In this document: piece by piece, positions 1 through 64,000 of the stretch | Layout of the letters: every line of letters begins with the position of its first letter | Position numbering within the stretch: the stretch's first letter is position 1 | Assembly: GCA_963812015.1 (NCBI GenBank) | Contig: CAWETI010000003.1 | Span: 1,856,001-1,920,000 of the forward strand | Source: an uncultured delta proteobacterium | GTDB taxonomy: Bacteria; Desulfobacterota; Desulfobaccia; Desulfobaccales; 0-14-0-80-60-11 | Length of the DNA stretch: 64,000 nucleotides | Direction: 5' to 3' | Notes under the pieces: generated by a model | Database searches by the model: none | Seen by the model: only the letters and a program-made list of their open reading frames with translations | Told to the model about the DNA's origin: nothing | Translations under genes and position numbers: made by a program

Positions 1-584
<584 letters not shown>

Positions 585-604
585 TCTTTAGGAGTCTTTA
601 CCGG

Positions 605-1933
605 ATGGATGACCTGGCTCACACAGACCCTGAAATCTATGCTGTCATTGAGCGTGAGCGCCAGCGCCAACTGAACAAGTTGGAGATGATTGCCTCCGAA
701 AACTTTGTCAGTGGCGCGGTACTTGAGGCCCAGGGTTCCATCCTGACCCATAAATACGCCGAGGGGTATCCGGGCCGGCGCTTTTACGGGGGCTGTGAAT
801 ATGTCGATACCGCGGAAAATTTGGCCCTGAGCCGGGTCAAGGAGCTCTTCGGGGCGACTTACGCCAATGTGCAGCCCCATTCCGGCACTCAGGCCAATAT
901 GGCCGTTTATTTTTCCTTCCTCAAGCCCGGTGATACCATCCTGGGCATGGACCTGGCCCACGGCGGCCATCTGAGCCATGGCGCCTCGGTAAATTTCTCC
1001 GGCCGCCTGTTCAAGGCTATCACTTACGGCGTGGATCGCCGCACCGAAGAAATCGACTTTGAGGTGGTGGCGGAACTAGCCCGGCAGCACCGCCCCAAGA
1101 TGATCATCGCCGGGGCCAGCGCCTATCCCCGCTTACTGGATTTCGGGCGTTTTACGGAAATTGCCCGGGAGGTGGAGGCGTATCTCATGGTGGATATGGC
1201 CCATATCGCCGGGTTGATCGCCGGTGGCCTCCATCCCAATCCCTTGCCGGCGGCGGATTTTGTCACCTCCACCACCCATAAAACCATGCGCGGTCCCCGG
1301 GGCGGCCTCATCCTGGCCCAACCCCAATACGGCAAAGCCCTGGACAGCCAAATCTTTCCGGGGATTCAGGGCGGCCCCCTCATGCACATCATCGCCGCCA
1401 AGGCGGTGGCCTTCAAGGAAGCCCTGGCGCCTTCTTTCCGGGTCTACCAGGAGCAGATCGTGGCCAATGCCCGGACCCTGTCCCGGGAATTTCTCAAGCA
1501 GGGATACCGCCTGGTGGCAGGCGGTACCGACACCCATCTCATTCTGATGGACCTGACTCCCACCAACCTCACGGGCCGAGAGGCGGAAGAGGCCCTGGAC
1601 CTGGCCGGCATCACGGTCAACAAAAACGCCATCCCCTTTGACCAGCGGCCACCCCGCATCACCAGCGGCATTCGCCTCGGCACCCCGGCCTTGACCACCC
1701 GGGGCATGAAGGAACCGGAGATGGAGATCATCGCCGGACTCATTCACCAGGCTCTGTCGTCGCCCAAGGATACCGCCCGTCTCCAGAAGCTGGAAGCCCA
1801 GGTGAAAGAACTCTGCCGGAGTTTTCCCAAGCTTTTTTCCGAAGAATGGCTGAGTGACCACCCAGCCCCCTCCTGCGCCGCCTGCGGTTCCTCTGGGCAG
1901 ACCCCCCATCCCAACCCGCGCCTTTCCGGCTAA
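605..1933 (+). CDS. glyA: Serine hydroxymethyltransferase
   Basis: [37 protein letters not shown] (PLP Lys); SD AGGAG upstream. Confidence 0.98.
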
Positions 1934-2060
1934 CCCCGTTGCTGCTGCCTCCTTTCCTTGAGATGCCTGGATAGGGGCGCCGCCGAGCAATTTTTTTTTC
2001 CGTTCGCATGACCCATGAATTTGCCCTTTACTGGGGATCATTTTTATTGGAAGATATGTC

Positions 2061-2537
2061 ATGCGTTGTCCCTACTGCCATAGCACCAACAACAAGGTCA
2101 TAGATTCCCGTCCCAGCCGGGAGGCCAACGCCATCCGGCGGCGGCGCGAATGCCTCCACTGCCAGCGGCGCTTCACCACCTATGAACAGGTGGAAGAAAG
2201 CATGCCGCTGGTCGTCAAAAAAGACGGGCGCCGGGAACCCTTTCAGCGTGCCAAGCTTTACGAAGGCATCACCAAGGCCTGCGAAAAACGGCCGGTGTCC
2301 ATCGACGCCGTCGAGAATTTCCTCGACAGTCTGGAACGTGAGATGCTGGAGTCCGGCCAGCGGGAAATCGCCTCCACCTGGATCGGCGAACGGGTGATGG
2401 CTCAGTTGCGCCAGTGGGACGAAGTGGCCTACGTGCGCTTTGCCTCGGTGTACCGTCATTTCACCGACGCCACCGACTTTATGGAAGAGATTCGCCACCT
2501 CCTGGCCAGCCGGAAGGGGGAGAAGGGGAAGCCATGA
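2061..2537 (+). CDS. nrdR: Transcriptional repressor NrdR
   Basis: MRCPYC...RRRRECLHC Zn ribbon, ATP-cone, VAYVRFASVYR. Confidence 0.97.
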   Translation: MRCPYCHSTNNKVIDSRPSREANAIRRRRECLHCQRRFTTYEQVEESMPLVVKKDGRREPFQRAKLYEGITKACEKRPVSIDAVENFLDSLEREMLESGQREIASTWIGERVMAQLRQWDEVAYVRFASVYRHFTDATDFMEEIRHLLASRKGEKGKP

Positions 2538-2620
2538 TTTGAGGGGACGGCCGGAGGACGTCTTCCGTACTTCCGTAAGGGTCCCCCGCCCTCCCCTCAG
2601 ACTTCCCTCCCAGCCCCTTT
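2538..2620 (+). repeat. G/C-run hairpin repeat, family A
   Basis: TTTGAGGGGACGG...CCCCCGCCCTCCCCTCAGACTTCCCTCCCAGCCCC closely matches 5021-5108 (inverted) and 7126-7192. Confidence 0.8.
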
Positions 2621-2754
2621 ATTGACACAGTGAGGGGGTCTCTTTCACAAGCTCCTGATAGGAAACGTCAATTTTTGACCCAAGCTCGGCTTGGGCACCT
2701 CAGGAGTTGAGAGACGACGACGCGACAGGATGCATCAGCGTTCAGGGAGGAAGG

Positions 2755-3144
2755 ATGAGCAGCACGAGATATGAGCGCGGCTGGAAAAAACTGCTGGAGA
2801 TCGACAAGGAGGCGGGAGAGCGGGTCATGGATGCCTTAAAAAATATTGCCCCGGACCTGGCCCGTTACACCATTGAATTCCCCTTTGGCGACATCTATTC
2901 CCGTCCCGGCCTGGACCTCAAATCTCGGGAGATCGCCACGGTGGCCGCCCTCACCGCCCTGGGCAACGCCGCCCCCCAATTGAAAGTGCACATTTACGCC
3001 GCCCTCAACGTGGGCTGCACCCGGGCGGAGATTGTCGAGGTTATCATTCAAATGGCGGTCTATGCCGGTTTTCCAGCCGCCATCAACGGTATGTTTGCCG
3101 CCGAGGAAGTCTTCCAAGAACGCGACGAGAAAGGACAATCTTAA
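2755..3144 (+). CDS. Carboxymuconolactone decarboxylase (CMD/AhpD-like) family protein
   Basis: [19 protein letters not shown]...[13 protein letters not shown]...[22 protein letters not shown] before ATG 2755. Confidence 0.9.
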
Positions 3145-3194
3145 TTCCGGTTAATTCTGGTTGCCAAACAGGAGCTTGGGAACCAGAAAAAATG

Positions 3195-3270
3195 CCCTTC
3201 CAGCCCCCCTTTATGGGGGTTAGAGGAAAGGGCCTCGGAGAGGCCCTGATAAAAACCCCCTCTCCCCAAA
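3195..3270. repeat. Degenerate G/C-run hairpin repeat (family A-related)
   Basis: CCAGCCCCCCTTTATGGGGGTTAGAGGAAAGGGCC...CCCCCTCTCCCCAAA shares the CCCCCT(T)..GGGGG tail of the other copies. Confidence 0.5.
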
Positions 3271-3281
3271 CGAGGACTGTC

Positions 3282-4376
3282 TTGGATACCAACGCGACTT
3301 ACATGAAGCTGGCCCTGAACCTGGCCGCCCGGGGGGCGGGCTGGGTATCGCCCAACCCCATGGTGGGGGCGGTTGTGGTCAAAGACGGTCAGGTAGTGGG
3401 CCGGGGCTACCACCGCCGGGCCGGCCTGCCCCATGCCGAGGTGGAGGCTTTGCGGGCCGCGGGAGAGGCCGCCCGAGGCGCCGACTTATATGTCACCCTG
3501 GAGCCTTGCAACCATCAGGGGCGCACTCCCCCGTGCACCCACGCCATCCTGGCGGCCGGGGTGCGCCGGGTAGTCATCGGCAGCCGGGACCCCAATCCCC
3601 AAGTAACCGGCGGCGGCGCCGAGTTTCTGACCGCGCGGGGGGTGGACGTGGCCGAGGGAGTGCTGACCGCCGAGGCCCGGCGTTTGAACGAAGCCTGGTT
3701 TCATTATGTGACTACCGGCCGCCCCTGGGTCATGGCCAAGGCGGCCTGTTCCCTGGATGGCAAGATCGCCACCGTGGGGGGCGAGAGCCAGTGGCTCACC
3801 GGCCAGGCCGCCCGGGGCCTGGGGCACCGCCTCCGCCATCGGGTGGATGCCATCGTCGTGGGGATCGGCACGGTGCTGGCCGACGATCCCCAGCTCACCA
3901 CCCGGCTGCCCCGGGGCCCGAGTCAGGACCCCATCCGCATCGTCCTGGACAGCCGCCTGCGCCTGCCCTTAACGGCCCGGCTGCTTAACCTGGACTCGGA
4001 GGCCCCCACCTGGGTGGCCACCACCGGCCAGGCCCCGCCGGACACGATCCGTGCCATCAAGGCGCAGGGGGCCCAGGTCCTGGTGCTGCCCGGGGACGCC
4101 GGGCGGGTCTCCCTCCCCGCCCTGCTGGAGCACCTGGGGGCCCGCCAGGTTCAAAGCCTCCTGGTGGAAGGCGGGGCCGAAACCCTGGGGGCTTTTTTCG
4201 ACCAGCGTTTGGTCAATCAGTTTTATTTTTTCTATGCCCCCAAAATCCTGGGAGGCCAGAAAGCCCCGGGAGCGGTGGGCGGCCATGGGATCACCCATCT
4301 GGGGGACGCCCATATCGCCCGGGACCTCCGCGTCCGCCGTCTGGGCGGCGACCTGTTGGTGTCGGGATATTTATAG
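3282..4376 (+). CDS. ribD: Bifunctional riboflavin deaminase/reductase
   Basis: SPNPMVGAV, HAE, TLEPCNHQGRTPPC, SLDGKIA, LLVEGG; TTG 3282 with GAGGA SD (the ORF-track extension runs through a repeat). Confidence 0.96.
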   Translation: MDTNATYMKLALNLAARGAGWVSPNPMVGAVVVKDGQVVGRGYHRRAGLPHAEVEALRAAGEAARGADLYVTLEPCNHQGRTPPCTHAILAAGVRRVVIGSRDPNPQVTGGGAEFLTARGVDVAEGVLTAEARRLNEAWFHYVTTGRPWVMAKAACSLDGKIATVGGESQWLTGQAARGLGHRLRHRVDAIVVGIGTVLADDPQLTTRLPRGPSQDPIRIVLDSRLRLPLTARLLNLDSEAPTWVATTGQAPPDTIRAIKAQGAQVLVLPGDAGRVSLPALLEHLGARQVQSLLVEGGAETLGAFFDQRLVNQFYFFYAPKILGGQKAPGAVGGHGITHLGDAHIARDLRVRRLGGDLLVSGYL

Positions 4377-4500
4377 GGCAGACTATATAACCGGGTGGGA
4401 TGGCTTTATACCAGTTTCCCCGGAAAATGCCAGGAACAATCTGTTTAACTTATTGTTATGATTTATTCTTCTAACAGAAAACTGAAAACCGCAAACGGTA

Positions 4501-4992
4501 TTAAAGGTCAAGTCGATAGGCGATGGGCCCCGGATCCCCGTCGAATTCCGGGGCCCGCTTGAAACCCATTTTTTCATAGAGATGCCGGGCGACCGCCATA
4601 AAAGTCCCGGTGTAGAGGTAAATGGTGCGAACCTGGAGCTCCCGGGCCCGGTCCAGGCAGAATAGGGTCAGCAGGTTGCCATATCCTCGACCCCGGCTGG
4701 CAGGACGCACGGCCAGCAGTCTGATTAACCCCGCTCCGGCCGGCCACTGCCCCTGGTGAGCCTGGCCGGCATCGGGGTAAAAGGTCACGGCTCCCTCGAT
4801 CCTGCCCCCCTGCTCCGCCACCAGCACCATGCCTCCGGGTCCATGCATCGCCTCACTGATGTTATCCATCCACCTATTCCAGGCAGCCTCCGGCATGAGG
4901 GGCTGGAATTCCCGGTAGGCGTCTTTCACCAGGTTTTCAACCTTATGCAATTCCTCTGCTCCGGCCTCCCGGATTCGGATTTCCTGCGCCAT
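4501..4992 (-). CDS. GNAT family N-acetyltransferase
   Basis: IRLLAVRPASRGRGYG acetyl-CoA motif, LYEKMGF. Confidence 0.9.
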   Translation of the reverse strand: MAQEIRIREAGAEELHKVENLVKDAYREFQPLMPEAAWNRWMDNISEAMHGPGGMVLVAEQGGRIEGAVTFYPDAGQAHQGQWPAGAGLIRLLAVRPASRGRGYGNLLTLFCLDRARELQVRTIYLYTGTFMAVARHLYEKMGFKRAPEFDGDPGPIAYRLDL

Positions 4993-5020
4993 AATCTGCC
5001 TGCTCTGAAAGGTTGATGGC

Positions 5021-5108
5021 TTCACCCCCTTTCAAGGGGGCTGGGAGGGGAGTTTGAGGGGAGGGCGGGGGGCTCTTACGAAAGACGTCCCCCAGCCCTC
5101 CCCTCAAA
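5021..5108 (-). repeat. G/C-run hairpin repeat, family A
   Basis: Reverse complement TTTGAGGGGAGGGCTGGGGGACGTCTTTCGTAAGAGCCCCCCGCCCTCCCCTCAAACTCCCTCCCAGCCCCC aligns with 2538-2620 and 7126-7192. Confidence 0.85.
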
Positions 5109-5126
5109 ATATTCAAGTTCCATACT

Positions 5127-5924
5127 CTACTTCCCCCGCAGAGGCGCCTTGAGGGCGGCAATGAAATCGCCCACCTCTTTGATCAGTTCTTTTCCCCGCA
5201 GTCTGGCCACCCTCTGGACGATGGCGCTGCCCACCACCACTCCGTCCACATAGGGAGCCAACCCGGCCACCTGCTCCGGGGTGGAGATACCGAACCCCAC
5301 GGCCAGGGGGCATTTCACCAAAGCGCGCACTTCCTGCAGCGATGCCGCCAGGTCCGGGGGCAGCTCCGTGCGGGCCCCGGTAATCCCGGTCACCGAGACA
5401 TAGTAAAGAAACCCCTTGGTGAGGCGCCCCAGGGTCTTGATGCGTTCAGCGCCGCTGGTGGGCGCCGCCAGAAAAATGGTGGCAATATTGGCATTTAAGG
5501 CCGCCACCCGCCAGGGCCCCGCTTCCTCCGGGGGCAAATCCGGGATGATGAAGCCGTCCACCCCGTTGGCGGCAGCCGCGGCCGCGGTGCGCTCTAACCC
5601 ATATTGCAATATGGGGTTGTAGTAGCCCATAAGGATGAGAGGAATCTGGGTGTGGGCCCGCAAGTCCCCAGCCAGTTTCAGGACGTCCTCCAGATGGACC
5701 CCCCCCTGCATGGCCCGGAGGCTGGCGGCCTGAATGGTGGGGCCGTCGGCCAGAGGATCGGAGAAAGGCACCCCCAATTCCAGGATATCCGCGCCCCGGG
5801 CGGCCATCTCCAGGGCCAGAGCCCGGCTGGTGGCAATATCCGGGTCTCCCGCGGTGATGAAGGGAATGAGGGCCTTCCCGCCTTTAGCCTTGAGCTGCTT
5901 GAATACCCTGTCAATGCGCGTCAC
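5127..5924 (-). CDS. trpA: Tryptophan synthase alpha chain
   Basis: [43 protein letters not shown]. Confidence 0.98.
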
Positions 5925-7104
5925 CGGACACCTCCATAGCTTCGGCCACTGCGTCTACGTCCTTGTCACCCCGGCCGGAAAGATTGACGATAATGATGTC
6001 ATCGGCGGTATACTCGGGGGCCAGCCGCGAAAGATAGGCGATGGCATGGGCGCTTTCCAGGGCCGGGAGAATCCCCTCGGTCCGGGAGAGCAGGCTGAAC
6101 CCCGCCAGGGCATCGGTGTCCGTCACCGCCACGTATTCGGCCCGGGCCTGGTCTTTGAAAAAGGCGTGCTCCGGGCCCACGCCGGGATAATCCAGCCCCG
6201 GCGCCAGGGAGTGGGCCTCCTGGATATTGCCCCAGGGGTCTTGTAAGAGGTAGCTAAAGGCTCCGTGCAGGACACCCACCGTGCCGGCCACCAGGGTGGC
6301 GGAGTGGTGCCCGCTGTGGACCCCATGCCCCGCAGCCTCGACTCCCACGAACCGCACCGGGTCGTCCCGGAAGACATGGAACAGCCCCATGGCGTTGCTG
6401 CCGCCCCCCACGCAGGCCACCAGGCATTGGGGCAGCTTGCCGGTCCGCCGCCGCAACTGGCTCCGGGCCTCCCGCCCGATCACCGCCTGAAAATCCCGGA
6501 CGATCATCGGGTACGGGTGCGGTCCGCCCACGGACCCCAGGACATAGTGGGTATGGCGCACGTTGGTGACCCAATCCCGGATAGCGTCATTCATGGCATC
6601 CTTCAGGGTGCGGCTGCCCGACTCCACCGGCACCACCTTGGCCCCCAACAGACGCATGCGAATAACGTTGAGGCGCTGGCGCCGGATGTCTTCAGTGCCC
6701 ATGTAGATGTCGCACGACAGCCCCAACAGGGCCGCCACCGTGGCGGTGGCCACTCCGTGCTGACCTGCCCCGGTCTCGGCGATGAGCCGGGTTTTGCCCA
6801 TGCGCCGGGCCAACAACCCCTGTCCCAGGGTGTTGTTGATCTTGTGCGCCCCGGTGTGGGCCAGGTCCTCCCGCTTGATGAAGATCTGCGGGCCCCCCAA
6901 CTCTGCGGTCAGATGCCGGGCGAAATACAGGGGCGTGGGACGGCCCACGTAATCTTTGAGATACCAGGACAACTCCTGGCGAAACTCCCTGGTGCGGCTG
7001 ATCTTGCGATACGCCTCCTCCAACTCCAACAAGGCCGGCATCAGGGTCTCCGGCACAAACCGACCCCCATACCGCCCATACCTGCCATGCCGATCCGGTA
7101 ACAA
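5911..7104 (-). CDS. trpB: Tryptophan synthase beta chain
   Basis: [46 protein letters not shown] start with AAGGAGG SD. Confidence 0.98.
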
Positions 7105-7125
7105 GATGAACCTCCTTGGATAGGT

Positions 7126-7243
7126 TTTGAAGGGCGGACCGGGGGACACGAGTCCCCCGCCCTCCCCTCAAACTCCCCTCCCATCCCCCTTTACGAGTTT
7201 GGGGGAGGGGGTAAGGGCGGGGACCCTTTGCCCCCTCCCCCAA
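7126..7243 (+). repeat. Double G/C-run hairpin repeat, family A, overlapping trpF 3' end
   Basis: Copy of the 2538/5021 element followed by hairpin TGGGGGAGGGGGTAAGGG...CCCTTTGCCCCCTCCCCCA, similar to 20233-20290. Confidence 0.8.
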
Positions 7244-7856
7244 CTGCTTTTATAGCATTAATGAAGCTCTCAAGCTTCACCGGGTCTTTCCGGCCCGGCG
7301 CGGCTTCGCTGCCGCTGGCCGCGTCCACAGCATCGGGCTGTGCCGTCGCGATGGCCTGGGCGACGTTATAGGGCGTCAAACCCCCGGCCAGGATGATCCG
7401 GCCGTACTTTTTAGCTTCCCGGGCCAGGTGCCAGTCAAAAACTTCACCGGTGCCTCCGACTTGCCCTTTTATATAAGTGTCCAGCAGGAAGGCTTGGACC
7501 GCGCCCCGAAAGGGCTCCAACTGCTTAAGGGAGCTTGCGTCCTTGATGCGAAAGCCTTTGATCGCCCGCCGCCCCAGGCCCCGGCAGTATTCCGGGGATT
7601 CCTGGCCGTGCACTTGAACCCAGTCCAGGCCTACCCGGGCCGCCAGGGCCCTCACCACCGCGGCGTCTTCATCCACGAAGACCCCAACCGCGGCCACGAA
7701 GGGGGGCAGTTGGGCGATAATCGACCGGGCGGCTTCCGGGGCCACCTTCCGGGGGCTCTTGGGGTAAAAGATAAACCCCAGGGCGTCTGCCCCCAACTCC
7801 GCCGCCAGCAGTGCGTCTTCCAGATTCGTGATGCCGCAAATTTTGATGCGCACCAT
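7191..7856 (-). CDS. trpF: Phosphoribosylanthranilate isomerase
   Basis: IKICGIT, GADALGFIF, QVHGQE, GGTGEVFDW, LAGGLTP. Confidence 0.97.
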   Translation of the reverse strand: MVRIKICGITNLEDALLAAELGADALGFIFYPKSPRKVAPEAARSIIAQLPPFVAAVGVFVDEDAAVVRALAARVGLDWVQVHGQESPEYCRGLGRRAIKGFRIKDASSLKQLEPFRGAVQAFLLDTYIKGQVGGTGEVFDWHLAREAKKYGRIILAGGLTPYNVAQAIATAQPDAVDAASGSEAAPGRKDPVKLESFINAIKAVGGGGKGSPPLPPPPNS

Positions 7857-7973
7857 ATTATTTTCCAGTTGCCAGTGATTAGTTCTTCGTTGATTCTATA
7901 GGTTATCGATAATTTGTTTCCGATCAAAGTTGCCGATCCGGCGAAAACCATTCCAGGCATAACTGGCAATTAA

Positions 7974-8765
7974 CTACTGACTACTGGCTACTCCCAAGAA
8001 TTCCCTTAACGCGGCCCCCGGGTCTGCCTGGGTCACTAGGCGCTCCCCGATGAGAAAGGCGTGGATGCCGGCCGCCTCCAGGCGTTCCAGGTCGGCCCGG
8101 GTCTTTAATCCCGACGCGGCCACCAGGGTCACTCCCGCCGGCGCCAGGGGAGCCAGCTCCAGGACCCGGTCCGGAAACATCTCGAAGGTGTAAAGATTTC
8201 GGGAGTTGATCCCGATCAACCGGGCCCCCGCGGTCAGGGCCGTCTCCATTTCCGCCACAGTGTGCACCTCCACCAACGCCTCCAGACCCAGGGAGCGGGT
8301 GAGCAGCAGCAGGCCCCGGAGTTTTCGTAAGTCCAGCAGGCTGACGATGAGCAGCAGGGCGTCGGCCCCTAAGGCTGCGCTTTCATAAACCTGTATCGGC
8401 TCTAATATAAAATCCTTGCGCAAGATGGGGAGGTGGATCACCGGGCGCATCCGCCGGATGAACTCCGGGTCCCCTTTAAAATAATGGACTTCCGTCAGAA
8501 CCGAGATAGCCGCGGCGCCGTTGTCCTGGTAAATCCGGGCCAACTCCACCGGGTCCCGGCCCAGGGCCAGGTCCCCCTTGCTGGGGGAGGCTCGCTTGAT
8601 CTCGGCGATGATAGCCGGGCCGGCGGCGCCATCCAGGGCGGCCTTGAGGCTTTTGGGGGCCGGCCGCCGGGCGATGTCGGCCTTGAAGGCGTCAATTACC
8701 CCGGCGGCAAACAACCGCTCGGAATCCCTCAGTTTCCGGGCGACGATTTCCTCTAGAAAGTTCAT
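7974..8765 (-). CDS. trpC: Indole-3-glycerol phosphate synthase
   Basis: IIAEIKRASPSKG, ISVLTE, LRKDFI, LVEVHT, GINSRNL. Confidence 0.97.
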   Translation of the reverse strand: MNFLEEIVARKLRDSERLFAAGVIDAFKADIARRPAPKSLKAALDGAAGPAIIAEIKRASPSKGDLALGRDPVELARIYQDNGAAAISVLTEVHYFKGDPEFIRRMRPVIHLPILRKDFILEPIQVYESAALGADALLLIVSLLDLRKLRGLLLLTRSLGLEALVEVHTVAEMETALTAGARLIGINSRNLYTFEMFPDRVLELAPLAPAGVTLVAASGLKTRADLERLEAAGIHAFLIGERLVTQADPGAALREFLGVASSQ

Positions 8766-8859
8766 AGCAAACCTAAACCTTTGTCGTCCACAATGTCATG
8801 TAATGGGGCGCAGCGCGCACCCTGCCTTCATCTATGGCGGGCAGTGACCGCCCTATATA

Positions 8860-9927
8860 TCACTGCTCATCGCTAAAGCTCTTGCTTTTGCCGATCAAGG
8901 CCTCCAGTTTGGCCATGGCCTTGCCGGAGCGAATGGTCTCCCGGGCCAATGCGATGCCTTGCGGGAAGTCGGCAACCAGGCCCCCGGCGATGAAGGCTGC
9001 GGCCGCGTTCAAGGCCACCATGTCTTCCCGGGGCCCCCCCTCCCCTGCCAGGACCTGGCGCACGATGCGGGCATTCTCGAAAACGTCCCCGCCCTTGATA
9101 TCCGCCAATGTGGCCCGTTTCAGGCCGAAATCCTCCGGCGCGATATCGTAGGTCCGCACCGCCCCGTCCTTGAGCTGGCTCACCCGGGTGGGGCCGACGA
9201 TGCTGATTTCATCGAAAGAGCCCTCGCCGTAAACTACGAAGGCGCTCCGGCCTCCCAGGTTGCCCAAGACCTGGGCCAGGGGCTCGGTGAGCCGGGCGTC
9301 ATAGACCCCCAGCACCTGGACGTTGGCGCTGGCCGGGTTGGTCAGGGGTCCCAGGACGTTGAAGATGGTGCGGATGCCGATCTCCCGCCGGGGGCCGATG
9401 GCGTAGCGCATGGCCCCGTGGAGCTGGGGGGCGAAGAGAAAGCCGATGCCCACCTCCAGGATACACCAGGCCACCTGCTCCGGGGTGAGGGCCAGATTGA
9501 TCCCCAGGGCCTCGATGACGTCGGCGGAGCCGCACCGGGAGGACACCGCCCGGTTGCCGTGCTTGGCGACTTTCAGGCCCGCCCCGGCCACCACGAAGGC
9601 GGTGGTGGTGGAGACGTTGAAGGTGGAGGTGGCATCCCCCCCGGTGCCGCAGGTGTCCACCACCGTCTCCCAGTCCACGTTGATCTCATCCCGGTCCAGG
9701 TCGATAAGCCCGTCCGAGATGGGGATGCGGGTGGCCTTGGCCCGCATCACCTTGGCCGCGGCGGTGATTTCGGCCACGGTCTCCCCCTTCATCCGCAGGG
9801 CCGTAATGAACGCCCCGATCTGGGCCTCGGTGGCCTCCCCGCTCATGATAATTTCCATGGCCCGGGTCATCTCGGCCTCGGTCAGGTCCTGCCGGGAGAC
9901 CACCTTGAGAATAGCTTCTTTGAGCAT
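8860..9927 (-). CDS. trpD: Anthranilate phosphoribosyltransferase
   Basis: [41 protein letters not shown]. Confidence 0.98.
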
Positions 9928-9962
9928 GTTCTAATTCCTTCAACTGGTAAGGTTATCTGTGC

Positions 9963-11939
9963 TTATTTAAACTGCGTAAACACCGCAGCCAGGCCGATGG
10001 GAATCAAAATCCACCCCGCAATCTTGTGAAAATGGTAATAGAGCAGCATGGGAAACGAGATTTTCTCGATCTGCCACAGCTTGGCCAGCCCCAGGTCCAC
10101 TCCGGGCAGGAACTCATCCAGGCTCAGGAAAAATTGCACCGCCATGGTTTTATAGCGGTTGCCTTGAATCAGCCACGTCCAGCCCCCCAGAAAGCTGGGA
10201 TCGAAGTTGCGGTGGTCAAAGACAAAGGTCCCCATAAATACGATCAGCAGGCTGACCCAGAGGGTCCGGGTCGGTTTCTTGCCGTAGCCAGCCAGGCCGT
10301 CCCAAAAGACCAGGGTGGCCAGATTATAGGGATGCCACCATTTTTGCATGACCTCCCGGCGCTTGCCCTCGATATATACCGTGTCCGCCCGGTCCTTGGT
10401 GCCCCCATGCAGGAAATAATCCTCCAACTGCTGGTAGTTGCGGTTGTCGAAGCGGCTATGGTTAATCCAGGCCAGGAGCTTGTGCCAATCCTGGGGCCCC
10501 TCCCCGGCGCTGACATTCTGGTAGGTCAACCCCTCCAGCCAGACCTGCTCCGGGTTGGGCGGCCAGGTGACGTTGAGCATCTTCAGCGAGTAAAAGCTGC
10601 TGTCCCGCAGGTCGGCCTTGCGGCTGATGGTGAAATTCTTCAGAATGGTCGGGCCTTTCACCTGCAACCGGCTGGCCTGGAGGGCTTCAACCTGAAAATC
10701 GCCCAGGATCAGGCTGTAGTCTACCATGGCCCCATCCAGATTGATTTCCTTATAGGTCAGGGCCGGGTCAGCGCCTCCGGCCAGCACGAGATTCTTAAAG
10801 CTGGTCCCCACCATGGAGACCCCGCTTTGAAAAACCGTGTCGGTGAAGAAAGCGTGCTGGTCCACCTTCAAACCGAAAAAGTTGGGGGCCCGGTCGGGAT
10901 TTTCGAACCGCGCCTGATTGACGATGAGCATCCCGGCCACAGAGGCCATGGAAAAGTCCACCGGGCCCTTGAAAACGGTGCCATCAAAGGAGGCGCGCGG
11001 ACCCACCTTGAGGCCGTTGAAACTCACTTTCTGAGAGCCGGATTCAAAGCGGGCCTCATCCGCGAACAACTCGCCGCCGATCTCGGCGCCCCCCAAATCC
11101 ACCGCTCCCTGAAAAACGGCCTTTATGAAGGAGGCGCTTTGGGCCACCTTTAAGCCGTTCAGCTTGGCTTTGTGATCAGCCGCGGTAAATAGGGCGCCGG
11201 CGGCGTTGAATTCCCCGCCGACCTTGGCCCCGGTAAAATCAACCGGACCCGCAAAAACCGCATTTTTCAGGGAGAGACTCTGACCCGCCACGCAACCGTT
11301 AAAATTGGCTTCCCGGGCCTGGTCGGCAAACTTGGCGTCCGTCAGGACGAATTGCCCGTCGATGCTCGCGCCGCCAAAATCCACCGGACCCGCAAAGACC
11401 GCGCCGCCTAAGAAGGCATCCAATCCCACTTTCAGGCGGTAGAAATTGGCCTGCTGGGCAAAAACGACCTGCTTCAAGGCCAGAGTCTTCTTAAACTCGC
11501 AACCGGCGAAATTTACCGGACCCTGGAATTGGCAGCCGACGAAAAATACGGCGTGCGGGACTGTGGCGAATTCCAGGCTCAGGGGGTCAGGGATGACGGC
11601 ATTGACCAGATAGATGCCGCTGCGGTGGGGCTTGAATCCCGGCATACCGTCGGTGAGCAAGGCCTCCAGGAAGCCGGCATGGATTTGCCGGGATGAGTCC
11701 TCGGGGCCGAATTTCTCCTTCAAGTCGGCGACCCGGCCTTCAGCCGCCTGCTGCAGGACCCAGGACTCCGCGGGGGTAAGCCCCCCCGGTCCAGGCATCG
11801 CCGCAACCGGTCCGGCCAGCCCCATGCAGAGCGCCATAATGAAGCCGCTACAAACCCAAAACGCCGCGTTTTTCAGCGCAGCCTCGACGCTGCCGGGCCG
11901 GCGAGGGCTCGTCGCGACCACGCCTCTGTCCTTTACCAT
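9963..11939 (-). CDS. Exported pentapeptide-like beta-helix repeat protein with C-terminal membrane domain
   Basis: N-terminal hydrophobic signal; five ~44-47 aa units starting G(P/A)VDF; C-terminal GYGKKP-TM...SLDEFLPGVDLG...TM. Confidence 0.8.
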   Translation of the reverse strand: MVKDRGVVATSPRRPGSVEAALKNAAFWVCSGFIMALCMGLAGPVAAMPGPGGLTPAESWVLQQAAEGRVADLKEKFGPEDSSRQIHAGFLEALLTDGMPGFKPHRSGIYLVNAVIPDPLSLEFATVPHAVFFVGCQFQGPVNFAGCEFKKTLALKQVVFAQQANFYRLKVGLDAFLGGAVFAGPVDFGGASIDGQFVLTDAKFADQAREANFNGCVAGQSLSLKNAVFAGPVDFTGAKVGGEFNAAGALFTAADHKAKLNGLKVAQSASFIKAVFQGAVDLGGAEIGGELFADEARFESGSQKVSFNGLKVGPRASFDGTVFKGPVDFSMASVAGMLIVNQARFENPDRAPNFFGLKVDQHAFFTDTVFQSGVSMVGTSFKNLVLAGGADPALTYKEINLDGAMVDYSLILGDFQVEALQASRLQVKGPTILKNFTISRKADLRDSSFYSLKMLNVTWPPNPEQVWLEGLTYQNVSAGEGPQDWHKLLAWINHSRFDNRNYQQLEDYFLHGGTKDRADTVYIEGKRREVMQKWWHPYNLATLVFWDGLAGYGKKPTRTLWVSLLIVFMGTFVFDHRNFDPSFLGGWTWLIQGNRYKTMAVQFFLSLDEFLPGVDLGLAKLWQIEKISFPMLLYYHFHKIAGWILIPIGLAAVFTQFK

Positions 11940-11982
11940 GCTATAACTCCGGGAAGAAAGTGCCTTACCTCACGCTGCTGCT

Positions 11983-14436
11983 TCACTTGAACTGCGACCA
12001 TACCCCCAGAAAAAAGACCGCAATGAAAATTCTCCCCACCAATCGATGCACCTGAATATAGGCCCGGGTCCTCCACGAGAGGGGGGGTGGCGTCCAATGG
12101 TTTTCCATCCCCAGGTTGAGCAGGGACGGGGTGAATATATCCACACTGAGGAGCACTGAACCCACCAGGGCGCAAAATCGGTTTTTTTTTGGCCATTCCC
12201 GGTCTACCAGGTACTCGGATTTGAACATGAGCGCCCCCCCCAGGATAAACGGGATGGCGAATAGAAAGATCCTCAGGGGTCGGCGGCCGCGCCCCACCGG
12301 CAAATCCCAAAACAGCAGTTCCGGCCATTGCAAAGGATTAAGGTAATCAGGCCACTCTTCCAGGCCGTTGGCCCGCCGTTTCATGTTGATATATGCCTGG
12401 GCGGCCAGGTCGTCCTGGCCGGTTTGCTCAAAATGGTTCTTGAGCTGCAAATAATTCCGGCTGTCGAAGCTGCTGCGGCCCAGCCAATCCAGCAGGTTAT
12501 CCCGGGAAAAGAGCCAGTTTCTCAGCCGATGGAACCAGTGGTCGGCGCCGTTATTGTTCATGGAAATCGATTGATAGGTCATGCCGGCGAGCAACATTCG
12601 CTCTTTGTTCGTTTGGGGCCATTTCGTCCCGCTCATTTCCAGGTCCACGAACTTGCTGTTGCTCAGGTCGGCCTGATCGGCGATCTCCAGATTATTGAAG
12701 GCCGCGATGCCTCTGACCTCCAAATTATTCCCCTGAAACTCCTTGACCTTGACATTGACCAGGTCCAAATTGCGCTCCACTACGGTCCTGGTGAGGTCCA
12801 ATTTAGTGATTATAGGGGGAGTATCCTTGGGGGGCTTGATTTCCGTGCTTTCCGATTCCTGGGGCTTGATTTCCGGGCCCTTGATAGACAAATCGAAAAA
12901 TTTGCCATTATCCAGGAAGATTTTCACCGGCAACCCCCCGCCTTTGAACACCGCCCCTTGAATGGCTTCGGCGCGCAACACCCCGCCGATCTTGGCACCG
13001 GAAAAATTGAGGTTGCCGTTAAACCAGGCGTCCGAAAAGAAAGCGAGTTGGCCCACTTGCAAGCCGCTGAAATCAACGTTTTGGGCCGCCTCGAATCGGG
13101 CCCGATGGGCATTAAACTGTCCGCCAATATTGGCGCCGGCGAAACTTACCGGCCCAGCGAAGGAGACCTCCTCGAAATTTGCGGTATTGCCGACTTTCAA
13201 ATCTGGAGCCTCGATGCCTTTGTCCACATTCTTAAACAGGGCCCCCTTGGCCTTTAAATTAAGGCCGATTTCGGCTGAACCAAAATCCACCGGACAGTTG
13301 AACAGGGCTTCTTCGAAGACAGCCTCCTGTCCCACCTTGGTCCGGAAAAAACTGGCGTAATGATCGCTACAGAAACTCAAGAACTGCGCTTTGGAGGCGC
13401 GCAGATCCTTGGCGATATCCGCGCCCCCAAACCAGGCCTTCCCATGGAAATGGGCTTCTTTGAAATCCGCGTAATTCCCCACTTTCATAATGAGAAAGGT
13501 GACGTGGTCTTCAAAGATGGTTTTATTGCACCGCAGGGTATATGCCACTTTGAGGCTGTCAAATATCGCCTCTTTCCAAAAGTGAGCCCCGCTCATTTCC
13601 AACAAGCCATCGATTGTTGCCAGGCAAAAATCCACCGGGCCATGCAGCCTCGCGTTTTCCAAGATGGCATTCTTGCCCACGTACATACTGTTAAAACATA
13701 TCTCTTCGGCCTCACTTTGGCATTGAGTGTCTATGAGACTGAATTCTTCGCCGATATGAGCCCGGTTGAAATTCACCCCTTGCAGGAAGCGGCTCTCGTT
13801 GAAATAGGCGCATTGATCAACCGTGAGGCCCAAAAAATTAGCGTCCTTTTTGAAAATCGAATTAAGAAGTTGCAGGTTTTTCTTAAAATGGCTATCACGC
13901 AAATTAATAGATTCCTCAAAGATACAGCTACTCAACAGGATATCGAGGGGTACGAGCGCGGCCCGGAGATCAAGGGGGTTGGAGATCACTGCGTTTTTCA
14001 GCCTTACCCCGTGGTTATGGGCCTTGAACCCGTCAAACCCGTCAACCATCAATTGCCTGAGGAAAGCGGCCCGGATGACCAGGCGCGGGCCCCAATCGCC
14101 CCTAAAAGCAGTCCAACGGGCTGGGTCCGCCTTTTCCAGGCGCTCCCTCAGATCCGTTAGGCCTTCTTTCTCGCCCATGACCAGGCCGTATTGTCTCTTG
14201 AGAGCCTCCCGGACCCCGTATTGCTTAACGAGATCCGCCACCTCTCCAGCCTTCACCTGATCCAGGACCCACACTTCCTGCGGGGTGAGGGAACTGGTGC
14301 CGACCCTGTTATCCACGGTATACCGGGGATACCTTTGAGCGTAGCCCGCTGTCGCCCCAAGGATGACGACGAAAACAAAGGATAATCCCAAGACAGCCTG
14401 CCGGGCGTTGCCGATGACGCACCGTTGTCGGTTCAT
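11983..14436 (-). CDS. Exported pentapeptide-like beta-helix repeat protein with C-terminal membrane domain (paralog of 9963-11939)
   Basis: Signal ending AYA; shared LTPxExWVLxQ..G.VADL start; GPVDF-type repeats; FD.RNY.QL motif; same C-terminal TM layout; SD GGAGG. Confidence 0.8.
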   Translation of the reverse strand: MNRQRCVIGNARQAVLGLSFVFVVILGATAGYAQRYPRYTVDNRVGTSSLTPQEVWVLDQVKAGEVADLVKQYGVREALKRQYGLVMGEKEGLTDLRERLEKADPARWTAFRGDWGPRLVIRAAFLRQLMVDGFDGFKAHNHGVRLKNAVISNPLDLRAALVPLDILLSSCIFEESINLRDSHFKKNLQLLNSIFKKDANFLGLTVDQCAYFNESRFLQGVNFNRAHIGEEFSLIDTQCQSEAEEICFNSMYVGKNAILENARLHGPVDFCLATIDGLLEMSGAHFWKEAIFDSLKVAYTLRCNKTIFEDHVTFLIMKVGNYADFKEAHFHGKAWFGGADIAKDLRASKAQFLSFCSDHYASFFRTKVGQEAVFEEALFNCPVDFGSAEIGLNLKAKGALFKNVDKGIEAPDLKVGNTANFEEVSFAGPVSFAGANIGGQFNAHRARFEAAQNVDFSGLQVGQLAFFSDAWFNGNLNFSGAKIGGVLRAEAIQGAVFKGGGLPVKIFLDNGKFFDLSIKGPEIKPQESESTEIKPPKDTPPIITKLDLTRTVVERNLDLVNVKVKEFQGNNLEVRGIAAFNNLEIADQADLSNSKFVDLEMSGTKWPQTNKERMLLAGMTYQSISMNNNGADHWFHRLRNWLFSRDNLLDWLGRSSFDSRNYLQLKNHFEQTGQDDLAAQAYINMKRRANGLEEWPDYLNPLQWPELLFWDLPVGRGRRPLRIFLFAIPFILGGALMFKSEYLVDREWPKKNRFCALVGSVLLSVDIFTPSLLNLGMENHWTPPPLSWRTRAYIQVHRLVGRIFIAVFFLGVWSQFK

Positions 14437-14524
14437 AATCAGGCCTCCATGCCGAACAGAATGACGACCTCGACGCTATTCCCTATAATTTAAAAAATTT
14501 TATCAACTCCATAATATCTTCATA

Positions 14525-15088
14525 TTACTCGGATTCCTCTTGGGCCTGGACCTCCCGCCAGCCTTGAGCCGCGGCCACACCCGCGGCCAGGGCCCGGCGG
14601 TTCAGATCTTCCGTGCCCTTGGGCACCCGGGCCAGCACCGCCGCCGTCAGGCTCTGGAGCGATACCACCCCGGTGACTTGGGCCAGGGCCCCCAGGGCCA
14701 CAATGTTGGCCGCCATCGCCCGCCCCAAGTCCCGGGCGATCCGGGTGAACGGCAGGGCCAGGGAGCGGCTGGCGGGCACCTCCTTGACCAGGTCGGCGTC
14801 CACCAGGAGAAGACCCCCCGGCTTCAAATCAACGATAAACGCATCCAGGGATTTCTGGTTCATGGCCAACAGCACATCGGGCTGGATGGCCTTGGGATAA
14901 TCGATCTCCGCATCGCTGATCACCACTTCCGCTTTGGACGCCCCACCCCGGGCCTCGGGACCGTAACTCTGGGTCTGGCAGACAAACTTGCCATCATAAA
15001 TCCCCCCCGCCTCCGCCAGAATGATCCCCGCCAATATCAACCCCTGGCCCCCGGACCCGGCCAGGCGAACTTCGTAACGACTTGGCAT
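14525..15088 (-). CDS. korC: 2-oxoacid (probably 2-oxoglutarate):ferredoxin oxidoreductase gamma subunit
   Basis: AGSGGQG, QSYGPEARGGAS, NIVALGA. Confidence 0.9.
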   Translation of the reverse strand: MPSRYEVRLAGSGGQGLILAGIILAEAGGIYDGKFVCQTQSYGPEARGGASKAEVVISDAEIDYPKAIQPDVLLAMNQKSLDAFIVDLKPGGLLLVDADLVKEVPASRSLALPFTRIARDLGRAMAANIVALGALAQVTGVVSLQSLTAAVLARVPKGTEDLNRRALAAGVAAAQGWREVQAQEESE

Positions 15089-15154
15089 GATTGCTTACCT
15101 GTTGAGAGTTCAAGGTTCAAGGTTGTTCGAGCTTTTAAAACTTTGAACTTTGAA

Positions 15155-15994
15155 CTATTTCTCCATCATCGCCGCCCGGGCCGCGTCCCGGATTTTCTGG
15201 TATTCCTGGGTATAGATGGGCAAGTCCCGGTCCACCAGGGTGCCGATGGTGATCTTGCCCGCCAGTTCTTCCGGGCTCATGGTCTTGGCCTTGTCCACCC
15301 GTACGGCCAGTTCCTTCTGCTGGCGCATCATCTCCACTGGGCCCCCCAGCTTATTTTTAGCGCCGAACTGAGTGTGGCAGTGGCTGATGACTTCCACCAC
15401 CGCAAAGCCCCGTTTCAGGATGGCCTGTTCCATGAGCTGATCCAGCAGGGTGGCGTGGTACACCGTGCCCCGCCCCACCATGGCGGCCCCGGCGCACACG
15501 GCCATCTCGCTGATGGAAAAGGCGTGTTCCACGTGGCCGTACCACGAAGTGGCGGACTTCGCCCCATACGGCGTGGTAGGCGAGTACTGGCCGCCGGTCA
15601 TGCCGTAGATATTGTTGTTGATGATGATGGCGGTCAGATTCAAGTTGCGCCGGGCCGCATGGATAAAGTGGTTGCCACCGATGGCGGTGGCGTCGCCGTC
15701 ACCCATAACCACGATCACCTGGAGCTTTGGATTGGCCAGTTTCACGCCTGTGGCAAAGGTCAGGGCCCGGCCGTGGGTGGTGTGGAGGGTGTTGAAATCC
15801 ACGTACACGCTCAGGCGGCCGGCGCAGCCGATCCCGGTTATCAAGACGATATCATCTTTTTCAAACCCGGTGCGGTCGATGGCCCGGATCAGCGCCCCCA
15901 GGACGATGCCGTTGCCGCACCCCGGGCACCAGACGTGGGGGAACTTCTTTTCGTGGCGCAAGTATTTGTGGATCAGCTTGGTGACTTCGGACAT
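15155..15994 (-). CDS. korB: 2-oxoacid:ferredoxin oxidoreductase beta subunit
   Basis: WCPGCG, GIGC, HGRA, GDGD...NNNIYGMTGGQ TPP motif. Confidence 0.93.
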   Translation of the reverse strand: MSEVTKLIHKYLRHEKKFPHVWCPGCGNGIVLGALIRAIDRTGFEKDDIVLITGIGCAGRLSVYVDFNTLHTTHGRALTFATGVKLANPKLQVIVVMGDGDATAIGGNHFIHAARRNLNLTAIIINNNIYGMTGGQYSPTTPYGAKSATSWYGHVEHAFSISEMAVCAGAAMVGRGTVYHATLLDQLMEQAILKRGFAVVEVISHCHTQFGAKNKLGGPVEMMRQQKELAVRVDKAKTMSPEELAGKITIGTLVDRDLPIYTQEYQKIRDAARAAMMEK

Positions 15995-16045
15995 GGCGTT
16001 TGGCTCTCAGCTGTCAGCGTTCAGCTTAAATTAGGACTTTCGATG

Positions 16046-16210
16046 CTATACCCACCGGTGCTCAGGGTCCGGAAGAAAAGTGATGAAGTCGGTTTCCGCG
16101 CCTTGAACCCGCACCAGCCAACCCCCGGGGACTTTGGTTCTATATACATTTCTTCTGGCAACCCAGCCTATCCCCTCCTGCTTCAATTCCTCCCAGACTA
16201 CTGTAGCCAT
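16046..16210 (-). CDS. 54-aa small protein (below ORF-track cutoff)
   Basis: MATVVWEELKQEGIGWVARRNVYRTKVPGGWLVRVQGAETDFITFLPDPEHRWV*; SD GGGAG upstream; fills the korA-korB gap on the same strand. Confidence 0.75.
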   Translation of the reverse strand: MATVVWEELKQEGIGWVARRNVYRTKVPGGWLVRVQGAETDFITFLPDPEHRWV

Positions 16211-16244
16211 TAGCGCTTCTCCCTGTTAACTAACTTATTGTTCT

Positions 16245-17387
16245 TTATAAAGTCGCTAACCTTTCTAAAATCTCCTCCGGCGTGATCAGGTCCCCGTCAA
16301 TCCGGTTCAAGGTCTCGATCCGGGTCATCCCCTGGTTGATGCGCTTGAGTTCCCGGGACATCTGGCCCATATTGAGTTCCGGCACCAGGACGGCCCGCAC
16401 CTGACGCAGGTGCGGCGTCAGCAAGCGCCGGGGAAAGGGCCACAGAGTGATAAGTTGCAGCAGCCCCGCTTTGATGCCCTGCTCCCTCGCATCCCGGACG
16501 GCCCGCTGCGCCGAGCGGGCCACCGACCCGTACGCCACCACCAGGAGCTCCGCATCCCCGGTCATCTCCTCTTTGACCATCAGGATATCGTCGAAATGCT
16601 GGGTGATCTTGCGGAAGAGCCGGTTCATGAACGGCACGATCTCATCATGGCGCTCGGTGGGGAAGCCGTGGACGTCATGGATGAGGCCGGTAACGTGGTA
16701 GCGGTAGCCGTCGCCGAAAATGCCCATGGGCGGCACCCCCCGGGCGTTGTCTTCATAGGGCTTGTACCATTCCGGCGGCACTGTGGGGCGCAAGCGGTCC
16801 ACTACCTCCACCGCCGCCGGCTCCGGCAGCACCACCTTTTCCCGGGTGTGGGCCACCATTTCATCGGTCAAGAGGATCACCGGGGTGCGGTATTTTTCCG
16901 ACAGGTTGAAGGCGCGGACGGTCAGGTCGAAACAGTCCCGGGTGGTGGCCGCGGCCAGAACGATGATGGGGTGGTCGCCGTGGGTGCCCCACCGGGCCTG
17001 CATCACGTCTCCCTGGCTGACGTGGGTGGGCAGTCCCGTGGAAGGGCCGCCCCGCATGACATTGACGATGACGCAGGGCACCTCCGCCATACAAGCGAAC
17101 CCCAGGTTTTCCTGCATCAGGGAAAATCCCGGGCCGCTGGTGGCGGTCATGGACTTGACGCCGGCCAGGGAGGCCCCCATCACCGCCCCCAGGGAGGCGA
17201 TCTCATCCTCCATCTGGATAAAGGTGCCCCCCACCGCGGGGAGACGATAGGACATGACTTCGCTGATCTCCGTGGCCGGGGTGATGGGGTAGCCGGCAAA
17301 AAACCGGCACCCGGCGGCCAGCGCCCCTTCCACCACCGCGTCGTTGCCCTGGAGCAGCATAGTTTGTCGGCTTTGTGTCGCGTCCAT
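16245..17387 (-). CDS. korA: 2-oxoacid:ferredoxin oxidoreductase alpha subunit
   Basis: FFAGYPITPATE, QMEDEIAS, TATSGPGFSLMQE, RGGPSTGLPT. Confidence 0.93.
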   Translation of the reverse strand: MDATQSRQTMLLQGNDAVVEGALAAGCRFFAGYPITPATEISEVMSYRLPAVGGTFIQMEDEIASLGAVMGASLAGVKSMTATSGPGFSLMQENLGFACMAEVPCVIVNVMRGGPSTGLPTHVSQGDVMQARWGTHGDHPIIVLAAATTRDCFDLTVRAFNLSEKYRTPVILLTDEMVAHTREKVVLPEPAAVEVVDRLRPTVPPEWYKPYEDNARGVPPMGIFGDGYRYHVTGLIHDVHGFPTERHDEIVPFMNRLFRKITQHFDDILMVKEEMTGDAELLVVAYGSVARSAQRAVRDAREQGIKAGLLQLITLWPFPRRLLTPHLRQVRAVLVPELNMGQMSRELKRINQGMTRIETLNRIDGDLITPEEILERLATL

Positions 17388-17506
17388 GGTTTTCTCTAAC
17401 TTCTTTCACCACCGCGGCACCAAGAACGCCGATGCACGCAAAACAAAAATAGTTAATTGCGCTTAAGGCGTAATCAAGACTCTTGGGGGCTTAGTGGTTG
17501 GTCTTT

Positions 17507-17836
17507 TCACTCCAGCTCTTCAGGTTTTGGTTCCCCAGGCGCCACTTCCCGGACACAGATGGCAAAATCCGGGCAGTGCAGCTCGCACCAGCGGCAGCCG
17601 GTGCAGCGCTCGGCGTGGTCCACTACCGGCGCCCCTTCGGCATCCAGGCTGAGGCATTGCCGGGGGCAGAAGGCGGCGCAGATGCCGCAGGACTTGCACC
17701 ATTCCCGGTAGATGTTGATCCGATATTCCGGATGAGGTTTCTCGGGATGCTCGTCCCCCGGGGGAACCGTACCCGGGGCCAAGGTTTGATTCAATTTTTC
17801 CTTTGAACCTGCGTCTCTCTCCATTATTCCCATCAC
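17507..17836 (-). CDS. korD: 2[4Fe-4S] ferredoxin-like delta subunit
   Basis: CKSCGICAAFCP and CTGCRWCELHCPDFAI; directly upstream of korA. Confidence 0.9.
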   Translation of the reverse strand: MMGIMERDAGSKEKLNQTLAPGTVPPGDEHPEKPHPEYRINIYREWCKSCGICAAFCPRQCLSLDAEGAPVVDHAERCTGCRWCELHCPDFAICVREVAPGEPKPEELE

Positions 17837-17951
17837 CTTCGTGATAGCCGCAGACTGTATCCTGCGCCGCTGGAATTGTCCGGTGTCAACGCAGGCTAAA
17901 GCCTGCGGCTACATCGCTTTCCTTCCGGGTTCCCCCAAATTCTTTAACCCT

Positions 17952-18524
17952 TCACCCCCGGCTGCGCTTCAGAAAATTGCGCAGCAGGTTGAGGCCCTCA
18001 GTGGTGAGGATCGACTCGGGGTGGAATTGAACCCCGAACACCGCCAGATCCTTATGGCGCAACCCCATGATCTCCCCCACCGAGGTTTGGGCCGAGACCG
18101 TGAGACAGTCCGGCAGACTCTCCCGTTCCACGATAAGGGAATGATAGCGCGTCGCCTCAAAGGGCGAAGGAATCCCCTGGAATAAGTCTTTGCCGTCGTG
18201 GTAGATGAGAGAGGTCTTGCCGTGCATCAGGCGGGGGGCCCGGATCACCCTCCCCCCAAACGCCGCGCCGATAGCCTGGTGCCCCAGGCAGACCCCTAGG
18301 ATGGGCAGGCGCCCGGCAAAATGGTGGATGGCGGCCAGGGAAATCCCCGCCTCATTAGGAGAACACGGGCCGGGGGAGATCACCAGTCGGCTGGGTCGGC
18401 TCGCCTCCAGGCCCGCCAGGTCAATCTGGTCATTGCGAAAGACCCGCACTTCCTCCCCCAGCTGGCCAAAATACTGGACCAGATTATAGGTGAAGGAATC
18501 GTAATTATCTATCATTACTAACAT
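17952..18524 (-). CDS. trpG: Anthranilate synthase component II (glutamine amidotransferase)
   Basis: [40 protein letters not shown]. Confidence 0.96.
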
Positions 18525-18569
18525 AATAAACCTCTGAGATAAACCCCTTATATTTTTGCAGGAGGGGGC

Positions 18570-18667
18570 TTGGGGGAACCCACCGCCCACCGTAGGGGCG
18601 GACCCACGTGTCCTCCCTGGGCGCACACATGGGTGCGCCCCTACGATTAAAAGCGGGGTTCCCCCAA
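18570..18667. repeat. GTAG-type REP doublet nested in an outer inverted repeat
   Basis: GTAGGGGCG(18592)...CGCCCCTAC(18644), flanked by TTGGGGGAACCC / GGGTTCCCCCAA. Confidence 0.75.
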
Positions 18668-18671
18668 ATCC

Positions 18672-20147
18672 TCACATCAATCCTTCCTCCGCCCGGTCCA
18701 GGGCCCGCATCAGGGCCATCCCCTTGTTCACGGTTTCCTGATACTCCGCGGCCGGGTCCGAATCCGCCACGATGCCGGCCCCCACCTGGAGATAGACCCG
18801 GCCCTGGTGGATGGTGAAGCTGCGGATCGTGATGCAAAAATCAAGATTGCCGCCGAAACTGAGATATCCCACCGCCCCGGCGTAGGGTCCCCGGCGGGTC
18901 GGCTCCAGCTCCTCGATGATCTCCATGGCCCGCACCTTGGGGGCGCCCGCGACGGTCCCGGCAGGAAAGGTTGACTTCAGCAGGTCCAGGCCGTCGTGCT
19001 CCGGGGCCAGTTCCCCCTCCACCTGAGAGACGATGTGCATAACGTGGGAGTAGCGTTCGATGCTGAACAGCTCCGGCACTCGCACGCTGCCGATCCTGGC
19101 CACCCGGCCCACGTCGTTGCGGCCTAGGTCCACCAGCATCAGGTGCTCGGCCCGCTCCTTGGGGTCGGCCAAAAGCTCGGCCTCCAGCGCCTGATCCTCG
19201 GCGGGCGTGGCGCCCCGGGGACGGGTGCCGGCGATGGGCCGGTAGCTGACCTGGCCTTCCTCCAGGCGCACCAGGATCTCCGGCGAGGCCCCCACCACCT
19301 TCATGTCCCCCTGGTCCAGGTAGAACATGTAGGGCGACGGATTGATTAAGCGCAAGGCCCGGTACAGGTCAAAGGGGTCGTGGCGCAGCGGCGTAGAAAA
19401 ACACTGGGACAGCACCACCTGGATGACGTCCCCCGCGGCGATGTACTCCTTGGCCTGCCGCACCATGGCTTCGAACCGCTCCTGGGTAAGGTTGGACTCC
19501 AGGGAGGGCCGCGGCGACGCCGGCAAGGCCTCCACCAGGGGCACCGGCTGGCGCAGGCGCCCGATAATCACGTCGATGGCCGCCACCGCACGGTCATATT
19601 GGCCCTTAAGGGGCGCGGCCGGGTCGAGGTGCACCAGGGTCAGGATCTTGATGGTCTGGCGCAGGTTGTCGAAAATCAGCAGGTTGTCCGCCAACATCAA
19701 TTGGGCCTCGGGCATGGCGATGGGGGGGTTGAGGGACGGCAGCCGCTCGATATAGCGCACCATGTCGTAGCCCAGGTAGCCTACCAGCCCGCCCCAGAAC
19801 CGGGGCAGCCCCGCCGTGGCCACCGGCCTGAACCCGGCCAAAAGGCCTCGCAGGTGCTCGAAGGGGTCGGCGGCGGGGTCCAGAATTTCCCTGCGCCCCT
19901 GGCGGTGGATGACCGTTTTGCCGCCCTCAACCTGGAACATCAGGGACGGATTGAGGCCCAGAAAACTGAAGCGGCCCCATTTTTCACCACCTTCCACGCT
20001 CTCCAAAAGGAAGGAACACCCCTCGCCCCGCAACTTCTTGTAGGCCGACACCGGGGTCTCCAGGTCCCCCAGGATCTCGCGATAGACCGGGATCAGGTTG
20101 CCCTGCCGGGCCATGTCGCTAAACGTGCCAAAATCCGGATAAACCAT
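18672..20147 (-). CDS. trpE: Anthranilate synthase component I
   Basis: FLLESVEGG (Trp feedback site), NPSPYM, PIAGTRPRG, EHLMLVDLGRND, GAPKVRAMEII. Confidence 0.97.
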   Translation of the reverse strand: MVYPDFGTFSDMARQGNLIPVYREILGDLETPVSAYKKLRGEGCSFLLESVEGGEKWGRFSFLGLNPSLMFQVEGGKTVIHRQGRREILDPAADPFEHLRGLLAGFRPVATAGLPRFWGGLVGYLGYDMVRYIERLPSLNPPIAMPEAQLMLADNLLIFDNLRQTIKILTLVHLDPAAPLKGQYDRAVAAIDVIIGRLRQPVPLVEALPASPRPSLESNLTQERFEAMVRQAKEYIAAGDVIQVVLSQCFSTPLRHDPFDLYRALRLINPSPYMFYLDQGDMKVVGASPEILVRLEEGQVSYRPIAGTRPRGATPAEDQALEAELLADPKERAEHLMLVDLGRNDVGRVARIGSVRVPELFSIERYSHVMHIVSQVEGELAPEHDGLDLLKSTFPAGTVAGAPKVRAMEIIEELEPTRRGPYAGAVGYLSFGGNLDFCITIRSFTIHQGRVYLQVGAGIVADSDPAAEYQETVNKGMALMRALDRAEEGLM

Positions 20148-20232
20148 GCCTGCTCCAAAGAAAAGAGAATATTTTATCAGAGGTTCAGGGAGCTTCGCCC
20201 CATGTCCCCCCTACAATCTGACGATTGCGCTT

Positions 20233-20415
20233 GTGCGGGGAGAGGGCTAAGGGCTTTTTTGTAAGGTGCCCTTACCCCCTCCCCCCACACCCTCCACCCC
20301 CCCCACCCCCATAAGGGGGTGAGAAATGGGAATTATTGGTGGGGCGAGCCTCCGTGCCCGCCATGCCTCCATCATCCTTCACAATCATTGGTGGCGCAGG
20401 CGTCTCGCCTGTGCA
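20233..20415. repeat. Cluster of REP-like palindromes in the trpE leader region
   Basis: Family A-like G/C-run hairpin 20233-20322, then GTGGGGCGAGCC..GCCCGCC and GTGGCGCAGGCGTCTCGCCTGTGC palindromes. Confidence 0.65.
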
Positions 20416-20455
20416 TCTTGCTGTGAACCTTAATCCACTATACCATCAAAACCAT

Positions 20456-20531
20456 AAAAAAAAGCCAGGCCCCCATTGGGCCACGGCTTTTTCCGCCTAA
20501 AAAAACCGGGGCCCCTCTCGTGAGGGGCCCC
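20456..20531 (-). terminator. Two tandem intrinsic terminators of the trp attenuator
   Basis: Minus strand: GGGGCCCCTC-ACGA-GAGGGGCCCC-GG-T7, then AAAAAGCCGTGGCCC-AAT-GGGGGCCTGGC-T8. Confidence 0.85.
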
Positions 20532-20560
20532 AAAATATCAAACCTGTTGCCGGACGCACC

Positions 20561-20617
20561 TCACGAACCCGCCATCACGCGCCACCAGCACCAACTGAAT
20601 TCAAAGGTAATTTCCAT
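20561..20617 (-). CDS. trpL: trp operon leader peptide
   Basis: MEITFEFSWCWWRVMAGS*: three Trp codons within four; upstream of trpE; followed by antiterminator/terminator. Confidence 0.9.
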   Translation of the reverse strand: MEITFEFSWCWWRVMAGS

Positions 20618-20624
20618 AGCTGAA

Positions 20625-20653
20625 AAATTATCTCATCAGCAACGGGGTGTCAA
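20625..20653 (-). promoter_or_regulatory. sigma-70 promoter of trpL
   Basis: TTGACA-17 nt-TAATTT, then 7 nt to the trpL ATG. Confidence 0.75.
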
Positions 20654-21849
20654 GCTTTATCCTTGTCTTTATCAATAAAGCCGGGCTGGGCGGACATAAT
20701 GGATAGACGCCGAGAGGTAAGATTGAAATAGAGCAGAACTACTAATATTAACGGAGTTATCTGCAGCATATTCTCGTACGCCAGAACTCTGGATAACAGA
20801 GGCGTAATCCAGGCCAGAATCAGGAAGATCTTATCATTGACCAGCCAGCCCTTTTGATACCCTTCCCAACCAATCCATGCAGCGGGAATGGCCAGCCGTA
20901 CCAATTCGTATTCCGAAGCATAGGGCGTAAACAACAAGCTGCCGATGACCAATACCGAAACCCGAATAGCCATGGCCTCCCTCCGGGACCACGTCCAAAT
21001 CACAACGCCAACCATTGCGGCCATCGCCAGTCCCTGGATAATATAGGCTGCAGTCAGATTTCCCCCCGCCTGGAGAGTTGCAGCAAAGAGAGTAGGCATA
21101 ATTTTTAAAGAGGCTAACCCCTGTTGGAGGGCTTGCATGGGCAGGCTACGAATGTGCCAATAGGCCAGCCAGGGTTCCCAGCCAAAAGCCAGGATACTGG
21201 CAAAGGCCAGAATTCCGGCGGAAACCATGGGGGCCCCCAGAGTTCGCCAATAGCGACCAGCAAGCAATGCCAATGGAATCAAAACAAAAAAATTAGGCTT
21301 GTAACTGAGCAGCCCGAATAAAATTCCCGCCATGACGGGCGAGCCTTCCATCAGGAGCAGGCCCCCGCCCAATAGCGCGGCCGAAAATAGGCCATTTTGC
21401 CCATAATTGAGGTTCATCAATGCCCCGGGAAATGATAAGGCCAGCCAGATGGTCAGGGGATGGGGGGCACTGAGTCTGATTACCAAGAGATAGGCACTGA
21501 GAGTCAACACCAGCCACATTATAAGAGAGGGATAATAAGGCAGGAAAGACAGGGGCAAGACCATAAGTAAGAAAGTCGGAGGGTAGAACCAGGGAGTCGG
21601 AAACGGTTGGCCGTTTGCCTGAGCCAAGGCCGGATAGAATTGCGCCGTATCATAAACCGCCGCGGGCTTCCCAGCTGCGACAAAGGAAGATCCAACCCAG
21701 AATTCGAGAAAGTCGTTCTTGCTTAAAGGGCCTTCCAAATTTAATGCCCAGCGAACCAGTATATTCCCTACATAGGCAACAATAATTATCTTAGGTATTA
21801 TTGTCAGTATCTTTAGTAACAGCCAATCCCAATCAACGGCAATCTTCAT
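20650..21849 (-). CDS. Multi-pass membrane glycosyltransferase (GT87/DUF2029-like)
   Basis: DFLEFW, FYPPTFLL, GQNG, SYKP, YE motifs; many TM segments. Confidence 0.85.
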   Translation of the reverse strand: MKIAVDWDWLLLKILTIIPKIIIVAYVGNILVRWALNLEGPLSKNDFLEFWVGSSFVAAGKPAAVYDTAQFYPALAQANGQPFPTPWFYPPTFLLMVLPLSFLPYYPSLIMWLVLTLSAYLLVIRLSAPHPLTIWLALSFPGALMNLNYGQNGLFSAALLGGGLLLMEGSPVMAGILFGLLSYKPNFFVLIPLALLAGRYWRTLGAPMVSAGILAFASILAFGWEPWLAYWHIRSLPMQALQQGLASLKIMPTLFAATLQAGGNLTAAYIIQGLAMAAMVGVVIWTWSRREAMAIRVSVLVIGSLLFTPYASEYELVRLAIPAAWIGWEGYQKGWLVNDKIFLILAWITPLLSRVLAYENMLQITPLILVVLLYFNLTSRRLSIMSAQPGFIDKDKDKA

Positions 21850-21886
21850 GCTGAATTTTTCCGGAAAACTTTTCTTCTCGGGGTTA

Positions 21887-22750
21887 TTATCTTAATGATT
21901 GGGACAATTTATCCGCCTTGATTAACGACAACAATCGTGAATGAATCAGATCATTACTGCCTACAATATTGGGGGCGCAGATGTCGTAATCGCCGCCGTC
22001 GAAGGTGGTGATCTTGCCCCTGGCCTCGGTGACAATGACCACACCCGCGGCGGTGTCCCAGGGCTTCAGGTTTTCTTCATAGTAGCCGTCAAAGCGGCCG
22101 CAGGCCACGTAGCACATGTCCAGGGCCGCGGCCCCGGCCCGGCGTACCCCCTGTGCGCTAGCCACCACCCGACCTAACCGGGCCATGCTCTCGGGCACCC
22201 GCTCCCGGATGTCGTAGGGAAAGCCCGTGGCGATGAGGGCCCGGGACATTTGCGCCGTCTCGGATACCCGGATAGGCCGGCCGTTGAGTCTGGCCCCCCC
22301 TCCCCTTCTGCCCTCGAAGAGCTCATCCCGCAGGGGGTCATAGATAACTCCGTATTCCAGGAGGCCGTCCGCCTCGCACGCGATGGACACGCAAAACATG
22401 GGAAACCCGTGGGCGAAGTTGACGGTGCCGTCCAGGGGGTCGATGATCCAGCGGCAGGTCGGCGCCGGCTCGGCCTCCCAGGCCAGGCCGGGATGACCCG
22501 GTTCCAGGGCAGCCAAGGGCGGCTGCCCCACCCCCCCCTCCCCTACCCTCTCCTCGGCCAGAAACTCGTGGTCCGGGAAGGTCTGGCGGATCATCCCGAT
22601 GATAATCTCCTGGCACTGAAAATCGGTCTCGGTCACCGGGTCGATGGTCCCCTTCATGGTGATCTGGTGGGGTTTCTGGTAGTTGAGGCGCATCACCGCG
22701 CCCGCCGCCAGGGCGGCTTGCCGCCCGATCTGGGCGATTTTATCTGGCAT
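21887..22750 (-). CDS. suhB: Inositol monophosphatase family protein
   Basis: DPVTETD, LAEE, WIIDPLDGTVNFAHG, GAAALDMCYVA, PWDTAAG. Confidence 0.93.
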   Translation of the reverse strand: MPDKIAQIGRQAALAAGAVMRLNYQKPHQITMKGTIDPVTETDFQCQEIIIGMIRQTFPDHEFLAEERVGEGGVGQPPLAALEPGHPGLAWEAEPAPTCRWIIDPLDGTVNFAHGFPMFCVSIACEADGLLEYGVIYDPLRDELFEGRRGGGARLNGRPIRVSETAQMSRALIATGFPYDIRERVPESMARLGRVVASAQGVRRAGAAALDMCYVACGRFDGYYEENLKPWDTAAGVVIVTEARGKITTFDGGDYDICAPNIVGSNDLIHSRLLSLIKADKLSQSLR

Positions 22751-22850
22751 ATGATTAATTCCTTGCCTGGCAGGCAGGTTGGAAATGATGGCAATAAATG
22801 AGATGCTGGTACGCAGTGCGCACCCTATAAAAAAAACAAAAACCGGCTGC

Positions 22851-23300
22851 TCAGGAGCCCACCGTCAGGAGCTGAAAGCCGGTCTGGGGGTCCTTTTGGC
22901 GCCGGGCGTCGGTCCCGAGGATTTCCAGTACGACCACCTCGCCCACCAGCCAGACGTCCACCCCAGCCCGGGTGCAGCCCACCGTGGCCCCCCCTTCCCG
23001 GCCCGCGGCGGCGTGCATGTGCAGCATGGGCGTCCCCGCCTCGTCGGGGATCAGGGTCCCCACTGCCAGGACTTCCTGGGAGCCGGTGAGCTGGTGGATC
23101 AGGGGCACGACCGCGTCAAGCCGCTGGGCATCGGGACCCACCACCACTTTGCTGCCCGTGGCCGACCCACCCAGGTAGAAGGCCAGGGCGTGTTTTAGCC
23201 CCTGCTCCCGGGCGAAGGTCTCCAGCGTATCATTGAGGCGCTCCCCGTCCTCCAGTCGCAAGACGAAGACCCGTCCCATCCTGCCTTCCGTGTACTGCAT
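22851..23300 (-). CDS. PPC/DUF296 domain protein
   Basis: GRVFVLRLEDGE, LHMHAAAGR; SD AGGGAGG. Confidence 0.85.
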   Translation of the reverse strand: MQYTEGRMGRVFVLRLEDGERLNDTLETFAREQGLKHALAFYLGGSATGSKVVVGPDAQRLDAVVPLIHQLTGSQEVLAVGTLIPDEAGTPMLHMHAAAGREGGATVGCTRAGVDVWLVGEVVVLEILGTDARRQKDPQTGFQLLTVGS

Positions 23301-23562
23301 GCCGCCTCCCTTGAGGTGTTGATGCCGAGTCGTCATCAAACCAGTGGCCCGGGCTTTCCCCCGCGGCTACCAAAGAACTTATTGCTCGCAACTCGGTATG
23401 ACAACTCCCTTTATGGAATGTCTCAACTATACCATTACTTAAACGCATTCGCCCTTAACCTCCCCCTCCCTTAAAGGAAGGGGGTTAGGGGGAGGTGAAT
23501 GGTAAGGCTGTGCAGTTATTTTAACTTTTATCAACCCCAGCCTGCCCCTACGAGCAGGGGCC

Positions 23563-24279
23563 TCATTTCTTCTTGCCTTTGCTGCTCCCCTGCTTTTTGG
23601 AGGCGGGTTTGGAATGAGCCGGGGCCGGGGTCAGGGGCGTGAACAGGTTGACCGTGACCAACCCGATAAAGAACCCCCCCAGGTGGGCCATCCAGGCCAC
23701 GGTGCCGCCGTTCCTCAGGCCGTAGAACTGTAACGCCAGCCACAGTCCCAGCCAGACGAAGGCGGGGATGTACACCGTTTCCGGGCGTAGCCGCCAGAAA
23801 ACTATGGTGCAGATGGGCGATTTGGGCAGTCGGATCAGATACCCCCCCAAAACCCCGGCAATGGCGCCGCTGGCTCCGATGAGGGGTACGGCCAGGCTGG
23901 AAGCCGCCAGCACGTGGAAGATGCAGGCAAAGAAGCCGCAGAAAAAGTAAAAGCCGAAAAACCGTCCGGGGCCTAGGTCATCCTCCAGGGCTTCCCCAAA
24001 GACCCAGAGAAACCACATATTGCCGATGAGGTGCACCCAGCCGGCGTGGAGGAAGAGGGAACTGAACATGGTAGGCAGCAGCCCCACGGACTGCCGGAGG
24101 CTCAAGACCTTGAGCCGGCTGAGCTTAGCGGCCACCGCCCCCTTGTGGTAAAACAGGTCCGTGGCCGCATCGGAGCCGATGTGGAGTTGATAGAGAAAAA
24201 TCGCCACATTCACCACGATCAGCCCCAGGGTGATCCAGGGCCACCGGTGTTTGGCCGGGGCCCCCCTGATAGGAATCAT
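23563..24279 (-). CDS. Rhomboid family intramembrane serine protease
   Basis: FLHAGWVHLIGNM, GASGAIAG (Ser), AHLGGF (His). Confidence 0.92.
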   Translation of the reverse strand: MIPIRGAPAKHRWPWITLGLIVVNVAIFLYQLHIGSDAATDLFYHKGAVAAKLSRLKVLSLRQSVGLLPTMFSSLFLHAGWVHLIGNMWFLWVFGEALEDDLGPGRFFGFYFFCGFFACIFHVLAASSLAVPLIGASGAIAGVLGGYLIRLPKSPICTIVFWRLRPETVYIPAFVWLGLWLALQFYGLRNGGTVAWMAHLGGFFIGLVTVNLFTPLTPAPAHSKPASKKQGSSKGKKK

Positions 24280-24604
24280 GCCGCAGCTCCGGCGTGCAAA
24301 TCCTGAGGCCCGGGCCCGATAAGCGCAACCCGGCCTGGATGACGATGCGGTGTACATCTGGCGGTGGACACCATGGGTTCTCGGTTAAGCTCCCTCTTGT
24401 GGCCGCGAGTTATTCATCAGGGCGTTAACCAAGTCCCTTCCCTTTTCCCCCTTCTCCTCGGAGGAGAGGGTTGGAGTGGCGGTGAAGGTGACTTGATTCC
24501 TGGTCCGGGTAGTAAGAACGGGAAGAGTTAACTCACCCCGGCCTTTCAGCCCCGCGCATTGTACCCCAATCCCTCATAGCTGTCCAGACCCGGAAAGCGC
24601 GGAG

Positions 24605-24633
24605 TTGACAAGGGGAGGAGTTTCTAATAAAAA
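24605..24633 (+). promoter_or_regulatory. Putative sigma-70 promoter of miaB
   Basis: TTGACA-17 nt-TAAAAA, 6 nt before ATG 24640; -10 imperfect. Confidence 0.5.
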
Positions 24634-24639
24634 GACTAC

Positions 24640-25974
24640 ATGGTGCGGCCCAAGAGAAAATTGTACATTCGGACGTTTGGCTGCCAGATGAACGTGGCCG
24701 ATTCCGAACTGATGGCCCAGGTTTTGGGGGAGGAATACGACCTGACGGCCCGGGCCGAGGACGCCGACCTCTACCTGATCAACACCTGCGCCATTCGCCA
24801 CAAATCCCAGGAGAAGGTCAAAAGTCTCCTGGGCAGTTTAAAGTTTCTCAAGCAGCAGCGCCCCCAGCTTATCCTGGGGGTCGGGGGCTGCGTGGCCCAA
24901 CAGGAGGGCGAGCGGCTCCTGGCTGTGGCCCCCCATCTCAATCTGGTATTCGGCACCAAGGGCATCTACCGGCTGCCAGCCCTGGTGAACCGGGCCGTGC
25001 AGGGCGAACGGGTGGTGGACGTGACCCTGGAACGGCACTTTCCGGACCTGCCCCACCGCGCCTGGTCGCCGCGCACGGTGCAGACCATGGTGACGATCAT
25101 GCAGGGCTGCGATAACTTCTGCACCTTCTGTGTGGTCCCCTACGTCCGGGGCCGGGAGGTCAGCCGGGAGCCCGCCGCCATCCTGGACGAAGTCGCGGCT
25201 TTTCTTGAGGCCGGTGGCCAGGAAGTGACCCTCCTGGGCCAGAACGTCAATTCCTATGGCCGGGGCTTGCCGGAGCCCATCACTTTTCCCCAACTGCTGC
25301 GCCGTCTGAATCGGCTGCCGGGCCTGAATCGCCTGCGGTTCGCCACCTCCCACCCCCGGGACCTGTCGCCTGAGCTCATCAGCGCCTTTGGCGAACTCAG
25401 CGCCCTGTGCGAACATCTCCATTTGCCGGTGCAGTCCGGGGCCAACCGCATCCTCCGGAGGATGAACCGGGGCTACACCCGGGAACACTACCTGGAAAAG
25501 GTCGTGTCTCTCCGGGGCGCCTGCCCTGACCTCGCTCTGTCCACCGACCTGATCGTCGGCTTTCCCGGGGAAACCGAGGCGGATTTTGACCAGACCCTGG
25601 ACCTGATGCGGGAAGCGGAGTTCGATCAGGCCTTTTCCTTCAAATATTCCCCCCGCCCCCAGACCCGGGCGGCGACCTTCCCAGAACAGGTGCCGGAAGA
25701 GATTAAGGCGGATCGCCTGGCTCGCCTCCAAGCCTTGCAGGATGAGCTTACCCGGAAATCTCATGCCCGTCTCGTGGGCCAGGAGCGGGAGGTCTTGGTG
25801 GAAGGCCCGAGTAAACGCTCCGCCCAGGAGTTGTGCGGACGTCTCAAGACCAACCAGATCGTCAACTTTAACGGACCCCGGGAATTGGCGGGACGTCTGG
25901 CCCGGGTTATCATAACCGAGGCTCACCCCCATTCTCTGAAAGGCCGATGGGTGCAGGGCTCGTCCACCTCGTAA
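24640..25974 (+). CDS. miaB: tRNA-2-methylthio-N6-dimethylallyladenosine synthase
   Basis: TFGCQMN, NTC, GCVAQ, CDNFCTFCVVP radical SAM motif, C-terminal TRAM domain. Confidence 0.96.
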   Translation: MVRPKRKLYIRTFGCQMNVADSELMAQVLGEEYDLTARAEDADLYLINTCAIRHKSQEKVKSLLGSLKFLKQQRPQLILGVGGCVAQQEGERLLAVAPHLNLVFGTKGIYRLPALVNRAVQGERVVDVTLERHFPDLPHRAWSPRTVQTMVTIMQGCDNFCTFCVVPYVRGREVSREPAAILDEVAAFLEAGGQEVTLLGQNVNSYGRGLPEPITFPQLLRRLNRLPGLNRLRFATSHPRDLSPELISAFGELSALCEHLHLPVQSGANRILRRMNRGYTREHYLEKVVSLRGACPDLALSTDLIVGFPGETEADFDQTLDLMREAEFDQAFSFKYSPRPQTRAATFPEQVPEEIKADRLARLQALQDELTRKSHARLVGQEREVLVEGPSKRSAQELCGRLKTNQIVNFNGPRELAGRLARVIITEAHPHSLKGRWVQGSSTS

Positions 25975-26014
25975 CCGTGGGGAGGCGCTGGTGGCCATCC
26001 CCGAGGGAGGCATC

Positions 26015-26512
26015 ATGCTAAGAGAAATGACGGTTTCCGGGTTGACCATCGACCCCTTCACCAACAGCCCCATCATGATCCTCAAGGATGTGGACTCGGA
26101 CAAAGCCGTCCCCATCTGGATCGGGTTGCTGGAGGCCACCGCCATTGCCAGTGAGTTGGAGAACATCAAGTTCTCCCGCCCCATGACCCATGATCTGTTG
26201 AGAAATATCATGGATCTCATGGAGACCACGGTGACCAAGGTGGAGGTTTGCGACCTGCGCGATAACACCTATTTTGCCCTTATCTACCTTATCCGGGACG
26301 GCCGGGAAGTCAGCATCGACGCCCGGCCCAGCGATGCCATCGCCATCGCCCTGCGCACCAAGGCCCCCATCTTCGTGGCCGAGGTGGTGATCCAAAAGGC
26401 CCGGCGCGTGGACCTGACCGCCAAAGAGGCCATCACCACCGAAGACGCCAAGAAGTGGACCGAGGTGCTGGAAAGCCTGGACCCGGAAGATTTCGGCAAA
26501 TATAAGATGTAA
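26015..26512 (+). CDS. Bifunctional nuclease (DUF151) family protein
   Basis: PIWIG..EA.AI, RPMTHDL, DARPSDAIAIALR. Confidence 0.92.
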   Translation: MLREMTVSGLTIDPFTNSPIMILKDVDSDKAVPIWIGLLEATAIASELENIKFSRPMTHDLLRNIMDLMETTVTKVEVCDLRDNTYFALIYLIRDGREVSIDARPSDAIAIALRTKAPIFVAEVVIQKARRVDLTAKEAITTEDAKKWTEVLESLDPEDFGKYKM

Positions 26513-26601
26513 GGAAAACCGGCGTACATCTGACCACGCCGCATGGCCAGGCGGCCCCACGCCGGAAAAATCCCCGCTGGCTCGATAATGAGAGCTGCAA
26601 T

Positions 26602-27255
26602 ATGATCGATCTCCATACCCATTCCCTGTATAGCGACGGCGAACTGGTGCCGGCAGAGCTGTGGCGCCGGGCCCAGGTGAAAGGATACCGCTATCTCGCC
26701 ATCACCGATCATGTGGATGCCTCCAATTTCGAGGTGGTCTTCAGCCGGCTGAAAGCCGCGGCCTTGAGCCTTAACCGGGGGGACTACCCGGTGCTCATCC
26801 CCGGCCTGGAGTTCACCCACCTGCCCCCGGCCCTCATTGCCCCCCTGACCGCCCAGGCCCGGGCCCTGGGGGTGCCCCTCATCGTGGTCCACGGTGAGAG
26901 CCTGGCGGAACCGGTGGCTCCGGGCACCAACCGGGCCGCCATCGAGGCCGATATCGACATCCTGGCCCACCCCGGCCTTATCACCCTGGATGAAGCCGCC
27001 CGGGCCCGGGAACGTGGCGTCTTTCTGGAGATCTCCGCCCGCAAAGGCCACTGCCTGGCCAACGGCCACGTGGCCCGGACCGCCCTGGAAGTGGGCGCGT
27101 CTCTGCTGGTCAACACCGACTCCCACGGCCCCTCGGACCTCATCACCCGGCACCAGGCGGAGCGCATCGCCCGGGGCGCAGGCCTCACGGAGGCCGCGGT
27201 CCATACCCTCTTTGCCGACGCCGAATCCCTGGCCCGCCGTCTGGCAGAGCTGTAA
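26602..27255 (+). CDS. PHP-domain protein (histidinol phosphatase-like)
   Basis: DLHTHS..SDG, ITDH, LAHPG, NTDSH. Confidence 0.9.
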   Translation: MIDLHTHSLYSDGELVPAELWRRAQVKGYRYLAITDHVDASNFEVVFSRLKAAALSLNRGDYPVLIPGLEFTHLPPALIAPLTAQARALGVPLIVVHGESLAEPVAPGTNRAAIEADIDILAHPGLITLDEAARARERGVFLEISARKGHCLANGHVARTALEVGASLLVNTDSHGPSDLITRHQAERIARGAGLTEAAVHTLFADAESLARRLAEL

Positions 27256-27332
27256 AACGCTTGTGGTATGCATTAAGTTAATTCTTTTATTATTTCCTAA
27301 ATTCCCTGATAGGGCAAAAGGAGAATATAACC

Positions 27333-28058
27333 ATGGATAGTTCTGAAGAAAGAACCCGTGGCGAGCAAATCAACACATGGGTGCAAACTATCGGGATTGT
27401 TTTAGCTGCTGCCTGGGGAATATACACTTTTGTCTTTACACAAATTACGCTGCCAAAATCAGCCCCACTAAATATATCGATAGGTCTTTCTTTAAAAAGG
27501 AGCGGTACGAGCGTTCCTGTAGTAGCCAAAAATGGTAAAAAATTTGAAGCTATCGAAATGAAAATTTCCGCCCAAAATCCTAGTTCACGAATAATTTATC
27601 TATATCCTAATAAATTCATAGCATATGGATTTAAGGTAATTCAGAAAGATTATAATATTCCGAAACAAATCCCTGATCAACAAGATAATTTTTGTAGTCT
27701 CATAACTAAGCATTATAGCTTAAGCCAGTCGTCAATAATAGCTATTGCTGATTTTATACCTGATTTCTTTTTAAAACCAGGTGAAAAAGTAGGAAGAGAT
27801 TTAATATTTCTTGTCCCTAAAGGCGAATATGATATGCTTCAAGTTATTGGTTATATCCCTACTGCTGCCGATGAATCAGATGAATTTAAATTGAGGTGGG
27901 AATGTGTAGAAAACAATGAGTTGGCTTATTCTATGTACAAGGTTTCAGGAGGTAAGGAAGAGAAATTAGAGAAGATAAAAGGAGTTGGATTTAAAAATTA
28001 TCCAAAAAAACTTGACTGGCAATATGCTGAAACTAGCTCAATGATATCTTTGTGGTAA
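27333..28058 (+). CDS. AT-rich hypothetical protein with N-terminal membrane anchor
   Basis: 241-aa ORF, SD AGGAG, one N-terminal TM segment, composition far more AT-rich than its flanks. Confidence 0.75.
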   Translation: MDSSEERTRGEQINTWVQTIGIVLAAAWGIYTFVFTQITLPKSAPLNISIGLSLKRSGTSVPVVAKNGKKFEAIEMKISAQNPSSRIIYLYPNKFIAYGFKVIQKDYNIPKQIPDQQDNFCSLITKHYSLSQSSIIAIADFIPDFFLKPGEKVGRDLIFLVPKGEYDMLQVIGYIPTAADESDEFKLRWECVENNELAYSMYKVSGGKEEKLEKIKGVGFKNYPKKLDWQYAETSSMISLW

Positions 28059-28186
28059 GCTCATCACTTAGTTTGCTTTAAATTTTCCAATATTTATATA
28101 GCGGCTTATGGCCGCCATAATAATCTGACGCCTCCGCCAAATGCCTCTCCAAATCTTGCCATTCTCTCAAGATTATTTGCCAATTC

Positions 28187-28975
28187 ATGGCCTGTCATGG
28201 TTTAATAGAATCGATGGACCGAGTGACACGTGAATCTGCCAAAAATTTGGGAATATGGCTCAACCGCTTCGGCCTGACGGTGCTGGAGTTCTTTCTGCCC
28301 CGGATGTGTCTGTTCTGCGGGGCGGCGGTGGGGGAAGAGGCCCAGATCGCGGTCTGTCCGGAGTGCGAGGGGCAGATCGAGTGGGTCGCCAGCCCCCTGT
28401 GCACCTGCTGCGGGGTGATGTTTGCCTCCCGGGACGGCGCCGACCGCGTCTGCGGGGATTGCCAGACTGATCCGCCCCCCTTTACCCGGGCCCGGGCCGC
28501 GGCTATCTACGAGGGGCCCGTGGCCAAGGCCATTACCAATTTCAAGTTCGGCCGCCGCATGGCCTATCTCCCGGTTTTGCAGCACTGGCTGAGGTGCCCC
28601 CTGTGTCTGGAGTTGGTGGCCACCGCCGACCTCCTGGCACCCGTGCCCCTCCACCCGAAACGCCTGAAACATCGGGGCTTCAACCAGTCCCTCCTCCTGG
28701 CCCGGACCTTCCCAGAGGTGCCGGTGGAACGGGAGGCCGTTGTCCGCACCCGCCATACCGTGCCCCAGGTGGGACTCAAGGCCAGGGAGCGCCGGGACAA
28801 CGTCAAGGGGGCCTTTGCGGTGCCCGATCCGGCCCGGGTGAAGGGGAAAAACGTGCCCCTGGTTGATGACCTGTTCACCACCGGCTCCACGGTGCAGGAG
28901 TGCGCCAAAGTCTTGCGCAGGGCCGGCGCCCGCCAGGTGGAAGTCCTCACCGTGGCCCGGGTGAGGCATGAATGA
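28187..28975 (+). CDS. comF: ComF family phosphoribosyltransferase-like protein
   Basis: Double Zn ribbon (CxxC x4), PVPLH, RGFNQ, VDDLFTTGST; start uncertain. Confidence 0.9.
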   Translation: MACHGLIESMDRVTRESAKNLGIWLNRFGLTVLEFFLPRMCLFCGAAVGEEAQIAVCPECEGQIEWVASPLCTCCGVMFASRDGADRVCGDCQTDPPPFTRARAAAIYEGPVAKAITNFKFGRRMAYLPVLQHWLRCPLCLELVATADLLAPVPLHPKRLKHRGFNQSLLLARTFPEVPVEREAVVRTRHTVPQVGLKARERRDNVKGAFAVPDPARVKGKNVPLVDDLFTTGSTVQECAKVLRRAGARQVEVLTVARVRHE

Positions 28976-29141
28976 GAATTAAGGGAAAAAACGGATTGCT
29001 GGAATTTCTGATGGTGGCCCGTGCCGGCCCTACAGGTAAAATATTTTACCATCACTGGTTCTCGTTAGGGCACAGGGTACTGGGCCCTCTAACGACCAAC
29101 CTTGGGATGAAAATTCTTCATATTTACCGAGGCCGCAATTC

Positions 29142-29636
29142 ATGACCGTATGCAGCACCGACCATAAAGTGGTGGATCGGGAGGCCGCGGCCCGGTGGGT
29201 CAAAGACCGACAGGGCGCGGCTAAGCTGGTGGTCTTCACCAACGGCTGTTTCGATCTCCTGCACCTGGGCCACGTGCACTACCTGGAGGAGGCGCGCTCC
29301 CTGGGGGACGCCCTCATCGTCGGGGTCAACACCGACGCCTCGGTGGCCCGCCTGGGCAAAGGCCCCGGCCGCCCCCTCAACCCCGCAGCCGACCGGGCTC
29401 GGCTCTTGGCGGCCCTAGCCTGCGTGGATCGGGTGGTGCTGTTCCCCGAAGACACGCCCCTGGAGCTCATTACCATGATCGCCCCCGACATCCTGGTGAA
29501 AGGCGGGGACTACCAACTGCACGAGATCGTGGGCCGGGAAGCGGTACTGGCCCGGGGCGGCCGGGTGGTGGCTTTGCCCTTCGTGCCGGGCTACTCCACC
29601 ACCGCGCTCCTCGAGCGCATCCGGGGTGGAGGTTGA
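29142..29636 (+). CDS. rfaE2: D-glycero-beta-D-manno-heptose 1-phosphate adenylyltransferase
   Basis: [34 protein letters not shown]. Confidence 0.93.
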
Positions 29637-29916
29637 GGAGGAGGCAAACCGACCTCTGCCGTTCTTGTCCTGGCAGTCCTTGTGAGCAATAATTTGATTT
29701 TTAAAAATGTTATGTGCTATCGTGCTATCCACGAATCGAGTTTGGTTTAAATAATAAAGTCGCTTTTGTGCTAACCTTTGGAAAAGATGTCCCATAGCCG
29801 ATTTCTTACAGACGCAGCCAAAACTGCCGCATCATCTCCATATAACTCCCCCAATAGGCGCCAAGCAGCAATGCAGTCAAAGATGCCCCCCGATCATCAT
29901 CGTTGCCATAGCATAA

Positions 29917-31072
29917 ATGATCAAAGCTAAGATAATCATATCCTACCTGATTATAATTGTTATTAATATTCTCTGTATTGAGAGTATAGCTTATTGTTTA
30001 GGGAAATATTTAGAAACTAAAGGTGTGTTATATAAAGCGCAGGAAACTTTTGATGATTTTGATAATTATCTGAAAAACCGACATCCGGTATTAGGTTGGA
30101 TTTCTCAGAAGGATGTCGATGCACATGGGTCACGCCTCATTCCTGCCTACCCTGACCCCACCAAATTTACTGCCTGCGTCTCTTTGTATGGAGATTCTTT
30201 TACTTGGGGCGCAGAAGTTGATAATGAAGACGCCTGGTCCAATGTGCTCTCATCATTACTGGGTTGCCGGGTAGAAAATTATGGTGTCGGTGGGTACGGC
30301 ACTGACCAAGCTTATTTGCGGTTCAAGTTAAATATTCAGGATAAATCCAAGGTTGTCATAATGGGTTTTTTAACTGAAAATATTTTCAGAAATATTAATC
30401 AATTTAGGAATCTTCTTTATCCAAACCATCGCTATGCCCTTAAGCCGCGATTTATCCTCGATAAGGATGGAAACCTTGAATTGATTCCCTTAATAAATGT
30501 ATCAAAAAATGAATATATTCTCCTCGTGAAAGAACCGGATAAATATTTGAAGCATGAATTTTTTTTTAGAAGACTTCGGCCATATAAATAGTCTTAGATT
30601 CCCCTATACGCTGTCACTCTTAAAATGCGTTAACCATTATTACCTACATGCCAAACTTGCTGGAAAGCCTACCTATTCTGATTTTTACAATTCGAATCAT
30701 AAATCGGGAGCTTTGCAAATTACAAATAAGATTCTTATAGATTTTAATAATGACGCTTCAGCAGAAAACAGGATTCCAATAATATTAATAATACCTACGT
30801 ATGATGATTTAAAATATTTTAAAAAAAATCAAAAATGGGTCTACCAAAATCTCATAGATTTATTAAGAAAAGAAGGCATAGAACCACTACATGTCGGCGA
30901 AGATTTTTTAGAGAAAATTGGAACGCGCAACATTAATGTTTTTTTTACAATTACAACCGGTCACCTTAATGTCGAGGGCAATAAAATACTGGCAGGCATT
31001 GTCTATAAATATATTAAAGAGAAAGTGTCTGCCAACCCATCGAAACCCACCTCATTGCCTGCCTCCCCATAA
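29917..31072 (+). pseudogene. AT-rich SGNH/GDSL-hydrolase-like gene split by a frameshift in a T9 tract
   Basis: ORF1 has an N-terminal TM, GDSFTWG and NYGVGGYGTDQ; ORF2 has the terminal GHLN..GN motif; they overlap at T9 (30559-30567). Confidence 0.8.
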
Positions 31073-31114
31073 TGTTCTCAAGTTTATTCATCAGGCATTG
31101 CGGGGCTCTTCTCA

Positions 31115-32245
31115 TCAAGTTTTTGCCCGCAAGCCGGCGAAGGCCAGGGGCAGGAGGGCCAGGCTGATGGCCCCGGAGATGATGAGCGGCGCCTGGTAGC
31201 CGTAGGCCGCGCCCAGGGGGCCGAAGATCAGTGACCCGGCCAGGACCCCCATGGTGGTGGTCAGGGAGATGAGGCTGGCGCTGCCGCCGATGCGGTCCAC
31301 GTGAAAGAGCCGGGTGATCGTGGTGTAGGTCTCCATAAGGATGAGGCCGTCGCCGAACCCGTGCACCGCCCGCCAGGCAAAGGACCAGGGCAGGACCGGA
31401 TATGTCATCATGATATGCCCGGCGCCGGAAAAAACGAGGGCCAGGGAGAGAAAGGTGAGGGGCTTGAGGCGCTGCGCCCAAAAACGGCCGTGGAGATAGG
31501 CGGTGAGGGCCACTACCCCGAACTCCCCGGCCATGTATGTCCCCACCCCCAGGGGCGACAGGCCCAGGTTCTCCTCCAGGAACAGGGCGAGGCTGGTGGC
31601 CTCGGCCCCCCAGTGCAGGGTGAAGAGAAAGAGCCAGGTGACAAAAAAGAGCACCGGGGGAGCCAGAAAATCCCGGCCATACTCGAAGAGGGGGATACGC
31701 ACGCCCCGGGTCAGCGGGAGTTTGACCGTGGGCGCAATCAACAGGAGTAGCCCGATGCTGCAGAGCTTCAGGGTGGTGGCAAAATCCAGCCAGTAATACG
31801 CCGCCCCCCCAAAAAGGGCCCCCACCATCATCCCCCCCATGCGCATGGCGTTATAGTGGCCCAGACGCCGGGGGGTATCCGCCTGCTCTTCCTTGAACAA
31901 CAGGGTATCCAGGGAGAGCCGGAAGAGTTGGATACTCAGGCCGAACCCCCAAAAGACCCCCAGAAAGGTCCAGAAACTCCCCACGACCGCCAGCCCCCAG
32001 AGGCTCAGGGCCATGGCCGCCAGGCCGATCCGGGTGAGAATCCGGGCCGGATACCGGTCGCCGATGACGCCCACGGGGAAGGCCACCAGGATGGCGTTCA
32101 GACTCAGGACCGCATAGAGGACCCCGATCTGGCCCCCGGTGAAATGGAGACTGCCTTTTAAATAAAGGGGGAGCAGGAAATAGATGCAGGCGATGACGGC
32201 GGAATAGACGCTGATGTAAAAGGGAAGCAAGGCGGAAGGCCGCAC
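31115..32245 (-). CDS. MFS transporter
   Basis: About 12 hydrophobic segments, GVIGDRYPAR motif A. Confidence 0.9.
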   Translation of the reverse strand: MRPSALLPFYISVYSAVIACIYFLLPLYLKGSLHFTGGQIGVLYAVLSLNAILVAFPVGVIGDRYPARILTRIGLAAMALSLWGLAVVGSFWTFLGVFWGFGLSIQLFRLSLDTLLFKEEQADTPRRLGHYNAMRMGGMMVGALFGGAAYYWLDFATTLKLCSIGLLLLIAPTVKLPLTRGVRIPLFEYGRDFLAPPVLFFVTWLFLFTLHWGAEATSLALFLEENLGLSPLGVGTYMAGEFGVVALTAYLHGRFWAQRLKPLTFLSLALVFSGAGHIMMTYPVLPWSFAWRAVHGFGDGLILMETYTTITRLFHVDRIGGSASLISLTTTMGVLAGSLIFGPLGAAYGYQAPLIISGAISLALLPLAFAGLRAKT

Positions 32246-32668
32246 TTATACGGCGCTGCGGTCGAGCCGGACCTCCATGGCCCGGGCCGGACATACCGGG
32301 CAGCACAGCTCGCAGGCGCTGCATTTGCTGGCGTCAAAGAGCACTGCCATCTCCGGCCGCTTGACGTAGAGGGCCCCGGTGGGACAGACAGCAGTGCAGG
32401 CGCCGCATTGGTAGCAGCGCTCTTCGTTGCGCCGGACATCCCGGGCCACCCGCTGCACCTTGACTCCCGCCTCCCGGAGGTATTTGAGGCCCCGCCGGAA
32501 ATTCTTGGGGTGGCCCCGGAGCTCCATGACCATAATCCCCTCTTTCCGGGGATAGATGGTGGCCTTGAGGAGGTTGAACTCCAGGTCGTAATCCTTGACC
32601 AGGCGGTAAATGATGGGCTGATCCACCACTTCCTGGGAAAACCGCAGCACTAACATTTCCGCATGCAT
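32246..32668 (-). CDS. NIL domain + 2[4Fe-4S] ferredoxin protein
   Basis: QPIIYRLVKDYDLEFNLLKA (NIL), CYQCGACTAVCP, CSACELCCPVCP; SD GAGGA. Confidence 0.9.
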   Translation of the reverse strand: MHAEMLVLRFSQEVVDQPIIYRLVKDYDLEFNLLKATIYPRKEGIMVMELRGHPKNFRRGLKYLREAGVKVQRVARDVRRNEERCYQCGACTAVCPTGALYVKRPEMAVLFDASKCSACELCCPVCPARAMEVRLDRSAV

Positions 32669-32852
32669 ATCCTGATCCTCTGTGGGGCGGCTACCCCCTG
32701 GCCGCCGCCATTCATGCGCCGGCTCTTTCCAGAGGCGGGCGCCGAGGCCCGCCCCGCCGGTCAATATCTCTAAATCTCTAAATTCTTCCTGGCGATGGGC
32801 GCCGGCCAGGATTCCATAATCTCATAAAATTATATCAGAAAAACGGCATCCC

Positions 32853-35837
32853 TCAAACCAGGCTGCCGAAGCGACGCTCCCAGGCAGTCCTCAGGGTGGA
32901 CAGGGGGGCCTCCAGCAGGGTCTGGCCATGGCGGATAATCTTGAAGGTTGAATTAACGCCAACCTGTCCGAGGTAATAAAGGGGCTGGCCCTGAAACATC
33001 TCCTCCAGGCGGCCCTGGTGGGCCGGGTCCACGCTCACCAAGAAACGCCCGGCGGATTCTGAATAAAGTGCGACATAGGCCGGGCATTCGGGGGCCACCC
33101 GGCTCAGGTCCACCTCCACCCCCAAGCCCGCCGCCAGGCTGGCCAGGGCCAGATGTACCGCCAGGCCGCCCCGATAGAGGCCGTGGGCCGAAGCCAGGAG
33201 ATCCCCCCGGCCGGCCGCCTCCAGGACGCCATAATAGGCCAGGAAGGCCTCGGGGTTAACCTTAGGGACGCTCAGCCCCACCGCGCCCAGAAGCTCGTAA
33301 AACTCCGAACCTCCCAGCTCTGGCCGAGTGTCCCCCACCAAATAAATGAGGTCCCCGGGCCGTTTCCACTCTGGGCTCAAGGCCCGGCGCAGGTCCGGCA
33401 GGACGCTCACCGCGGTGAAAAACAGGGTGGGCAGGCCGCTTACCCGGTGCATCTCGCCGTAGGCCCCGGGCAGCACGCCGTCCACGTACATGCTGTCCTT
33501 GCCGGACAGCAAAGGGATGCCATAAGCCCGGCACAGGTCTTTGAGGGCCAAGCAGGCCCTTACCAACTGCGCCGCTTTGTAGTCCCCATCGGGGTTGTGT
33601 TGGGGGTGGTACTCCACACTGGGCCAACAGAAGTTGTCCACCCCGCCGATATGGGAAAGGCTTCCGCCTACCGCCAACAGGCGCCGCACCGCTTCGTCGA
33701 TAGTCACAGCGGTCATGTGATAGGTGTCGATCTGGGAGTAGGCGGGGTTCAGGGCCAGGCTCACGGCCAGCCCCCGGTGCGAATCCGGCCGGGGCCGCAG
33801 CACCGCCGCATCGCCGGGCACCGAGGCCGCCTCCCCCACCAGGGGTTTAACCACGCTTGCCCCCTGGACCTCGTGATCGTACTGGCGGGTGATCCACTCC
33901 CGGGAGCAGATGTTGGGGCGGTCCAGCATGGCCAGGAGCACTCCCAGGTGATCCCCGGGCTCCCCCAAGACCGGCTCCACCAGGCGGGTCTCCGGTGGCA
34001 GCCACCGAGCCTCAAACTCCCAGGGGGGAAACTCCTCCTCCAGAAACGACAGGTCCATGTAGGCGCAGGTGCGGCCCTGGTACTTCACATCCAGGATGCC
34101 CGTATCGGTGTAGCGGCCCATGACGGTTGCCTCCACCGCGTGCTTCCGGGCCAGACTCTTGAAGCGGGCTTCATGCTCCGGCCTCACGGCCACCACCATG
34201 CGCTCCTGTGATTCCGACACCCAAATTTCCCAGGGGTTCAGGCCCTGGTATTTCAGAGGCACCGCTTCCAGCCAGACCTCCCCGCCGCCGGCCATCCGGG
34301 CCGATTCTCCCACTGCCGACGACAGCCCGCCGCCGCCGCAGTCGGTGATAAAGGTGATGAGGCCCTGGTCCCGGGCCTCCAGGAGGAAGTCGTGCATATT
34401 CTTCTGGGTGTAGGGGTCGCCGATCTGGACGTGGCCGGCCGGAGTGCCCGGGGACGAGACTTCGGAGGAGGCCGTTACCCCGTGAATCCCGTCCTTGCCC
34501 ACCCGGCCGCCACAGGTGATGATCAGGTCGCCGGGGTGGGCCGCCTTTTCAGCCCCAGGCTCGCCGTGGATTTCCTTGGGCAGGAGCCCTATCGCCCCCA
34601 CGAACACCAGGCATTTGCCCAGGTAGGCGGCGTCAAAATAGAGGGCGCCGTTGACGGTGGGGACCCCGCTCTTGTTACCCCCATCCTTGACGCCTTCGAT
34701 AACGCCGTCCAGGAGCCGCCGGGGGTGCAGCCGGGGTTTGAGCGGTCCGCCATAGTCCCGGGGGCCGACGCAAAAGCCGTACATACCGCCGATAAGGCGA
34801 GCCCCCTTGCCGGTGCCCAGGGGGTCCCGGTAGACCCCCACGATGCCGGTGAGGGAACCGCCGTAGGCCTCCAGGTTGGAAGGGGAATTGTGGGTCTCGC
34901 CCTTAATCACATAGGAGAACTCGTCGTCGAACTGCCCCACCCCGGCGTTGTCCCACAGCACCGACACCACCCAGGGTTTGTCCCGGGCAATTTCCCGGGT
35001 GGGGGCGTCAATACAGACCTTGAAGGGGTTATCCAGGGTTAAGGTCTCGCCGCTCACCACATCCCGGTAGAGGAACCGCCCCCGGAAGGTGTTGTGATTG
35101 CAATGGTCACTGCGGGCCTGGGCCAGGTACTCCAGTTCCACGTCGGTGGGCGCCGCAAGCCCCACTGCCGCCCGCCGGGCCTTGACTTCGGGGCGCTGAA
35201 AATAACCCAAAATGACCGGCAGGTCGGCATCCCGCAGGGCCAGATAGCGCCGGCGGCTCAGTTCCTTGAGGACGTCCGCCGAGGTGATCTCAAAGGCCTC
35301 CACTGTCGAGGTGTGGGCTAAAACCACCCGGGGCAAAATAATCCCCATCCCGGTGCCGGGGTCCCAAGTCTCTTGGGAAAAGATCCGAAATTCCTGGACC
35401 ATGTCGTTGGCCAGGAGTTCCCGGGCGATCTGGGCCACGTGCGGCTCGGTGAGGTTCTCGCCGGTTAAGAGAAAGAGCCTGGAGGTATAGACCGCGGCTT
35501 CCGGGGGCAGCGGTCGGCCCAGGAAAGCCTCGATGGCCTCGAGGGCCACGGCCCCGGCCGTATCCCGTACTCCGGGCTTGAAGCCCACCCAGATGGCCCA
35601 GTGGAAATCCCGGGCCAGGGGTTGAAAACTGGAGACCTGGGTGGTGGGATGGGTGAAGATGTCGGTGCGGATTGCCTCCAAGGCTGCCGTTGGCAGGTCC
35701 ACATCCAGCATGAGGACCCGCAGCACCCTGACGGCCATAAGGTCAAGGCCGAAATATTCCCGGGCCAGGCGGCGGACCGCCTCCCCTTCCGCGTCCGTCA
35801 GGTCCGGGTGCCAACCGATTTCCAAACGAACTGCCAT
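32853..35837 (-). CDS. purL: Phosphoribosylformylglycinamidine synthase, synthetase subunit
   Basis: SDHCNH, ETHNSPS, HGVT.SS, DCGGGG, SESQERM, QYDHEVQG, SGKDSM. Confidence 0.95.
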   Translation of the reverse strand: MAVRLEIGWHPDLTDAEGEAVRRLAREYFGLDLMAVRVLRVLMLDVDLPTAALEAIRTDIFTHPTTQVSSFQPLARDFHWAIWVGFKPGVRDTAGAVALEAIEAFLGRPLPPEAAVYTSRLFLLTGENLTEPHVAQIARELLANDMVQEFRIFSQETWDPGTGMGIILPRVVLAHTSTVEAFEITSADVLKELSRRRYLALRDADLPVILGYFQRPEVKARRAAVGLAAPTDVELEYLAQARSDHCNHNTFRGRFLYRDVVSGETLTLDNPFKVCIDAPTREIARDKPWVVSVLWDNAGVGQFDDEFSYVIKGETHNSPSNLEAYGGSLTGIVGVYRDPLGTGKGARLIGGMYGFCVGPRDYGGPLKPRLHPRRLLDGVIEGVKDGGNKSGVPTVNGALYFDAAYLGKCLVFVGAIGLLPKEIHGEPGAEKAAHPGDLIITCGGRVGKDGIHGVTASSEVSSPGTPAGHVQIGDPYTQKNMHDFLLEARDQGLITFITDCGGGGLSSAVGESARMAGGGEVWLEAVPLKYQGLNPWEIWVSESQERMVVAVRPEHEARFKSLARKHAVEATVMGRYTDTGILDVKYQGRTCAYMDLSFLEEEFPPWEFEARWLPPETRLVEPVLGEPGDHLGVLLAMLDRPNICSREWITRQYDHEVQGASVVKPLVGEAASVPGDAAVLRPRPDSHRGLAVSLALNPAYSQIDTYHMTAVTIDEAVRRLLAVGGSLSHIGGVDNFCWPSVEYHPQHNPDGDYKAAQLVRACLALKDLCRAYGIPLLSGKDSMYVDGVLPGAYGEMHRVSGLPTLFFTAVSVLPDLRRALSPEWKRPGDLIYLVGDTRPELGGSEFYELLGAVGLSVPKVNPEAFLAYYGVLEAAGRGDLLASAHGLYRGGLAVHLALASLAAGLGVEVDLSRVAPECPAYVALYSESAGRFLVSVDPAHQGRLEEMFQGQPLYYLGQVGVNSTFKIIRHGQTLLEAPLSTLRTAWERRFGSLV

Positions 35838-36118
35838 AGTTCTCCCCAGAAGCTCCTTTACTTAATGGAGCAAATATACCACCAGGCGAGCCGGATAGAA
35901 AGCCTAAGATGTCATGAATCACATTTAAGCCGGCCACCAGAAAATCGAGACCTGACCCGGCCCGACCATGCAGGCAAAACCTACCCCGCTGCCGGGTCTA
36001 GGAGGCGGCCAGGCTTATCAGGCGCGCTTTGATTTAATCATCCGAAAAGCGTCTCGAAGGGGGATTTGATGGAAGAAAAGGCCCAGGGGTACTGACCCTC
36101 CGGTGAGGGGTCTCAGGA

Positions 36119-36224
36119 GGATGTTGAATAACCGCCACTTCCTTCAGCTGGTTATTCTAAGCCAAGCCACAATAAATCCGTAACTTCGTGCAGGATGACA
36201 AAAGACCGCTTTTCAACAGTGTCC
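36119..36224 (+). repeat. MITE-like repeat, family C
   Basis: TGGTTATTCTAAGCC...CAGGATGACAAAA.ACC.CTTTTCAACA shared with 58357-58454 and 38755-38839 (inverted); ends TGTTGAA/TTCAACA. Confidence 0.65.
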
Positions 36225-36348
36225 CATGGGGAGGTTATGTCATGCCGGGCCGGGGCCGAAGCTGGCCGATTCAGCCAAACCGGGGTGATGGGAGGCGTTC
36301 CTCCGGGTAGAGGGCACGAATAGCGGGGTCGAGGAAAGGTTGTGGGCC

Positions 36349-36585
36349 TTAGCCAGTCCTAAAGAGCAGAAAAACTGCCATAAGAATACCCACTTGGATG
36401 ATCAGGATAAATTCGATTCGTTTAACTTGGGCCTCAGCTGCCAGGATTTTTGGCAGGTATTCAAGCTCGGACTCGATGCTGGCCAGCCCCGACATCAGCG
36501 CCCCATATTCTTCCGGGGTAATGATGCCCCTGAGGCCGAAGCTGGATTTATGCTCTCCTCCCCTATCTAAGTCGCTGCCTTTCAT
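36349..36585 (-). CDS. Small hypothetical protein with C-terminal TM helix
   Basis: 78 aa, G-rich SD, amphipathic helix then FILIIQVGILMAVFLLF. Confidence 0.55.
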   Translation of the reverse strand: MKGSDLDRGGEHKSSFGLRGIITPEEYGALMSGLASIESELEYLPKILAAEAQVKRIEFILIIQVGILMAVFLLFRTG

Positions 36586-36827
36586 GAGCACCCCCCCCAT
36601 GATTCTTATCGGCACGATTATCTCAGACTTAAAAGTTGCGGGGTCGAGTACGGTCAGAGTGGGAGGCTATGGAATCTTCAGGCCGAAATCTGACGATTTC
36701 CTGGGGACCATGATCCGGTCCAGGGAGGGCTCTCTCCCGGAGGAGATGGAGGGGCGCAGGCCAGGAAGGGTGGCGACGGTCTCTCCGGGACTCGCAGGCT
36801 AATGGTGCTGAACCTTTACCTCTCCCT

Positions 36828-37076
36828 TTATCCGGCCTGGTTGGCGGGTACAGCCTGGCCCTTATATTGGGAGCCCCCAGATTTTTTCGTTATTTCTGCC
36901 GCATGGCTTTGGAGCGTGAGGCAGTGCGTTTGGCCACGTTGGCAGATATAAGTGTAGCCTTTGTCACTTACGGGGAGGTTGCAGACCAGGCGGTCGATCA
37001 ACGCCGCGACCAGGCCGGTAAGAGAAAAGTTTCGCGGGTGATGGTAATCACAACCGCAATCAGTAATGCTAAGCAT
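36828..37076 (-). CDS. Small Cys/His-containing hypothetical protein
   Basis: 82 aa, GGAGG SD 7 nt upstream, TATAAT at ~37162-37167 on the minus strand. Confidence 0.5.
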   Translation of the reverse strand: MLSITDCGCDYHHPRNFSLTGLVAALIDRLVCNLPVSDKGYTYICQRGQTHCLTLQSHAAEITKKSGGSQYKGQAVPANQAG

Positions 37077-37265
37077 CTTAGATCCTCCATGAATGAAGAT
37101 ACTTATTGGTTGGCGATTTTCGACGGCCTCACCTTCCTGGTTGGCCAGCGAGAATTGCGGACATTATAAATCCTGAGAGAATTAATTGTATAGATAAAAA
37201 TAGACTTTTTATAATATTATTCCGTCCTTTCAGACCTCATGCCGTCGACGCCATACCTTCAAATT

Positions 37266-38642
37266 TCAGTTTCTGGCCAGCAGCGCCCCAAAAAAGGCGT
37301 CCAGGTTATGGTCCTCCGGGGAGGTGCGGTAAAAGCCGGGAGGCTGGATCAGGGCTCGGGCCGGAGGCGGCAGCCGCCCGGGGTCGATAGCCAGCTCGAA
37401 TTCCGGGTGCCGGGCCAGGAAAGCGCCGATCTGGGCCTCATTTTCTTCCGGTTCGGTGGTGCAAGTGATATAGAGGATTCGGCCCCCCGGCTTCAACACC
37501 CTGGCGGCTTCTTCCAGCATCGCGGCCTGCCGGGGCGGGAACGCGGCGAGGTCTCCTTCCCGGAGCCGGCTCTTGATCTCCGGATGGCGCCGAATAATGC
37601 CCAGAGAAGAGCACGGGGCGTCCAGAACCACGGCATCCATGGCGGCGGTTTGTAGCGGCAGCGCCACGGCGGCGTCAGCCCGGAGGGCGTGAGCCGCCTC
37701 CACCCCCCATCGCCGCGTCGTGAGCTTCAGTTCCCTAAGACGGCCCCGATGGCTGTCCACCGCTACCAGCAGGCCGGAATCGGCCATGGCCTCAGCCAGA
37801 TGCGTGGTCTTGCCCCCCCGGCCGGCGCCGATTTCCACCAGGCGCAGGTCCGGCTTCGCCGGCAGCAGGCACGAAACCAGCTGTGCCCCTTCATCCTGAA
37901 AGAGCCAGAGGCCCTCTCGATAAGAAGGCAAATCCGTGGGCGCGGTCTTCAGGGTTTCAAATATGAGGCCCACCGGGGAAAACCGGCACTGCCGGGTTTC
38001 CACCCCTTCCCGGGCCAGCCGGGCCATGAGGCTGGGGGCATCGGTCTTCAGGGTGTTGACCCGAACGGTGAGCGGCGGAATCTGATTGTTGGCCGTCAAG
38101 CGGGCCGCGGTGGCCGCAACGCCATACTGGGCCAGCCAACGCCTGACCAGCCAGGCCGGGTGTGAGTGGATCACGCTGAGGGCCAGCACCGGGTCGGATT
38201 CGGGGTCGGGGAGCGGCGGCGCTTCCCCCGCAGCCAGCCGGCGCAGCACCGCGTTAATAAAGCCCACGTGACTCCGGGGCAGACCTTTGGCCTTGGCCAA
38301 ATTTCCGGCTTCATGGAGCGCCGCCCGGGCCGGCACCCGGTCCAGCATCATAAGCTGAAAGGCTCCCAGGCGCAGGAGTTGCAAAACCAGGGGGTGGAGC
38401 CTGGCGAGGGGCAAGTTGGAGAGCTGGGACAACAGATAATCCAGCCGCAGCTCCCAGCGCTTTACCCCCTGGACCAGCTCCAGCAGCAAGGCCCGTTCCC
38501 GACGCGGCAGTCCGGGATGACGCTTGAGCGTAGCCGCCAAGCGCTCCTCCACCGATTGCCCCGGGCGAGCCGCCGCGGCCAGGATGTCCAGGGCCAGGGC
38601 CCGGGCACCGGGTTGGATCGGCGATAGCAAAAGGTTATTCAA
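37266..38642 (-). CDS. rsmB: 16S rRNA m5C967 methyltransferase
   Basis: NusB-like N-domain (FINAVLR), SHPAWL, QDEGAQL, GAGRGGKT, DAPCS, YITCT..PEEN; start approximate. Confidence 0.93.
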   Translation of the reverse strand: MNNLLLSPIQPGARALALDILAAAARPGQSVEERLAATLKRHPGLPRRERALLLELVQGVKRWELRLDYLLSQLSNLPLARLHPLVLQLLRLGAFQLMMLDRVPARAALHEAGNLAKAKGLPRSHVGFINAVLRRLAAGEAPPLPDPESDPVLALSVIHSHPAWLVRRWLAQYGVAATAARLTANNQIPPLTVRVNTLKTDAPSLMARLAREGVETRQCRFSPVGLIFETLKTAPTDLPSYREGLWLFQDEGAQLVSCLLPAKPDLRLVEIGAGRGGKTTHLAEAMADSGLLVAVDSHRGRLRELKLTTRRWGVEAAHALRADAAVALPLQTAAMDAVVLDAPCSSLGIIRRHPEIKSRLREGDLAAFPPRQAAMLEEAARVLKPGGRILYITCTTEPEENEAQIGAFLARHPEFELAIDPGRLPPPARALIQPPGFYRTSPEDHNLDAFFGALLARN

Positions 38643-38754
38643 GATTGTCCACCCAGAGTGCCTGCTTCCAAACTCACCGGAACCAAACGAACTTTCCTCA
38701 ATAAATTCTGCTTCATCATAGCAAAAGCTTTTTATGATCCCTAACATAATCACT

Positions 38755-38839
38755 AGCGGTTTTTATTGTCAGCCTGAACGAAGGGCATGATCTCAACTCA
38801 AGGTAATGGCGAGATGCGGCGCGGCGCTCAGCATGACCA
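38755..38839 (-). repeat. MITE-like repeat, family C (inverted copy)
   Basis: Reverse complement TGGTCATGCTGAGC...CCCTTCGTTCAGGCTGACAA matches 58357-58432. Confidence 0.7.
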
Positions 38840-39266
38840 TCCCCCTGGGAAGCCTGGTTTTGGCAGAGCTTGCCCCCCCTTGCCACAACGCCGCAAGCAG
38901 TAAAGGTGTCCGGAGCGTCCCGGCGCGATACTTCAGGCGATAGGGAAAGGACCCATCGGCTCCGGCTACCTGGCGCCGCCGGTTTTGAGCGCTATCTATC
39001 TTTAGATATCCCTGATTGCCGTCACAGCCGGGGGCCTGCTCCCGGTCGCCAAAGTTTGGGGCATCATCCTTTCGCTGCCAAAACTTGAGAAAAATAGGTT
39101 GCCAGAACCGAACAAATGCCGCATCTTTAGTGAACCCTGGGCGTCATAGCACCGATAGGCTTGGCTGGGGCCGCCCTCCGGCCGCAAACCGCCATACCGG
39201 CGCCCGGCGCGACCAACCCTGCTGCTCTCGGTGTAGGCACTGCCAGAGTCCGCAAGGCTGTTAACC

Positions 39267-40022
39267 ATGACCAAACTGACCCTAACCCTGCTGTTGATTC
39301 TCGGTCTTGCCGGCCTCACCCTGGCGTATGGCCCGGCGCTCAGAGCCGTTCCCGCCCTGGCTGAGGATCAAGCCCCGGGGACAGTCCCTGAACCTCACGA
39401 ACACCGCATCAAACAGGATCTGGAGCAGGCGATTGCCAGGGTGCAGCCGGCGCTCGATCGCTACGGCTATGCGGCGGTTTTCTTGACGGTCATGGTGGAG
39501 GGCGTGGGAATTTTAGCCCCTGGCCAAACCTTCCTCATTGCCGCCGCCGTCACCGCGGCCCACGGCCATCTCAGCATCATTTGGGTGTTGCTCTGCGCCT
39601 GCCTGGCCGCGACGATGGGGAACAGCCTGGGATACCTCTTGGGCCGCTGGGGCGGTCGTCTCTTGCTGGCCAAATTTAAAGTGAGGGGGGATCGTCTGGC
39701 GCGCCTGGAAGGCTATTTCACTCGGTATGGCCGCGGCCTGATTCTTGTGGCTCGCTTTTTCGACGGCCTGCGCCAGCTCAATGGCATTGTGGCAGGCATG
39801 TTGAAAATGCCCTGGGGCGTATTCACGGCCTTTAACGTCCTGGGGGCCATCTTATGGAGCGGGGCCTGGGGATTAGGGGCCTATTGGCTCGACAAGGAAA
39901 TCTCCATCTACCACGGTGCCTTCCGAAAGCTGGAACCGTGGGTGGTGGCTCTCAGTCTTATCGGGTTCCTGGCTTTGCTGATTTATCTGTTTCGCCATCG
40001 CCAGACGCAAAATTCCACCTGA
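39267..40022 (+). CDS. DedA family membrane protein
   Basis: EGVG..APGQT, GNSLGY.LGRWGG, ARFFDGLR, FTAFNVLGA. Confidence 0.9.
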   Translation: MTKLTLTLLLILGLAGLTLAYGPALRAVPALAEDQAPGTVPEPHEHRIKQDLEQAIARVQPALDRYGYAAVFLTVMVEGVGILAPGQTFLIAAAVTAAHGHLSIIWVLLCACLAATMGNSLGYLLGRWGGRLLLAKFKVRGDRLARLEGYFTRYGRGLILVARFFDGLRQLNGIVAGMLKMPWGVFTAFNVLGAILWSGAWGLGAYWLDKEISIYHGAFRKLEPWVVALSLIGFLALLIYLFRHRQTQNST

Positions 40023-40180
40023 GTCTATACTTTGATGGCCCCGCGGCCCCCCGCGCCAAGATCTATGGGCATCGCGGCAAGGCTTTTGCCGGCCGCCACC
40101 TCCGGTCGCCCCGGCCAACAAAAAGGCAGGGCCCTGACGGGATACCCTGCCGGATGAAGGATGGTCGGACCGAGGCTCGG

Positions 40181-41122
40181 CTAAGCCACTATCATCTCCA
40201 GTTGATAATGGCCCCCCGAATTTTTGGGGAGGTTAGCTTCCAGGCTTCCTAAAAGAGCTTTCAGGTGTTCGATGTTCCGTTCAATGGCATCCCGATACAA
40301 ATCTTGGTCTATTCCCCAGCGAACCCTGAAATGATCGTGCAGATAGCCATCCACGTGGCCTAAGTCTGATCCAAAACGCTTTTTGACCATTTCCCAAAAA
40401 GCCGGAGTTTTTTCCAATAAATCAAATTCATCCTTATAGCCCGGGACCCCGCCCTCCTTAAATTCATGGTAGAGGAAAGGCAGTTTTCTCAGATAATTCT
40501 CATTGGCCATTTGTCCGATAAGATCGGCGGTTCCTAATATTTTACCTAATATTTCATGCTCCAGGGATTGAAATCTGATTTCGGCAATTTTAACATCAAG
40601 GCCGGTACATCTTAAAAAGTTACTGCATGTCATTACATACTCCGACGAAAACCCCTTATCCTTAAAATAATTTTTCATAAACTCAATACTGCGCTCTATA
40701 TGACAAAGAGTATATTTGCCCCCCGTGCCCGTGTCATCTTCCACGGCTTGAATATAGCCCGTGTCATGCATGAACGCCGCGATTAAGCCAAGGTTAACGT
40801 TCCTTTTTTCAAAGCTGATCCCGTTCAGAAAGGCCCCATGGATAAGTTGGGCCGTGGCCAACAAGCAGTCCATCGTATGGTCTAAGTCATGGTACAAGGT
40901 GTTGCATCGGCGATATCCCGGGTAGCGCCCACTAAATATTGTTATAATATCCTGAAATACCAGATCAATCTGATCAAAGTCAAATTGTCCAAACATTAAT
41001 AAGATAATCTTTTTGACTTCCGTCATGACCTCCTGGGGGTTTCCCAAGGATATCCCCACGGCGCCCTTAACGGTAGCGGATAACCTGTTCGACGGACTGA
41101 TCAATGGAATTTTCCTATTCAT
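40181..41122 (-). CDS. HD-superfamily metal-dependent phosphohydrolase (PDE-like)
   Basis: YHDLDHT, AAFMHDTGY, HIERS, TADLIGQ; SD GGGAGAGG. Confidence 0.85.
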   Translation of the reverse strand: MNRKIPLISPSNRLSATVKGAVGISLGNPQEVMTEVKKIILLMFGQFDFDQIDLVFQDIITIFSGRYPGYRRCNTLYHDLDHTMDCLLATAQLIHGAFLNGISFEKRNVNLGLIAAFMHDTGYIQAVEDDTGTGGKYTLCHIERSIEFMKNYFKDKGFSSEYVMTCSNFLRCTGLDVKIAEIRFQSLEHEILGKILGTADLIGQMANENYLRKLPFLYHEFKEGGVPGYKDEFDLLEKTPAFWEMVKKRFGSDLGHVDGYLHDHFRVRWGIDQDLYRDAIERNIEHLKALLGSLEANLPKNSGGHYQLEMIVA

Positions 41123-41209
41123 CCCTCTCCCATCCCCAGGCAATTGCATGCCCCCCCAATCTGTGCAACTACGGAATGCTTGCCCCCAATGGCCGTTTTT
41201 AATAATTAT

Positions 41210-41225
41210 TACAATAAATATGCCA
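41210..41225 (-). promoter_or_regulatory. Putative sigma-54 (-24/-12) promoter of the HD gene
   Basis: Minus strand TGGCATATTTATTGTA (GG-N10-GT, one mismatch to TTGC), preceded by a very AT-rich tract. Confidence 0.55.
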
Positions 41226-41327
41226 ATCATTCAATTTATTAATTTATATCTTAATTAATTAGATTATTCAGCACGTTAGTTATTAGGCAGCCTGGGGCCC
41301 CGGCCGCTCTGCTCCACCGGGGGGAAC

Positions 41328-41372
41328 TGTAAATTTTACATCGCTGCATCTTTACAGTTGTGTAATTTTACA
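41328..41372. promoter_or_regulatory. Putative enhancer (UAS) for a sigma-54 activator
   Basis: TGTAAATTTTACA, TGCATCTTTACA, TGTAATTTTACA: TTTACA repeated three times at a 16-bp period. Confidence 0.6.
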
Positions 41373-43296
41373 CCTGATCAGGAGGGCGCAAATCGTGGTG
41401 ATTGATGAGTTGATAGAGGGTGGGGCGGGAGATTCCCAGCAGCCGCGCGGCCTTAGCCTTATTCCAGCCGGTTTGCATCAGGGCCTGGAGAATGTCCGGC
41501 CTTTCCAGCGAAGATATTTTGGGGCGAGCCGCGCCGGCGGGAACTTCCTGGGGCGAGTAATCCTGAATCTCGGCCGGCAGATGTTCCAAAGTAATGGTCG
41601 GGCCGTTGCATAGGACAAAGGCATGTTCGATGGCATGCTGCAGTTCTCTGACATTTCCCGGCCAGGGGTAAATCATGAAGATTTGCAAAACTTCCTGGGA
41701 TACCCCCTCAATGCCTTTGTGATAACTCTGATTAAATAACGTTATGAAATTATTTAGCAACAAAGGTATGTCTTCCCGCCTTTCCCGCAAGGCCGGCAAC
41801 GCGACTTCCAATACCTTCAGGCGATAATAGAGGTCCTCCCGAAATTCTCCCAAACTGACCTTTTGCTTCAAATTCACATTGGTGGCGGCAATAATCCTTA
41901 CGTCTACCCGGCAAGTTACGGAATCACCCACGCGCTCAAACGTCTTTTCCTGTAACGCCCTTAACAGCTTCAACTGTAACTTGGGTGGAATATCCCCCAC
42001 TTCATCCAGAAATAGGGTGCCTCCATGCGCGGCTTGCAAGCGGCCCACCCGGTCCTTCTGGGCCCCGGTGAAAGCCCCTTTTACATGCCCGAACAATTCG
42101 CTCTCCAGCAGATTCTCTGCCAAGGCTGAACAATTCACGGTTATCAGGGGTTTATCGGCCCGGCCCCCGCCATAATGGAGCGCCTTGGCAACCAACTCCT
42201 TGCCGGTGCCGGTTTCACCCGTGATCAACACGGTGGTGTCCGTATACATCAATTGATCCAGCAGGCTGAATATTTGCTGCATCTTATGGCTTTTGCCCAC
42301 AATATTATGCAGGTTATACCGCCCGCGCAATTCCCCTTCCATTTCGGCCACCCGGGTCAAATCCCTGATGACCAGAACCGTGCCCATGGTTTTATCCGCA
42401 CTATCCCTCAAGGCAGAACTACTCACCGCCACGATTTGGCGCGACCGATTTTGCTGCTTACATTCCAGTCGGTAATCTTTGATGGTTTTTTCTGTCCTCA
42501 GCATCTCCCGTAAAGCTGCAAAACATGATTGCCCGCAATATCTAGTGACTTCCTGAAACTTCTTACCGATCATCGCTTTGGGATCCAGGCCGCAAATTTC
42601 CCGGTTGGCATCATTGGCGGCGGTAATCCGCATATCCTTGTCAACCGTGATGATGGCGTCATTGACGCTCCGGAATATAGCTTCCAGATTGCGGCGATTT
42701 TGTTCTTTCTCCGCTTCGAACAGGTTTTGCGTCGTCTGAATCAGCCGCGCTTTATTGATGGCCACTGCCGCCAGGGACGCCAGGGACAGGACCAGATTTT
42801 CATAAGCCCCGTGGAAGGGCACCAGTTTCCCCTTATCGTCCATGGCGTTAATCAGCTCTAAAACACCGGTTACGGTGCCGGTATGATCTTTGAGGGGGAC
42901 CGCCAGAATGGATTGCGTGTGGTAATGATTGCGCCGATCAAAGGCCGGGTTGAAGCGATACGGCAAATCGGCCGACAATTCATAGACATCCGAGATATTC
43001 AGGATGTTACCCGTGAGGGCTACATAACCGGCAATACTGCGCTCGCTAATCGGAATCTCAAATTGCTTGAAAAAGTGGAAGTCTTCACCCTGCAAAAGCA
43101 TCAAGGTATTATTTTGCGCTACTTCGAAGCGGAGATTGCCATTCTTCACCAAGAAAATGCTGCCGCCATCCGCGTGAGTCAGGAGGCGGAGTTCATAGAT
43201 AATTTTTTGCAATAACCTGGATAGATCTGTTTCGCTGGAGAGAGCTATACTGATTTCTATGAGTTTTTGTTTGGCAACGTCGAATGAGGCAGCCAT
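41368..43296 (-). CDS. sigma-54 enhancer-binding protein, GAF-PAS-AAA+-HTH
   Basis: GETGTGKE, ESELFGHVKGAFTGA, LFLDEVG, WPGNVREL, Fis-type HTH; N-terminal GAF and PAS. Confidence 0.95.
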   Translation of the reverse strand: MAASFDVAKQKLIEISIALSSETDLSRLLQKIIYELRLLTHADGGSIFLVKNGNLRFEVAQNNTLMLLQGEDFHFFKQFEIPISERSIAGYVALTGNILNISDVYELSADLPYRFNPAFDRRNHYHTQSILAVPLKDHTGTVTGVLELINAMDDKGKLVPFHGAYENLVLSLASLAAVAINKARLIQTTQNLFEAEKEQNRRNLEAIFRSVNDAIITVDKDMRITAANDANREICGLDPKAMIGKKFQEVTRYCGQSCFAALREMLRTEKTIKDYRLECKQQNRSRQIVAVSSSALRDSADKTMGTVLVIRDLTRVAEMEGELRGRYNLHNIVGKSHKMQQIFSLLDQLMYTDTTVLITGETGTGKELVAKALHYGGGRADKPLITVNCSALAENLLESELFGHVKGAFTGAQKDRVGRLQAAHGGTLFLDEVGDIPPKLQLKLLRALQEKTFERVGDSVTCRVDVRIIAATNVNLKQKVSLGEFREDLYYRLKVLEVALPALRERREDIPLLLNNFITLFNQSYHKGIEGVSQEVLQIFMIYPWPGNVRELQHAIEHAFVLCNGPTITLEHLPAEIQDYSPQEVPAGAARPKISSLERPDILQALMQTGWNKAKAARLLGISRPTLYQLINHHDLRPPDQV

Positions 43297-43638
43297 GGTA
43301 TGACCTCGTTTCGTCTAAATATACCTTTGCATCCGTCGGTCTCAGCCGATCAGGACTGGTTTGGCAGTGCCACTGGGTTCAGCCGATGCATCTCTCCCCT
43401 CATCCCCCTCAAGCCCGCCTGGCTTTTTATCCCGGCAACTATGTTTGCGTTTATTGCCGACATTGTCAAGGGGGAAACCCCGGACTGGGCTTAGTGTTGG
43501 GTTTCATAAATCGTATGATGGCAAGCCACCTGAAAACCTTGGATAGAAGGCGAGTGTGCCCTGGGAGCAGGAGGTGTGATCAGGTCCTGGCAATGAATCG
43601 AGGACGGAGCCCGGGGGCGTCCCGGACGTCGGCGCATT

Positions 43639-44478
43639 TCAGGCCGGCTGGGCCTGGGTCGAACGGGGCGACTGGGCCGCCGCCACCGCCCCGGGCACCA
43701 GGAAAGTGGTCAGGGCTTGTTCCACCTTTTCCAGGTCCACCTGGGTATCGTAGCAGGGACCGTGGGGGCGCTGATTGATCACCCCGAAGACCGGCAGCGG
43801 ATAGCTGTCCTGGATGCCGCTGCTGAGATCCCGCTCACAGGCCACCGCGATGATCAGGCGGGGCCGCCGTTCCACCACGATACGCCGGGCCAGGGTGCCC
43901 CCGGTGGCCACCGCCAGCCCCACCCCGTATTTCTCCGACAGATCCACCAGTCCGGTGATGGGACATTTGCCGCACCGCTTGCAGTGCACCGTACTGCCCG
44001 TGATCCGGAACTGGCATTCGTGGAATTGCAGACAATGGGGCATGAGCAGCAGCAGCTTATCCGGTGTGGTGCGGGGGTGTTGCGCCAGGACCAGCTGATT
44101 GTTGATCTCGATGAACGAGCGGCGGACCTGGTCCTTGGAGACGCCGCATAATTTCCCCACGACGCTCATCAACGGCAGGAGCAGCTTGATCACCAATCCC
44201 CGAAGTTTGCGGGAAAAAAACAGGTCCCGCCCCAAGACCACGGTGAGGGCCAGCATGACCAGGACGCCCACCACCAGCAGGAGCAGGAGGCTGAAGATGA
44301 CTCCCAGGATCAGGGGCAAGCGGGGACTGATGTTGGTGAGCCCCACGTAGGGCACATACCAGAAGACGCCCAGGATGAGGGTGAACAGGATGCAGGTGAC
44401 GGCCAGCAAGCCCAGGAAGATGCGCTTCTGGGGCCGCAGCGAATTGCCGCCGTTCAAGATGGGACCTGACTCATCCAT
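43639..44478 (-). CDS. DUF116 domain membrane protein
   Basis: Two TMs, PHCLQ, CKRCGKC, ATGGT.AR, AVACERDL, GPC. Confidence 0.88.
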   Translation of the reverse strand: MDESGPILNGGNSLRPQKRIFLGLLAVTCILFTLILGVFWYVPYVGLTNISPRLPLILGVIFSLLLLLVVGVLVMLALTVVLGRDLFFSRKLRGLVIKLLLPLMSVVGKLCGVSKDQVRRSFIEINNQLVLAQHPRTTPDKLLLLMPHCLQFHECQFRITGSTVHCKRCGKCPITGLVDLSEKYGVGLAVATGGTLARRIVVERRPRLIIAVACERDLSSGIQDSYPLPVFGVINQRPHGPCYDTQVDLEKVEQALTTFLVPGAVAAAQSPRSTQAQPA

Positions 44479-44486
44479 GCGCAGTT

Positions 44487-45431
44487 CTACTCCAGCCCCT
44501 GGCCGATTAAAGGTTGGCCTCGCAGAAATTCGGCAGCCTCCAGGCGCTTGTGCCCGGCCAGCTGCAATGCTTGTACCGTGATACTGCCTTGACCGCAGGC
44601 GATTTCCAGACCTAACGGAGTCAGCTTTAAAACCGTCCCGGGGGCCGCCAGGCTTCCTTCACTCTTTTTGACCCGGGCCCCGAATAACTTGAGAACCCGG
44701 CCCGTTAACAAGGCGTAGGCTCCCGGCCTGGGGTCCAGGCCCCGGATCCAGCCGGCTACTTCCCGGGAGGGCAGGTCCCAGTGGATACGGCGCATCTCCC
44801 GGGCCAGAGGCGGGGCCATGGTCACCTCCGCCAGGTCTTGCGGAAGCTGGATAGATTCCCCCCGCCGTAGCATTTCCAGGGATTGGACCAGCAGGGCCGC
44901 CCCCCGCTCCGCCAGCCGGGCGTACAAGGTCCCGGCATTGTCTTCCGGGGTGATGGGCACCCGCTCCTGGAGGAAAACCGGTCCCGAATCCACTTCGTAC
45001 CGAAGCCACTGGATGGTCACCCCGGTCTCCTGTTCCCCCCTGATCAGGGCCCAATTAATGGGGGCCGACCCCCGGTAGCGGGGCAGGAGGGAGGCATGGA
45101 CGTTGAGGGAACCCACTGAGGGCAAGGCCAGAATCTCGGGGGGCAGGATCCGGCCGTAGGCCACGACAATCATGAGCTCCGCTTCCAGCCCCTGAAGGTG
45201 CCGGATGAACTCCGGGTCTTTGAGACGCTGGGGCTGCAGCACCGGCAGATTCCAGGCCAGGGCCAGTTCCTTGACCGGCGAGGGGGTGACGACCTGGCCC
45301 CGGCCCCGGGGCCGGTCCGGTTGCGTCACCACGGCCGCCACCTCTTCCCCGGCGGCCAGGATGGCCTCGAGAGACGGAAGCGCGAACTGGGGAGTGCCCA
45401 TGAAAATCAGGCGCCAGGGTCGGGATTTCAC
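44487..45431 (-). CDS. fmt: Methionyl-tRNA formyltransferase
   Basis: FMGTPQFA, TQPDRP.GRG, VVAYG, NVHASLLPRYRG.API. Confidence 0.97.
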   Translation of the reverse strand: MKSRPWRLIFMGTPQFALPSLEAILAAGEEVAAVVTQPDRPRGRGQVVTPSPVKELALAWNLPVLQPQRLKDPEFIRHLQGLEAELMIVVAYGRILPPEILALPSVGSLNVHASLLPRYRGSAPINWALIRGEQETGVTIQWLRYEVDSGPVFLQERVPITPEDNAGTLYARLAERGAALLVQSLEMLRRGESIQLPQDLAEVTMAPPLAREMRRIHWDLPSREVAGWIRGLDPRPGAYALLTGRVLKLFGARVKKSEGSLAAPGTVLKLTPLGLEIACGQGSITVQALQLAGHKRLEAAEFLRGQPLIGQGLE

Positions 45432-45937
45432 CTAACCGCCACCTGTTTCTTCAAACGCCTTAAATAGAGCCCCCGCTTGAGGCGGCTGATATGATCGATG
45501 AACAGAATCCCGTTCAGATGATCGATTTCATGCTGGAGCACGATGGCCACCAACCCTTCCCCACTGATTTCAATGGGTTTGCCTTCACGGTCCAGACCTT
45601 TGACCAGCACCTTGGCATGACGCCTCACCTCGGCGGCAAAGTCGGCCACCGACAGACAGCCTTCCTCATGGATGATCTCCCCTTCCCCTGCCACGATGCA
45701 GGGATTGATCACCACCTGAAGTTTTCGGGACCGGCCCTCTTTGTGGGTTACGTCGAAGACGATGAGACGCTGGAGTTCCCCCACCTGGTTGGCGGCCAGC
45801 CCCAAGCCCGGCGCGGCATACATGGTCTCCGCCATGTCGTCCACGAGACGCTGCACTCTCCCGTCGATCTCGGTGATTTCCTTGGCTTCTTGCCGCAACA
45901 CCGGATGGGGTAATTGACAAATCGGTAATACTGCCAT
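45428..45937 (-). CDS. def: Peptide deformylase
   Basis: GLGLAANQ, EGCLS, QHEIDHLNG; GTGA overlap with fmt. Confidence 0.97.
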   Translation of the reverse strand: MAVLPICQLPHPVLRQEAKEITEIDGRVQRLVDDMAETMYAAPGLGLAANQVGELQRLIVFDVTHKEGRSRKLQVVINPCIVAGEGEIIHEEGCLSVADFAAEVRRHAKVLVKGLDREGKPIEISGEGLVAIVLQHEIDHLNGILFIDHISRLKRGLYLRRLKKQVAVR

Positions 45938-46089
45938 GGGCGTGATAATTCTAGTCCCAGAGTAAAGTGTTTTGTTTAATTTAAGGCAAAATCGGAAATT
46001 TTTCAAGAACTCACCGGTCGTCAAGGCCAAAATTGTGGTCGGAGATCATAGAGAAGCGGGGGGAGCCGGGCTCAAGGCGCCGGGAGGAT

Positions 46090-46124
46090 AAAAAAGGTGA
46101 GGAGCCGTTTGCCGGCCCCTCACC
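46090..46124 (-). terminator. Intrinsic terminator after the Spy/ZraP-like gene
   Basis: Minus strand GGTGAGGGGCCG-GCAAA-CGGCTCCTCACC-T6. Confidence 0.75.
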
Positions 46125-46159
46125 ATCCGGAGGTGGGTTAAGTGAGGAAGGGAGATTTT

Positions 46160-46624
46160 TTACTTGGCCGGCCCGTCGGGGCCAGGGCCACCACCGGCGC
46201 CAACCTTGGGGCAACCACCGACGCCCATGCCGCCGCCGTGGCCGCCTTTGCCATGGCCGAAACACTTGGCCAGCTGCGGGGCGATTTTACGGGCTTCCAG
46301 GTGGAAGGCCGTGCTCTTCTCGATCATTTGGCCCCGCAGGGCGTTGAGTTCCTTCGCCTTGGCGGTAATCGCCTTTTCATCAGGCTTTTCGGCCTTCCAC
46401 AGCGCCGCTAGCTCAGCGTGCTTGACCATCATCTGTTTGCGCACCTCGGCGGTGTCGTTCCTGAACTTCTCCTTGAGGTCAAAGAGCTTCCCCGCCTGAT
46501 CCGGCGTGAGGTTCATGGCTCCCATCATGCCGCCGCCCATGGGACGGGCCCATGAGGCCGCGGCCAACCCCAGGCTCAACGCCAGGGCCAACACCACTAC
46601 CAGGGACATCTTACTCGTTTTCAT
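46160..46624 (-). CDS. Periplasmic Spy/CpxP/ZraP-like protein
   Basis: Signal peptide (SWA), NLTPDQ (LTxxQ) motif, helical core, Gly/His/Met-rich ends; SD GAGGAG. Confidence 0.8.
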   Translation of the reverse strand: MKTSKMSLVVVLALALSLGLAAASWARPMGGGMMGAMNLTPDQAGKLFDLKEKFRNDTAEVRKQMMVKHAELAALWKAEKPDEKAITAKAKELNALRGQMIEKSTAFHLEARKIAPQLAKCFGHGKGGHGGGMGVGGCPKVGAGGGPGPDGPAK

Positions 46625-46850
46625 GTGGACTTATCTCCTCTATCTCGGTTGCGATTGGTTAGTCCGGTTATTCGGCCTTTAGTAAGTTAAACCCCCAGGG
46701 GAGCCAAACCCGGCGCGGTGGCCTGATTTTTTTTCGAGAGGCAGGAACGGACTGAGGAGAAGTGGCCAATGGCGAGAACCGGCGGCGAGAACCCATCAGG
46801 CCACCTTAGTTTGGGGAAATTCTCGAGTGACCTGCCAGCGCTGCCGCCCC

Positions 46851-49016
46851 CTAAGGCGCTTTGCCAATTTGCCGGATGATCTGGTAAACATCTTTGGACA
46901 CCGAGGTGAAGCGGATGTCCGCCTCCTTCAGGATATCGCCCCGGGCCCGCACCGCGGTAACCTTACCGTAGATTTTGCCCCTCACCTCGCTGGCCTCATT
47001 CAGGAGATGGAGGCGCACGTCGTCCCATGCCTGGACCTCCCCTTCCAGGCTAATTTGCGCCGAGGTGTCGCACAGGTGGGTCATCCAGGCATGACCGGCC
47101 GCGTCCTGCACGATCTTTTCTTTGATAATGAAGACCTGGATTTTGATGGGGGTAGTCAGGGCCATGAGGGTATCGCACCTTTCTATGAGGTGGATTTCGT
47201 AAGGCCCGTGGATACCCCGGACATCATAGAGGGTGGCCGGTAGGGGCACCCCTTTCATCTGCACCTGCATGGTGCGCTGCACCTCCACCAGGTCCCGCAC
47301 CCGTTCATAGGTCGCGGCGCTGATGAGCACCTGGCCGCCCACGGAATATGACTCCATCCGGCCGGTAAAATTGACCGGGGAGCCCACCACGCTGTACTTG
47401 GTCCGCTGTTCCGAGCCGATATTGCCCACCACCACTATCCCGGTGTTGACCGCGATGCCCATCTGGAGATAGGGCATCCCTTCGGCCTCGTTGAGCCGGT
47501 TGATCTCATCCATGGAGGCCTGCATGGCCAGGGCGCACGCCACCGCCCGCACCGGGTGATCTTCCAGGGGCTCCGGCGCCCCGAAAAAGGCCAAGAGACC
47601 GTCGCCGATGATCTCATCGATAGTCGCCCGGTGCTCCAGGAGCACTTCGATCATTTTGCCCAGGTAGCGGTTCAAGAAGGTGATCACCTGCTCGGGGTGC
47701 ATGTCCGCGGTCAAGGCGGTAAAACCCCGCAGGTCCGACATGAGAATGGAGAGTTCCCGGGTCTCACCTCCCATTTGCAGGGCGTCCCGGTCTTCCAGGA
47801 GCTTTTTCACCACTTCCTGAGTGACATAACGCCCGAAGGTATCCCGGACGAAGTCCCGTTTTTCGATGTAATCCGTGAGTTGGCGGCCCATCTCGTTGAA
47901 GGACTGGGCCAGGTTGGCGACCTCCCGGACCCCGGTTTCTGGCACCGTGGCGTTAAAGTCCCCCTGGGCGATGGCCGCGGTCTGACGAGCCAGAATTCTC
48001 AAGGGTCGCGCAATCGTTTTGGAAATGGCCACGATCACCACCGCCAGCAACAGCAGTCCTAACATGATGATCCCGAAAATTTTCCGGCTCAGACTGTGGA
48101 CTTCGGCAAATAATTCCTGTTCCGGGATAACCACCGCCAGAGACCAGCCGGTGGACGGCAACGGGGCGTAAAAGAGCCATGATTTTTTGCCGGAATGAAA
48201 GTCAAGCAACGGCACAAACCCGGACCCGCCCCGGATCATGTCCCGTCCCAGGCGCCGCAGGGAGGGGTCACCTCGGGCTTCGGCCAGGCTGAAGACGCTC
48301 TCCCGCATGATCCATTGGGTATTCGGGTGCGTGACGAAGACCCCGTTGCCGGAGATGAGAAAGGCGTAGCCGCTCTGATAAATTTTGACCGCGGAGACCA
48401 GGTCTTGAAGCCACATCAGGGAGAGGTCGGCGGTGACCACGCCCTGGAACCGACGCACCGAACCCTCCCGCCGGTAAAATGGCACGGAATACGTGGACAT
48501 GATGATGTTGCCGCCGCCTTCGTCGAAGTAGGGCTCACTCCACATGGCCTGAGAGAGTTCTTGGGGGAGCTGATACCAATCATAGTAAAAGTAGCGGTAA
48601 GATTCACTCCCCAGATAGGTGATCTTGATCTCTTGGCCTTCCCGAAAGCAATAGGGGCAAAAATAATTGTGGCGGGGATCAAAGGCGTAAGGTTCAAAGG
48701 CCACCGCCACCCCGAAGACCTCCCGGTTATTGGCCACGGTGCGGCGCATCAGGCGCTGCAACTCCGCCTGCCGGTGAGGGTAATCCTCTATCACCGCGGC
48801 CAGGTTGCCGGGGATTTTCATCACCGCTTGGAGCATGGCCTCAATCCGGTACGCGGTCTCCAGGGTGAGGTGCCTGGCGTTTTCGCCCACCTGTTCAATG
48901 ACTGCCTGTTTCGAGGCCACCAGGTTATAGGTGAACGCCGCCAGAAAGATAATGCCCGTGCTGGCGAGGATCAGCAAGATGAGTTGGGCGGCCAGTCCTC
49001 GGGGTTTGGATTGCAT
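46851..49016 (-). CDS. Membrane class III nucleotidyl cyclase: TM-dCache-TM-HAMP-cyclase-PilZ-like
   Basis: DWYQ..WSEPYFDEGGG (dCache), SDLRGFT, IDEIIGD, GNIGS, VN..GRME. Confidence 0.92.
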   Translation of the reverse strand: MQSKPRGLAAQLILLILASTGIIFLAAFTYNLVASKQAVIEQVGENARHLTLETAYRIEAMLQAVMKIPGNLAAVIEDYPHRQAELQRLMRRTVANNREVFGVAVAFEPYAFDPRHNYFCPYCFREGQEIKITYLGSESYRYFYYDWYQLPQELSQAMWSEPYFDEGGGNIIMSTYSVPFYRREGSVRRFQGVVTADLSLMWLQDLVSAVKIYQSGYAFLISGNGVFVTHPNTQWIMRESVFSLAEARGDPSLRRLGRDMIRGGSGFVPLLDFHSGKKSWLFYAPLPSTGWSLAVVIPEQELFAEVHSLSRKIFGIIMLGLLLLAVVIVAISKTIARPLRILARQTAAIAQGDFNATVPETGVREVANLAQSFNEMGRQLTDYIEKRDFVRDTFGRYVTQEVVKKLLEDRDALQMGGETRELSILMSDLRGFTALTADMHPEQVITFLNRYLGKMIEVLLEHRATIDEIIGDGLLAFFGAPEPLEDHPVRAVACALAMQASMDEINRLNEAEGMPYLQMGIAVNTGIVVVGNIGSEQRTKYSVVGSPVNFTGRMESYSVGGQVLISAATYERVRDLVEVQRTMQVQMKGVPLPATLYDVRGIHGPYEIHLIERCDTLMALTTPIKIQVFIIKEKIVQDAAGHAWMTHLCDTSAQISLEGEVQAWDDVRLHLLNEASEVRGKIYGKVTAVRARGDILKEADIRFTSVSKDVYQIIRQIGKAP

Positions 49017-49063
49017 AATTCCCTGATGTCGCTTCCGGTCATTCTTTGCCGGAGCAACCCATC

Positions 49064-50080
49064 CTATTGCGCCTGGGGAAGACAGTCGCGATAAAATTCC
49101 GAAAATTTCGGGATCTGTGCGATCAGGCCGTTTTCCTGGAGGACCCCCGCGACCCGGGCATACGCTTCGGACGTAAGGGTGCCCATGGGCAGGTTCCATC
49201 CCGGCGGCTGGATGATATCCCGCATCCGCTCCAGCATCCATTTCTGGTGGACCCGGTCCGTCGCCACATTCGCGGCCCGGACATAACCCATAACAATATC
49301 CAGGGATTCATCCGGGTGGGCGAAGGCATACCGCCACCCCTCGAGAGAAGCCGCCACGAAGGCCCGGCATCTTTCCGGATGCTGTTGCACCGTCTCTTCC
49401 AGGCAATAAATGCCGTCCTCGGGGAAGTTCATCCCGTAATCGGCCATAAAAAAAGTGGTTAATTCCTCCGGATTCACGCCGGCGTTGAGAATCTGGTGAT
49501 ACTCGTTGTACCACATGGCCGAGGCCACCTCTACCCCATCCCGCAAGAACAGGTTCAGGGTTGCCGATTGGGGGACCTCCCTCACCCGGAGATGGTGTTG
49601 GCGAAAAAAGGCCCGAGGCTGCAAGCGGAATTCATCCCCCCAGAGGCCCACTCTTTTGCCGTTGATGTCCGCGGGGGCGAGAACGCCCTGGGCTTTCTTG
49701 GCTACCAGCATGAGGGCGGACCGTTGCACCATCTGGGCTATGTTGACCAGTTTGCCCCCCTGGGCCCGCGCTTCGATGCCCTTGGCGAGAAACGCGGTCC
49801 CGAAATCAACCCGGCCCTGGGCCAGCATCTCCGAGGCCGGCCACTCGGGGCCGCCCCGCATGATTTTCACTTCCAGGTGGTGCTGCCGGTAGAAGCCCTT
49901 GGCGTATGCCACGTAGTAGCCGGCGAACTGGGCCTGGGGAAGCCACTGGGGCATAAAGGTGACCCGGGCCAGGCCGCTTTCCTGGGCTCTGGCCCCGGCC
50001 CCCAGCAGGAGGCAGGCCAGCAGCGCCATGACGCCGCCCTTCACCAGACGCGGTACTAAACCTACCATTAAGCCAGGCAT
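49064..50080 (-). CDS. NMT1/THI5-like periplasmic substrate-binding protein
   Basis: Signal peptide, QWLPQAQFAGYYVAYAKGFY, FVAASLEGWRYA. Confidence 0.88.
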   Translation of the reverse strand: MPGLMVGLVPRLVKGGVMALLACLLLGAGARAQESGLARVTFMPQWLPQAQFAGYYVAYAKGFYRQHHLEVKIMRGGPEWPASEMLAQGRVDFGTAFLAKGIEARAQGGKLVNIAQMVQRSALMLVAKKAQGVLAPADINGKRVGLWGDEFRLQPRAFFRQHHLRVREVPQSATLNLFLRDGVEVASAMWYNEYHQILNAGVNPEELTTFFMADYGMNFPEDGIYCLEETVQQHPERCRAFVAASLEGWRYAFAHPDESLDIVMGYVRAANVATDRVHQKWMLERMRDIIQPPGWNLPMGTLTSEAYARVAGVLQENGLIAQIPKFSEFYRDCLPQAQ

Positions 50081-50159
50081 GGCAACGCTCCCCCCTGTGT
50101 CTCTCACCTTGTGCGTGGCGCCCCCAACGCGCCTGGAGCTGCTAACCCCATCACGCTTT

Positions 50160-52124
50160 TCACCTGGGTCCCCCCTTACGCCGCCCCCGGGTTTTTGCAA
50201 AAGTCTGATAGATAGCCGGGGGCACCGAAGTGAAGCTGACCAGGATTTCGCACCGGTTCCCCTCCTGGTGCTTCACCTCGATAACCTTGCCATAGATAGA
50301 GCCCGGCATCGGTTCTTCATTCTCATCCAGAAACGTCAGGCGAACATCCTCCCAGGCTTCCAGGTTGCCCTCCGACGTCACCCGGGCGGCGGTGTCGCAC
50401 AGATGCGTCACCCAGGCCGTTCCGGTGGCGTAGGTGACAATCTTGTCCTTGATATGATGGATCTGGACCCGCTTCCTGGCCGGCAGCTTCGTAAGCTTAT
50501 CCGACTTGTCTCTCAGCCGGATATGGTAAGGGGGGCCGATGCCCCGGACGTCATAGAGCGTGGCCCGGCCCGGCACCCCCTTCATCTCCACCTGCTCCAC
50601 ACTACCCACTTCCACCAGGTCCTGCACCCGACTGTAGGTGGCGGCGCTGATCAGCACCTGCCCCGCCAGGGCACATCCTTCCATGCGGGACGCAAAGTTC
50701 ACGTTGGAACCCACAACGCTATACTTAGTCCGCCTTTCCGAGCCGATGTTGCCCACCACCACCGAGCCGGTGTTCACCCCGATGCCCATGGCCAGTCGGG
50801 GCAGGCCGTCGGCCTCGTTGGCGGCATTGATCTCATCCATGGCCGCCTGCATCTCCAAGGCGCAGGCGATGGCCCGGGCCGGGTGGTCTTCCATGGGTTC
50901 GGGGGCGCCGAAGAAGGCCAAGATGCCGTCCCCCAGAATTTCGTCGATGACGGCGTGGTTGTCCAGGAGAATTTCGATCATTTTGCTCAAATAGCGGTTG
51001 AGAAAGGTGATGACCTGCTCCGGGGCCATGTCGGCGATGATGGCGGTGAAACCCCGCAAATCCGACATGATGAGGGAGACCTCCCGGATCTCGCCGCCCA
51101 TTTCCAGAGCCCCTTCGGATTCCAACAGGCGCTTCACCACTTCCTGGGTGACATAGCGCCCAAAGGTGTCCCGGATGAAATCCCGCTTTTCGATATATTC
51201 GGTGAGTTGTTGTCCCAGTTCATTGAAGGAATGGGCCAGATCCGCCACTTCCCGCACCCCCCGTTCCCGCACGGCCACGGCGAAGTTGCCTCCCCCCACC
51301 TGGCGCACCCCGTCCCGGAGGTGAGAGATGGGACGGGAGATGGTCGCGGCAAACCACAGCCCCGACAAGATCCCAACGAGGCCCAGGGCCAGGCCGGCAA
51401 AGAGGCCTCCGATCATGACCTCCCGGTTGAGAACGGCATAATGCGCCTCGATCTGCTGTTTGGCCTGCACCATGGCGATCTGGGAGGATTCTTTGATCCC
51501 CTGTTGCGCCGGCAGGAAAAATTCATCCAGGTTGACGATGGCCGCAATGATGAACGGGGTGCCGGGGACATGGACCCGTACCGAGAACCGCTGCCTCTCC
51601 TTTTTGTCCTTATCGAAAAACGTAAAAAAACCCTGCACATAGTTTTCCTTAAAGGAACGCTTAATCAACTCCGTGGTCTCCGGGTATTCCTTCTCCCAAT
51701 CCAGCTGGTTTTTACCTTCCACGTTTGGGTCCGGGTGAAACAGTATGTAACCGCGCTGGTCATATAAATCCGTATAGCCCGCTGAACCATGCGGGGTGTA
51801 AATCGGCTGGATGGCAATAGCCCTTATCCGGGGATCCTGGCGCAGTTTGGCGTAATCATCGGTTTTTTTTCCTTTCAAGACATAGGCCAGTTCCCGAGCC
51901 ACCTCTTCGGCCTTGTCCTTGACGACGTATTCGCCCATCACGGTGAGGACTCGATCTGAATGTTGTATGTTCGTTGCGGTTACGTTATTTAGGGCCTGGT
52001 CGGCGATTTTGATGGCGCTCTTGGTGAGCCCGCCCAGCACATGGGCGTTGATGAACCAGGCGCCGACTATTAATATGGCAATAAGCGCCAGATAAGACAT
52101 GATCATATAGGTGCGCAGTCGCAT
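50160..52124 (-). CDS. Membrane class III nucleotidyl cyclase: TM-Cache-TM-HAMP-cyclase-PilZ-like
   Basis: Periplasmic Cache-like (ILFHPDPNVEG), HAMP, SDLRGFT, IDEILGD, VNFASRME. Confidence 0.92.
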   Translation of the reverse strand: MRLRTYMIMSYLALIAILIVGAWFINAHVLGGLTKSAIKIADQALNNVTATNIQHSDRVLTVMGEYVVKDKAEEVARELAYVLKGKKTDDYAKLRQDPRIRAIAIQPIYTPHGSAGYTDLYDQRGYILFHPDPNVEGKNQLDWEKEYPETTELIKRSFKENYVQGFFTFFDKDKKERQRFSVRVHVPGTPFIIAAIVNLDEFFLPAQQGIKESSQIAMVQAKQQIEAHYAVLNREVMIGGLFAGLALGLVGILSGLWFAATISRPISHLRDGVRQVGGGNFAVAVRERGVREVADLAHSFNELGQQLTEYIEKRDFIRDTFGRYVTQEVVKRLLESEGALEMGGEIREVSLIMSDLRGFTAIIADMAPEQVITFLNRYLSKMIEILLDNHAVIDEILGDGILAFFGAPEPMEDHPARAIACALEMQAAMDEINAANEADGLPRLAMGIGVNTGSVVVGNIGSERRTKYSVVGSNVNFASRMEGCALAGQVLISAATYSRVQDLVEVGSVEQVEMKGVPGRATLYDVRGIGPPYHIRLRDKSDKLTKLPARKRVQIHHIKDKIVTYATGTAWVTHLCDTAARVTSEGNLEAWEDVRLTFLDENEEPMPGSIYGKVIEVKHQEGNRCEILVSFTSVPPAIYQTFAKTRGRRKGGPR

Positions 52125-52322
52125 GGCTACTCCGGTGTATCCTTAATCCCGCTGAAAACGGCGCGGCCGGGAACCCTCGGCGGAATTATACAACGTTTCG
52201 GATTAAATGGAGGAAAGATTCAATATGCGAGCAGACTTAAGGAATCGGAGCCGCCCGGCGGCCCGGATGGACGATTATGAAAGAGCTTGCCGGGTCGGCA
52301 CCTTGGCACCGGCCGCTGGGGC

Positions 52323-53642
52323 TCAGGGGTAGATCCGATCCAAAAGGCGGGGAAAGGGGATGGTTTCCCGGACATGGTGCAGGCCGCAGAGCCAGGCCAC
52401 CAGGCGCTCGATGCCCATGCCGAAGCCGCTGTGGGGCACGCTGCCGTAGCGGCGCAGGTCCAGATACCATTCCAGGGGTTCCTGGGGCAGGTGATGCTCC
52501 CGGATGCGGGCCAGCAAGAGGTCCAGGTCAGCGATGCGCTGGGAGCCCCCGACAATCTCGCCGTAGCCCTCCGGGGCCAGCATGTCCACGCAGAGGGCTA
52601 GCCGGGGATCGACCGGGTCCGGTTCCATATAAAAGGCCTTGGCCTCCTTGGGGTAGCGGTGCACCAGCACCGGCCGGGGAAACAATTGGGAGAGCACGGT
52701 CTCCTCGTCTCCACCCAGATCTTCGCCCCAGGCCAGGTCTTTGCCGTGTTGTTTCAGGTGTTCCAGGGCCTGGGCATAGCTGAGGCGGGGGAACGGTCCG
52801 GCCACTTCCTCAAGGGGGGCGATATCCCGCTCCAGGAGACGTAGCTGCGCCGCCTGGCGATCCAACACCCTGAGGACCACGGCCCGCACCAGGCCCTCGG
52901 CCAATTCCATCATATCATCCAGGGTAAAGAAGGCCGCCTCGGCCTCCACCATCCAGAACTCCGTCAGGTGGCGACGGGTCTTGGATTTTTCCGCCCGGAA
53001 GGTCGGCCCGAAGCAATACACCCGGCCCAGGGCCATGGCCGCGGCCTCGAGATAGAGCTGGCCGCTCTGGGACAGATAGGCCTTGCCCCGGTCCAGATAG
53101 TCCGTCTCGAAGAGGCTGGTGGTACCCTCGCAGGCCGTGGGAGTAAGGATGGGGGTGTCCACCAGGACGAACCCCCGTTCGTGGAAAAAATCCCGGCAGG
53201 CCCGGCAGACCTCGTCCCGGATCCTCAGGATGGCCTGCTGCCGGGGAGACCGGAGCCACAGGTGGCGCCGATCCATGAGAAAGGCCACCCCGTGTTCCTT
53301 GGGGGAAATGGGATAGTCCGGGGCGATCTGCAGGGGTATCACCCGGGTCACTTCCAGCTCAAAGCCCCCGGGAGCCCGGGGCTCGGCCCTGACCCGGCCT
53401 TCCAGGATCAGGGAGGTTTCCAGGGTAAGCATCTCGAATTGCTGAAAATCTTCCTCAGGGAGGTTCCCCTTGACCAGTACCCCCTGGGCCAACCCGGTGC
53501 CATCCCGGACCACCAGAAAGCGGACCTTGCCGCTGGAACGCAGATGGTACACCCATCCGCGCAGGGACACGGCCTGTCCGACATGCTGGGCCAGGGAAGC
53601 GATGTCAACCACCGGTGCGGTGGTGGTAATAGTTGGCGGCAT
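52323..53642 (-). CDS. asnS: Asparagine--tRNA ligase
   Basis: LRGWV..LRSSGK, RHLWLRS, YLSQSGQLY, FRAEKS.TRRHLTEFWM, PHSGFGMGIER. Confidence 0.95.
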   Translation of the reverse strand: MPPTITTTAPVVDIASLAQHVGQAVSLRGWVYHLRSSGKVRFLVVRDGTGLAQGVLVKGNLPEEDFQQFEMLTLETSLILEGRVRAEPRAPGGFELEVTRVIPLQIAPDYPISPKEHGVAFLMDRRHLWLRSPRQQAILRIRDEVCRACRDFFHERGFVLVDTPILTPTACEGTTSLFETDYLDRGKAYLSQSGQLYLEAAAMALGRVYCFGPTFRAEKSKTRRHLTEFWMVEAEAAFFTLDDMMELAEGLVRAVVLRVLDRQAAQLRLLERDIAPLEEVAGPFPRLSYAQALEHLKQHGKDLAWGEDLGGDEETVLSQLFPRPVLVHRYPKEAKAFYMEPDPVDPRLALCVDMLAPEGYGEIVGGSQRIADLDLLLARIREHHLPQEPLEWYLDLRRYGSVPHSGFGMGIERLVAWLCGLHHVRETIPFPRLLDRIYP

Positions 53643-53807
53643 AGGATGGCGAACCTTATCGGTCAACTTGCCAAAATCGTTATGAATTGTAATGGGCAAA
53701 GGCTCTCGGGGCCTTGCCCTTGCCGTCCAGGAAGACAGCTTCTGCGGCCCGCTTTCGCCAGGCGCCCCACGGTGGCCTCAAGGCCTACAGCTCACTGCTT
53801 ACTCCTC

Positions 53808-54755
53808 CTACAACATGATCTTGATGTGAGCCTTTTCCCGCAAGGTCTTGACCCAATCGCCAAAATACTTATTCATTTCCTGTTGGGTCACTATTCTGCG
53901 AATTTCCGGGGCCGCCTCTTCAAAGGAGCGGGCCTCGCCGCTGCGGCGGCCCAAAATTTGAATCAATTGATAGCCTTCCGGGGTTTCCACCGGGGCCAAA
54001 TCGTTCATTTTCAACTGGCCCAGGAATTCGGCCAGCCGCGGGTCCAGGTCGCTTTGGTTCACAAACCCCACATCCGTAGGTTTGAGTGAGAGTTTCCCGG
54101 CCGCCGTCGCCAGAGACTCACCCCGTCTCACATCCGTGATGATGGTCTCCGCGTTCTTTTTGGCTTCCTCTTTTTGCTGGCTGGTGGCCCCCGGCGGGAA
54201 CGGCAGCTTTAAGGTCATGAGATGCACCTGGTTGCCGCTTTTCTTGAATCTTTCCTCATAGAGGCGGCGCACCTCGGCGTCACTGACCATAACCTTTGTC
54301 CCCACCACCACCGGCAGCAATCGCTCCTGAATCATTTGATCCGCAATCTGCTGCCTGAATTCTTTTATGGAAAGCCCGGCCTGGGACAGTCCCTTGGCCA
54401 GGGTTTCGTCATCGGGAATATTATTGGACTGCTTGAAGCGAGCCAGGGATTCATCCACTTCTTTGTCGGTTACCTTGATGCCCCGGCGATTGGCCTCGGC
54501 TTTGGCCAGTTTGCGGTCAATCAAGGCCTCCAGCATCTCGCGCTCCATTTTCTTCTCAACTGCCCCTCCAGATTTAATCCCTGACTGGGCCTGAATGGTC
54601 TTGCCCATGTTTTGCAACTCGGACATGGTGATGATTTCGTTGTTAACTTCGGCTACAATCCGGTCCACCACCTCAGCCATACCCGTCCCCGTCTGCGCCA
54701 ATTGGATCAGGACGGCAACCAGAGCGATGAGTAAAGGCCCCTTAATTTTTATCAT
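53808..54755 (-). CDS. SurA-like periplasmic chaperone / parvulin PPIase
   Basis: Signal peptide, VDRIVAEVNNEIIT (SurA_N), degenerate rotamase domain, LREKAHIKI. Confidence 0.85.
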   Translation of the reverse strand: MIKIKGPLLIALVAVLIQLAQTGTGMAEVVDRIVAEVNNEIITMSELQNMGKTIQAQSGIKSGGAVEKKMEREMLEALIDRKLAKAEANRRGIKVTDKEVDESLARFKQSNNIPDDETLAKGLSQAGLSIKEFRQQIADQMIQERLLPVVVGTKVMVSDAEVRRLYEERFKKSGNQVHLMTLKLPFPPGATSQQKEEAKKNAETIITDVRRGESLATAAGKLSLKPTDVGFVNQSDLDPRLAEFLGQLKMNDLAPVETPEGYQLIQILGRRSGEARSFEEAAPEIRRIVTQQEMNKYFGDWVKTLREKAHIKIML

Positions 54756-54759
54756 CGAT

Positions 54760-57700
54760 TTAACCCTCTACCTCTGCATTAACAAATGTCTCGACTTCTT
54801 TCAAGCAGTTTTGCAACTGCGTGAGTACCGGGCCGGTTTCCGGGAGTTGAATCCGCAAGGTTTGATCCGGGGTGAGGCGAAAGGTCTGGGGCCGCTTCTT
54901 GAGGATGCCGATCAAACGGCCCAGGTCCAGGCGCTCCGGGTGGGCAAATTGCAGCACCGCACAATTGTCCTGCAGGTCCAAACGCTTGATCCCCAATTGC
55001 CGCAACTGGTGTTTAGCCCGCACCACCTCCAGGAGATTGCGCCCCTCCTGAGGCAGGGGCCCGAAGCGGTCAAGAAATTCCGCTTCCAGTTCCTTCAGCA
55101 TCTCAGGCGTCAGGCGACCCGAGAGACGCCGGTACAGGGCCAGGCGCTGCTGCACATCGGGGACATAATCTTCGGGCAAATAAGCGGCCAGGGGCAGATG
55201 GATTTCCGGGTCCGGCGTCGCCTCCTCCATCGGTTCCCCTTTGTATTCCCGAATGGCCTCCTCCAACAGTTGGAGATAGAGTTCGTAGCCCACCTCGGCT
55301 TGGTGGCCCGATTGGGCCTGTCCCAGCAGGTTGCCGGCCCCCCGGATCTGGAGGTCGTGCATGGCTATCCTGAAGCCGGAACCCAGTTCCGTGAACTCCA
55401 TCAGGGCCTTGAGGCGCTTCTGGGCCTCATTGCTCAGGGCCGCCTCGTCCGGGACCAGCAGATAGGCGTAGGCCTGGGACTGGCTGCGTCCCACCCGGCC
55501 TCGCAACTGATAGAGCTGGGCCAATCCCATGGTATGGGCCCGGTTGATGATAATCGTGTTGGCCGAGGGAATATCCAGCCCGGCCTCAATGATGGCGGTG
55601 CACACCAGGACACTTACCTCCCGCCGCCAGAAGCGCACCATGACCCGTTCCAGTTCCTTTTCCGCCATCTGGCCATGGGCCATGGCCACCCGGGCTTCCG
55701 GCACCAGTTCCTGGACGTACCGGGCCCAGGTGGCCAGACTCCGCACCCGGTTGTGCACGAAGAAGACCTGGCCACCCCGGTCCAACTCCCGGCGGATGGC
55801 GGACTGGATCACCGCGGCCTCCGGCAGGCAGACATAGGTGCGGATGGCCCGGCGGTTCTCCGGCGGGGTGTTGATCAGGCTCAACTCCCGGATGCCGGTG
55901 AGGGATAACTGCAAGGTGCGGGGAATGGGGGTGGCCGTGAGGGTGAGGACATCCACAGTGCGCCGCCACTCCTTCAGCCGCTCTTTCTGCCGGACCCCGA
56001 AGCGCTGCTCTTCGTCCACGATGACCAGTCCCAGGTCCTGGAACGTGACGTCTTTGGACAGCAGACGATGGGTCCCGATCAGGATGTCCACTTTTCCTTG
56101 GGCCAGGTCCGCCAGGATCCGTTTCTGCTCCGCCGGCGACTTGAACCGGCTCAGGGCCCTTACCTCCAGAGGAAAATGAGCCAGGCGATGCCGGAAGGTG
56201 TCGTAGTGCTGCTCCGCCAACACCGTGGTGGGCACCAGCATCGCCACCTGTTTGCCATCCATGGCGGCCTTGAACGCGGCGCGCACCGCCACCTCGGTTT
56301 TGCCGTAGCCCACGTCCCCGCAGATCAGGCGGTCCATGGGTTTCTCCGAGCCCATGTCCAACAGCACGTCGCCGATGGCCTGCAACTGGTCCGGGGTCTC
56401 CTCATATTCGAAGGTGGCTTCAAACTCGCGGTAGACCGGGTCCGGGGGCGAAAAGTGGTGCCCCGGCAGCACCCGGCGCAGGGCATAAAGCTCCACCAGT
56501 TCCAGGGCGATCTTTTCCACCGCCTTTTTTACCCGGGTTTTGGCCCGTTCCCAGGACTTGCCTCCCAGACGCTCCACCCGGGGGCTCACCCCTTCCACCC
56601 CCAGGTATTTCTGCACCAGGTTGAGGCGGTCCACGGGGAGATAGAGCCGGTCCCCGCCCTGGTATTCCAGCTCCAAAAAGTCGTTGACTTCGCTGCCCAC
56701 CGTGAGTTTGATCAGGCCCCGGTAGATGCCAATGCCGTGGTCCAGGTGAACCACGTGATCGCCTTCCGTCAGGTCGGCCAGGGAAGTGAGATCCTGGAGC
56801 GGCGGGGATTCCTTGCGCCGCCGCCCTTCCGGCCGGAATCCCAGGGCTTCATCTTCGGTGAGGACAATCAGGCCTTCCGAGAGCAGCCGAAACCCCCCGG
56901 TCAATTCCCCGGCGGTAATTTCCACCCGGTTCCCGCGCCCCCAGGCGGGGGCCGGGGTGAACTCCACCTCCAGGCCCTCTTCCGTCAGCAGGCGGGCCAG
57001 GCGCTCGGCCCGATGCCGGTTCAAGGATACCAGGATGACGTGGAACCCGGAGCTGCGCCATTCCCTCAGGTGCTGCGCCAGGGCCGGGATTAACCGTCCG
57101 GTTTCACCCCCGGCCTGGACCAGTTCCTCGGCCAGGTGGTCGTTTTTCTCCACCTGGAAGGTGATATCCTGGTCCTGATCCGGATGGCCCCAGAGTAAAG
57201 GGGGGCAGAAGATCTGGGCGAAACGGCGGCATTGCTCTTCCCAGGGGGTTTGATCCAGCCAGCCCTGGGGTACGCCGGCCGCGGCTTCCTCCTGCTTCTG
57301 CAGTTCCTGCCCCAGGATCAAGGGGTCCCATTCCACCACCACGGTGTCCGGGGGTAGGAGGTCCCACAGGGTCGGAGGATGGTCGTAAAACTCCTCCAGA
57401 TGACGTTCGATCCGGGGGAAATGCCGGCCCTCGTGGACGTGGCGCCAAAATTCCGGATCCTGGCGGCGGCTGCGCCGGGCCAGAACGCGCTCCCGGACGG
57501 CTTCGTCCAACACCACTTCACTGGCCGGAAGCACCAGCAGGTCGTCCAGCGTCCCCTGGGAACGCTGGGTGCCAGGATCGAAGCGGCGGATGGACTCCAC
57601 CTCATCCCCCCAGAACTCCAGGCGCACCGGTTGGGGATAGAGCGGCGGAAATAGGTCGATGACCCCGCCCCGGACGCTGAACTCCCCCCGTTCCTCCACC

Positions 57701-58221
57701 ACGGGTCGGCGCTCATAGCCGCCCTCCAAAAGGTGGGCCAGCAACTCCGGGCGTTCCAGACTTTCCCCCGCCACCACGTAGGCCAAAAGGTCCCGAATCC
57801 GGGCCTCCGGGGGCAGCTTCTGCCGCAGGGCCAGGGCCGGTGCTACAATGAGGCACGGCTCCCGGGCAGTCAGGGCCACATAGGCGGCCGCCATACGGGC
57901 GCAGCTCACGTCAGCGTCGAAGCTCAGTTCCCGAAATGGCAAGACCTCGTGGGCCGGGAACATGAGGACTCGGGACTCCGGGCCGGTGGCCCGGACGACC
58001 TCTTCCCCCAGAAAAAAGATCAAGTCCTTAAAAAAATGTTCATGAAAATTGACATTGGGGGTAACCAGGAGGACCGGGCGCTGGATTTGTTGGAAGAGCC
58101 GGGCCAGGATATAAGCCCCGGCTCCGGGAGTGAGCCCCTGGAGATATGCCGGCCGGGATTCCCGGGAGAGAGCCACAGCCAGATGCTGCGCTGCCGCGCT
58201 TAAAGATAACGTGCCTACCAC
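54760..58221 (-). CDS. mfd: Transcription-repair coupling factor
   Basis: RGGVIDLFP, CarD-like VHLDHGIG, CGDVGYGKT, DEEQRFG, TATPIPRTL, QLRGRVGR; start approximate (ORF open to 58299). Confidence 0.97.
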   Translation of the reverse strand: MVGTLSLSAAAQHLAVALSRESRPAYLQGLTPGAGAYILARLFQQIQRPVLLVTPNVNFHEHFFKDLIFFLGEEVVRATGPESRVLMFPAHEVLPFRELSFDADVSCARMAAAYVALTAREPCLIVAPALALRQKLPPEARIRDLLAYVVAGESLERPELLAHLLEGGYERRPVVEERGEFSVRGGVIDLFPPLYPQPVRLEFWGDEVESIRRFDPGTQRSQGTLDDLLVLPASEVVLDEAVRERVLARRSRRQDPEFWRHVHEGRHFPRIERHLEEFYDHPPTLWDLLPPDTVVVEWDPLILGQELQKQEEAAAGVPQGWLDQTPWEEQCRRFAQIFCPPLLWGHPDQDQDITFQVEKNDHLAEELVQAGGETGRLIPALAQHLREWRSSGFHVILVSLNRHRAERLARLLTEEGLEVEFTPAPAWGRGNRVEITAGELTGGFRLLSEGLIVLTEDEALGFRPEGRRRKESPPLQDLTSLADLTEGDHVVHLDHGIGIYRGLIKLTVGSEVNDFLELEYQGGDRLYLPVDRLNLVQKYLGVEGVSPRVERLGGKSWERAKTRVKKAVEKIALELVELYALRRVLPGHHFSPPDPVYREFEATFEYEETPDQLQAIGDVLLDMGSEKPMDRLICGDVGYGKTEVAVRAAFKAAMDGKQVAMLVPTTVLAEQHYDTFRHRLAHFPLEVRALSRFKSPAEQKRILADLAQGKVDILIGTHRLLSKDVTFQDLGLVIVDEEQRFGVRQKERLKEWRRTVDVLTLTATPIPRTLQLSLTGIRELSLINTPPENRRAIRTYVCLPEAAVIQSAIRRELDRGGQVFFVHNRVRSLATWARYVQELVPEARVAMAHGQMAEKELERVMVRFWRREVSVLVCTAIIEAGLDIPSANTIIINRAHTMGLAQLYQLRGRVGRSQSQAYAYLLVPDEAALSNEAQKRLKALMEFTELGSGFRIAMHDLQIRGAGNLLGQAQSGHQAEVGYELYLQLLEEAIREYKGEPMEEATPDPEIHLPLAAYLPEDYVPDVQQRLALYRRLSGRLTPEMLKELEAEFLDRFGPLPQEGRNLLEVVRAKHQLRQLGIKRLDLQDNCAVLQFAHPERLDLGRLIGILKKRPQTFRLTPDQTLRIQLPETGPVLTQLQNCLKEVETFVNAEVEG

Positions 58222-58356
58222 TTTATAACCATATCCCGGCAAGGGAATTTTTTCAAGAAGCCCTTGATTCCCCCGTCTGGGCAAGCTCTCCTGCGTCATC
58301 CAGAATTGGCCATAGCTTCCAAATCAGGCGGCTGCAAGACTGTTAGGTCCTCCAAA

Positions 58357-58454
58357 TGGTCATTCTGAGCCTAGCGGCTAATCTATTTTTCTAACTATAT
58401 TATGGATAATACCCTTCATTCAGGATGACAAAAACCTCTTTTCCAACACCCTGT
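58357..58454 (+). repeat. MITE-like repeat, family C
   Basis: GTCATTCTGAG...TTCAGGATGAC inverted core plus AAAAACCTCTTTTCCAACA tail shared with 36119-36224. Confidence 0.7.
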
Positions 58455-58784
58455 ATTGAGCCAATTGGAACATTCGCCCAAAATTTCTTCCGATAAATGG
58501 TTTATTTATCATACCTTCCCCCCCAGCTACACCGATAGAAAGAAAAAAGTGGTCTATGGTTAGATGTCTGCACCTTTAGGCAAAATTTTTCTACCACCTT
58601 TGCATTTCGCACCTCCTCAGCCTCATTCAGGCGACTCTGACCCTCTGTATGGCAGCACACCTCCCCTGGACGGCTTCTCGCACATGCACTTCAACTAGCT
58701 GTATTCTCTTATTTATTCAGAATAGCGGCATATTTCCCCCAGGGCGTCGCCTTCCCGAATAAAAATCTGCCGGGCCCATCTGAC

Positions 58785-58800
58785 TGGCAACAAACTTGCA
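58785..58800 (+). promoter_or_regulatory. sigma-54 (-24/-12) promoter upstream of csrA-fliW
   Basis: TGGCAACAAACTTGCA: exact GG-N10-GC spacing, near consensus TGGCAC-N5-TTGC. Confidence 0.7.
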
Positions 58801-59017
58801 TAACAAATTTAAGAATACTGCGCCAAAACGCCCCAGACACGGACGGAGGCGTGGGCGTGTGAGATGTTTGCGAAGTATTGCCTTAATGCATCCCGGTCTT
58901 GATCGGTCAGACAACCGCCGGGGGAAATCAACCAAGGCGGGAAGCCGGGGAATTCATGCGGGCCGGTTAACCTATCGGTTATCCACGCTAACCTGGCAAC
59001 GCCACAGGGGTCATACG

Positions 59018-59779
59018 GTGCTTATTTTAACCCGCAAGATCGGTGAAAGTATTCTGATAGGCGACAATATCCGGGTGGTGGTTTTGGAAGTGCGCGGCCG
59101 ACAAATCCGGCTGGGCATTGAGGCCCCTACGGATATTGTGGTGCTGAGAGAGGAAATCGCTCAACGCCTCGCCGATGAAAACCTTCAGGCGGCCAATTCC
59201 CAGTTCCAGGACGTACAGCAGGCGCTCAAGTCCTTGGAACCCAAGGTAGTTTGCCGCAAGCCCTTGCGGCCAAGCCAGCCTGGATCTCCCACCGTCATCA
59301 TCGACTCCAAGGCCTTAGGCCAGGTAACGGTGCCGGAAGACCGCATCATTACCTTCGCCGCGGGACTGCCCGGATTTCCCGATTTCCAGCGGTATGCCCT
59401 GCTCAATGGCCAGGTGGCACCGCCGTTCTATTATCTCCAATGCGTAGATAACCCCTCCCTGGCTCTTATAGTGACCGACCCCACCACCTTAGTGCCGGAT
59501 TATCAATCCAAAAACGGCGGGAGCACCTTAAAGGAATTGTGCGCTCAAAGCTACGAGGACTTGCAGGTCCTGGTAACCCTGACCATACCCCCTGGCCGCC
59601 CCCGGGAAATGACCGCGAACTTGATGAGTCCGCTCCTGATTAACCCGGAACTGCGTTTGGGCAAACAGGTAGTCATCGAAAAGTCGCCGTATTCCCATCA
59701 GTATCCGGTGTTATCTTTGAGACCAGGCTGCCAGCCCCAAGGGAACGGGAACAGTAATTCATTGAATGAAGGCTCATGA
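59018..59779 (+). CDS. csrA-fliW: CsrA-FliW fusion protein (253 aa)
   Basis: GTG start [18 protein letters not shown]...LGIEAP..I.VLREEI...EN (CsrA), in frame with [10 protein letters not shown]...[11 protein letters not shown]...[11 protein letters not shown]...GKQVV (FliW); no stop between them. Confidence 0.92.
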
Positions 59780-60302
59780 TGTTCTCTTTTGTGAACATCT
59801 TTCCTAACCTGATCCCCTATCACGATTACCCCCCACACCTCCTAACCTTAAAAATCGATTAGGGGGGCCCCGAACCCGCCTGGTTGGTTTTCGCCAAAGG
59901 GAACGAGCCTTCCCTTCGGCGCCCCTTGACCGAAAAACTTCCCGGCTCGCCGCCCCTGCCAACGACTGCCCCGGCGCCATCATCCCACGGGTAAGGGGCC
60001 GCCCCGCCTCGATTAGCTTGGGGATTATTCACCAGGCAAAGTCATCGGGGAAAAAGTCTTCTCGAAATTCCGCCTGACCCCGTCAATGGCCGCTGGTAAG
60101 CCACCAGCTGAACCTAAGGTGACCGGGCCTGGGGAAATAAGCCATCCCCTGATTCTTTTTCTTGGGCTTTATTATTGATGGAGGTTTTGATATATTTATT
60201 AGGCAATATCAATTGCTGAGAGTGCGGTTCTTGCGATGGTAACCCCTCATTGTGTAAAGGGAAACGCCAACTGAGATTTTTTTCCAGCGTCCATCAATTA
60301 TA

Positions 60303-60332
60303 TTGACATTTTCCTTTGTGCGCATATATTAT
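60303..60332 (+). promoter_or_regulatory. Putative sigma-70 promoter
   Basis: TTGACA-18 nt-TATTAT upstream of the 60424 gene. Confidence 0.6.
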
Positions 60333-60423
60333 GGCCTGGAAAGGAGTTTGTTGGCTTTTTCTCATTTACTCCACTGGGGGAGGAGAAGCCGGTAATCAAC
60401 CTTAGCAAAAAGGAGGAAGGTGT

Positions 60424-60762
60424 ATGCGGTCTAAATTGTTGGTCGGGTTGCTGGTGGTAGTGGTCGCGGTATTTTTCGTCTCTTCCCTCGCTACGGCTCA
60501 AAAGTTGGGAAGCGCTAAGTTGCTGTGCGTCTCCAAGAAAGAGCTGAAGGGCGAAGAGACTGTGGCTTCGTGCATGGCCAAAGGGGAACGGTTTGCCATC
60601 GTTGATCCTTATGGCATGGTGCGCATCTTAAGCCCGGAAGAAATAGAACTGACCAAGGCTTTTAATCCCAAAGCCTTCGAGACCCGGGCCTTTGGTATGA
60701 GATATCAGCAGTTGGCTCCGGCGCTGCCGCCCATGCCGTCTTTGACCCAGGAAGCTCCGTAA
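60424..60762 (+). CDS. Small exported hypothetical protein
   Basis: Strong SD AGGAGG, signal peptide ending ATA, two Cys, followed by a terminator. Confidence 0.85.
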   Translation: MRSKLLVGLLVVVVAVFFVSSLATAQKLGSAKLLCVSKKELKGEETVASCMAKGERFAIVDPYGMVRILSPEEIELTKAFNPKAFETRAFGMRYQQLAPALPPMPSLTQEAP

Positions 60763-60796
60763 GTCTATTTGCCAACTTCACTTCAGTATGCAGATG

Positions 60797-60829
60797 GCCC
60801 CCAAAGTGCGCTTTGGGGGCTTTCTCTTT
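60797..60829 (+). terminator. Intrinsic terminator
   Basis: GCCCCCAAAG-TGCG-CTTTGGGGGC-TTTCTCTTT. Confidence 0.75.
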
Positions 60830-60845
60830 AACATGAGAGGTTTTT

Positions 60846-61571
60846 ATGCTTGAGATCGATGACCTCTGGGTAAATATCGACGACAAGGAGGTGCTCAAGG
60901 GCATCAACCTCCGGGTGCCCGTGGGGGAGACCCATATCCTCTTTGGCAAGAACGGCTCGGGCAAATCCAGCCTGCTCATGGCCATCATGGGTTTCGAACG
61001 CTATCAGGTGAAGCAGGGCCGGATCAGCTTCCTGGGCCAGGATATCACCCAACTGCCCACCTATGAGCGGGCCCGCCTGGGCCTGGGCCTCTCCTTCCAG
61101 CGCCCCCCCACTATCCGGGGCGTCAAGACTGCGGACCTCTTGCGGGTCTGCTCCCGGGGCGTCGTCGCCCCCGAGGCCCTGGCCGCGGTGTATGATTTTA
61201 CCCCGTTTCTGGAGCGAGAGGTCAATTACGGCTTTTCCGGGGGGGAGATCAAGCGCTCCGAACTCCTGCAATTGCTGGCCCAGAACCCCAAGATGGTGCT
61301 CCTGGACGAACCGGAGTCGGGGGTGGACCTGGAGAACCTCCAGGTAGTGGGGAAGATCATCGCCCACCTGCTCCAAAAGGAGCGCCGCCGCCAGCACCGG
61401 GAAAAATCCGGCCTGATCATCACCCACACCGGCTTCATCATGGATTACGTCAACGCCGATCGGGCTTACATCCTGGGCGACGGCCGCATCTGCTGCCACG
61501 GCAACCCCGGGGAGCTCCTGCACGATATCAAGAACTTCGGTTACGAGGAATGCGCCAAATGTCGCAGATAA
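60846..61571 (+). CDS. sufC: Fe-S assembly ABC ATPase SufC (SmsC-type)
   Basis: GKNGSGKS, FSGGEIKR, LLDEPESGVD, IITH; Cys-rich tail ICC...CAKC. Confidence 0.92.
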   Translation: MLEIDDLWVNIDDKEVLKGINLRVPVGETHILFGKNGSGKSSLLMAIMGFERYQVKQGRISFLGQDITQLPTYERARLGLGLSFQRPPTIRGVKTADLLRVCSRGVVAPEALAAVYDFTPFLEREVNYGFSGGEIKRSELLQLLAQNPKMVLLDEPESGVDLENLQVVGKIIAHLLQKERRRQHREKSGLIITHTGFIMDYVNADRAYILGDGRICCHGNPGELLHDIKNFGYEECAKCRR

Positions 61572-62767
61572 AAAACCGGGCCGAGGAGAGTCGGCATAAA
61601 AAAGCCGCCTTCGGGTCTGATCTTAACCTGGAGGAGTTTTCCCGTCAGGGGGGCGCCTGGGAATACGACCCGGACTACCGGCAGTTTTCCCCGGAGGAAC
61701 GGAGCCGCCTGCTCACCACCGGCATCGAGCTCACTGACGAAGATCATGCCGCCACCTTCCTCCAGGCCGACAAGGCCATCGTCCACTGTCAGACCCGGCA
61801 ACCGGGGGTTGAAGTCCTGCCCATCACCGAAGCGGTGCGCCGCCACGGCTGGGTCAATAACCTCCTCTGGGGCCTGGTGGCGGTGGATGCCGACAAATAC
61901 ACCGCCGCCGCCGAGCTGGAGTTGGACAACGGGTATTTCATCAGGGCCCTCCAAGGGGCTCAAATCGCCCAGCCGGTGGAATCGTGCCTCTACCTGCGCA
62001 CCGACCGGTTTGCCCAACACGTGCACAACCTGGTGGTGGTGGAAGAGGGGGCCTCGCTTCACATCATCACGGGGTGCGCCACCCACCCCGGGGTCCGCTC
62101 CGGCCTTCACATCGGGGTCTCGGAATTCTACGTCAAGAAAGGCGGGCAGCTCACCTTCACCATGATCCACAACTGGGGCGAGGACGTCCATGTGCGCCCC
62201 CGCACCGCGGTCATGGTGGAGGAAGGGGGCCGCTACATCTCCAACTATATCCTGCTGCGGCCGGTGAAGACCGTGCAGATGTATCCCACCGTCACCTTGA
62301 ACGGCGCAGGCGCCGTAGCTCGCATCCAGTCCATCCTTATCGCCCATCCCGGCGGCGAGCTGGACGTGGGCGGCCGGGTGATCCTCAAGGCCCCCCACAC
62401 CCGGGCCGAAATCATCGCCCGCACCCTGGCCATCGGCGGCACCAGCATCGCCCGGGGCCACCTTGTCGGCCTGGTGCCGGACATCAAGGCCCACTTGGAA
62501 TGCCGGGGTCTCATCCTGGGCACCGGGGTGGTCTACGCTATTCCCGAACTGGAGGGCCGGGCGGCCGGGGTGGACATGTCCCATGAAGCCGCGGTGGGCA
62601 AGATCGCCGCCGAGGAAGTGGAATACCTCATGGCCCGGGGTCTGGACGAAGATGAAGCCGTCTCTACCATCGTCCGCGGCTTCCTCAACGTCAAGATCGA
62701 GGGCCTGCCCGCGGCCCTGGAGGAAGAAATGGAGCACGCTATCCAGGAAACCGGCAAGGGGCTGTGA
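61559..62767 (+). CDS. sufB: Fe-S assembly scaffold SufB/SufD family (SmsB-type)
   Basis: IITGC, HIGVSEFYV, HLECRGL, IPELE, SHEAAVGKI..EEVEYLMARG. Confidence 0.9.
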   Translation: MSQIKNRAEESRHKKAAFGSDLNLEEFSRQGGAWEYDPDYRQFSPEERSRLLTTGIELTDEDHAATFLQADKAIVHCQTRQPGVEVLPITEAVRRHGWVNNLLWGLVAVDADKYTAAAELELDNGYFIRALQGAQIAQPVESCLYLRTDRFAQHVHNLVVVEEGASLHIITGCATHPGVRSGLHIGVSEFYVKKGGQLTFTMIHNWGEDVHVRPRTAVMVEEGGRYISNYILLRPVKTVQMYPTVTLNGAGAVARIQSILIAHPGGELDVGGRVILKAPHTRAEIIARTLAIGGTSIARGHLVGLVPDIKAHLECRGLILGTGVVYAIPELEGRAAGVDMSHEAAVGKIAAEEVEYLMARGLDEDEAVSTIVRGFLNVKIEGLPAALEEEMEHAIQETGKGL

Positions 62768-62863
62768 GGTGACGGATATTCGAGGAGAGGTCCAGAGGCC
62801 GAAGAGGCCGAGGGCGGCCGGCTCATCCGGAAAATCCCCGTTGGCCGGTTGAGGCGGCAGGAA

Positions 62864-62906
62864 GAAATATTGCGGGGCACGGCGACGCCGTGCCCCGCAA
62901 TATTTC
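62864..62906. repeat. Perfect 21-bp inverted repeat (REP-like) between convergent genes
   Basis: GAAATATTGCGGGGCACGGCG-A-CGCCGTGCCCCGCAATATTTC. Confidence 0.85.
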
Positions 62907-62928
62907 AGGACGGGGCGGCCCGGGCCGT

Positions 62929-63336
62929 TTACTTCGCCGGCGCCGGGCCTTTCACCGGAATGATTAGGTTGTCCCAGCCCAGCCTGCGGCTCAATCCTGA
63001 GCTGTGCGTCATCAGGCTGGTGAGAAACCAGCGCGACTGCCCCTCGGGGAGGGTGAGCAGCTGGAACCGGGCTTCATAAACCACAGGTTTTTGGTCCTTT
63101 TCGCTGGGGTTGGTGATGAGCACATAGGCTACCTGGGTGGCGGAGTTCTCCCCGGCCTTATAAAATCCATAGAATTCCGCCACCTTACAAAAGTTGGCGT
63201 TCCAGTTATCCAGGGTGTGCTTGGCCGCCGCCGCCGTCAACGGCGAAGCCTGCGGCGAAGAAGGAAAGGCGCAGCCCAGAAAACAACCCAGCAGGAGCAT
63301 CATTGCCGCCAAGCGGCACCAGCCCGACACCTTCAT
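62929..63336 (-). CDS. Hypothetical lipoprotein
   Basis: SD AGGAGGAG, lipobox-like LLGC/FLGC. Confidence 0.75.
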   Translation of the reverse strand: MKVSGWCRLAAMMLLLGCFLGCAFPSSPQASPLTAAAAKHTLDNWNANFCKVAEFYGFYKAGENSATQVAYVLITNPSEKDQKPVVYEARFQLLTLPEGQSRWFLTSLMTHSSGLSRRLGWDNLIIPVKGPAPAK

Positions 63337-63490
63337 GCCCTTCTCCTCCTTTGCCGGCATCGTTGAGAGCGCCTCCGGTTCCGGCCTCCAGCCATCCACG
63401 CAGGCGCGTTATCGCCGCCATAAAAAGATTATGCCCACCGCGGCGCAAGGCTGAACCAGAAAACCTTCTGCCTTCGGGGTTGGGCTTGCT

Positions 63491-63943
63491 TCATTGCTTC
63501 AGCAGCCCTGCTTCCTGGAGCCAGCGTTTTACCTGCTCGAAGGCATCCCGCCCCTGGGCCACCAGGTTGCCTTGAGGACTGAAAATCATGAAAAACGGCA
63601 CCTGCCGGATATTATGCTGCTGCGCCAGGGGCGAGCGCCAGTCAATCCCCTGGACATTCGGCCGGTTAATGTTGACTTTCTTAATGGCCAGGTCCGGGCG
63701 CTTGGCGGCCAGCTGTTGCATGAGGGGGGCCAGGCGGACGCACGGCGGGCAATAAGGGCTGTAGAAATCGATCAGGGTGGTTTTCCCCGGGGTCAACAGG
63801 GATTTAAGGTCCAGGGTCTCGCCGCCGTTGCCGGCATTGGCATCCGCGCCCGCCCCGGCCCAGACGCCGGAGGCCAGGAGCCCCAGAGACAGGATGGCCG
63901 CCAAGACCAGCGACTGCCGGATAAATTTGATGGGGCGCGCCAT
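63491..63943 (-). CDS. Exported thioredoxin-family protein
   Basis: Signal peptide, DFYSPYCPPC, cis-Pro VP motif. Confidence 0.88.
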   Translation of the reverse strand: MARPIKFIRQSLVLAAILSLGLLASGVWAGAGADANAGNGGETLDLKSLLTPGKTTLIDFYSPYCPPCVRLAPLMQQLAAKRPDLAIKKVNINRPNVQGIDWRSPLAQQHNIRQVPFFMIFSPQGNLVAQGRDAFEQVKRWLQEAGLLKQ

Positions 63944-64000
63944 AGCCTTTACATAGTGCCTTACCTGATAGTTGTCAATCATTTTCCCGCCGTCCCCCCG

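Follow-up and report, generated by a model that had tools for sequence, protein, structure and literature searches.

A candidate cyclase signalling operon built around an orphan NMT1/THI5-family binding protein

The window analysed here, a 64,000-nucleotide stretch of DNA from a sulfate-reducer-like bacterium, carries at positions 46851-52124 three minus-strand genes of the same orientation, found by ORF analysis: cycA and cycB, which encode membrane class III cyclases, and between them the gene of an orphan periplasmic binding protein (SBP). Taken as a whole, these genes are best explained, with a little better than even confidence, as a signalling operon of two units, SBP-cycB and cycA. The first unit would be a two-part periplasmic sensor, in which the secreted SBP docks sideways onto the dCache_1 domain of the receptor whose gene comes directly after its own, cycB. 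The SBP's ligand state would then be relayed along the membrane helices, by way of HAMP and the cyclase transducer element, to a Cya2-type cyclase acting as a homodimer, by the same logic as in LuxP-LuxQ. The second unit would be cycA, a resident paralogue with a single-Cache sensor of its own, which works without the SBP and couples a further external signal to the nucleotide pool that cycB also supplies. What we infer in this scheme is cGMP as the product, the way in which regulation runs, the ligand, and what the PilZ-like domain does.

Gene layout and the orphan binding protein

The sandwich of two co-oriented membrane cyclases around an NMT1/THI5 binding protein, described in an earlier note on this DNA, is borne out by the ORFs and their Pfam domains. 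The listed ORFs of 796 and 378 aa run into their upstream genes; judged from the sequence, the likely starts are ATG 49016 for cycB (721 aa) and ATG 50080 for the SBP, which then has 338 aa including a signal peptide; the intergenic gaps after this correction are 79 and 47 nt. The cycA product (50160..52124, minus strand like all features of the operon; 654 aa) comprises a transmembrane helix (TM), an sCache-like sensor, a second TM, HAMP, an FGRY transducer element, the cyclase and a PilZ-like C-terminal domain, while that of cycB (46851..49016) comprises TM, dCache_1, TM, HAMP, cyclase and PilZ-like domain. Pfam matches in cycA are HAMP (E 1e-9) and Guanylate_cyc (E 4e-29), and those in cycB are MCP-like_PDC_1 (E 8e-31), dCache_1 (E 1e-19), HAMP and Guanylate_cyc (E 5e-25). 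The SBP (49064..50080) consists of a signal peptide (residues 1-32, 49985-50080) and the mature protein (49067-49984), belongs to the NMT1/THI5 family (PF09084, E 2e-39) and is the sole NMT1-family protein of the host genome.

The SBP is an orphan, with no transporter of its own. The earlier observation that no ABC permease or ATPase lies nearby holds: a scan of nine flanking genes revealed no ABC importer, and the only ABC ATPase of the window (60846-61571, plus strand) adjoins a SufB/D gene, which identifies it as SufC. NMT1-family proteins usually partner NitT/TauT-type importers, which would favour an SBP that belongs to an ABC importer with genes at another place and lies between the cyclases incidentally, and the SBP has weak NCBIfam matches, far below cut-off, to SsuA-family transport proteins. 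We consider this very improbable, since the host genome has only 8 BPD_transp_1 matches, none of them within the window; the two single-permease systems inspected, as distinct from three paired-permease ones on C2, own binding proteins of other families; and the pairing with a dCache receptor is kept across phyla. Among the 50 upstream neighbours of SBP homologues scanned, no ABC permease or ATPase was found. An ABC-ATPase-like ORF lies within the 6-kb flanks of 12 of 80 homologous loci, mostly 4-5 kb downstream and in PP2C-type loci, so that a link to transport is possible in those lineages.

Pairing and predicted docking of the binding protein with cycB

A synteny survey, as proposed in the earlier note, covered 80 loci with SBP homologues (41-79% identity to the SBP) from Thermodesulfobacteriota, Verrucomicrobiota, Kiritimatiellae, Bacteroidales, Planctomycetota, Omnitrophota, Methylobacter, Nitrosomonas and others. 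A callable co-oriented ORF directly follows the SBP in 76 of these loci, the remaining four reaching the contig end, and in 75 of the 76 it encodes an MCP-like_PDC_1/dCache_1 receptor; the one exception is a stub of 156 aa where the contig breaks off. The outputs of these 75 receptors are SpoIIE/PP2C (56), cyclase (12, plus one split gene), an MCP signalling domain (3), or are cut off by the contig end (3), and the 50 upstream ORFs scanned include RsbW-like HATPase_c_2 in nine loci and STAS in four. The SBP-dCache_1 pair is thus conserved over many bacterial phyla, with a variable output, and this is the firmest finding of the analysis.

Modelling of the complex between the SBP and the periplasmic dCache_1 domain of cycB (residues 30-312, 48081..48929), also proposed earlier, supports docking. 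The model reached an ipSAE of 0.83 in each of three runs, against a best score of 0.00 in three controls. This score is the model's own confidence; of the 157 solved complexes used for calibration, 116 reach the 0.83 mark, as do 2 of the 215 mismatched pairs, figures that are rough here as our own alignments lie outside that calibration. The three runs have at least 96% of their contacts in common, and the pLDDT of the partners does not fall below 89. The predicted docking crosses a conserved surface: mean column conservation is 0.74 at the dCache interface vs 0.56 elsewhere (p 8e-5), and 0.71 vs 0.60 on the SBP (p 0.025), where highly conserved positions are weakly enriched (6/24 at the interface, 58/282 elsewhere; p 0.39). 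With binding to the cycB dCache thus supported by the model, it is likely that the SBP acts as a periplasmic co-receptor of cycB.

The nearest solved structures to the cycB dCache are the Methanosarcina mazei histidine kinase sensors 3LI8 and 3LIB (E 1e-39 to 9e-39), with which it has the DxYQxPK, EPYF, MxS/T and D pocket motifs in common. As 3LIB serves as an amine-binding dCache_1AM example in the available text of PMC10589655, the cycB dCache might itself bind a small ligand, and the receptor could then sense a small molecule, such as a small amine, directly, leaving the SBP as a scavenger or mere accessory. By our own mapping, the aromatic pair W118/Y119, M144 and D168 match dCache_1AM pocket positions, and a Desulfovibrio Ser/Thr phosphatase (R3) is among the ten test targets given there (PMC10589655). 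However, the cycB family differs from 3LI8/3LIB in a GGG insertion in the pocket loop, in Thr for Ser, and in lacking a conserved Trp at the mapped motif-Trp place, which is variable (Cys in cycB); single mismatches are described as abolishing or strongly reducing amine binding (PMC10589655). The cycB family also has a dedicated SBP, and a scavenger role would leave both the 75/76 pairing without transporter genes and the confident interface unexplained. Direct sensing with a dispensable SBP is therefore unlikely, but direct small-molecule sensing and SBP docking are compatible and not mutually exclusive.

The periplasmic domain of cycA (residues 27-235, 51420..52046) appears to be of a different kind. 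Its Cache matches in Pfam are all sub-threshold (E 6e-4 to 3e-3), and solved structures gave no sequence relative. The AF2 model (pLDDT 84.6) has a long helix, one PAS/Cache-like module and a further helix, and its Foldseek matches include TlpB and 2qhk, an sCache_2 structure; by predicted fold rather than by Pfam, the sensor is a single Cache/PAS-like module. In a co-occurrence survey of 30 relatives, the SBP is found in nine; a cycB-type dCache occurs in those nine, always adjacent, and in one more. The cycA sensor is present in 18; from 11 of these the SBP is missing at the threshold used, and three congeners (G012, G004, G015) have cycA alone, with neither SBP nor cycB, in the same chromosomal slot (mfd-surA-aaRS-cycA-...-spy-def-fmt). 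SBP-cycB is in turn found without cycA in a sister family (G021, G027) and in loci L006, L007, L009, L014, L033 and L063.

These distributions bear on the earlier proposal that the SBP, once loaded, binds the Cache domains of cycA and cycB alike, the enzymes possibly working as a heterodimer. The cytoplasmic halves of cycA and cycB are 59% identical (253/427), and within the genus the SBP-cycB pair always lies beside cycA on assembled contigs. Two Verrucomicrobiota loci (L026, L029) have a parallel MCP(Cache_3-Cache_2)-SBP-MCP(dCache_1) sandwich, and the available text of PMC8050422 counts Helicobacter pylori TlpB, whose sensor is sCache_2, among the SBP-stimulated receptors. Against this, cycA occurs without the SBP in 11 of the 30 relatives and is the only one of the three genes in that slot in related genomes, which leaves docking on both cyclases and an obligate heterodimer unsupported, and since each enzyme has the full catalytic set, homodimers suffice. 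We regard this arrangement as quite improbable, and there is good reason to think that cycA is independent of the SBP. Probable docking on the Cache domain of cycB is the part of the proposal that is supported, and conservation extends to the SBP-dCache pair (adjacent in all nine SBP-positive relatives) but not to cycA beside it.

Cyclase residues, substrate and C-terminal domain

Both cyclase domains retain all catalytic residues, and the metal Asp pair, the N...R residues and the IDE(I)xGD and KYSVVG motifs reported earlier are all present, as IDEILGD (cycA), IDEIIGD (cycB) and KYSVVGS. In cycA (50553..51089), the residues are Asp355/Asp399, Arg357, Glu395, Ser469, Asn476, Arg480 and Lys515, and in cycB (47250..47762) Asp428/Asp472, Arg430, Glu468, Ser542, Asn549, Arg553 and Lys588. 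The position occupied by Lys in adenylyl cyclases is thus Glu in both (Glu395, Glu468), and the second specificity site is Ser (Ser469, Ser542); the pair in mammalian guanylyl cyclases is Glu-Cys/Ser (PMC6005667). The nearest solved relatives are the catalytic domain of Cya2 (2w01; E 7e-54, 186 bits; about 46% identity, counted by hand on the printed alignment) and its phytochrome fusion 6fht, and this direct homology supports the Cya2-type guanylyl-cyclase Glu signature noted before. Cya2 residues Asp448, Glu488, Asp492, Arg450, Asn569, Arg573 and Lys608 (PMC6005667) all have identical counterparts in the window's cyclases.

Among 12 aligned class III cyclases of the host genome, four have Glu and eight Lys. 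Glu is also found in 21 of 21 SBP-linked cyclases of related loci, and in 13 further homologues in which the search pattern located the site. Given the four host enzymes and the SBP-linked set, the Glu is, on sequence grounds, no chance substitution. To our knowledge, however, sequence is an unreliable guide to bacterial class III cyclases whose specificity residues are atypical. The Glu/Ser pair may confer no GTP preference in this scaffold, the cyclases being adenylyl or promiscuous and the operon an ordinary cAMP sensor system. The Tyr beside the catalytic Arg of Cya2, which reportedly gives a great increase in guanylyl but not adenylyl activity (PMC4215837), is missing: the place of Tyr572 is taken by Ser479 in cycA and Gly552 in cycB, and by Ser/Gly across the whole clade. 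Changes of substrate residues often cut activity rather than switch specificity, according to the same source (PMC4215837), and the six cNMP-binding proteins of the host are assignable to neither cAMP nor cGMP. Conversely, Cya2 is by a wide margin the nearest relative that has been characterised, the next-best solved one being the Lys-Thr adenylyl cyclase CyaB (E 4e-29, 105 bits); E488K alone turns Cya2 into an adenylyl cyclase (PMC5995499); the Glu is invariant in the SBP-linked and further homologues; and the host has a separate set of Lys-type cyclases. The adenylyl or promiscuous alternative is possible but doubtful, and we hold it more likely than not that cycA and cycB would make mainly cGMP from GTP, by virtue of their closeness to Cya2 and their Glu and Ser specificity sites.

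Each cyclase ends in a paralogous PilZ-like domain: the C-terminal 129 residues of cycA (50163..50549), modelled as a beta-barrel plus helix, and 46854..47240 in cycB. The cycA domain has no Pfam match at E<=10, and Pfam PilZ misses the window's proteins. The top Foldseek matches of its AF2 model (pLDDT 84.4) are the PilZ domains of BcsA, MotI, VCA0042, Alg44, PlzA and YcgR, with marginal values (E 7e-4 to 3e-2, TM 0.5-0.6), and homologue P0175 has a precomputed PilZ match (PF07238). Neither cyclase has the c-di-GMP motifs in this domain. Among the homologues surveyed, it is seen on Glu-type cyclases only; in the host genome, the four Glu-type enzymes alone have tails of 118-124 residues, those of the eight Lys-type enzymes measuring 0-74 residues apart from one multidomain protein with 866. 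By analogy with the 118-residue extension of Cya2, which strongly raises activity (PMC5995499), the PilZ-like domain probably stimulates or gates the cyclase.

Comparison with known systems

Bacterial cGMP synthesis by class III cyclases is described for Rhodospirillum centenum GcyA and Xanthomonas campestris XC_0250/XC_0249 (PMC3770947), whose architectures are unlike that of the window operon, which has no linked cNMP receptor gene. Cya2 of Synechocystis PCC 6803 (CHASE2-TM-transducer-cyclase-118-aa C-terminal extension) is closer: it has in common with the window's cyclases the FGRY transducer element, both metal Asp, the Arg, Asn, Arg and Lys residues, the specificity Glu, and a C-terminal extension of about 120 residues, the Cya2 tail being compared by length. 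A CHASE2-bearing homologue, P0071, aligns with the C-terminal domain across its full length. The window's cyclases differ from Cya2 in Cache plus HAMP for CHASE2, in Ser for Gly at the second specificity site, in Ser/Gly for Tyr before the catalytic Arg, and in the presence of an SBP partner.

The PP2C-type SBP loci have the same SBP and dCache_1 families, whereas the output in the window is a Cya2-type cyclase that ends in a PilZ-like tail, and its paralogue, the other cyclase, lies upstream. LuxP-LuxQ (Vibrio), HptA-HptS and NspS-MbaA are SBP-stimulated receptors with dCache-like sensors (PMC8050422). The SBP-stimulated outputs in the available text of that review are chemoreceptors, kinases, GGDEF/EAL proteins and Ser/Thr kinases, with no class III cyclase or PP2C phosphatase among them, and the terms 'NMT1' and 'PF09084' are absent from its text. 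In these systems, as in the window, an SBP without a transporter is encoded next to a membrane receptor whose sensor is of the double PAS/Cache kind; the window's SBP differs in belonging to another family, NMT1/THI5, and in being paired with another output.

Gene layout and the binding protein-receptor pair

Three co-oriented genes, cycA, SBP and cycB, were read as ORFs on the minus strand at 46851-52124, and their orientation, their domains and the lack of a neighbouring ABC importer confirm the arrangement of cyclase, orphan binding protein and cyclase that the earlier note had described. The product of cycA (52124..50160, minus strand; 654 aa) spans the membrane with two helices that enclose a periplasmic domain of 209 residues, and continues with HAMP, the transducer element FGRY and a class III cyclase domain, ending in a tail of about 125 residues. 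SBP (minus strand, 338 aa) encodes a binding protein of the NMT1/THI5 family and likely starts at ATG 50080, and cycB (minus strand, 721 aa), which combines an MCP-like_PDC_1/dCache_1 double Cache sensor, a HAMP domain, a cyclase domain and a tail of the cycA type, likely starts at ATG 49016. The long listed ORFs of both genes run into their upstream neighbours, and the sequence favours these two ATG codons as better starts, leaving intergenic gaps of 79 nt between cycA and SBP and 47 nt between SBP and cycB. Housekeeping genes flank the operon on both sides: upstream are mfd, a surA-like gene and the gene of a class II aminoacyl-tRNA synthetase, and downstream are a gene of the Spy/CpxP type, def, fmt, one with DUF116 and, at 41368-43296 on the minus strand, a GAF-PAS sigma-54 activator. 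A promoter and terminator scan of 46400-52500 stayed at chance level (3 promoter-like signals vs 2.3 expected, 6 terminator-like signals vs 6.6 expected), so the limits of the operon are drawn from gene spacing alone.

The binding protein matches PF09084 with 136 bits (E 2e-39; Pfam cut-off 20.5), and its hydrophobic signal peptide, as read from the sequence, ends in ARA, directly before QE. Its closest solved relatives, at modest scores, are 4nmy and ThiY (3ix1), and THI5 is also matched; solved proteins of the NMT1 family bind thiamine or aminopyrimidines (PMC10443332). No ABC importer was found near the operon: all 8 permease matches of the genome lie outside the window, and the sole ABC ATPase in the window is SufC, adjoining SufB/D.

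Homologues of SBP, scanned in one genome per species, were found at 80 loci in many phyla, with 41-79% identity. A co-oriented ORF directly follows SBP in 76 of the 80, the contig ending there in the other 4, and 75 of these 76 ORFs contain an MCP-like_PDC_1/dCache_1 sensor, the exception being a 156-aa stub where the contig ends. What these receptors drive varies: 56 carry SpoIIE/PP2C, in several cases fused to an RsbW-like ATPase domain, 12 and one split gene carry a cyclase, 3 carry a chemoreceptor signalling domain, and 3 are truncated. Both families are strongly conserved (mean column identity 59% in SBP, 54% in the sensor). Of 50 upstream neighbours of SBP homologues, 0 proved to be an ABC permease or ATPase; an ABC-ATPase-like ORF occurs in the flanks of 12 of the 80 loci, mostly 4-5 kb downstream and at PP2C-type loci, L014 being the only cyclase-type locus among the 12. 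Eight loci (L041, L047, L049, L052, L056, L057, L065 and L070) share such an ORF on the strand of SBP, 4-5 kb further downstream; they come from Methylobacter, Nitrosomonas, a Pelobacter-like MAG and two unclassified proteobacterial MAGs.

Upstream of SBP, loci with a PP2C output often encode an RsbV-like STAS protein (L016, L018, L021 and L038) or an RsbW-like HATPase_c_2 protein (L022, L023, L032, L035, L045, L051, L064 and L074). Such a STAS or HATPase_c_2 gene, SBP and dCache-HAMP-PP2C together amount to a complete partner-switching cassette whose input is a periplasmic binding protein. Two loci from Verrucomicrobiota (L026:3476-8962 and L029:3467-8965) hold a chemoreceptor sandwich, in which SBP lies between an MCP with Cache_3-Cache_2 and an MCP with dCache_1.

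Conservation of the SBP-dCache_1 pair reaches from Thermodesulfobacteriota to Bacteroidales, Verrucomicrobiota, Planctomycetota and methanotrophs, and its outputs are interchangeable; therefore, one ligand and one docking mode would explain many receptors. The breadth of this conservation is the main value of the finding, and signalling from a binding protein to the commonest bacterial sensor domain could be studied cleanly on this pair.

Docking model and the place of cycA

When the mature SBP was modelled in complex with the cycB sensor, all three runs gave a score of 0.83 and the best of three controls gave 0.00; such a score is a prediction, no measurement. Among solved complexes 116 of 157 reach 0.83, as do 2 of 215 mismatched pairs, counts that are approximate here, since our own alignments were used. 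The runs agreed in at least 96% of their contacts, with a partner pLDDT of 89 or more. The predicted contacts (131-137, 194-197 and 208-232 in the dCache domain; 144-151, 166-169 and 238-246 in SBP), which include the loop W130-SEPYFDEGGGN beside the ligand pocket position of related dCache domains, are better conserved than the remaining residues; the difference is clear for the sensor (p 8e-5) and weak for SBP (p 0.025). The proposal that the binding protein docks on the Cache domains of both cyclases therefore holds in part: together with the near-invariant gene pairing, the modelled complex suggests that SBP likely docks on the dCache_1 domain (residues 30-312) of the downstream cycB, and docking on the sensor of cycA, which also occurs without SBP, is not supported.

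The closest solved structures to the cycB sensor are those of M. mazei, 3LI8 and 3LIB (E 1e-39), of which 3LIB is described as an archaeal example of the dCache_1AM amine motif, defined in PctD by R103, D133, W155, F188, Y189, M215, S217 and D235 (PMC10589655). When the Trp, the aromatic pair, Met, Ser and Asp of this motif were mapped through 3LIB and 3LI8, the aromatic pair, Met and Asp were kept in the cycB sensor family by this mapping, with the Trp position variable (Cys in cycB), Ser replaced by Thr and three Gly inserted. Because single mismatches in the motif abolish or strongly cut amine binding (PMC10589655), direct amine sensing by the cycB dCache domain is possible and is not predicted.

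In its model (pLDDT 84.6), the cycA sensor has a single PAS/Cache-like module between a long helix and a second helix. Foldseek matches it to, among others, TlpB of H. pylori and 2qhk, an sCache_2 structure, and a sequence search of the PDB returned chance-level matches alone (best E 0.16). Among 30 related genomes, several of them incomplete, so that absence means "not found" at the threshold used and is not proof, SBP was found in 9, the cycB-type sensor in the same 9, always adjacent, and also in genome G030, and the cycA sensor in 18, including 16 of 17 congeners; 11 of these 18 are without SBP at that threshold.

The earlier note had further considered a cycA/cycB heterodimer, which the gene distribution does not support, though such dimers may form. 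In three related genomes (G012, G004 and G015), the order mfd-surA-synthetase-cycA-...-spy-def-fmt-DUF116 is intact, with cycA standing alone and no SBP or cycB found; the reverse case, SBP-cycB with no cycA match, is seen in G021 and G027, and six loci carry an SBP-cyclase pair without an upstream cyclase. The two arrangements occur separately and thus point to a resident cyclase gene, probably independent of SBP, beside a portable two-gene sensor unit; to judge from this distribution, the cycA-SBP-cycB sandwich is no obligate three-part machine. In a tree of the cytoplasmic halves (midpoint root, backbone unresolved, the truncated downstream sequence of locus L002 left out), upstream-type (cycA) sequences are nested within the downstream-type (cycB) radiation; an older SBP-cycB, with cycA as a later copy, would fit this tree, and no order of events is claimed.

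Unrelated small ORFs fill the slot between cycA and the spy-like gene at the two loci inspected in G004 and G012. In congeners without SBP-cycB (L085:5160-6450 and L086:4760-7380), this slot, with ORFs for example of 175-aa and 344-aa hypothetical proteins, looks like a variable insertion spot. In the congener G007, the match to the cycA sensor is split in two and holds an in-frame TAA (contig C129, 10919-11540) beside an intact SBP-cycB pair, and this cycA may be a broken copy.

Substrate signature and C-terminal domain

Both cyclases match PF00211 (102 and 88.5 bits, Pfam cut-off 21.9), contain the complete class III catalytic set of two metal-binding Asp, the transition-state Asn and Arg and the phosphate-binding Arg/Lys, and are 59% identical to each other from HAMP to the C-terminus (253/427), with unrelated sensors. 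Their best solved matches are the domain of the Synechocystis guanylyl cyclase Cya2 (2w01; E 7e-54, 186 bits) and the phytochrome-Cya2 fusion 6fht, followed by the adenylyl cyclase CyaB (105 bits). At the adenine-specifying Lys position, Glu395 of cycA and Glu468 of cycB align with IDEFMGD of Cya2, which prefers GTP and is turned into an adenylyl cyclase by the single change E488K (PMC5995499). These residues, with 2w01 as the best solved relative, bear out the Cya2-type guanylyl-cyclase signature read earlier from the sequence. The second specificity site holds Ser469 in cycA and Ser542 in cycB at the position of Gly562 in Cya2, and Ser is given as the alternative residue at this site in mammalian guanylyl cyclases (PMC6005667). 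The Cya2 residues tabulated in that paper have identical counterparts in both cyclases, save Gly562 and the Tyr that precedes the catalytic Arg, the latter being replaced by Ser479 in cycA and by Gly552 in cycB. This Tyr has been reported to raise guanylyl, not adenylyl, cyclase activity (PMC4215837), and its absence is the main reason for caution; cGMP is predicted, with moderate confidence, to be the main product of cycA and cycB.

Among the 13 Pfam cyclase matches of the window's own genome, 12 could be aligned, with Glu in 4 and Lys in 8; the second site is Ser in the window's two Glu-type cyclases, Gly in the other two and mostly Thr in the Lys-type eight. SBP-linked cyclases of other genomes have Glu in 21 of 21, with Ser (17), Gly (3) or Ala (1) at the second site. 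The genome's other two Glu-type cyclases, which share the same C-terminal domain, lie on contig C2 (L083:3722-5761 and L084:3611-5050); one is a HisKA-REC-cyclase beside a hybrid histidine kinase, and the other, of 479 aa, has V4R, GGDEF and HD-GYP-like proteins encoded nearby. A Lys-type CHASE2-cyclase on contig C3 (L082:2602-4758) lies beside an ABC transporter (PBP_like_2 binding protein, permease and ATPase) and a molybdopterin oxidoreductase.

The C-terminal stretches of cycA and cycB gave no Pfam match at E<=10. Relatives of the domain number 68 among 1.84 billion cluster representatives, and a profile search retrieved 841 proteins, with a cyclase domain in 119 of the 120 matches listed. 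Two long non-cyclase proteins with several repeat matches (P0034 and P0052) were rejected as spurious, being repeat-rich surface proteins by Pfam. PF26769 is precomputed on many cycA-like homologues (P0073, P0075, P0080 and others) and is absent from the Pfam scans of the window's proteins.

The AF2 model of the domain is a beta-barrel with a C-terminal helix (pLDDT 84.4), and its top Foldseek matches, marginal in score (E 7e-4 to 3e-2, TM 0.5-0.6), are nearly all PilZ domains (BcsA, MotI/DgrA, VCA0042, Alg44, PlzA and YcgR); one homologue, P0175, carries a precomputed PilZ match. PilZ domains bind c-di-GMP through the motifs RxxxR and D/NxSxxG. In 22 aligned copies, neither motif is conserved at the matching stretches (e.g. 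LCDTAARV). The specificity residue is Glu in 13 of 13 tail-bearing cyclases in which the pattern located the site, a count outside which P0046 and P0070, with no site located, fall; in the window's own genome, the tail is confined to the four Glu-type cyclases. The CHASE2-cyclase P0071, which has the architecture of Cya2, aligns across the entire C-terminal domain, and we infer that the domain of cycA and cycB is the same as the Cya2 extension. This 118-residue extension is needed for good activity of Cya2 and was called structurally uncharacterised in 2018 (PMC5995499). The PilZ-like reading offers a testable structural hypothesis for this activity-stimulating extension, which is used in optogenetic cyclases.

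Relation to known sensory systems

In a wider reading, which we consider improbable, the phylum-spanning orphan NMT1-type binding protein and its dedicated dCache_1 receptor would drive a bacterial cGMP network in this organism, the degenerate PilZ-like domain of the genome's four Glu-type cyclases would tie cGMP production to a second signal from a nucleotide or protein, and cycA and cycB would also pair, integrating two outside signals. If true, the phylum-spanning two-part periplasmic sensor would be previously undescribed.

Few bacterial cGMP systems have been characterised, and none fed by a periplasmic binding protein was found in print. Literature searches returned no title or abstract describing a class III cyclase or PP2C pair coupled to a binding protein, which is weak evidence of absence. 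Outputs stimulated by binding proteins, as listed in the available text of PMC8050422, comprise chemoreceptors, sensor kinases, GGDEF/EAL proteins and Ser/Thr kinases; in that text adenylate cyclases are named solely in the introduction, and the terms 'NMT1' and 'PF09084' do not occur.

The proposed logic of SBP-cycB is that of LuxP-LuxQ, HptA-HptS and NspS-MbaA, in which a transporterless binding protein stimulates a double Cache-like receptor (PMC8050422), and the gene context is of the LuxPQ type, with a binding protein gene that lacks transporter genes and is conserved beside its receptor gene. In its parts, the operon is of known kinds, a receptor probably stimulated by a binding protein and a Cya2-type cyclase.

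Follow-up and report, generated by a model that had tools for sequence, protein, structure and literature searches.

The closest described system is the Hag–FliW–CsrA partner switch of Bacillus subtilis and its Geobacillus thermodenitrificans counterpart (5DMB), in which CsrA and FliW are separate, exchangeable proteins and flagellin is the third partner. To our knowledge, flagellin is the only known input to FliW. In the sections of the Bacillus work cited here, binding involves N55 of CsrA and N108, G122, K123 and Q124 of FliW, one FliW per CsrA dimer is enough for inhibition, and a salt bridge between FliW K123 and CsrA D41 is needed for inhibition, not for binding; the bridge is described as Bacillales-specific, with other core contacts expected elsewhere (bioRxiv 10.1101/2020.07.02.184341). 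L4 and R44 are given as critical for RNA binding by CsrA in an article whose cited part also describes FliW as "widely dispersed among motile bacteria" (PMC7652899). Geobacter sulfurreducens resembles the present case in its phylum (Thermodesulfobacteriota), in an interaction with FliW that needs CsrA N55, and in outputs that are non-flagellar, namely biofilm and electron transfer (PMC13407953). There, in contrast, the two proteins are separate and flagellin is retained, and the passages cited leave the role of FliC open. CesT of enteropathogenic E. coli is likewise a protein, not an sRNA, that antagonises CsrA (PMC5864733), although in the cited parts of the two reports it competes at the RNA-binding pockets, is unrelated to FliW and is unfused (PMC5864733, PMC7652899).

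The locus considered here lies in a window (the whole stretch of DNA analysed, 64 kb) from an uncultured member of the Desulfobaccales. It shares with the Bacillus switch the same two families, the FliW fold, the CsrA helix bearing N55 and the equivalents of FliW N108, G122, K123 and Q124, and a 2:2 stoichiometry is possible. Unlike the Bacillus pair, the two domains form one polypeptide, in the order CsrA–FliW, encoded outside any flagellar operon; flagellin is absent, as are FliS, FlhA and FliG, the K123–D41 bridge is missing, and several FliW positions are relaxed. A natural CsrA–FliW fusion was not named in the literature found by full-text search of a limited paper collection. The features of the gene are as follows.

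59006..59010, + strand: Shine–Dalgarno sequence AGGGG, in relatives AGGGA/AGGA; CsrA might bind the gene's own mRNA here
59018..59779, + strand: csrA-fliW fusion gene, one open frame in 31/31 loci checked in the genera g1, g4 and g8
59018..59170, + strand: CsrA domain (residues 1–51), beta core with the dimer and RNA-binding faces; Pfam PF02599, L4 and R44 present
59147..59230, + strand: CsrA C-terminal helices (residues 44–59 and 63–71, from AF2 secondary structure), the putative FliW-binding extension
59180-59182, + strand: N55 codon, inside the CsrA C-terminal helix 44–59
59231..59293, + strand: Pro-rich linker of about 20 residues (72–92), pLDDT 59–68
59294..59716, + strand: FliW domain (residues 93–233; Pfam 111–231), from Pfam PF02623 and Foldseek
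59666-59668, + strand: FliW Q217 codon
59717..59776, + strand: C-terminal tail (residues 234–253), disordered and unconserved, pLDDT <50 from residue 236

Both the open reading frame list and the domain profiles indicate a single gene of 253 codons plus stop, running from a GTG at 59018 to a stop codon at 59777-59779 on the forward strand. The Shine–Dalgarno sequence lies 7 nt upstream of the GTG, and the start position is common to 40/40 aligned homologues, as M or V. A longer frame of 327 aa, from a TTG at 58796, was rejected as an unconserved upstream extension. The CsrA part scores 77.1 bits against a cut-off of 27 with PF02599 (residues 1–51) and also exceeds the cut-offs of the NCBIfam equivalogs NF002469 (81.4 versus 73) and TIGR00202 (80 versus 70.1). 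The FliW part scores 118.3 bits against a cut-off of 25 with PF02623, residues 111–231 covering profile positions 1–122 of 122; the NCBIfam FliW equivalogs fall under their cut-offs (114 versus 130 and lower). The predicted FliW fold matches 5dmb_A (Foldseek E 5.6e-11, TMt 0.90, rmsd 1.9). These matches agree with the initial annotation, which had described one 253-aa ORF holding a complete CsrA domain, a helical extension, a Pro-rich linker and a complete FliW domain. Its observations that R44 and N55 are present, and that the frame contains neither a stop nor a Shine–Dalgarno sequence with a start codon ahead of FliW, are borne out by the alignment, where both residues are invariant in 40/40 fusions, and by inspection of the ORF. 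That CsrA might autoregulate by binding at its own Shine–Dalgarno sequence is only an idea.

The fusion is not confined to this window. Both Pfam domains are present in all 120 best of 325 database matches (E<=0.001), at 65–92% identity. Besides the 31 checked loci, in each of which the frame is single and open, three further g8 genomes give a full-length, stop-free match, bringing the total to 34 genomes in three genera. The junction is spanned over 59081-59482 (one in-frame +3) and over 59151-59297 by contigs from two RNA libraries of relatives, and independent DNA contigs also cross it. No stop-creating substitution is among those listed for these RNA-library contigs, which traverse the junction in frame. 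Conservation of the linker was found in part: its length is fixed, with 61 residues between N55 and G116 in 29/31 fused loci, but its sequence is free, residues 60–92 having a mean pairwise identity of 0.29 (the C-terminal tail, residues 234–253, has 0.08). Rather than an isolated curiosity or the product of a fresh stop-loss, this is a clade-wide gene of three genera, arisen after flagellar loss.

Neither flagellin, flgK nor flgL is encoded within the 64-kb window. In the genome to which it belongs (3.96 Mb, 99.86% complete, 5.72% contamination), profile searches found no match anywhere to Flagellin_N, Flagellin_C, FHIPEP/FlhA, FliG_C or FliS. HMMs built from the flagellins of relatives, using either the first 80 residues or the full length, gave best E values of 3–7 among this genome's 54,162 ORFs (minimum length 40 aa). 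Across the order, Flagellin_N is found in 30 of 83 genomes and FHIPEP in 29; in the genera g1, g4 and g8 both counts are 0/37. Thus the earlier remarks that the fusion lies away from any flagellar locus, and that the window lacks flagellin, flgK and flgL, extend to the whole genome for flagellin, FlhA, FliG and FliS. The suggestion that the releasing ligand may not be flagellin is strengthened: since flagellin is missing both from this genome and from each of the 37 belonging to the fused genera, it is excluded in that role, and the partner expected of FliW as a flagellin-binding assembly factor is not encoded.

Synteny connects flagellated, split and fused forms. In a tree of CsrA plus FliW (63 rows; a gene tree with midpoint rooting), the 31 fused Desulfobaccales rows group as a single clade (support 95/84), nested in a non-flagellated clade (94/86) whose remaining members, g9, g2, g3 and g13, are split. 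This indicates that flagella were lost first and the csrA stop codon later. An ancestral flgK-flgL-csrA-fliW operon evidently shed its flagellar genes, csrA-fliW staying in place on the chromosome, with mfd on one side and an hdrA/mvhD-like cluster on the other, and by the tree a single loss of the csrA stop took place in the ancestor shared by g1, g4 and g8. Comparison with the split relatives indicates that the linker derives from the old end of the CsrA tail, the former stop and spacer, and the FliW N-tail. The present neighbours of the fusion gene are mfd, surA, a small secreted-looking ORF and sufC/sufBD; chromosomal position and promoter are the only relics of the late flagellar operon. 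In this series, which starts with an operon, passes through an orphaned pair and ends in a fusion, a regulatory module outlives the machine that it served.

Both domains are under purifying selection. The dN/dS values are 0.12–0.15 in CsrA and 0.25–0.38 in FliW, as against 0.51–0.65 in the linker and 0.71 in the C-terminal tail, from pairs that are non-independent and with high dS (0.7–1.0). L2, L4, R6, R44 and I47 of CsrA are invariant among the 40 aligned fusions, as is N55 (40/40). In FliW, alignment gives N201, G215, K216 and Q217 as the equivalents of Bacillus/Geobacillus N108, G122, K123 and Q124; among the 34 sequences shown, the asparagine and the glutamine are each kept in 34/34, K or R in 33/34 and the glycine in 31/34. 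Nine other FliW positions (F100, Q109, L118, I129, E130, H131, L138, W139 and G204) vary in the fused clade; in 12 flagellated relatives, seven of them are invariant and two are kept in 11/12. These nine positions show no conserved site for a replacement ligand, and their free variation speaks against a new, conserved ligand occupying the old site. The analysis turned up no candidate gene for a ligand.

The CsrA C-terminal helices have pLDDT 82–92 in the AF2 model of the full fusion, and in a model lacking the CsrA core, helix 45–59 still has pLDDT 85–92, with a pTM of 0.80. The predicted homodimer has an ipSAE of 0.56 (best of three controls 0.00), which may reflect likeness to solved CsrA dimers; contact agreement between runs is at least 93% and partner pLDDT at least 76. 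Its interface comprises residues 1–48 only, and thus the FliW domain does not reach across to the other chain with confidence. The homodimer prediction yields inter-chain contacts, not contacts in cis, and restates the known CsrA dimer.

Upstream of the gene, the following features were recognised.

58785..58800, + strand: sigma-54 type −24/−12 element TGGCAACAAACTTGCA, 233 nt before the start, with GG/GC at the correct spacing
58496..58595, + strand: genus-conserved boxes found by alignment, AATGGTTTATTT at 58496, GATGTCTGCAC at 58563 and the near-palindrome GGCAAAATTTTTCTACC at 58579

The sigma-54 element has one match in the window, where 0.38 would be expected. It stands ahead of the gene in 16/16 loci of the same genus and in 8/12 of genus g8, and a similar element precedes flgL in 7/12 flagellated relatives, about 1.15–1.27 kb upstream of csrA. 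The genome also carries rpoN (a Sigma54_DBD match on contig C2). We therefore regard the element as a predicted, conserved sigma-54 promoter of the fusion gene, apparently inherited from flgL. The boxes, 190–290 nt farther upstream, are candidate sites for an activator or a bending protein. Box 1 (GATGTCTGCAC) and box 3 (AATGGTTTATTT) occur once each in the 3.96-Mb genome, and there are five copies of the 12-nt core of box 2; these genome-wide occurrences gave no lead to a co-regulated partner gene, and no enhancer-binding activator was identified. A degenerate form of box 1, TGTC[CT]G[CG]AC, is present in 11/16 loci of the genus, the strict palindrome in 7/16, and neither in other genera. RNA contigs of relatives have joints at 58678/58812 and 58919/58997 and leave parts of the stretch uncovered, but neither feature points firmly to a transcript start, which such contigs cannot show. 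Folding of the presumed 5′ leader, 58812-59040, does not exceed that of shuffled sequences (z = −0.49), the leader has no clear GGA hairpin pair, and an Rfam scan of 50000-64000 (E<=1) gave two chance-level matches, neither in the leader. Given the fold score, neither a structured leader nor a decoy RNA was considered further. A combined sigma-70 and terminator scan gave nothing convincing for the fusion gene; it did show a promoter-like site ahead of the next ORF.

Taken together, these data favour, with confidence that is evenly balanced for the reading as a whole, a functional, vertically inherited single-chain CsrA–FliW regulator of non-flagellated Desulfobaccales, produced by the orphaning of an operon and one fusion, gated in cis and controlled by sigma-54. 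The fusion would dimerise via the CsrA beta core, and each FliW domain would dock in cis on its own CsrA C-terminal helix through the N55–Q217 couple. Docking would keep the faces that bind RNA in the state inhibited by FliW, making RNA binding conditional. The gate would no longer respond to flagellin; it might be opened by a non-flagellin signal, or by abundant high-affinity GGA RNAs outcompeting the tethered brake, and the amount of protein would be set by the sigma-54 promoter inherited from the flagellar regulon. We infer this self-gating of CsrA by a tethered FliW from the sequence. Docking in cis is plausible, and the case for it is made from pLDDT, pTM and residue conservation, together with the spacing of 61 that persists despite the free sequence of residues 60–92. 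Because one FliW per dimer suffices in Bacillus, a 2:2 tether might silence CsrA for good; permanent silencing fits poorly with the strong selection on the RNA-binding residues, unless CsrA is released.

Since a flagella-less clade retains and fuses CsrA and FliW under purifying selection, the pair must act beyond flagellin homeostasis. An uncultured sediment bacterium that lacks flagellar genes produces CsrA and FliW as a single conserved protein, so a switch known only from the control of flagellin has been retained, joined into one chain and put to another use. The clade is a natural experiment, in which the 1:1 stoichiometry is fixed, the antagonist has no way of leaving and the former ligand is missing, and it bears on how FliW allosterically inhibits CsrA. 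More tentatively, we suggest that the protein is an exapted one-component, sigma-54-driven post-transcriptional regulator whose FliW gate answers a non-flagellin signal and controls non-motility genes. The signal could come from a metabolite, from a modification or from a client protein newly acquired, and the host group would be the widespread non-motile sediment Desulfobaccales. Runs with small word shares, for peat, wetland and soil, were left out of account as habitat evidence.

The alternatives differ in what the tethered FliW does. It is possible, if rather doubtful, that FliW is a fixed brake with no releasing signal: the tether would permanently lower the affinity of CsrA, leaving a weak protein that binds its best targets only, with all regulation transcriptional, via the sigma-54 promoter. 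Such a brake would account for the variability of FliW positions that flagellated relatives conserve, with no conserved ligand site there, for the lack of any flagellin-like ORF in the genome, for the conservation of the sigma-54 element and the genus-specific boxes upstream, and for the fixed linker length. Against this, a 140-residue brake maintained at a dN/dS of 0.25–0.38 is hard to explain when a point mutation in CsrA would weaken it too, and the split non-flagellated relatives also retain csrA and fliW, so that fusion is unnecessary for the role of the pair.

Alternatively, the FliW domain may no longer inhibit at all, but stabilise or scaffold, or assist a new client much as a chaperone does, CsrA being constitutively active. 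The invariant RNA-binding residues of CsrA would fit, as would the absence of a K123–D41 salt bridge, position 41 being V. We consider this improbable: the N55/Q217 couple is kept in all 34 sequences shown, with the neighbouring G215 and K216 largely kept; the bridge is a Bacillales feature for which other core contacts are expected elsewhere, according to the cited part of the Bacillus study (bioRxiv 10.1101/2020.07.02.184341); and in Geobacter, of the same phylum, the cited sections have FliW antagonising CsrA through N55 (PMC13407953).

The genome holds a second, stand-alone CsrA of 53 aa (contig C3, 1493812-1493961), so the search proposed earlier for flagellin and stand-alone csrA or fliW gave a divided answer, flagellin being absent and a CsrA present. 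One could imagine that this paralogue is the target of the fusion and is held inactive in mixed dimers. The two are 63% identical over residues 2–50, and the paralogue lacks the helix bearing N55 and therefore could not bind FliW itself. This reading is pure inference and very unlikely to be right, since position 6 of the paralogue is L, not R, and no such paralogue was seen in several fused genomes.

Least credible of all is a remnant, in decay, of the flagellar regulon that was lost, or an artefact of assembly or sequencing that removed a stop codon: although the gene occupies the site of the former flagellar operon, and in 15/80 loci csrA and fliW share a frame with one intervening stop, so that a single error could mimic a fusion, the presence of the fusion in 34 genomes of three genera and of both domains in the 120 best matches, dN/dS well under 1 in both domains, the fixed linker length and the crossing of the junction by independent RNA-library and DNA contigs refute it as far as sequence data allow.

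The same architecture has also arisen independently elsewhere, flagellar loci included. Two loci of Nitrospirae MAGs, L040 and L041, encode CsrA–FliW fusions within a flagellin/flgK/fliD locus, and their separate origin indicates that fusion is compatible with function. They resemble the Desulfobaccales gene in domain order, in the single open frame and in keeping N55. Unlike it, they are of independent origin and lie in a late flagellar operon beside flagellin, whereas the Desulfobaccales fused clade is without flagella; their N55-to-G116 spacing is also shorter, at 50 residues. Two-domain CsrA–FliW proteins form 17 clusters at 50% identity, six of which probably belong to the Desulfobaccales clade. 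One further two-domain cluster has a member present on 152 contigs that is just 26% identical to the Nitrospirae fusion.

We show here a single-chain CsrA–FliW protein, conserved and under selection in a lineage without flagella, that was born by stop-codon loss after the flagella were lost. The gene and the parts of its product that join the two domains are:

59018–59779, + strand: csrA–fliW fusion ORF of 253 codons, GTG start, AGGGG 7 nt upstream
Residues 44–59 and 63–71: two helices between the CsrA and FliW domains
Residues 72–92: Pro-rich stretch between the two domains

Pfam places CsrA at residues 1–51 (77.1 bits, cut-off 27) and FliW at residues 111–231, with the entire profile covered (118.3 bits, cut-off 25). 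The initial annotation had described two complete domains, a linker, R44 and N55 in the CsrA part, and neither stop codon nor restart signal between the domains; all of this was borne out by the Pfam matches and by a check of the ORF sequence. The product scores above the cut-offs of the NCBIfam CsrA equivalogs, and matches the FliW equivalogs at E 1e-33, yet below their cut-offs. Judged by its sequence, it belongs to both families.

The fusion is not peculiar to this assembly. Searched against 5.8 billion proteins, the fusion had 325 matches at E ≤ 0.001, and all 120 of those listed carry both Pfam domains (65–92% identity, 232–291 aa); when 40 of the 120 were aligned, the CsrA part was nearly invariant and the linker free of indels. 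The proposal of an in-frame fusion also held at the junction. Another sample from the source study yielded contigs that each match part of the gene without differences. Relatives' contigs from two RNA libraries, which cannot show RNA ends and whose origin is not proof of transcription, bridge the junction with the frame open, one (59081–59482) with a single in-frame 3-nt insertion and another (59151–59297) without gaps; checking by hand revealed no stop-making substitution in 59215–59261 among the relatives' contigs listed.

Eighty loci, from a scan with one genome per species, were sorted using our own CsrA and FliW HMMs. A single open frame with both domains was present in 20, comprising 18 Desulfobaccales-like MAGs (53–72% identity) and two Nitrospirae MAGs (34–37% identity). 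Two separate genes were found in 59, nine of them in the order fliW–csrA (Firmicutes and others), and one locus was interrupted by a contig end. At 15 of the 80 (L023, L025–L033, L035, L036, L039, L042, L043), csrA and fliW share a frame with one stop between them, so that one mutation would easily fuse them, and this may explain why fusion recurs. Together with loci L116, L120 and L121, where the stop is TAA, these loci show the arrangement to be common to many Desulfobacterota-like genomes.

The absence of flagellin from the window, noted in the initial annotation, extends to the whole genome (3.96 Mb in six contigs, 99.86% complete, 5.72% contamination), which gave no match to Flagellin_N, Flagellin_C, FHIPEP/FlhA, FliG_C or FliS. 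HMMs built from relatives' flagellins likewise found nothing among 54,162 ORFs (best E 3–7). The only FliW is that of the fusion gene, and there are two CsrA matches, the fusion and a stand-alone copy of 53 aa. This minimal CsrA lies outside the window (contig C3, 1493812–1493961; 1501–1662 of the fetched locus L003), lacks the C-terminal helix that bears N55, has L in place of R at position 6, and directly follows two ORFs that, read by eye, resemble MucR/Ros-type regulators.

Across 83 genomes of the order, FliW was found in 71, Flagellin_N in 30 and FHIPEP in 29. Neither flagellin nor FlhA was detected in any of the 37 genomes of the three genera with the fusion, g1 (the window's own genus, 18 genomes), g4 (four) and g8 (15). 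The one-frame fusion is present in 16 of the 18 g1 genomes, the two misses being 87% and 56% complete and without any FliW; in three of four in g4, the fourth (G020) matching at residues 48–232 only and left unclassified; and in all 15 of g8 (12 by our own HMMs, three by full-length matches without stops). Seven other non-flagellated genomes (from genera g2, g3, g9 and g13, and two from g17) have csrA and fliW as two genes. The nine genomes of g16 have neither flagellin nor FliW, and one flagellated genome, G062, gave no FliW match.

The order of events was addressed with a maximum-likelihood gene tree, rooted at its midpoint and inferred from the CsrA and FliW domains joined end to end; its 63 rows comprise every one of the 50 loci retrieved from the order and 13 outgroup loci hand-picked from the rest of the 80-locus scan. 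All 31 fused rows from Desulfobaccales group together as one clade (support 95/84), nested within a clade of non-flagellated lineages (94/86) whose other branches (g9; g2+g3+g13) have split genes; the family's flagellated genera are the sister group. The Nitrospirae fusions lie elsewhere in the tree, and two origins are therefore needed. In a flagellated relative the gene order is flgI, flgN, flgK, flgL, csrA, fliW, followed on the opposite strand by a 268-aa ferredoxin-like gene, mvhD/flpD and an hdrA-like gene. A split non-flagellated relative has mfd (other strand), csrA and fliW before the same three genes, and a fused g4 locus has surA, mfd (other strand) and the fusion before them. In g1, mfd is upstream of the fusion in all loci long enough to show it, and the downstream genes are variable. 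This conserved synteny argues for vertical descent. When the junctions are compared, the fused linker can be traced to what was once the CsrA tail (ENLQAA.F.Y.D..E..), to the sequence that held the stop and spacer, and to the N-terminal tail of FliW; on this comparison, the origin of the fusion is plain stop-codon loss. A weak Rfam match to Yersinia sRNA 141 inside the opposite-strand mfd (56114–56384, +; 24.9 bits, gathering score 196) is almost surely due to chance.

Selection on the fused genes was estimated by the Nei–Gojobori method for pairs with whole-gene dS of 0.1–1.5 (118 pairs in g1, 62 in g8); the pairs are non-independent and dS is high.

dN/dS by region of the fusion gene
CsrA: g1 0.115; g8 0.15
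Linker: g1 0.51; g8 0.65
FliW: g1 0.25; g8 0.38
Tail: g1 0.71

The mean pairwise identities of the 31 fused genes are 0.74 for CsrA, 0.29 for residues 60–92, 0.56 for FliW and 0.08 for the tail. N55 and G116 are 61 residues apart in 29 of the 31, 60 and 62 apart in the remaining two, and 50 apart in the Nitrospirae fusion. Since the linker is free in sequence and fixed in length, a geometric constraint is suggested.

We mapped the FliW contact residues by aligning the fusion protein to 5DMB chain A. Those reported by Oshiro et al. (bioRxiv 10.1101/2020.07.02.184341) as required for CsrA binding correspond to N201, S204 (A111), G215, K216, Q217 and L150 (F58; F in most relatives). All 34 tabulated sequences have N201 and Q217, 33 have K/R216 and 31 have G215. 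The CsrA residue N55, reported as likewise required in Geobacter (PMC13407953), is invariant among the aligned fusions. With V at CsrA position 41, the K123–D41 salt bridge, which Oshiro et al. call Bacillales-specific, is missing. Nine FliW positions vary in the non-flagellated clade, fused genera included (F100, Q109, L118, I129, E130, H131, L138, W139, G204); across 12 flagellated relatives drawn from two families, H131 and L138 are each conserved in 11 and the other seven in all 12. Positions 100, 118 and 204 fall inside segments equivalent to those given as flagellin-protected in B. subtilis FliW in PMC6070490 (residues 3–11, 22–28 and 95–115), as does M198, kept in 10 of the 12; the 129–139 block lies outside the segments named there. 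Two g17 genomes without flagella, whose congeners are flagellated, still have E, H and W at the relaxed positions, which fits a recent loss. We read this, a pattern among related lineages rather than a statistical test, as a flagella-linked constraint that has gone from FliW and a CsrA-binding constraint that has been retained.

The AlphaFold2 model of the fusion protein (40-row alignment) has a mean pLDDT of 77 and a pTM of 0.71. By 10-residue blocks, pLDDT is 92 for 51–60 and 82 for 61–70 (the helices), 59–68 in the linker, ∼76–95 in the FliW domain and below 50 in the tail; superposition of the FliW part on 5dmb_A gives a TMt of 0.90 and an rmsd of 1.9 Å. Modelled without the CsrA core, residues 44–253 give a pTM of 0.80 and a first helix of pLDDT 85–92, indirect evidence of the kind expected were the helices packed against FliW in cis. 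Homo-pairing was predicted with an ipSAE of 0.56, against 0.00 for the best of three controls; at least 93% of contacts agree between runs, and partner pLDDT is at least 76. Of 30 solved homo-pairs, 20 reach the mark applied, as does one of 23 single chains. The confident predicted interface is limited to residues 1–48, the classical CsrA dimer, and resemblance to CsrA dimers of solved structure may account for the pass.

In the mechanism we propose, the protein would dimerise via CsrA, each FliW domain docking onto its own chain's helix through the N55–Q217 couple and holding CsrA inhibited. Strong selection on the RNA-binding residues implies that CsrA must at times be active, and release from the tethered FliW would have to occur without flagellin. 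The tether may be a fixed brake, overcome only by strong, abundant RNA targets; the variability of the former ligand positions of FliW favours this over the alternative, that a signal other than flagellin may open the FliW gate.

Two features precede the gene:

58785–58800: sigma-54 type –24/–12 element TGGCAACAAACTTGCA, the sole match in the window (0.38 expected by chance)
58496–58595: three boxes, one near-palindromic (GGCAAAATTTTTTTACC in relatives), 190–290 nt upstream of the element and conserved in the own genus only

A similar –24/–12 element lies 111–236 nt before the start in all 16 own-genus loci and in eight of 12 g8 loci, and also before some split non-flagellated loci. Seven of the 12 flagellated relatives have a near-identical element (TGGCAGAGGAATTGCA and variants) ∼1.15–1.27 kb before csrA, at the flgK/flgL junction; the identical 16-mer is present at the g2 locus. 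As deletion of flgL would place this promoter beside csrA, we interpret the element before the fusion gene as a sigma-54 promoter kept from the flagellar genes; the genome has rpoN. The genome has a single copy each of boxes 1 and 3 and five copies of the 12-nt core of box 2.

Downstream, at 60424–60762 (+), is a 112-aa ORF with a hydrophobic N-terminus, no Pfam match and 62–85% identity in relatives. It is preceded by a sigma-70-like promoter (60303–60332) and lies 650 nt from the fusion, against ∼5 kb in relatives; the summed RNA-library contig depth, which does not rank expression, is highest here.

The closest known system is the Hag–FliW–CsrA partner switch, in which CsrA and FliW are separate proteins encoded in a flagellar operon and flagellin is the third partner. 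Here they form one chain, the gene is not in a flagellar operon and the lineage has no flagellin; the fusion protein is not a member of that system. Full-text searches within a limited literature collection found no paper naming a natural CsrA–FliW fusion, and ‘CsrA fused’, as used in PMC13407953, refers to an experimental tag. What is new is a fused clade wholly without flagella, the dated series from operon through orphan pair to fusion, relaxed positions in FliW, a linker of fixed length and a retained promoter.

The profile search indicates that the CsrA–FliW design recurs. Pfam scanning of 32 of the 150 best cluster representatives gave 16 CsrA–FliW, one FliW–CsrA, 11 tandem FliW–FliW and four FliW alone. 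Counting P0085, the fusion protein's own cluster representative, which has both domains, there are 17 CsrA–FliW clusters, of which six (P0085, P0122–P0126) probably belong to the Desulfobaccales fused clade, to which their length and linker point. One of the fused proteins occurs on 152 contigs. The tandem FliW proteins (P0127, P0132, P0138, P0141, P0143, P0145, P0153, P0164, P0178, P0188, P0235) are 260–326 aa long and have no CsrA. The protein of opposite order, P0162 (229 aa), was seen on one contig only and could be either an uncommon variant or an error. In the Nitrospirae MAGs (loci L040 and L041, 6001–6660), the independent CsrA–FliW fusion lies within a flagellar locus, in the order flgI, flagellin, flgK, fusion, flagellin, fliD.
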